The position numbers were made by a program, and so were the translations under genes. Below, one piece after another: positions 1-24,000 of a stretch of DNA of 24,000 nucleotides (position 1 is the first letter of the stretch; each line of letters begins with the position of its first letter). The notes under the pieces are model-generated. The model did not search any database. It was not told the origin of the DNA and saw nothing but the letters and a program-made list of their open reading frames with translations. The stretch lies in NCBI GenBank assembly GCA_947630475.1, contig CANRHR010000007.1, positions 95,826 through 119,825 of the forward strand, in the 5' to 3' direction. This stretch comes from an uncultured Clostridia bacterium. Lineage in GTDB: Bacteria; Bacillota; Clostridia; Lachnospirales; CAG-274.

Positions 1-750
1 ATAGAAAATGCTTACAATAAAATGATAAATGACGCATCGTCAAACAAAATAAAAAATTTTAAGCTGAGCTATGATATTGTTATCGACGGAAATTATCTAT
101 CCGTAATATTATATGGACTGAATACAGCAAACCAATCCTCAACGATAAGCACATTTGTAATAAACAGAACAAATAATTCTTATTTATCAATTAACAGTGT
201 TTTGGGCGGCAACGGCGTTAATTACTCAAATAAAGTTATAGAATACAAAATTAAAAATGACAAATCAACAAAATATTACTCTACGCCGACAATAAATAAT
301 GATTGGCAGTTTTACTGCAAAAATTCAAATGTAATCGTTATGTTTGGAGCAGGCGTTATTGCACCGGCATCAAAGGGCGTAAGAAGCTTTGAAATACAAA
401 GAAACAAGCTTAAAAATTTTATTGTTAACCCTATGAATTATTACAATAAATCCGGTTATAATGTTAAAATGGTTCCTCTTCGTTCGACAGCGGAGTTTTT
501 TGGATACAAGCTTTCTTATAATCCATCAAACAACAGGGTTATAATATCAAAGGGCAGCTTTTCTACATATATAACTGTTGGCAGAAACAGTTATGTTAAA
601 GGCAGCAGCTTCCCTAAGCAGCTTGAATTTGCGCCGGAAATAAGAAACGGATATACTTATGTTCCTATTTCTTTTTTTGGTGAAATTTTAGGCTTGCTTT
701 TTTCGGTTGATTCCGGAAACAATGTTGTGATTTCTCAATATACGTTTTAG
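1..750 (+). CDS. Envelope/stalk-domain protein, 5'-truncated by the window edge (copper amine oxidase N-terminal-like C-terminal domain)
   Basis: Frame 1 is open from base 1, with no stop before the ATG at 22, so the gene probably starts upstream. The C-terminal ~90 aa (VPLRSTAEFFGYKLSYNP...NGYTYVPISFFGEILG) resemble the stalk domain common in clostridial surface proteins. A hairpin terminator follows. Confidence 0.55.
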   Translation: MENAYNKMINDASSNKIKNFKLSYDIVIDGNYLSVILYGLNTANQSSTISTFVINRTNNSYLSINSVLGGNGVNYSNKVIEYKIKNDKSTKYYSTPTINNDWQFYCKNSNVIVMFGAGVIAPASKGVRSFEIQRNKLKNFIVNPMNYYNKSGYNVKMVPLRSTAEFFGYKLSYNPSNNRVIISKGSFSTYITVGRNSYVKGSSFPKQLEFAPEIRNGYTYVPISFFGEILGLLFSVDSGNNVVISQYTF

Positions 751-793
751 AAGTAAATTTTATATGTTGAAATTTAGGCTTTATCAATATATA

Positions 794-828
794 AAGGGAA
801 TGATTTTAAAACATTCCCTTATTTTTTG
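794..828 (+). terminator. Intrinsic terminator after the stalk-domain gene
   Basis: Stem AAGGGAATG (794-802) pairs with CATTCCCTT (812-820), followed by a T6 run (822-827). Confidence 0.6.
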
Positions 829-885
829 TATAAATTAAAAATCAATCTGAATAATTGAAAATTGATTTTTAAAATATATAAATGA

Positions 886-914
886 TTGTATTTGATTAAA
901 AAATATGTTATTAT
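886..914 (+). promoter_or_regulatory. Candidate sigma-A promoter for the lipid kinase gene
   Basis: TTGTAT (886-891), 17-nt spacer, extended -10 TGtTATTAT (906-914). Confidence 0.4.
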
Positions 915-977
915 ATTCCTGCTTGCAATTAACGTATAGAGAGCAGAAAATTACTGTTTTTATATTTGAGGTATTTT

Positions 978-1871
978 ATGAAAAAATTAAAATTGATTTA
1001 TAACCCGTTTTCCGGCGACAGAAGCTTTAAGCTCAGTTTGGACAATTGTATTTCAAAATTTCAGAAAGCCGGATACAGAGTCGATATTTTAAGAATAGTT
1101 GAAAACGGGGATATTCAAAAACATATGAAGCTTATAAATAAAAATGAATATGATGCTTTTGTTATAGCCGGCGGCGATGGAACTGTAAATATTTTTATCA
1201 ATTCGGTTATGAAATATGCTCTTAACGATACCCCAATAGGTATTATGCCATCCGGAACGGCAAATGATTTCGCTTCGTTTTTGAAGCTTCCGTCAGGCTT
1301 TGATGAATGTTGTGATATAATATGTTCCGGAAGAATACAGCATGCCGATGTGGGCAGGATTAATGATAAGTATTTTATAAATGTTTGTGCCGGAGGTCTT
1401 TTTTCGGATGTAAGTTTTAATATAAACAATAAGTTTAAAAATATGCTGGGCAAGCTTGCTTATTATATAAAGGCTATCGAACAAATACCTACATTTGTTC
1501 CGTTGAGAATGAGAATAACAAACAGCAGCGATGTTTTTGAAGATAACTTTAATCTGTTTTTGGTTTTAAATTCATCGGGAACGGGCGGTATCGATAAGCT
1601 TTCGCCAACGGCATCCATAAATGACGGACTTTTTGATTTTGTAGGCTTTAGGAAAGTTAAAATAACAAATATGATGGGCCTTATTTACAAATTTTTTAAG
1701 GGCGAATATTTGGAAGATGAAAGAATATTGTTCTTCAGAGATAATTATATAAAAATCGAAAACCTTTCTGACAATGATTTATACTCGCAAACGGACATAG
1801 ACGGCGAAATAGGGCCGGAAATGCCTGTGGAAATAAAAAATATAAAAAACGCCGTTAAAATTTTTTATTAA
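978..1871 (+). CDS. Diacylglycerol kinase family lipid kinase (YegS/BmrU-like)
   Basis: N-terminus KLIYNPFSGD and the GGDGT motif (AGGDGTVN) are typical of the DAGK catalytic domain. Start moved from TTG 966 to ATG 978 because GAGGT (968-972) then acts as a spaced SD. Confidence 0.85.
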   Translation: MKKLKLIYNPFSGDRSFKLSLDNCISKFQKAGYRVDILRIVENGDIQKHMKLINKNEYDAFVIAGGDGTVNIFINSVMKYALNDTPIGIMPSGTANDFASFLKLPSGFDECCDIICSGRIQHADVGRINDKYFINVCAGGLFSDVSFNINNKFKNMLGKLAYYIKAIEQIPTFVPLRMRITNSSDVFEDNFNLFLVLNSSGTGGIDKLSPTASINDGLFDFVGFRKVKITNMMGLIYKFFKGEYLEDERILFFRDNYIKIENLSDNDLYSQTDIDGEIGPEMPVEIKNIKNAVKIFY

Positions 1872-1939
1872 AATATTGGCAAAGATTTTTGATTATATTG
1901 ATTTTACAGAGAAAAACATAAATTTACGGAGGTTTTGAT

Positions 1940-3640
1940 ATGGATTTTAAAAATAAAACAGCCGCTTTAATTGCCGCTGCCGATGATGCATTAAAAAAAG
2001 AAGAAATTGAAGCTATGATAGAAATTCCTGCCGACAATAAAATGGGTGATTTTGCTTTTCCTTGCTTTAGGCTTGCCAAAACTATGAAAAAGGCGCCTAA
2101 CTTAATAGCCGAAGAGCTTGCGCAAAAAATTGAAAAAAGTGATTTTATAGAAAGTATAAATGTTGTAAATGCATATATTAATTTTTTTATAAGCAAAGAA
2201 TTTTTAATGAAAAGCGTTATAGAAGAGATTAAAGAAAAAAAAGAAGCCTATGGAAGATGCAATATAGGCAAGGGCAAAAATATTGTTTTGGATTATTCAT
2301 CACCCAATATAGCTAAGCCGTTTCATGTTGGACATTTACGCTCTACTGTTATAGGAAATGCTCTTTATAATATTTTTAATGCAGTAGGGTATAATTCGGT
2401 CGGCATAAATCACCTTGGCGATTGGGGCACTCAATTTGGAAAGCTTATTGTCGCTTACAAAAAATGGGGCGATAAAGAGGTTATTGAAAGAGATGACATT
2501 AAAGAGTTAAGCCGCATTTATGTAAAATTCCATGAAGAGGCTCAAAACGATGAAAGCCTTAACGATGAAGCCAGATCATGGCTGGTTAAAATGCAGGAGG
2601 GCGACAAAGAAGCTCTTGAGCTTTGGAAATGGTTTTGCGATTTGAGTATGAAGGAATTTAACCGCATTTATAAAAGGCTTGGAATAAAGTTTGATTCTTA
2701 TGCAGGAGAAAGCTTTTATAATGATAAAATGCAGGCTGTTGTTGATGAATTGAAAGATAAAAATCTTCTTACAGAAAGCGAAGGCGCTCAAATTGTAAAT
2801 TTAGAAAAATATAATATGCCGCCATGCCTTATTTTAAGAAGCGACGGCGGAACTCTTTACCCAACAAGAGATATATCAGCCGCAATATACAGAAAAAAAA
2901 CATATGATTTTGATAAGTGCCTTTATATTACAGCGCTTGACCAAAATCTTCATTTTGCACAATGGTTTAAGGTTATAGAGCTTATGGGTTATGATTGGGC
3001 AAAAGATTTGGTTCATATTCCTTTTGGCCTTGTAAGCCTTGGCGACGGAAAGCTCTCAACAAGAGAGGGAAGAGTTGTTTTGATGGAGGATATCTTAAAC
3101 AGCAGCGTTGAAAAAACATTGAATATAATAGAAGAAAAAAATCCTAATCTTAAAAACAAGCAGCAAACAGCCGAACAGGTTGGTATAGGAGCGGTTATTT
3201 TTAATGATCTATATAACTCCAGAATAAAAAATGTTGTTTTTGACCTTGAAAGAATGTTAAGCTTTGAAGGTGAAACAGGACCTTATGTTCAATATACACA
3301 CGCCAGAGCCTGCAGCATTTTAAAAAAGGAAAATGTTTCTGAAATTGATTTTGATATTGATTACAGCAAAATTACAGATGAGGCAAGCGTTAATGTATGC
3401 AAGCTTTTATCTCAGTTTGGAGATAAAATAATAGACGCCGCCAATAAGTATGAACCTTATATTGTTACAAGGCATCTTGTTGATATATGCCAAGCGTTTA
3501 ATAAATTTTATAATGAAAATAATATTAAGCTAAGTGAAGGTGATTTGAAAAATGCGAGAATAGCCGTTGTTTATGCGGTTAAAACGGTTATTTCGGCAGG
3601 GCTTAAGCTTATCGGCGTAAGCGCACCGGCACAAATGTAA
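1940..3640 (+). CDS. argS: Arginine--tRNA ligase
   Basis: 566 aa with the class-I HIGH-type signature PFHVGHLRS, a KLSTREG (MSTR-type) motif and an ArgRS-like anticodon-binding C-terminus. GGAGG at 1928-1932 lies 7 nt before the ATG. Confidence 0.95.
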   Translation: MDFKNKTAALIAAADDALKKEEIEAMIEIPADNKMGDFAFPCFRLAKTMKKAPNLIAEELAQKIEKSDFIESINVVNAYINFFISKEFLMKSVIEEIKEKKEAYGRCNIGKGKNIVLDYSSPNIAKPFHVGHLRSTVIGNALYNIFNAVGYNSVGINHLGDWGTQFGKLIVAYKKWGDKEVIERDDIKELSRIYVKFHEEAQNDESLNDEARSWLVKMQEGDKEALELWKWFCDLSMKEFNRIYKRLGIKFDSYAGESFYNDKMQAVVDELKDKNLLTESEGAQIVNLEKYNMPPCLILRSDGGTLYPTRDISAAIYRKKTYDFDKCLYITALDQNLHFAQWFKVIELMGYDWAKDLVHIPFGLVSLGDGKLSTREGRVVLMEDILNSSVEKTLNIIEEKNPNLKNKQQTAEQVGIGAVIFNDLYNSRIKNVVFDLERMLSFEGETGPYVQYTHARACSILKKENVSEIDFDIDYSKITDEASVNVCKLLSQFGDKIIDAANKYEPYIVTRHLVDICQAFNKFYNENNIKLSEGDLKNARIAVVYAVKTVISAGLKLIGVSAPAQM

Positions 3641-3649
3641 AAAGCAATA

Positions 3650-3680
3650 GTAAGTATCCTCCCTTAAGGAGGATACTTAC
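3650..3680 (+). terminator. Hairpin downstream of argS (first of two)
   Basis: A perfect 13-bp stem, GTAAGTATCCTCC (3650-3662) with GGAGGATACTTAC (3668-3680), and a 5-nt loop. The U-tract is poor. Confidence 0.5.
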
Positions 3681-3689
3681 TTGTTAGTT

Positions 3690-3722
3690 AAAGAAAGAAA
3701 TTTTATGTTTCTTTCTTTTTTT
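3690..3722 (+). terminator. Intrinsic terminator downstream of argS (second hairpin)
   Basis: AAAGAAAGAAA (3690-3700) pairs with TTTCTTTCTTT (3708-3718) and runs into a T tract ending near 3722. Confidence 0.55.
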
Positions 3723-3775
3723 ATCGACTGAGTAAGATCCAGCCTATTAAGCGGAATACGAATATCCTTGAATTG
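3722..3775 (+). repeat. Family-1 dispersed intergenic repeat, copy A (short form)
   Basis: ATCGACTGAGTAAG...TTAAGCGG-AATACGAATATCCTTGA shares both ends with copies at 4577, 4728 and 6807. The central segment is missing. Confidence 0.6.
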
Positions 3776-3908
3776 ATATGTTAATTTTTGTTTTTATTAA
3801 ACTTTTTTTTATTTTAAGCGTATATATTTTTAAAATCGATGATATTTAAACTCTGTTTATGATTAGCCGCTTATTAAAAGAAAGAGTTTGCTTGTCGATA
3901 AAAGATAT

Positions 3909-3924
3909 TGTTTCACGTGAAACA
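3909..3924. promoter_or_regulatory. parS: parS centromere-like site (ParB/Spo0J binding)
   Basis: TGTTTCACGTGAAACA is a perfect 16-bp palindrome matching the Firmicutes parS consensus TGTTNCACGTGAAACA. It lies 28 nt upstream of the Zn-ribbon gene start. Confidence 0.85.
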
Positions 3925-3951
3925 TAATAAAAATTTAAGGGAGTGAAATTT

Positions 3952-4557
3952 ATGGAATGTAAAAATCATAAGGATAGGGCGGGCGTAAATACTTGTTGTG
4001 TGTGCGGCGATTGGATATGTGAAGAATGCAGCATTGAGCATAACTCAAGATTATACTGCCGAGATTGTTTTTTAAAAAAGGAAAAATCAGAAAAAGAAAA
4101 AGAAAAAGTAATGTTTCCGGATAAAAGACCAAGTACATTTTTGACATTTTGCTTTGCTTTTATACCTGGATGCGGACAAATGTATTTAGGCTTGATGAAG
4201 CGTGGTCTTGTTATTTTATCTATGTTTTTTGCAGCTTTATATTTTGCATCTATATTTGAAGTGTTTACTTATACTGGAATTATTATGTGGTTCTTTTCTT
4301 TCTTTGATGTGTTTAACAACAAAAATAAAATTGATTCGGGTAAAGGTATAGATGACAGCGTTAATGATATAAAAGCTTTTTTTGTTGAAAATAAACCGCT
4401 TATAATAGTAACCCTCGGCGCTGTGATGGCTATGGAAATTTTAAACCATGCAAGACTGAGATTGTTTAATTTTGATTTTGATATAAAAAATTTATTTTTT
4501 ATTTTGATTGTTATATTTATAATTTTTATTATTTCTAAAAAAGATAAAGAACAATAA
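3952..4557 (+). CDS. Zn-ribbon (B-box-like) membrane protein of unknown function
   Basis: The N-terminus has a Cys/His cluster, CKNH...CCVCGDWICEECSIEH...CRDC. A KE-rich linker and several hydrophobic helices follow (IPGCGQMYLGLMKRG...). Start moved from GTG 3943 to ATG 3952 because AAGGGAG lies at 3937-3943. Confidence 0.7.
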   Translation: MECKNHKDRAGVNTCCVCGDWICEECSIEHNSRLYCRDCFLKKEKSEKEKEKVMFPDKRPSTFLTFCFAFIPGCGQMYLGLMKRGLVILSMFFAALYFASIFEVFTYTGIIMWFFSFFDVFNNKNKIDSGKGIDDSVNDIKAFFVENKPLIIVTLGAVMAMEILNHARLRLFNFDFDIKNLFFILIVIFIIFIISKKDKEQ

Positions 4558-4576
4558 CTTTGTATATACAGAAATT

Positions 4577-4672
4577 TAACCGACTAAGTAAGCCCGTATC
4601 TAAGCGGCGGATAATTCGTCAGGAGCCTTAGGTTATGGTGCGCAGCATAGCGGAGCACGAATATAATTGACT
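4577..4672 (+). repeat. Family-1 dispersed intergenic repeat, copy B (long form)
   Basis: AACCGACTAAGTAAGCCCGTATCTAAGCGGCGGATAATTCGT...GAGCACGAATATAATTGA. ATTCGT and ACGAAT can pair across the variable centre. Confidence 0.6.
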
Positions 4673-4694
4673 CAACGACTTATTTATAGACTTA

Positions 4695-4728
4695 AGACAA
4701 AAGCAATTGCTTTTGTCTTTATTTTTTT
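4695..4728 (+). terminator. Intrinsic terminator about 140 nt downstream of the Zn-ribbon gene
   Basis: AGACAAAAGC (4695-4704) pairs with GCTTTTGTCT (4709-4718) around an AATT loop, followed by TTATTTTTTT. Confidence 0.7.
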
Positions 4729-4806
4729 ATCAATAAGTAAGCCCGTATCTTAGGCGGCCGGATATTTATTGAGGTTATATTCATCAAGTGGAATACGAAT
4801 ATCAGA
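4728..4806 (+). repeat. Family-1 dispersed intergenic repeat, copy C
   Basis: ATCAATAAGTAAGCCCGTATCTTAGGCGGCCGGATATT...GGAATACGAATATCAGA. GATATT and AATATC can pair. Confidence 0.6.
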
Positions 4807-4844
4807 CAAAATTGAATAAAAAATTGATTTATATGACCTTAAAG

Positions 4845-4860
4845 TGTTTCACGTGAAACA
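4845..4860. promoter_or_regulatory. parS: parS centromere-like site (second copy)
   Basis: Identical 16-mer TGTTTCACGTGAAACA, about 300 bp upstream of parA. Confidence 0.85.
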
Positions 4861-5160
4861 TTTTTATGATATAATATTTATTAATCTTAAGCGGTTACAA
4901 ATATCTTTGAAACAGTTATTTTAAAAGAAGAATAATACAAGCATTAATAATACTTAAAATATCGCATAAAATATTATTATAAATATATTTGCTTCGGCTT
5001 GAAGTCGTTTTTATACCGTATGCCGAAATGTATTTTAAGCAAAGGTTTTATCGAAAATCGTTTGTATGAGTATGCAGCAAGCAGAGCATAAATATCATTA
5101 ACTTTATAAATTACTTAACAGCCGCTTAATAAAAGTATAACAGAAATCGAGGTGAATTTT

Positions 5161-5931
5161 ATGGCAAGAATTATTGCAATAGCAAATCAAAAGGGCGGTG
5201 TGGGTAAAACTACTACAGCAATAAATCTATCTGCTTTTCTTGCTTTAGCCAAACAGAGAGTGTTGGTTATTGACTCCGATTCACAAGGAAATGCCAGCAG
5301 TGGTTTTGGTATCGATAAACGAAATGTAGAAAATACATTTTATGATTTGCTCTCATCGGAGGCAACCTTTGATGAAACAAAAATATCTATTGATGGATTT
5401 GACAAGCTCGATGTTTTGCCGAGCAACACTGAATTGGCAGGGGCTGAAATTGAATTGATAGGCATAGAAAACAGAGAATATATACTTAAAAATATATTAT
5501 CTGAAGTTCAACAAGAATATGATTATATAATTATTGATTGTCCTCCTTCAATTAATATGCTGACTATAAACGCTCTTACTGCCGCAAACTCTATTCTTGT
5601 GCCAATACAATGCGAATATTACGCAATGGAAGGCCTTACAGAGCTAATGCATACAATTAACCTGATACAAAAAAAGCTTAATCCGCAATTGGAAATAGAA
5701 GGTATTGTTTTTACTATGTATGATGCAAGAACAAATCTTTCGCTTCAGGTGGTTGAAGAAGTAAAAAAATATCTTGGCGGCAGCATTTATAAAAGTATTA
5801 TACCCAGAAATGTGCGATTAAGCGAAGCGCCAAGTCATGGTATTCCTATTAATTTTTATGACGGAAAATCTAAGGGCGCAGAAGCATATGAGCTGCTTGC
5901 TCAGGAGGTTATGGAAAGGGGGATTGGATAA
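5161..5931 (+). CDS. soj: Chromosome partitioning ATPase ParA/Soj
   Basis: Deviant Walker A KGGVGKTT at the N-terminus (MARIIAIANQKGGVGKTT) and ParA-like length. GAGGTG (5149-5154) lies 6 nt before ATG 5161, so GTG 5152 is rejected as the start. Confidence 0.93.
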   Translation: MARIIAIANQKGGVGKTTTAINLSAFLALAKQRVLVIDSDSQGNASSGFGIDKRNVENTFYDLLSSEATFDETKISIDGFDKLDVLPSNTELAGAEIELIGIENREYILKNILSEVQQEYDYIIIDCPPSINMLTINALTAANSILVPIQCEYYAMEGLTELMHTINLIQKKLNPQLEIEGIVFTMYDARTNLSLQVVEEVKKYLGGSIYKSIIPRNVRLSEAPSHGIPINFYDGKSKGAEAYELLAQEVMERGIG

Positions 5932-6836
5932 TGGCAGGCAAAAAAATTGGATTGGGAAAGGGCCTTGGCGCTTTGATAAATAATGATGAGCTTGAATCAA
6001 GCGCACCCTCTTTAAGCGATAAAAAAGAAAGAGTTATAGAGATTGATATTAACAAACTGGAGCCTAACAAAAATCAGCCGCGTTGCGGATTTGACAACGA
6101 CAGCCTTGAAGAGCTTGCTGCTTCGATAGAAAATATCGGAATTATAAGCCCTATTATTGCTGTGCAAAAAGGAGAGTTTTATGAAATAATAGCAGGAGAA
6201 AGAAGATGGAGAGCGGCAAGAATAGCAAAATTAAAAAAAGTTCCCGTTATTGTTAAAACTTACTCTGATTTGGAAAAGCTTGAAGTTGCGTTGATTGAAA
6301 ATATACAAAGAGAAGATCTTAATCCGGTTGAAGAGGCTATGACATACAAAAGATTTTATGACGACTTTAAGCTGAATCAAGAGGCTATAGCTCAGAAAGT
6401 TGGAAAAAGCCGCGCTGCAGTCGCAAATTCTTTAAGGCTGTTAAAGCTTGACCAGAGAGTTTTAGTTTTTTTGAGAGAAAACAAGATTACATCAGGCCAT
6501 GCAAGAGCGCTGATACCTATTGAAGATAATGATATGCAGTTTGAAATTGCTGAAAAAATTATTGAAGAACAACTGAGCGTGCGTCAGGTTGAAGAGCTTA
6601 TAAAAAATATTAACGATGCGCAGGACAAAGCTGACAAGCCTAAAAAAAATATTGATGAAGCAAAAAATGAAGCATATAAAAGCGTTGAAAAAACTCTTAA
6701 CGAAATATTGGGCGCAAAGGTCAGCATAAAAAACGGAAAAAAGAAAGGCAAAATTGAAATAGAATATTATTCCGAAGACGAGCTTGACAGATTGATTTGC
6801 TTATTTAATCGATTAAGTAATTCCCCCAACTTTTAG
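5931..6836 (+). CDS. spo0J: Chromosome partitioning protein ParB/Spo0J
   Basis: GLGKGLGALI N-terminus, GERRWRAA arginine/CTP-binding patch and an HTH region. The ATG overlaps the parA stop (TAATG, 5929-5933). The last ~9 codons and the stop lie inside repeat copy D. Confidence 0.93.
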   Translation: MAGKKIGLGKGLGALINNDELESSAPSLSDKKERVIEIDINKLEPNKNQPRCGFDNDSLEELAASIENIGIISPIIAVQKGEFYEIIAGERRWRAARIAKLKKVPVIVKTYSDLEKLEVALIENIQREDLNPVEEAMTYKRFYDDFKLNQEAIAQKVGKSRAAVANSLRLLKLDQRVLVFLRENKITSGHARALIPIEDNDMQFEIAEKIIEEQLSVRQVEELIKNINDAQDKADKPKKNIDEAKNEAYKSVEKTLNEILGAKVSIKNGKKKGKIEIEYYSEDELDRLICLFNRLSNSPNF

Positions 6837-6886
6837 GCGGCGGATATTTTGAAGTACACGGCGCAAGCACATGAATATCATTGACA
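6807..6886 (+). repeat. Family-1 dispersed repeat, copy D, overlapping the parB 3' end
   Basis: ATCGATTAAGTAATTCCCCCAACTTTTAGGCGGCGGATATT...CACATGAATATCATTGACA, in the same orientation as copies A-C. Confidence 0.55.
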
Positions 6887-6989
6887 ACAGATAAGAAATT
6901 AAAACTTTTTAAATTATTTGAAATAAAGAACTGCTGTTTTGCATATATAAGCAGTTTTATGATAAAATATAACAGAGGTGTAATTAAAA

Positions 6990-7502
6990 ATGTATTTTCA
7001 AATTTTAAATGATTTTACCAATGATTATTTTACTTTTATTGTTTTGGGCTTAATATGTTTTAGCTTAATTTTATTTATATTATGCATTATTGCTTTGACA
7101 AAGGCAGGCAATCTTAAAAAAAGAATAAATAAATTTTTGCAGCCAAGCCAAAGCCACAATATAGAAGCTATGCTTTTGGATTATCTTGAGCAGGTTAAAA
7201 AAATAAATGCAAACCAAAACAATATTATTGAAAGTATAGAAACAATAAACTTAAAGATGACTAATTGCATACAAAAAGTTGGAGTTGTAAGATATAATCC
7301 ATTTGAAGATGTTGGCGGAGAGCTTTGTTTTGCCATAGCTATGCTTGATGAAAAAAACGATGGATTTATATTGAACAGTATTTATTCAAGAGAAGGCTGT
7401 TATACCTATGCAAAACCAATATCAAGCGGAGAAAGCCTAAAATACAAGCTCTCATCCGAAGAAGATGAAGCTCTTAAAATTGCGTTAAAAAATAAAAGCT
7501 GA
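6990..7502 (+). CDS. DUF4446 family protein
   Basis: N-terminal TM helix, then VGVVRYNPFEDVGGELCFAIAMLDEKNDGFILNSIYSREG, which matches my recollection of DUF4446. Its position just downstream of spo0J is typical in Firmicutes. Confidence 0.75.
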   Translation: MYFQILNDFTNDYFTFIVLGLICFSLILFILCIIALTKAGNLKKRINKFLQPSQSHNIEAMLLDYLEQVKKINANQNNIIESIETINLKMTNCIQKVGVVRYNPFEDVGGELCFAIAMLDEKNDGFILNSIYSREGCYTYAKPISSGESLKYKLSSEEDEALKIALKNKS

Positions 7503-7540
7503 TATATTTGTCTGTATTTTGCAGTTTAAGGAGGTCTTTT

Positions 7541-8362
7541 ATGAAATATGAATTTTTGCTGTTGGATTTGGATTTTACGCTTCTTGACAACAACAGAGAA
7601 ATATCCGAAAAAAACAGACAGGCAATTTTGAAAGCATCACAGCTTGGAGTAAAAACGGTTATTTGCACAGGAAGATCTTATATGTCGGCAGAAAAATTTA
7701 TAAGAAAATTGGATTTGAACAAAAAAGGAAATTATGCTGTTGCTTATAACGGAGGGCTTATTTATGAGCCCGAAAACAATAATATTATTATCGAACACAA
7801 ATTAGACAAAAAAATTGCTTTGAATATAGTTGAGAAGCTAAGAAAATTTGATGTCGGAATTATTGTATATGCCGCTGATATGCTTGTTATAGAGCAAAAA
7901 AGAAAGGAAATTGACCAATACTGTAAAATATCAGGATTGGAGCCTATGAAAATACAAAGATTTGAGGATTTTATACAGGATAATATATCAAAAGTGCTTG
8001 TTAAAGCCAATAATCCTAAAATTCTTGAAGAAATTGATACATATTTTAAAAATTCTTATCTGACCGATGAAGTTACCATGTTTTATTCAAGCAGTGATCT
8101 GTATGAATTTAATCCGCTTAATATAGACAAAGGAAGCGCTATTATTGAATTAAGTGAATTTACAGGCGTTGAGCTGAGTAAATTTATTGCCTGCGGAGAT
8201 AATTTTAATGATATCGGTATGATAAAAAATGCCGGACTTGGAGTTGCTGTTAAAAATGGAGTGGATGAAATAAAGGCGGCAGCGGATTATATAACACAAA
8301 GAACAAATGACGAAGATGCAATAGCAGAAGTAATTGAAAAGTTTATTTTAACCGGCAATTAA
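7541..8362 (+). CDS. Cof-type HAD-IIB family hydrolase (sugar phosphatase-like)
   Basis: Motif I DLDFTLL (DxDxT) near the N-terminus and GDNFNDIGM near the C-terminus. AAGGAGG (7528-7534) precedes ATG 7541, so TTG 7508 is rejected. Confidence 0.85.
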   Translation: MKYEFLLLDLDFTLLDNNREISEKNRQAILKASQLGVKTVICTGRSYMSAEKFIRKLDLNKKGNYAVAYNGGLIYEPENNNIIIEHKLDKKIALNIVEKLRKFDVGIIVYAADMLVIEQKRKEIDQYCKISGLEPMKIQRFEDFIQDNISKVLVKANNPKILEEIDTYFKNSYLTDEVTMFYSSSDLYEFNPLNIDKGSAIIELSEFTGVELSKFIACGDNFNDIGMIKNAGLGVAVKNGVDEIKAAADYITQRTNDEDAIAEVIEKFILTGN

Positions 8363-8540
8363 ATACCTCGCTTTTAGCGGGGTATTTTTGAGTGTCGAAA
8401 AAGTCTAAGCGGACTTTTTTGAGAGGGAAGTATAAAAGGTTCGTTCCGGCGGCTTTAAAAGCCTTGAAACTCGCCTTTTTCCTCGGCGAAAATGCGATCG
8501 CCTGCGGATTAAAAGTCTGCGACGCTTTAAGTTATTTGGT
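8361..8540. repeat. Family-2 structured repeat, copy 1 (terminator-like hairpin, GAGTGTCGAAAAA arm, ~105-nt core)
   Basis: Hairpin AAATACCTCGC/GCGGGGTATTT (8361-8387) with T5. Arm AGCGGGG..TTTGAGTGTCGAAAAA (8377-8402) matches 23349-23371 in the same orientation. Core 8431-8534 is the reverse complement of 23388-23494 at roughly 80% identity by eye. Confidence 0.7.
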
Positions 8541-8629
8541 TAAAATAAGGTTTATTGACAGTCTGAAACACTCCGCACTTTTAATATTTTATGTTTATTA
8601 AACGAACGTGTCGTTGATTTAAGTAGATA

Positions 8630-8658
8630 TTGTAAATTAAATGAAATTGTGTTAATAT
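8630..8658 (+). promoter_or_regulatory. Candidate sigma-A promoter for the THF riboswitch-folT transcript
   Basis: TTGTAA (8630-8635), 17-nt spacer, extended -10 TGtTAATAT (8650-8658). The predicted start falls just before the riboswitch. Confidence 0.5.
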
Positions 8659-8667
8659 ATATTTATA

Positions 8668-8766
8668 GCAGAGTAGATTTGCAGGCGTTAAGTGTTTAAC
8701 GGACGGGGAGTTGCTGTTAAAACGAAAAGATTTTGTCTTGCGGTCTGTAAATCGCATCCCGCTGTT
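8668..8766 (+). promoter_or_regulatory. THF (tetrahydrofolate, folT-motif) riboswitch
   Basis: GCAGAGTAGATTTGCAGGCGTTAAGTG...GGGGAGTTGC...AACGAA...GCGG...AATCGCATCCCGCTG matches the conserved blocks I recall from the THF-I aptamer (AGAGUAGAU, GCGUUAAGUG, GGGAUGU, ACGAAG, AUUGCAUCCGCU). It sits directly upstream of a folate-type ECF S component. Confidence 0.8.
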
Positions 8767-8829
8767 AAAAATTACAGAGGTAAAACCTCCGATTTTTTTC
8801 AGCAAAAAAATGTAAAGGAGGTTCTGCTT

Positions 8830-9402
8830 ATGTATTTTTTTAAAATGTTTCAATCTTCATTTGAGGAAATGAAGAATTTGCGCTCGGTTTCGGCAATGGG
8901 TATGCTTTTGGCAGTTAGAATTTTATTGTCAGTTTTTGTTTCTGTTCCGATAAACGAAAGTTTAAGAATAGGAACAACATTTATAGCGACAGCCGTTTTA
9001 GGTATGCTGTATGGCCCTGTGGCGGCAGCTATAGTTTCCGGCGCAGGAGATATAATTCAGTATATTTTAAAGCCTACGGGAGCGTATTTCCCCGGCTGGA
9101 CAATTTCCGCCGCTTTGGCAGGTATGATTTATGGCATCTTTCTTTACAAAAATGATTTTAAAAAGCCTATAAATTTTATATCTAAAATTATTATTATGGA
9201 AATAATTATAAATGTGCTTATAAATTCATTTTTAGGTACATATTGGCTTAAAATATCTATTGGTATACCATGGATTACTTTTTGGCCAAGGTTTATTAAA
9301 AATATTGCCCTGCTTCCTATTGAGGCCGCAGCACTATGTATTTTTATGCCTATAATTTACAATGCTTTAAACAGAGCGGGTTTTATAAAAAATAATGTGT
9401 AA
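8830..9402 (+). CDS. folT: ECF transporter S component, folate family
   Basis: Polytopic membrane protein (LRSVSAMGMLLAVRILL..., GPVAAAIVSGAGDIIQY...) resembling FolT. AAAGGAGG (8814-8821) lies 8 nt before ATG 8830. The upstream part of the ORF-track call (8692-8829) is riboswitch RNA. Confidence 0.8.
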   Translation: MYFFKMFQSSFEEMKNLRSVSAMGMLLAVRILLSVFVSVPINESLRIGTTFIATAVLGMLYGPVAAAIVSGAGDIIQYILKPTGAYFPGWTISAALAGMIYGIFLYKNDFKKPINFISKIIIMEIIINVLINSFLGTYWLKISIGIPWITFWPRFIKNIALLPIEAAALCIFMPIIYNALNRAGFIKNNV

Positions 9403-9427
9403 AAAAAGAGTTTTATGAATTTTATAA

Positions 9428-9462
9428 ATCGAAAAAGCCCAAATGGACTTTTTCGATATTTT
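9428..9462 (+). terminator. Intrinsic terminator after folT
   Basis: ATCGAAAAAG (9428-9437) pairs with CTTTTTCGAT (9448-9457), followed by ATTTT. The hairpin is about 22/30 identical to the hairpin at 8394-8423 in repeat copy 1. Confidence 0.6.
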
Positions 9463-9595
9463 GAAGGAATATGCTTTCCTCCAAATCCGACATTAGGGGG
9501 GAAAGGTATGTCGGTGGTGATGTTACATATATAATATTTGACTTATTTAAGATTTTTATACATATTATTCTATGATAATTTTTTTATAAAAGTGA

Positions 9596-9623
9596 TTGAA
9601 AAATTTTGAATTTGTGGTATTAT
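9596..9623 (+). promoter_or_regulatory. Candidate sigma-A promoter for the serS leader
   Basis: TTGAAA (9596-9601), 16-nt spacer, TGgTATTAT (9615-9623). Confidence 0.5.
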
Positions 9624-9649
9624 ATATCTATATGATTTATGCTATTATA

Positions 9650-9878
9650 CTTTTGGTATATGAAGGAAAACTAATCTGTAGAGAGTTTCCCAGAGAGCTG
9701 CTGTAATTGCTGAAAGGCGGCAGACTTAATGCAGAGTTCCACTTTCCGAGCATTTTTGGCGAAAGCCAAAAGGGTACGCCCTTTACAGCTGAAGAGAGGA
9801 CTTTATTTATAAAGTCAATCAGGGTGGCAACGCGGGAGTTATGCTCTCGTCCCTTTTGGGACGGGAGCTGTTTTATTT
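9650..9878 (+). promoter_or_regulatory. T-box leader (serine-specific, specifier UCC) with terminator
   Basis: AGAGAG Stem I element. The specifier context GAGT-TCC-A-CTTTCCGAGCA (TCC at 9738-9740) parallels the glyQS GAA-GGC-A-CUUCGAGCA layout. T-box sequence AATCAGGGTGGCAACGCGGG at 9817-9836. Terminator GCTCTCGTCCC/GGGACGGGAGC (9843-9868) with a T-rich tail to 9878. Confidence 0.9.
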
Positions 9879-9909
9879 ACCATAAAAATTTTATTAGGAG
9901 GATTTTATA

Positions 9910-11184
9910 ATGTTAGATGTTAAAAGATTGAGAACTGATTTAGATGAGGTTAAAGCAGCCCTTGCCAAAAGATGCAAGGAATATGATCTTGACAAATTCA
10001 GCGTTATTGATGAAAAAAGAAGAGCGCTTATACAGGAGGTTGAAGAGCTTAAAAACAAACAAAATACAACGACAAAGCAAATACCTATACTTAAAAAAGA
10101 AGGAAAAGATACCAGCGCTTTGATGGCTGAAATGAAATCTCTTTCGGAAAAAATTAAAGGCTTGGATTCTGAAGTTAAGGCTGTTGACGAGGAAATAAGA
10201 AGTTTTCTTTTAAGTATACCCAATACGCCTAATGCCAAGGTTCCCGAGGGCAGCGATGATTCTATGAACGAGGAAATACGCAGATGGGGAGAACCTACAA
10301 AATTTGATTTTGAGCCGAAACCCCATTGGGAAATAGGAGAAGAATACGGTATTTTGGATGCATCTACAGCAGCTAAAATCGCCGGAACAAGATTTATGAT
10401 TTACAAAGGCCTTGGCGCAAGGCTTGAAAGAGCAATAGTTAATTTTATGCTTGATACACATATAGATAAGCATGGTTATACTGAGGTTTTCCCTCCGCAG
10501 ATGGTAAACAGAGACAGTATGATAGGCACAGGTCAGCTGCCTAAGTTTGAAGAAGATGCTTTTAAAGTTGCAAATAACGGATTCTTCCTTGTGCCTACTG
10601 CAGAAGTGCCTGTTACCAATATGTACAGAGAAGAAATTTTAGACGGAAGCAGACTTACTATAAAGCACTGCGCTTATACTGCCTGCTTTAGAGCTGAGGC
10701 GGGTTCTGCAGGAAGAGATGTGAAAGGTCTTATAAGACAGCACCAGTTTAATAAGGTGGAGCTTGTTAAATTCTCTAAGCCTGAAAATTCTTATGATGAG
10801 CTTGAAAGCCTTACAAATGACGCTGAGCATATACTTCAGCTTCTTAATCTGCCTTATCGTGTGGTTAGACTTTGCGGCGGAGATCTTGGTTTTTCTTCTG
10901 CTATGACATATGATATAGAGGTGTGGATGCCAAGCTATAACCGTTATGTTGAAATTTCAAGCTGCTCAAATTTTGAAGATTATCAGGCAAGAAGAGCAAA
11001 TATTAAATATAAGGATAATCCTAAAGACAAGGCTAAGTTTGTTCATACATTAAACGGAAGCGGACTTGCGGCAGGAAGAACAACAGCAGCTATACTTGAA
11101 AACTTCCAACAGGCTGATGGAAGCATTAAAATTCCTGAGCTTCTTGTTCCTTATATGGGAGGAATTGATAAGATAAGCAAATAA
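9910..11184 (+). CDS. serS: Serine--tRNA ligase
   Basis: N-terminal coiled-coil arm, class-II motifs ([41 protein letters not shown]), 424 aa. AGGAGG at 9895-9900. Confidence 0.95.
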
Positions 11185-11208
11185 TAGAAATTATTTGAAA
11201 TTTTGCAG

Positions 11209-11237
11209 AGCCTGTCCGCATTTTAGGCGGGCAGGCT
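11209..11237. terminator. GC-rich hairpin between convergent serS and yhbY
   Basis: An 11-bp stem, AGCCTGTCCGC (11209-11219) with GCGGGCAGGCT (11227-11237), including one G-T pair. There is no clear U-tract on either strand, so terminator function is uncertain. Confidence 0.45.
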
Positions 11238-11243
11238 TGTTGA

Positions 11244-11543
11244 TTATAATACAGAGTTTATATCTATAATCGGCTTCTTTTTGTTTTGCCTGAAAAGAAT
11301 AATCTTTTTGCCTATAATTTGAACTATTTCGCAATGCGCCCTTTCGCTTATGATATTTGCCACTTCTTTTATATCATAAGGACAGTTGTTTAAAACAGTG
11401 CCTTTAATCAGCTCTCTTGCCTGAAGAGCTTCGTTTATGGCTGATACTGTTTCGGGAGATGCGCCTGCTTTGCCTATTTGAAATATAGGCTCCATTTTGT
11501 TTGCCAGTGATTTTAAATATGCTCGCTGTTTGGAATTAATCAT
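11244..11543 (-). CDS. yhbY: YhbY/CRM-domain RNA-binding protein (ribosome assembly)
   Basis: 99 aa. KQRAYLKSLANKMEPIFQIGKAG...ELIKG...VQIIGKKIILFR fits the CRS1/YhbY fold family. Its position downstream of obg is typical. Confidence 0.8.
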   Translation of the reverse strand: MINSKQRAYLKSLANKMEPIFQIGKAGASPETVSAINEALQARELIKGTVLNNCPYDIKEVANIISERAHCEIVQIIGKKIILFRQNKKKPIIDINSVL

Positions 11544-11586
11544 AATATATTTCTCCTTTATTGGCTGTTTTTATAAATACAAAATA

Positions 11587-12879
<1,293 letters not shown>

Positions 12880-12920
12880 TTATTTAAAAAGGCTGATGAT
12901 ATTTTCATCAGCCTTAAAAA

Positions 12921-13220
12921 TTATTCGGCAACAGGATAAACGGAAAGTTGTTTCTTTTTATCTCCGTTTGTTCCCATTCTCTTTCTCTCGTATTTAACAC
13001 GACCATCTATCAAAGCAAAAAGAGTATCATTGCCGCCTATGCCCACGTTGTTGCCGGGATGGATTTTAGTGCCTCTTTGGGTGAAAAGTATGTTGCCCGC
13101 TTTTACAAGCTGACCGTCAGCCCTCTTCGGCCCTAATCTTTTGGATTTTGAATCTCTTCCGTTTTTTGTTGAACCTACACCTTTTTTATGAGCGAAAAAT
13201 TCTAAGTTTATTCTGATCAT
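12921..13220 (-). CDS. rpmA: 50S ribosomal protein L27 (with cleavable N-terminal extension)
   Basis: [30 protein letters not shown] is the Firmicutes L27 pro-sequence plus mature N-terminus. Start set at ATG 13220, with GGAGGTG inside the end of prp, rather than 13241. Confidence 0.93.
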
Positions 13221-13221
13221 T

Positions 13222-13545
13222 TTACTGCACCTCCTCGTCATAAACTCGTATTTCTTTATTGTATTCCATTTCGATGGATTTTAAACCAAGAACCAAGGAT
13301 TTTAAAAGAAGCTGGGCATCATGATTATCAATCCCTTTTTTGATTGAATCGATATTGATATATAAATAACCGCCCTCATCATTATAATCACAGTCGAAAT
13401 CAATATTACAAAGCTGTTCTATGCTGTTTGCCGTGTTAAGCACCAAAATTGAAACCGCATTGCAGACATTTGACTCGGCATGATCGGTTACTTTTATGCC
13501 ATAAACCGCTTTTGATTTGTTCCTGTAAATATATGCCTTGATCAT
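13222..13545 (-). CDS. prp: Ribosomal-processing cysteine protease Prp (YsxB family)
   Basis: 107 aa between rplU and rpmA. It carries His (VTDHAES) and Cys (NVCNAVS) in the expected catalytic positions. Confidence 0.88.
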
Positions 13546-13547
13546 AA

Positions 13548-13859
13548 TCAGAAATTAATTTTTTCTATTTTTAATTTGGTAAAAGGCTGTCTGTGACCTT
13601 TTTTCTTATGAAACCCTTTTTTCGGTTTGTACTTATATACAATTACCTTTTTGGCTTTGCCGTCGCCTATTATTGAAGCGTTAACACTTGCGCCCTCAAC
13701 AACGGGAGCGCCGAATTTTACATCGTCATCTTTGCTGACAGCCAAAACCTCGTTAAAGGTATAGCTTGAACCTGCCTCAACACCCAATTTTTCTACAGTG
13801 ATGACATCGCCTTCGGAAACCTTATATTGCTTTCCGCCTGTTTTAATAATTGCGTACAT
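13548..13859 (-). CDS. rplU: 50S ribosomal protein L21
   Basis: [18 protein letters not shown]...[12 protein letters not shown] is a canonical L21 sequence. Confidence 0.93.
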
Positions 13860-13937
13860 ATATATGCACCTCCTTAACGAGAACTCGCCGAATGTGGCAG
13901 CTTAAAAAGCTTTAAAACCTCTTCGTGCGGCTAAACA
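13860..13937 (-). promoter_or_regulatory. rplU 5' leader (possible L21-leader autoregulatory RNA)
   Basis: About 78 nt of untranslated leader between the predicted start site and the rplU ATG. Firmicutes carry an L21 leader element here. I did not verify the structure. Confidence 0.35.
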
Positions 13938-13943
13938 CTGTGT

Positions 13944-13972
13944 ATTATAACAGACAAAATATATTTTGTCAA
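13944..13972 (-). promoter_or_regulatory. Consensus sigma-A promoter of the rplU-prp-rpmA operon
   Basis: The minus strand reads TTGACA (13972-13967), an exact 17-nt spacer, then TGtTATAAT (-10 at 13949-13944). Confidence 0.7.
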
Positions 13973-14022
13973 CCAATAATGAAAAATTTAGCCAAGCGTA
14001 AGGCAGGAAAAAGCTATATAAA

Positions 14023-14418
14023 CTATTGTGGCGTATAATAAGATACTATATCATTAATTAATCTTATAGTATTTTTTAATGATGTATTTATGATGTTGGC
14101 AACATCGTTTGTTATACAATCTCCGTTGAAAGTTATTTTTTTATCTTTGCCGCTGTTTTCTAAAATAAAAACTATATCATTAAGCTTTTTGTATATATCA
14201 AAATTATTTTCGCCTTCTATAAGATTTGAAATCGGTATGTTAAAATATTTTGATATTTTTTCAAGGTTATTTATTCGAGGATAAGTTTTGCAGGTTATCC
14301 AGCCTGAAAATGTTGTAGGTTTTATATTTAAATCTTTGCATATTTTTGATTGGCTTATTTTATTTTTTATAAGCAGTGATTTTAAATTATTTGAAAATAT
14401 CTCTTTACTGTTTGCCAT
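14023..14418 (-). CDS. XRE-family (Cro/CI-type) HTH repressor
   Basis: The N-terminal HTH FSNNLKSLLIKNKISQSKICKDLNIKPTTFSGWI fits HTH_XRE. It is divergent from the phage late genes. GGAGG on the minus strand at 14432-14428. Confidence 0.8.
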   Translation of the reverse strand: MANSKEIFSNNLKSLLIKNKISQSKICKDLNIKPTTFSGWITCKTYPRINNLEKISKYFNIPISNLIEGENNFDIYKKLNDIVFILENSGKDKKITFNGDCITNDVANIINTSLKNTIRLINDIVSYYTPQ

Positions 14419-14478
14419 AGATAATGCCTCCTGAAATTTTTTAAAAACATTATTGGATTTTTTTATTAAGCAATAAAA

Positions 14479-14670
14479 AGTATTGTATAAATAGTATGCT
14501 TTTACGATACAATTATACTGTTAAACCGTATTGAAATCAATATGATTTTTTTTATAAATTAAAAAAATACAATTTTACTATTGACGATTAAGCAATTTAC
14601 AAATAATATACACATATAGACATATTACAAATTTGACTTTAAGAATGTGGTTTAAATTGTTTATACTGTT
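14479..14670. promoter_or_regulatory. Genetic-switch region: divergent promoters with operator-like repeats
   Basis: The minus-strand promoter is TTGATT (14540-14535)-17-TATAAT (14517-14512). The plus-strand promoter is TTGACG (14581-14586)-17-TAATAT (14604-14609). The repeats are TACAATTATACTGTT (14508-14522, over the minus -10), TACAATTTTACTATT (14568-14582, abutting the plus -35), TTATACTGTT again at 14661-14670, and a related inverted copy at 14481-14498. Confidence 0.55.
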
Positions 14671-14697
14671 TAAATGCACAAAAATGGAGGAATTTTT

Positions 14698-15102
14698 ATG
14701 AGAAAGGAAGAAATGATTAAATACAACAAGATTAAAACAGAGCTTTTGCAAATTAAAGAAAAGCTTGATGAAATTGAAGAGTCATACACTCAAGTAAGAG
14801 CCGCTTATATAAACGGTATGCCAAAAAGCAAGACAATAAAAGACTCTATAGCTGAAGCTATAGCCAGAATTGAAAGACTCAGAGAAATATACAATAATAA
14901 AATTACCGAATTGCTGGATATGCAAATTAAGATTGAAGCAGCTATTGACAAGCTTGACGGGTATGAAAGAATATTGATGAGAAAACGTTATATAGACGGC
15001 CTTAAATGGGAAATTATTTGCGAACAAATAAATTGCTCTTGGAAAACGGCTCACCGTCTGCATAATAAAATTCTTGAAAAATTAAAAGATGACATAGAAT
15101 GA
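14698..15102 (+). CDS. Phage late-gene activator, sigma-70 region-4-like HTH (RinA/Xpf-analogous position)
   Basis: The C-terminus ERILMRKRYIDGLKWEIICEQINCSWKTAHRLHNKILEKL looks like sigma region 4 and the N-terminal half like a coiled coil. It lies immediately upstream of terS. GGAGG (14686-14690) precedes ATG 14698. Confidence 0.6.
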   Translation: MRKEEMIKYNKIKTELLQIKEKLDEIEESYTQVRAAYINGMPKSKTIKDSIAEAIARIERLREIYNNKITELLDMQIKIEAAIDKLDGYERILMRKRYIDGLKWEIICEQINCSWKTAHRLHNKILEKLKDDIE

Positions 15103-15128
15103 CACTTATTTATGTGTTATTATGTTAC

Positions 15129-15143
15129 TGTCAAAATTTGACA
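15129..15143. promoter_or_regulatory. Inverted repeat TGTCAA-aat-TTGACA upstream of terS (candidate late promoter or activator site)
   Basis: 6-bp arms with a 3-nt spacer. The overlapping 15-mer AAATTTGACATAAAG (15134-15148) matches AAATTTGACTTTAAG (14629-14643) at 13/15. No sigma-A -10 lies at the expected spacing. Confidence 0.35.
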
Positions 15144-15195
15144 TAAAGTTTTTTGCGCAGAAAACAATTGAAAATTTTTAGGGGGGAATGAAATA

Positions 15196-15618
15196 TTGAC
15201 AGATAAGCAAAAACTTTTTGCAGAGCAATATTCAATTGATTTTAATCTTATCAGAGCTTATATGGCTGCCTATCCTAACTGTAAAAACATTGACGCCGCT
15301 GTTAGAGGCGCAGAAAAAATATTGAAAAAAGATGAGGTTAAATGCTATTTAGAAAAATGCGCTAAAATGAAGCATAAAAATATTGCCGAAGAAGACGAGG
15401 TTATGGCTTATCTTACCTCCGTTATGCGGGGTGAAGAAAAGGATGAAATAGCTATAAGAACAGGAAGAGATTGTCAGGAAATAGCTCAGATCAAGCCTGA
15501 TACGAAAGACAGAATGAAAGCAGCCGAGCTATTGGCCAAAAGATATTGCTTAGGCGAGGAAAAAGATTTTATTCAGAGCGTTATTATCAGGGAGGATTTG
15601 AATGATGAGGGAAATTGA
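15196..15618 (+). CDS. Terminase small subunit
   Basis: LTDKQKLFAEQYSIDFNLIRAYMAAYPN matches the Terminase_2-type N-terminal HTH (xtmA-like). TTG start behind a G-rich SD (AGGGGGG). It overlaps terL by 17 nt. Confidence 0.8.
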   Translation: MTDKQKLFAEQYSIDFNLIRAYMAAYPNCKNIDAAVRGAEKILKKDEVKCYLEKCAKMKHKNIAEEDEVMAYLTSVMRGEEKDEIAIRTGRDCQEIAQIKPDTKDRMKAAELLAKRYCLGEEKDFIQSVIIREDLNDEGN

Positions 15619-16891
15619 AATTTCTCTTAACAGCGTTGTTGGAAAGGGATATTGGGAATTTTGGAACTATAAGGGCAGATACAGAGTGGTTAAAGGAAGC
15701 CGAGCTTCCAAAAAAAGTAAAACAGCGGCTCTTAATTTTATATTTAGAATGATGAAATATCCTATGGCTAATCTTTTGGTTGTAAGAAAAACTTACCGTA
15801 CCCTTAAGGATAGCTGCTATGCCGAGCTTAAATGGGCAATAGACAGGCTTGGCGCAAGCTCACTTTGGAAATGCCAAAGCTCACCTCTGGAGCTGACATA
15901 TCTTCCGGTTGGATCTAAAATTTATTTTAGGGGCCTCGATGATTCTATGAAAGTTACATCTATGACGGTTTCTAAGGGCTTCCTTTGTTGGCTTTGGATT
16001 GAAGAAGCGTATGAAATAAGTGATGAAAGTGATTTTGACGTCCTTCAGGAATCTATAAGGGGATATGTTTGCAACGGCCTTTTTAAGCAGATTACGCTTA
16101 CTCTTAACCCTTGGAATGAAAGGCATTGGATTAAAAAAAGATTCTTTGACAACAATTGTATTAATATCGATACGGATAACGGTAAAATTATAAACGTTTA
16201 TAATGAAGATATCCTTGCTTTGACCACAAATTATAAAATTAATGAATGGCTTGATGACGCCGATCTTCTTATGTTTGAAAAAATGAAGCAAACCAATCCG
16301 AAAAGATACAGGGTTGCCGGACTTGGAGAATGGGGCGTTTCGGAAGGCCTTATTTTTGATAATTGGACAGAAGCTCTGTTTAATGCCGATGATATTATTA
16401 AAAGAAAAAATACTGCCGCTGTTTTTGGTTTGGATTTTGGCTATACAAATGATCCGAGCGCTTTATTTTGCGCTATTGTAGATATGGATAAAAATGAAAT
16501 ATATGTCTTTGAAGAGCTTTATAAAAAAGCCCTTACAAATAAAATGCTTTATGAAGAAATTTTTAAGCTTGGTTTTTCAAAGGAAAAAATAATAGCCGAC
16601 TGCGCAGAGCCTAAAAGTATTGCAGAGCTTAGAGATTTTGGTCTTATAAGCATTAGAGCCTCCAGAAAGGGCAAAGACAGCATTAATAACGGAATCCAAA
16701 AAATTCAGGGATTTAAAATAATAATCCATCCCAAATGCGTTAATTTTATTAATGAAATAAGCAGTTATTGCTGGGAAAAGGACAGCTTTGGAAACAGTAT
16801 AAATCATCCGTGCGACAGCTGTAATCATTTGATGGACGCTATGCGTTATGCTATGCAGGATGTTGACGGCAAAGATTTTAGCTTTGATTGA
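15602..16891 (+). CDS. Terminase large subunit, PBSX family
   Basis: Walker A-like KGSRASKKSKT, Walker B-like LWIEEAYE and the nuclease-domain acidic motif GLDFGYTNDPSA. 429 aa, XtmB-like. Confidence 0.92.
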   Translation: MMREIEISLNSVVGKGYWEFWNYKGRYRVVKGSRASKKSKTAALNFIFRMMKYPMANLLVVRKTYRTLKDSCYAELKWAIDRLGASSLWKCQSSPLELTYLPVGSKIYFRGLDDSMKVTSMTVSKGFLCWLWIEEAYEISDESDFDVLQESIRGYVCNGLFKQITLTLNPWNERHWIKKRFFDNNCINIDTDNGKIINVYNEDILALTTNYKINEWLDDADLLMFEKMKQTNPKRYRVAGLGEWGVSEGLIFDNWTEALFNADDIIKRKNTAAVFGLDFGYTNDPSALFCAIVDMDKNEIYVFEELYKKALTNKMLYEEIFKLGFSKEKIIADCAEPKSIAELRDFGLISIRASRKGKDSINNGIQKIQGFKIIIHPKCVNFINEISSYCWEKDSFGNSINHPCDSCNHLMDAMRYAMQDVDGKDFSFD

Positions 16892-16903
16892 AAAGGAGGA
16901 AGT

Positions 16904-18304
16904 ATGTTTTTTGACAGCTACAGAGAAACGGAAAAAATAAATGCTTTTATTAATAACAACAGAACCTTTGAAGAAAGATTTTTTTTTGAAAAAGAAATCA
17001 GAAATTTTCTCGCCTGTGAAAAAAGAGCCTTAATGCTTAAGGGCGAACAGTATTATAACGGCTGCCATGATATCCTTAAAAGAAAAAGAACGGCTATAGG
17101 TGAAGGCGGCAAGCTTACAGAAATTACAAATTTGCCAAATAACAGAATTGTTGATAATCAATTTGCCAAATTGGTGGATCAAAAAGTTAATTATCTTTTG
17201 GCAAAGCCTATTACGTTTATAGCTGAAAACAAAAAGCTTTTGACAGAAATTAAAAGTATTTTGAACAGAAAATTTTTAAGAGTTTTGAAAGCTGTCGGTG
17301 AGGATTCTCTTAAAGGCGGCATAGGCTGGCTTTATATCTATATTAATGAAATAGGCAAGCTTGATTTTTGCAGATTTAAGCCGTTTGATATAATCCCATT
17401 TTGGAATGATGAAGATCACACAAAGCTTGACTGCGCCGTGAGATTATACAATAGGGAAAAATATGAAGCAAAAGAAAAGAAATTGATTAAGTTTGCAGAA
17501 ATATATAAAAGTGACGGAGTTGAAACCTATATTATACAAAATGACAAACTTATTAAAACGGGGAAAATGAAAAATTACTTTTATGACTCTAAAAATAACG
17601 GCTGGCGCTGGGGTAAAATCCCTCTTATAGCTTTTAAGCAAAACAGCAGTGAAATCCCTCTTATTAAAAGAGTTAAAGCTCTGCAGGATGCCTTGAACGA
17701 AATGAGATCTGATTTTATTAATAATTTGCAGGAGGATAAAAGAAATACTATCCTTGTTATAAAAAATTATGATGGAACGGATTTGGGTGAATTTAGAAAA
17801 AATTTGTCACAGTATGGAGCTGTTAAGGTGAGAACAATTGACGGCGCCGAAGGCGGAATAGAATCTTTAAGCATTGATGTTAACAGCAGCAATTATGTTG
17901 TTGTATGCGATATGCTTAAAAAAGCCATTATTGAAAACGGCAGAGGTTTTGACCCGAGAGATGAAAGATTTAATTCTAACCCAAATCAGATGAATATTAT
18001 AAGTATGTATTCTGATATTGACCTTGATGCAAACGGTATGGAAAATGAATTCCAAGCCTCTTTTGAAGAGGTCTTTTATTTTGTTAAAAATTATATCTCT
18101 TTTCTGGGAAAGGGCTGCTTTGAAAATGATGTTATACAAGTTATATTTAACAAAGATCAAATGATTAATGAAAGTGAAGCCATAGACAACTGCATTAAAA
18201 GCAGCTCTGTTTTATCCGAAGAAAGCGTTATCGCTCAGCACCCATGGGTGGAGGATGTTTATGAAGAGATTAAAAAAAAGGCAAACGGCGGCAGTATGAA
18301 TTAA
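16904..18304 (+). CDS. Portal protein (SPP1 gp6-like)
   Basis: 466 aa directly after terL, with SPP1/PBSX XkdE-type portal features by size, position and general sequence character. AAGGAGG SD. Confidence 0.88.
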   Translation: MFFDSYRETEKINAFINNNRTFEERFFFEKEIRNFLACEKRALMLKGEQYYNGCHDILKRKRTAIGEGGKLTEITNLPNNRIVDNQFAKLVDQKVNYLLAKPITFIAENKKLLTEIKSILNRKFLRVLKAVGEDSLKGGIGWLYIYINEIGKLDFCRFKPFDIIPFWNDEDHTKLDCAVRLYNREKYEAKEKKLIKFAEIYKSDGVETYIIQNDKLIKTGKMKNYFYDSKNNGWRWGKIPLIAFKQNSSEIPLIKRVKALQDALNEMRSDFINNLQEDKRNTILVIKNYDGTDLGEFRKNLSQYGAVKVRTIDGAEGGIESLSIDVNSSNYVVVCDMLKKAIIENGRGFDPRDERFNSNPNQMNIISMYSDIDLDANGMENEFQASFEEVFYFVKNYISFLGKGCFENDVIQVIFNKDQMINESEAIDNCIKSSSVLSEESVIAQHPWVEDVYEEIKKKANGGSMN

Positions 18305-18319
18305 AAACGGAGGTTGCTT

Positions 18320-18856
18320 ATGGAATGGTTTAAAAAAATTATTGAAATGGCTGCCGATAAAAACGGCAGCATTGAAATTGAAGTCTTAATAAAAGAATTT
18401 AACAGAGAATTTGGCAAAAATGCGGTTATAAAAAGCAGATATGACGAGCTTTTGGCTGAAAATGAAAAAATTAAGACCGAAATTAAAGAAAAAAACGATA
18501 TTCTGGCACAATATGAAAAAATTGATATCCAAGCTATGAAAGATGAAATTGAAGCCCTTAAACAAAAGCAAAAAGATATAATTAAAGATAACGCTATAGA
18601 TTTGGCTTTGATTAAGGCGGGAGCAAGAAACATCAAAGCCGCCAAAGCCCTGATTGAGCTTGACGGCGATTTTGATGAAAATTTGCTTAATGAGCAGATT
18701 AAAAACTTAGCTCAGGATGAAAACAGCTCTTTTTTGTTTTCCAAAAACAGTGATTTATCCGGATTTATGCCCGCCCAGGGAGAAAGCGAAAACGAAAAAA
18801 GCATTGATGAGATGAGCTACAGCGAAATGTGCAGATATTTGGAAAATAATATTTAA
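18320..18856 (+). CDS. Scaffolding protein (GP20-like)
   Basis: Highly charged coiled-coil protein (ELLAENEKIKTEIKEKNDILAQYEK...) between portal and capsid. GGAGG (18309-18313) favours ATG 18320 over TTG 18314. Confidence 0.75.
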   Translation: MEWFKKIIEMAADKNGSIEIEVLIKEFNREFGKNAVIKSRYDELLAENEKIKTEIKEKNDILAQYEKIDIQAMKDEIEALKQKQKDIIKDNAIDLALIKAGARNIKAAKALIELDGDFDENLLNEQIKNLAQDENSSFLFSKNSDLSGFMPAQGESENEKSIDEMSYSEMCRYLENNI

Positions 18857-18927
18857 ATGTTGTTTGGCTTTGTTTAAATTTAGAACAAGCCTTTTTTGTT
18901 ATTATTTTATTTAAGGAGAGATTATTT

Positions 18928-19977
18928 ATGAGCAATGCAAAATTTGACTCTAAAAGCTTTAATGCTGAGGCTTTTGGAAAATATATAGACAGGATTCCTT
19001 CAACCAAAAAAAATGAACTGCTAAAAAGCGGAGTGCTTAAAAACAGCATCAGTATTGCTGAAGCATTCAGCTCCCAATCAGGCGCTTATTATGCAAGACT
19101 GCCTATGTTTGAAAGGCTTAAAGGCACCGCATTTAACTATGACGGACAAACAGATATTTTATCGGAAAAAACGGGAAGCTTTGAAAGAGGCGTTATCGTG
19201 GTTGGCAGAGCAAATGCTTGGACAGAGCTTGATTTTTCTTATGACATAACATCCGATACGGATTTTATGGACAATATAGCAGAGCAAATAAGCGAATATT
19301 GGGCCGAGGTGGATCAAAACACTATACTTAAAACACTGGAAGGTGTATTTTCTATGAAAGGGGCAAATAATATCGAATTTATAAACAAGCATACATATGA
19401 TATCACAAAAAATGAAAAAAATACTGTTAATGCGGAAAGTCTTAACAATGCAATCCAAAATGCCTGCGGCGACAACAAAAATAAGTTTAGCGTGGCTATT
19501 ATGAATAGTGTTGTGGCTACAAATCTTGAAAATCTTCAGATATTAAATTATTTTAGCTATAACGATGCAAACGGCGTTCAAAGAGATATAAGCCTTGCGG
19601 CATGGAACGGAAGAACAGTATTTATAGATGACAGTATGCCTGCCGAATATGTAGAAGATGAAACAAGCCCTTATACCAAATACACTACTTATATATTGGG
19701 AGAAGGAGCTTTTGATTATGCGGATATAGGCGCAAAGACACCTTTTGAAATGAGCAGAGATCCGAAAACCAACGGCGGAGAAGATACCTTATACTCAAGA
19801 CAAAGAAAGGTTTTTGCTCCGTTTGGCATATCTTATGAAAAGCTAAATCAAGAAAGCTTAAGCCCTACAGACGATGAGCTTGCCGACGGAAGCAACTGGA
19901 GCCTCGTAAGCGACAATAACGGTAATTTTATAGATCATAAGGCTATACCTATAGCAAGAATTATTTCAAGGGGCTGA
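18928..19977 (+). CDS. Major capsid protein
   Basis: 349 aa following the scaffold, with strong SD AAGGAGAG. This is the XkdG-equivalent position. The HK97-like fold is inferred, not shown. Confidence 0.78.
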   Translation: MSNAKFDSKSFNAEAFGKYIDRIPSTKKNELLKSGVLKNSISIAEAFSSQSGAYYARLPMFERLKGTAFNYDGQTDILSEKTGSFERGVIVVGRANAWTELDFSYDITSDTDFMDNIAEQISEYWAEVDQNTILKTLEGVFSMKGANNIEFINKHTYDITKNEKNTVNAESLNNAIQNACGDNKNKFSVAIMNSVVATNLENLQILNYFSYNDANGVQRDISLAAWNGRTVFIDDSMPAEYVEDETSPYTKYTTYILGEGAFDYADIGAKTPFEMSRDPKTNGGEDTLYSRQRKVFAPFGISYEKLNQESLSPTDDELADGSNWSLVSDNNGNFIDHKAIPIARIISRG

Positions 19978-19982
19978 AAATT

Positions 19983-20381
19983 ATGCAAAGCGATGTTTTT
20001 AATCAGGTTAAAATTAAGCTTGACAGCCTTGGTTATAAGCTTAAGCAGGAAGATTTGCCTTTGTTGGAAAACCTTAACGGTTGCTGTGACGAATATATAA
20101 AAAGTTTTTGTTCGATTGAAAAAATACCCGATGAGCTGCTTTATGCAAGGGCGGATATGATATGCGGAGAATTTTTGCTAAACAAAAAAACCTGCGGACA
20201 ACTGGATATAGAAAGTCTTTGCTTTGATGATAATGTTAAAAGTATACAGGAAGGCGATGTTTCGGTTGTTTTTGGCGACAATGCTTCGGATGCTCAAAAA
20301 AGGGCTGAAGCTCTTATAGAGCATTTGATTTACAGGCTTGGAAAGGAGCTTTTAAATTACAGATGTGTAAAATGGAACTGA
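19983..20381 (+). CDS. Head-tail connector/adaptor protein (XkdH-equivalent position)
   Basis: 132 aa, tightly packed after the capsid gene. Assignment is by synteny only. Confidence 0.45.
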   Translation: MQSDVFNQVKIKLDSLGYKLKQEDLPLLENLNGCCDEYIKSFCSIEKIPDELLYARADMICGEFLLNKKTCGQLDIESLCFDDNVKSIQEGDVSVVFGDNASDAQKRAEALIEHLIYRLGKELLNYRCVKWN

Positions 20382-20737
20382 CAGACGCCGTTGAACGCCT
20401 TTATGACTGCCTTTGTGATGTTTATGTAAACAGTGAAGCGACTGATAATGACAGTATTATTATTAAGCATAAAAGGGTAAAAATGTATGAAGCGCTTAAA
20501 TGCAGAATCTCATATAAAAATGGATCAAGAAAGCTTCTTACGACAAAGCAGACAAAAATTGAAGGAAAAGTTTCTCAAAGCATTAAGCTTTTTGTTTCAC
20601 CCGAATATGATATTAAGCCGGGAAGCGAAATAATTGTTTTTAAGGATAATAAAAAGCTTAAATTTAAACACAGCGGAATATCATCGATTTATAAAAGTCA
20701 TCAGGAAATTATTTTGGAATATATTTCAGAGGCATAA
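20363..20737 (+). CDS. Head closure/adaptor protein (XkdI-equivalent position)
   Basis: 124 aa overlapping the previous gene. The start is ambiguous (ATG 20363 or 20372). Assignment is by synteny only. Confidence 0.4.
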   Translation: MCKMELTDAVERLYDCLCDVYVNSEATDNDSIIIKHKRVKMYEALKCRISYKNGSRKLLTTKQTKIEGKVSQSIKLFVSPEYDIKPGSEIIVFKDNKKLKFKHSGISSIYKSHQEIILEYISEA

Positions 20738-20785
20738 GCTCAGATTACATAAAGCAGGTTTGATTTTTTGTCTGCATGAAAGGAA

Positions 20786-21235
20786 GTGATTTATAATTTG
20801 GACTTTATTAGAAATCTGATTGCAGATATGATTTTTGATAAATTTGGGGCAGATTTTAAAATTTACAGCGAAATGATAGAACAGACTTTTGAAAGACCGT
20901 GCTTTTTTATAGGGCATGATAACGGGAAGGTAAAAAGACAGCTTGGCTCAGAAAGATTGTTTTATTTTAAATGCCATATATTTTTTTATCCGCAAAATGA
21001 CGGAAATGCCAACAAGGAAATGCTTAAAGCTGCTTTTAAGCTTTTTGACGGGTGTGAAAATATAACATCTTGCGGCAAAAGGCTTAAATATTTAGGGGGA
21101 GAATATGTAACGGAAGCGGACAGACTTATTTTTGACGCCAATTTTAAAGCCAAAATAAGTAAAAGCGAAGAGGCTGCTCTTATGGATAAGCTGTTTTTGG
21201 AAAACGAGCTTAAACAAAATAAAAAACTCTCATGA
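20786..21235 (+). CDS. Tail completion/terminator-like protein (XkdJ-equivalent position)
   Basis: 149 aa. The start is uncertain (GTG 20786 or TTG 20798 behind AAAGGAAG). Assignment is by synteny only. Confidence 0.4.
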   Translation: MIYNLDFIRNLIADMIFDKFGADFKIYSEMIEQTFERPCFFIGHDNGKVKRQLGSERLFYFKCHIFFYPQNDGNANKEMLKAAFKLFDGCENITSCGKRLKYLGGEYVTEADRLIFDANFKAKISKSEEAALMDKLFLENELKQNKKLS

Positions 21236-21256
21236 ATATAATTGGGAGTTTTTTTG
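21221..21256 (+). terminator. Terminator-like hairpin between the head and tail modules
   Basis: A 12-bp stem, AAAAAACTCTCA (21221-21232) with TGGGAGTTTTTT (21243-21254), including one G-T pair. The stop codon TGA lies in the 10-nt loop, and the T run extends to 21255. Confidence 0.5.
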
Positions 21257-21314
21257 TTGGCAGAAGCGAAAGCTTATTAAAATTTATAAAAAACAATAAA
21301 AGGAGAGTGCAATT

Positions 21315-21533
21315 GTGAGTAATGAAAAAACAAAAAGCAATATTGATTCTTTAAACAAGCCGACAGAAATTAAAAATGAAAAAAAGTTGACTGTATTCAG
21401 TAAAAATGCGTTTTTAAAATCCGGAAAATATAAAAAGGATATTATTAATGCCGTTTTGGAGGATTCTAAAAAATACACGGAAAGCGAAGCCATAAGTAAA
21501 ATTGACGAATATTTAAAAGGGAGAGTGATTTAA
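21315..21533 (+). CDS. Small Lys-rich phage protein preceding the sheath gene
   Basis: 72 aa with a GTG start behind AAAGGAGAG. The stop abuts the sheath ATG. PBSX-like elements carry a small ORF at this position. Confidence 0.45.
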   Translation: MSNEKTKSNIDSLNKPTEIKNEKKLTVFSKNAFLKSGKYKKDIINAVLEDSKKYTESEAISKIDEYLKGRVI

Positions 21534-21534
21534 T

Positions 21535-22839
21535 ATGGCAGCAGGAGGTACTTTTTTAACACATAATAAGGTTTTGCCGGGAGCTTATATTAACTTTATT
21601 TCAAAAGCCAGAGCTTTGGGAACAATGGGCGAAAGAGGCACCGCAGCTTTTGCATGGATAAGCGACTGGGGAGATAAAAGCAAAATTTTGACAATTGAAA
21701 GCGGTGATTTTGAAAAAAATTGCCTCGAAATTTTTGGCTGCAGCTATGACAGTGACAAGGTTAAAAACATAAGAGAAGTTTTTGTTGGCGCAAATACAAT
21801 TAAAATTTTAATGCTTGGCCCGGATAAAAAGGCAAGCGCCGTTAAAGATGAATTTACAATTGAAGCAAAATATGGCGGCAGCAGAGGAAACAGCATTGTT
21901 ATAACAAGCGAAGCGCTGGTAGACGGCGGATTTTTGGTAAGCACTATTGTAGATGGCATGGTCGCTGATGAACAGACGGTTTCTAAATTTGATGAGCTTA
22001 AAGAAAATGCATTCGTTGTGTTTAAGGGCAGCGGCGATATGTTTGAAACAGCAGCCCTTAAACTTGAGGGAGGCTCTGACAAAGATATTACGGGAAATGA
22101 ATATTCCGATTTTATAGAAAAAATTGAGGCGGAAGATTTTACTACTATTATATATGACGGCAGCAATGAAACAACCAAAGGATTATTTGCAAGCTTTACA
22201 AAAAGAATGAGAGATGAAGAGGGTTATAAAATTACTTGCGTTTTGCATGATTATACAAAGGCTGATTTTGAAGGCATTATAAGCGTTAAAAATACTGTTG
22301 AAGGCGATAACCCTAATTCCCTTGTGTATTGGGTAGGAGGAAGAAATGCCGGAGCCGAGGTTAATGAAAGCCTGACTAATTTTTTATATGACGGAGAATA
22401 CAATATTGAAGCTGAGTTTAAAAAGAGTGAGCTTAAAGGCCTTATTCAGCAGGGACAATTTGTTCTGTACAAAGAACGAGATGATGTAAGAGTATTGAAG
22501 GATATAAATTCTTTTGTGAGCTTTGAAAGTGAGAAAAACAGCGATTTTTCAAACAATCAGATAATAAGAGTGCTTGATTCTGTAGCTAATGATACGGCAA
22601 GAATTTTTAATACGTATTATCTTGGAAAAACTCAAAACCATGAGCTTGGAAGAAGTATTTTTAAAGCTGAGCTTGTTAAATACCACGAGGATCTTCAAGC
22701 AATAGGAGCTATAACAAACTTTGATGCAGATGATATAGAGGTATCAAAGGGAACGGAAAAGGGCGACGTTGTTGTTAAGGAATATATAGAACCGGTTGCA
22801 GCTATGGATAAATTATATATGAGCTGTATTGTTGAATAA
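21535..22839 (+). CDS. Contractile tail sheath protein (XkdK-like)
   Basis: N-terminus GTFLTHNKVLPGAYINF is typical of phage sheath proteins. 434 aa, followed by the tube gene. Confidence 0.88.
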   Translation: MAAGGTFLTHNKVLPGAYINFISKARALGTMGERGTAAFAWISDWGDKSKILTIESGDFEKNCLEIFGCSYDSDKVKNIREVFVGANTIKILMLGPDKKASAVKDEFTIEAKYGGSRGNSIVITSEALVDGGFLVSTIVDGMVADEQTVSKFDELKENAFVVFKGSGDMFETAALKLEGGSDKDITGNEYSDFIEKIEAEDFTTIIYDGSNETTKGLFASFTKRMRDEEGYKITCVLHDYTKADFEGIISVKNTVEGDNPNSLVYWVGGRNAGAEVNESLTNFLYDGEYNIEAEFKKSELKGLIQQGQFVLYKERDDVRVLKDINSFVSFESEKNSDFSNNQIIRVLDSVANDTARIFNTYYLGKTQNHELGRSIFKAELVKYHEDLQAIGAITNFDADDIEVSKGTEKGDVVVKEYIEPVAAMDKLYMSCIVE

Positions 22840-22856
22840 AAAGGAGGCTTTTATTT

Positions 22857-23321
22857 ATGGGAACTTTGAAGGCTTGGGATGCCATTAACGGAGCAGAGGG
22901 AATATGTTATGCCGTTATAGACGGAAATCAGGAAGAAATGATTTATGTTAAAAACATAGAGGCTAAGATAGAAAAAGTTAAATCTGAAATTAAGGTGCTT
23001 GGACAAACAGGCGCTAAACATAAAGCTAACGGCTGGAAAGGCAGCGGAACTATGAATATGTATTATGTGACATCAGCTTTTAGAAGAATGATGGTTGAGT
23101 ATATTAAAACAGGCAAAGATACATATTTTGATTTGTATATTATAAATGAAGACCCATCAAGCGAAATCGGCAAACAACAAATTTGGCTTAAGCAGGTAAA
23201 TATTGACAGCATTGTTATAGGTAAGCTTGATATAGATTCTACTGAGCTTGATGAAGATATTCATTTTACATTTAATGATGTTAAGATTATGCAGGAATTT
23301 GACAAGGTTGTGGGTGAGTAA
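22857..23321 (+). CDS. Tail tube protein (XkdM-like)
   Basis: 154 aa. GTLKAWDAINGAEG...VLGQTGAKHKANGWKGSGTMNMYYVTSAFRRMM resembles the XkdM tube family. Confidence 0.85.
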   Translation: MGTLKAWDAINGAEGICYAVIDGNQEEMIYVKNIEAKIEKVKSEIKVLGQTGAKHKANGWKGSGTMNMYYVTSAFRRMMVEYIKTGKDTYFDLYIINEDPSSEIGKQQIWLKQVNIDSIVIGKLDIDSTELDEDIHFTFNDVKIMQEFDKVVGE

Positions 23322-23331
23322 TTTTTAACAA

Positions 23332-23500
23332 AAAGCCCTGCATAAAAAGCGGGGCTTTGAGTGTCGAAAAACCCTACTTTGAAAAAGTAACTTAAAGCAT
23401 CGCAGACTTATAATCCACAGGCGGGATTCACTTGCGCCGAGGAAAACAGCGAATTTCAAGGGATTTTTAATCCCGATGGAATGAGCTGTTTATACATCTA
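23332..23500. repeat. Family-2 structured repeat, copy 2 (inside the tail operon)
   Basis: Hairpin AAAGCCCTGC/GCGGGGCTTT (23332-23358), arm GAGTGTCGAAAAA (23359-23371), and core 23388-23494, which is the reverse complement of 8431-8534. Confidence 0.7.
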
Positions 23501-23520
23501 AATATTTGGGAGGATATGAA

Positions 23521-23928
23521 ATGACTTTACAAGAATTTTTAAACAGAAATACGGTAGATGGAATTACAAAAGAAACAGTTATCGGAGATAGATTTAAAGA
23601 TGAAAATGGCGGCGAATTTAAATTTGTAATAAAAGGCTTGACCCAAAAGGAGTTTAATGAGCTTAGAAAAAGAGCTTCAAGCTTTGATAAAAACGGAAGA
23701 ATGATTTTAAATGAAGGCTTGTTAAGTACATTATGTATAATAGAAAATACCGTTACGCCTAATTTTAAAGATGCAAAAAGTATTCAAGAACTTGGCTGCT
23801 CAACTCCCGAACAGTATTTAAACAAGGTGCTGCTTGCAGGAGAAGCCGAAAATCTTGCAAGAGAAATTTTACAGTTAAGCGGTTTTGGAAAAAATATAAA
23901 TGAACTGGTGGATGAGGCAAAAAACTGA
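23521..23928 (+). CDS. Tail assembly chaperone (XkdN-like), 0-frame product
   Basis: Located after the tube gene. 135 aa from ATG 23521, with GGAGG at 23509-23513. It ends in a canonical slippery heptamer. Confidence 0.8.
   Translation: MTLQEFLNRNTVDGITKETVIGDRFKDENGGEFKFVIKGLTQKEFNELRKRASSFDKNGRMILNEGLLSTLCIIENTVTPNFKDAKSIQELGCSTPEQYLNKVLLAGEAENLAREILQLSGFGKNINELVDEAKN
23919..23925 (+). promoter_or_regulatory. -1 programmed ribosomal frameshift slippery site A_AAA_AAC
   Basis: The 0-frame codons are GCA AAA AAC TGA. The heptamer has the X_XXY_YYZ phasing and lies one codon before the stop. Confidence 0.6.
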
Positions 23929-24000
23929 TAAAAGAGGGGAAGGGAGATATTAATTACGCTTTCTTTGCCCTCTTTAAATTAAAAATAATGCCAAAAGATT
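23925..24000 (+). CDS. -1 frame extension of the tail chaperone (partial, runs off the window)
   Basis: After a -1 slip the frame CTG ATA AAA GAG GGG AAG GGA GAT ATT AAT TAC GCT ... stays open to base 24000. Confidence 0.45.
   Translation, partial: MIKEGKGDINYAFFALFKLKIMPKD

Follow-up and report, generated by a model that had tools for sequence, protein, structure and literature searches.

The locus raises the question of how a repeat can have its core inverted between two copies while one of its arms keeps the same orientation in both. A sequence-only reading had described such a repeat at two places in the 24-kb stretch of DNA analysed here (the window), taking it for an invertible or MITE-like element or for a structured RNA module. 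Both halves of that observation are real. By blastn, window positions 8427–8563 (+ strand) match 23498–23359 (− strand) over 141 nt with 76.6% identity (E = 3.7e-23), a MAFFT alignment of copy 1 with copy 2 gives 85% column identity across the core, and the two longest inverted repeats listed for the window, I1 and I2, are this same pair. The same-orientation arm is likewise present in both copies, each time with a preceding G+C-rich hairpin, and yields a 16-nt exact direct match, TTTGAGTGTCGAAAAA, at 8387–8402 and 23356–23371 (E = 0.005). We consider it highly probable (roughly 0.85) that the two repeats are oppositely oriented copies of an IS1182-derived MITE, mobilised in trans by an IS1182-family DDE transposase, a reading that resolves the "half-inverted" repeat into ordinary transposon anatomy.

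Copy 1 is a complete element of 178 nt (8388–8565, + strand) whose ends were set by alignment with two genomic copies, L025 and L032, which match the whole window element at 79–82%, and with the ends of full-length insertion sequences (ISs). Its left terminal inverted repeat (TIR), TTGAGTGTCGAAAAAGTC (8388–8405, + strand), is common to the IS1182-like elements L122, where it reads CAGCGTGTCGAAAAAGTC, and L221; its right TIR, GGTTTATTGACAGTCTG (8549–8565, + strand), is the inverted counterpart and reads CAGACTGTCAATAAACC when reverse-complemented. The motif GAGTGTCGAAAAA stands in inverted orientation at both ends of copy 1, as terminal inverted repeats of about 17 nt. A left subterminal hairpin, TCGAAAAAGTC-TAAGCG-GACTTTTTTGA (8395–8422, + strand; the I16 arm in the repeat listing), recurs at the equivalent position in L025 and L032 and, in the full-length IS L122, at the left end. 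It is followed by a structured core with stems P1, P1b, P2, P3 and P4 (8432–8535, + strand; covariance model R1, 46.1 bits, E ~1e-9), within which a hyper-conserved 34-nt module that includes P4, CCTGCGGATTAAAAGTCTGCGACGCTTTAAGTTA (8501–8534, + strand), is 94–100% identical across more than 40 loci in at least five MAGs.

Copy 2 is the same element flipped (23357–23498, − strand, 142 nt), without the left ~45 nt that hold the left TIR and subterminal hairpin. The sole TIR it retains is the right one (23357–23374, − strand), which reads TTGAGTGTCGAAAAACCC on the + strand, and its core lies at 23387–23493 (− strand; model R1, 41.4 bits, E ~3e-8). Because copy 2 is the whole element flipped and the element carries TIRs at both ends, the same motif comes to stand beside its flank. 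What had looked like a core inverted within a fixed left arm is thus a TIR motif that occurs at both ends, joined to part of a host hairpin: the AGCGGGG seen in both arms lies outside the element and comes from the 3′ half of a host terminator hairpin, a different one at each copy. The element itself has no protein-coding capacity. The sole ORF in copy 1, of 69 aa at 8392–8601, is not conserved, as had been proposed; copy 2 has indels, and even within the 34 nt best conserved across the family a 1-nt indel (ATTAAAAGTC vs ATTAAAGTC) shifts the frame, which together rule out a coding reading.

Each window copy keeps a terminator-like hairpin, of host target sequence, on one side only. The left end of copy 1 abuts AAATACCTCGCT-TTT-AGCGGGGTATTT (8361–8387, + strand, −14.9 kcal/mol), downstream of a Cof-type HAD hydrolase gene, and the copy thus sits behind the HAD-hydrolase terminator and upstream of a THF riboswitch and folT. 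The right end of copy 2 abuts AAAGCCCTGC-ATAAAAA-GCGGGGCTTT (23332–23358, + strand, −17.1 kcal/mol), downstream of a phage tail-tube gene (PF09393 upstream, PF08890 downstream), and this copy lies behind the tail-tube gene terminator in the orientation opposite to that of copy 1. No target-site duplication was detectable at either window copy; a by-eye resemblance between the flanks of copy 1 did not rise above shuffles, these flanks aligning no better than shuffled sequence. The one-sided hairpins and the loss of the left end from copy 2 indicate that both copies are probably old and immobile. No transposase was matched by tblastn within the 24-kb window, and a search through HAD-hydrolase homologues returned no orthologous empty site, upstream synteny being kept and the downstream genes differing.

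The element belongs to a multi-copy family. A genome scan recovered 48 loci, of which 28 are in the MAG CASFCZ01, 12 in CABREJ01, three in CANRCU01 and two in CABUWB01, and a metagenome scan with the left TIR as query gave at least 120 loci. The hosts are related uncultured gut Clostridia with tens of copies per genome. Family members are roughly 140–450 nt long, with measured sizes of 146–449 nt, are intergenic and encode no transposase, and no transposase gene (TnpB or other) was found beside the copies in the MAG loci, where the neighbours are housekeeping genes. Variation within the family is modular, with whole hairpins added within loops, and other sub-families combine these TIRs with unrelated hairpin modules. 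Orientation with respect to the terminator is not fixed: one-directional gene contexts, the window included, gave three forward and three reverse, and orientation by the T-tract gave 11 vs 5. Neither the window element nor a complete CASFCZ01 copy had a blastn match in phage and plasmid collections, and a first scan of viral contigs with TTTTCCTCGGCGNAANTG gave only chance matches of 18–25 nt.

Several features of the flanks bear on how the element chooses its target. Every element end in the family abuts a hairpin resembling an intrinsic terminator, and the earlier suggestion of a MITE-like element tied to terminator hairpins is upheld. The whole hairpin is duplicated in 15 of 20 complete MAG copies and in 23 of 43 metagenome copies. 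A pooled recount gave 40 non-redundant copies with such duplications; the direct repeats that abut the element are 19–41 nt long (median 29) and the duplicated hairpins fold at −5 to −32 kcal/mol. The duplicated hairpin differs from locus to locus and is the same on both sides of one copy; the flanks have no conserved tetra- or pentanucleotide target, and shape is the sole feature they share. These 19–41-nt flank repeats are whole-hairpin target-site duplications. About half of the metagenome copies are without matching flanks, which we tentatively attribute to assembly chimeras or recombination between copies; most copies with unpaired flanks still abut a hairpin, and their odd flank corresponds to a duplication present at a different locus. 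In about 6 of the 40 flank pairs (about 15%), and also in L221, the loop of one flanking hairpin is the reverse complement of the loop in the other, an arrangement that is not predicted by simple gap repair.

The transposase that is missing from the window is seen in related elements of about 1.5 kb. One of these, L122 (1561 bp), has the left TIR and hairpin of the MITE, a right end that reads GGGTTTTCTCGACAGACTG and CCGGATATCCGGTCT in both flanks. The ORF of L122 is frameshifted; it has Pfam matches to DUF772 and DDE_Tnp_1_6 and reaches 321.7 bits with the NCBIfam model for IS1182 family transposases (NF033551, cut-off 270). A second, L221 (1509 bp), has AGGTTCGCGC-loop-GCGCGAACCT on both sides. 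Besides L122, the elements L070, L217, L218, L219, L221 and L222 are full-length relatives with hairpins at their ends, and L122 and L221 have the left TIR with its hairpin and the right TIR in common with the MITE. What the full-length ISs share with the MITE is confined to the termini and the left hairpin, and does not extend to the core or the 34-nt module. The hosts of L122, L070 and L221 are other, G+C-richer organisms, and the ORFs are frameshifted or split. In ISfinder, direct repeats of 0–60 bp are reportedly listed for IS1182.

From these observations we infer both mobilisation in trans and a chemistry at the foot of a cruciform. The transposase would recognise a stem-loop or cruciform by its shape and not by its sequence, and would join each of the two transposon 3′ ends to one strand, at the 5′ foot of an extruded hairpin. 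The whole hairpin would then be copied by gap repair, such that the length of the duplication (19–41 bp) would equal that of the hairpin. An insertion bracketed by terminators in this way would be nearly neutral, which would explain why the copies are intergenic and lie at gene ends. That the duplications vary in length along with the hairpins argues strongly that strand transfer is directed by shape and takes place at the foot of a cruciform or hairpin. Through these elements gene ends gain new or doubled terminators, among them a site within a phage tail operon; the elements also break metagenome assemblies and make chimeric contigs in MAGs of gut Clostridia.

The core is a module of several hairpins that co-vary. 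The double changes that had been pointed out between the two copies, GGCTT/AAGCC (8451–8455 with 8459–8463) against GGGAT/ATCCC (23460–23464 with 23470–23474), are correct and are one instance of several: in the outer stem, AAAAGG/CCTTTT of copy 1 corresponds to AAACAGC/GCTGTTT of copy 2, and in the middle stem GTT/AAC corresponds to ATT/AAT. A CGCC..GGCG..CGCC triple said to be retained in both copies is not, since the first unit of copy 2 is CGCT, and the first CGCC of the family is part of stem P1 and not of an alternative hairpin. For the family we aligned the core with a hand-annotated seed and a covariance model in place of RNAalifold on a plain MAFFT alignment, in which the variable stems were mis-registered. 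The covariance-model alignment has double changes in 26 of 37 pairs, bearing out the proposal of a conserved structure, and 92.8% of its cells are paired, compared with 74.7% in shuffles and ~43% when the partners are slid. The core belongs to the element, and it could work in cis, as a DNA structure that a structure-reading transposase recognises, or else as an RNA. That the core and the near-invariant 34-nt module constitute a selected structural device, whether a folded DNA signal required on the donor by a shape-reading IS1182-type transposase, as a counterpart to its reading of hairpins on the target, or an RNA that the duplicated terminator ends, is a tentative proposal that we regard as rather unlikely. 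If true, it would describe a transposon family that recognises both donor and target by structure, and there would be direct sequence evidence for a route of whole-stem-loop duplication previously only modelled. The invariant module and the co-varying core can both be put to the test.

The alternative that survives best would add to the MITE reading and not replace it: the core would be a functional small or cis-regulatory RNA spread by the MITE, with selection keeping P1–P4 and the 34-nt module. The excess of pairing over shuffles and the frequent double changes are consistent with this, and between species the module holds at 94–100% identity in the MAGs, in contrast to the diverging TIRs. 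Because three G.U pairs are needed for P4, it would form on one strand only, and two C-to-U changes seen in it keep the pairing; P4 is also counted on the other side, as a stem that never varies. A duplicated right-hand terminator would end a left-to-right transcript, and the addition of whole hairpins in loops is the kind of modular variation that points the same way. Against an RNA stand the lack of a conserved promoter, which was looked for, including by inspection, the occurrence of copies in both orientations relative to the flanking genes, and the unrelated hairpin modules carried by other sub-families with the same TIRs. Rfam 15, searched at gathering and permissive thresholds, matches no family to the element: in the window only the THF riboswitch at 8667–8766 passes and the elements reach at most 21 bits, and the 13 loci with complete copies gave tRNAs only. 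For the single copies, fold z-scores on the top strand (−0.5 and −1.4) are unremarkable. Counting columns in the stems that co-vary gives 12 with G.U against 11 with A.C, a balance that favours neither strand and makes these counts uninformative for strand assignment. Palindromes can, moreover, stay perfect without selection, through template switching that corrects quasi-palindromes. On balance we think a functional RNA doubtful.

Returning to the MITE as the preferred account of the two window copies, we find a site-specific invertible segment, in which either the core turns over between arms that stay in place or the copies invert the 15-kb interval between them, highly improbable. The cores do form inverted repeats 14.8 kb apart, and in L067, a contig of another sample, copy 1 is interrupted by an abnormal junction, but the TIRs account for the apparent fixed arm, and all complete copies, those of other genomes included, have their parts in one and the same order. 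The interval had also been put forward as a substrate for a large inversion; the two copies are, however, 77% identical with a longest exact inverted match of 12 nt, and at both copies the window is matched collinearly by three independent metagenome contigs (L064, L065 and L066). At the L067 junction two left halves stand head-to-head, that of copy 1 and that of a third copy, which is 85% identical to copy 2 and has its left boundary where copy 2 does, AGATGTATAAA; an unrelated gene follows. This is not the product of an inversion between copies 1 and 2. An IS200/IS605-type derivative (PATE, REP-like, or an orphan TnpB/IscB guide RNA) would fit the subterminal hairpins, the highly structured body and the flank directly after the right end, but it is just as improbable given clear TIRs and long target duplications, both of which that family lacks, no TnpA, TnpB or IscB gene beside any copy, no conserved tetra- or pentanucleotide at the flanks, no match to HEARO or another Rfam family, and a DDE transposase in the autonomous relative.

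Among known systems, bacterial class C group II introns also recognise structure and insert just downstream of intrinsic-terminator stem-loops, but they consist of a ribozyme with a reverse transcriptase, have no TIRs and make no duplication, whereas the window element is far smaller and has a DDE partner. In CRISPR repeat duplication by Cas1–Cas2 and in casposons, staggered transfers border a ~30-bp and often palindromic unit, and gap repair duplicates that unit; the geometry is alike as an analogy only, since the enzyme family is unrelated, the target is fixed and no cas genes are present here. SPRITE resembles the window family in being a small dispersed repeat tied to terminator-like hairpins (PMC10969869). 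SPRITE is itself terminator-like, however, whereas the hairpins of the window family are locus-specific host sequence that flanks the element. The classical bacterial MITEs Correia, RUP, ERIC and bcr1 are likewise small, TIR-bounded, intergenic, multi-copy and hairpin-forming (PMC10969869) but make duplications that are short and constant in length (TA, for example), and among the MITEs described in that 2024 review there is none that duplicates a terminator hairpin. The IS1182-derived MITEs of Methanosarcina (partner ISMac2; PMC3852290) are also short and non-autonomous, at 160–169 bp with ~25-bp inverted repeats; they differ in having archaeal hosts and direct repeats of 4 or 0 bp, and neither hairpin duplication nor a conserved internal structure is reported for them.

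IS1272/TnSha1 of Staphylococcus has an IS1182-family DDE transposase and targets stem-loops, mostly terminators, that are chosen by shape, and it lies directly downstream of genes in both orientations (PMC4923244, PMC5678879), inserting into terminator hairpins without sequence specificity (PMC4923244). IS1272 is a 1.9-kb autonomous IS, in contrast to the MITE of 140–180 nt in the window. IS1182 relatives are active with or without target duplication (PMC12056078), and in the published model one route leads to duplication of the entire stem-loop (PMC5678879, Fig. 13 pathway b). With IS1272 the target stem-loop is lost in whole or in part and no duplication results, whereas the Clostridia family keeps the stem-loop and mostly duplicates it in full. 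Hairpin targeting has thus been known for IS1272 with the hairpin deleted and duplication only as a branch of the published model; the copies analysed here document, for many natural insertions of an IS1182-type element, the duplication of an entire terminator hairpin.

We read the two opposite-facing repeats in the window (copy 1 and copy 2) as MITEs of an IS1182-type insertion sequence. They align by blastn over 141 nt (8427-8563 on the plus strand with 23498-23359 on the minus strand; 76.6% identity, E=3.7e-23), are 85% identical in the core by MAFFT and constitute the longest inverted repeats found in a repeat search of the whole window; blastn also returns an exact direct match of 16 nt, TTTGAGTGTCGAAAAA, at 8387-8402 and 23356-23371. 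The sequence-only reading had described these repeat sequences correctly, as reading both regions confirms, and had proposed that the core is inverted while the left arm keeps its orientation. An alignment that sets the left end and the reverse-complemented right end of copy 1 beside the left side of copy 2 accounts for that pattern differently, as one motif is present at both copy 1 ends in inverted orientation and copy 2 is flipped. With terminal inverted repeats (TIRs) at 8388-8405 (TTGAGTGTCGAAAAAGTC) and 8549-8565 (GGTTTATTGACAGTCTG), copy 1 is therefore a 178-nt element spanning 8388-8565. Copy 2 (23357-23498, minus strand) is the same element without ~45 nt of the left end, so that the left TIR and subterminal hairpin are missing; because its right TIR adjoins the upstream flank, an arm of fixed orientation appears to accompany an inverted core.

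In both copies the motif follows AGCGGGG, which lies outside the element and forms the 3' half of a different terminator-like hairpin in each: that at 8361-8387 (-14.9 kcal/mol) follows a gene for a Cof-type HAD hydrolase, and that at 23332-23358 (-17.1 kcal/mol) follows a phage tail-tube gene. Downstream of copy 1 by ~100 nt is a THF riboswitch (8667-8766, plus strand; Rfam RF01831, 94.4 bits) followed by a folT-like ECF S-component gene, so that the MITE has the terminator of the HAD gene on one side and the promoter region of the riboswitch on the other. Copy 2 is located inside a phage-like tail module (21535-23928), where a terminator hairpin separates the tail-tube (PF09393) and tail-assembly-chaperone (PF08890) genes, and the ribosome-binding site of the chaperone gene begins a few bases past the truncated end. 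No target duplication was detectable in the flanks of either window copy, and comparison of HAD-hydrolase homologues yielded no empty insertion site.

A genome scan using a 19-mer from the conserved core, with one genome per species, returned 48 loci, among them 28 copies in CASFCZ01 (an uncultured Eubacteriales MAG), 12 in MGYG-HGUT-01183 (CABREJ01), three loci in the rabbit-gut Clostridia MAG CANRCU01 and two in CABUWB01. Two loci (L025 and L032) are 79-82% identical to the entire window element; in the other MAGs, what is shared is the overall architecture and, at 94-100% identity, a 34-nt module, CCTGCGGATTAAAGTCTGCGACGCTTTAAGTTA, the remaining sequence having diverged. Complete copies are 180-385 nt long and sited between ordinary genes, with no transposase gene adjacent to them in the MAG loci, and phage and plasmid collections contained nothing similar to the element. 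Many family loci lie at the end of a contig, which is where a repeat that disrupts assembly would be expected. At many loci from the core 19-mer and left-TIR scans the contig has a terminus within the element (that of L015 starts at window 8444), often ~50 nt into the left TIR. The element fragments metagenome assemblies and yields mismatched flanks (L119/L141, L112/L203, L182/L166). On a CANRCU01 contig (L019), three tandem 37-nt units of the 3' module, GTCTGCGACGCTTTAAGTCAGTTGTAAATAAAAATTC, occupy ~4230-4340 (minus strand) near a second core copy at 3550-3648. In L166 (2277-3980), a left-TIR copy ends after ~100 nt and is followed by a 521-aa opposite-strand ORF resembling a large serine recombinase.

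Complete copies have a hairpin directly before the left end and the same hairpin directly after the right end. This hairpin is locus-specific (in L032, AAATACCCCGCCAAAATGCGGGGTATT on both sides), and the element has no fixed orientation with respect to the terminator or the flanking genes. Among 20 complete MAG copies, 15 are bounded by direct repeats of 20-41 nt that abut the element and fold at -9 to -18 kcal/mol. At least 120 loci matched the left TIR in a metagenome scan; among the matches listed, 23 of 43 non-redundant complete copies carry abutting repeats of 19-40 nt (-11 to -32 kcal/mol), and most of the remainder are nonetheless abutted by a hairpin on one side or both. Where flanks do not match, several are identical to the duplication of another locus, indicating chimeric contigs or recombination between copies. 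In MAG and metagenome loci together, whole-hairpin duplications (median 29 nt) flank 40 non-redundant copies. For IS1182, ISfinder records direct repeats of 0-60 bp. In ~15% of flank pairs the stems are identical and the loops reverse-complemented (e.g. TTT and AAA, or TAA and TTA), as in L026, L038, L041, L106, L135, L141 and the insertion sequence in L221 (2405-2426 and 3936-3957). Such loops would not be expected if a staggered cut were simply repaired by gap filling; they may have arisen when the palindrome loop flipped at a later time, or through fold-back synthesis.

The likely source of transposase is provided by full-length insertion sequences with the same ends. The metagenome locus L122 contains a 1561-bp element with left end CAGCGTGTCGAAAAAGTCC, followed by a hairpin, and right end GGGTTTTCTCGACAGACTG; CCGGATATCCGGTCT is present in both flanks. 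The ORF of this element, which is frameshifted, has matches to Pfam DUF772 and DDE_Tnp_1_6 and scores 321.7 bits against the NCBIfam IS1182 family transposase model NF033551 (cut-off 270). Relatives occur in viral contigs, where hairpins abut the located ends on the left (L217, L219, L221) or right (L218, L221, L222); the 1509-bp element of L221 has AGGTTCGCGC-loop-GCGCGAACCT on both sides. Alignments of the ends show that the left TIR, left subterminal hairpin and right TIR are common to the window element and these insertion sequences, from which the core and 34-nt module are absent. In L070, ~8.5 kb carrying a tyrosine-integrase-like gene interrupts an IS1182-like copy close to the left end of that copy (5009-5072; 13586 onward), with similar short sequences, TTTATATGGTAAAATAA and TTTATGGTATAATAA, at the two junctions; the insert looks like an integrative element or prophage within the insertion sequence.

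A covariance model of the core built from a hand-annotated seed finds copy 1 and copy 2 at 46.1 and 41.4 bits on the expected strands. In an alignment of 30 distinct sequences guided by, and thus fitted to, this model, 92.8% of cells pair, versus 74.7% in shuffles and ~43% when partners are slid. Both-side changes occur in 26 of 37 pairs (7/7 in stem P1, 12/12 in P1b and P2, 6/8 in P3), though some differences between sub-families may be hairpin replacements rather than substitutions. True compensatory substitutions are visible within the window sub-family: those quoted in the sequence-only reading are correct and others exist in the outer and middle stems, whereas the CGCC..GGCG..CGCC triple it claimed for both copies is not retained in copy 2. 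Stem P4 is invariant and needs three G.U pairs. A functional RNA made from the core would be compatible with the MITE reading, and the paired stems are what it would predict; we consider it rather unlikely. Balanced numbers of columns with G.U (12) and with A.C (11) mean that the core can be assigned neither to a strand nor to RNA rather than DNA, and the suggested structured ncRNA has no matching Rfam family. Other sub-families combine the same TIRs with unrelated hairpin modules. Within the 34-nt module (window 8501-8534), which includes P4, all related loci contain AGTCTG, the six bases that end the right TIR, and by eye the module resembles the inner left end of other sub-families (AAAGTCGACACGCTTGCAAG); the module could serve as an internal site for the transposase or as an alternative end.

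We reject both an invertible switch and a 15-kb inversion between the copies, as first envisaged: the TIRs account for the half-inverted pattern, exact inverted matches extend to no more than 12 nt, and contigs L064, L065 and L066 are collinear with the window. The abnormal junction in L067, from another sample, is of a different kind. There, positions 3800-4100 correspond to window 8340-8498 before passing into another locus: the loop of hairpin P3 is the point at which two left halves meet head-to-head, that of copy 1 and that of a third copy (85% identity with copy 2), after which comes an unrelated gene on the minus strand. Either the assembly is chimeric at a palindrome or the palindromic rearrangement is real. 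Copy 2 and this third copy share their left boundary, AGATGTATAAA, a hint of a short sub-family that uses an internal pseudo-end. An IS200/IS605-type origin is rejected by the TIRs, the duplications and the DDE partner.

For the IS1182-type MITE, we infer a transposition chemistry in which the element's clade takes a 5'-foot route, so that duplication length would equal hairpin length. Insertion would leave a terminator on each side and hence be close to neutral. The window copies are probably old, each having lost one hairpin copy, and copy 2 would also have lost its left end.

Hairpin targeting is already known for the IS1182 family, in which IS1272/TnSha1 undergoes shape-directed insertion into terminator hairpins in both orientations (PMC4923244, PMC5678879); it deletes the target stem-loop, whereas the present family in most copies duplicates the whole hairpin. 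The published model nevertheless contains a branch in which the entire stem-loop becomes duplicated (PMC5678879). IS1182 relatives transpose with or without duplication (PMC12056078). MITEs of IS1182 origin have been described as well; their direct repeats are 4 or 0 bp long (PMC3852290), in contrast to the whole-hairpin duplications (median 29 nt) found here, and no element listed in a 2024 review of prokaryotic MITEs (PMC10969869) duplicates a terminator hairpin. What is new relative to these systems is a clade of MITEs and insertion sequences that duplicates whole terminator hairpins and, in its MITEs, a conserved structured core with an invariant module.
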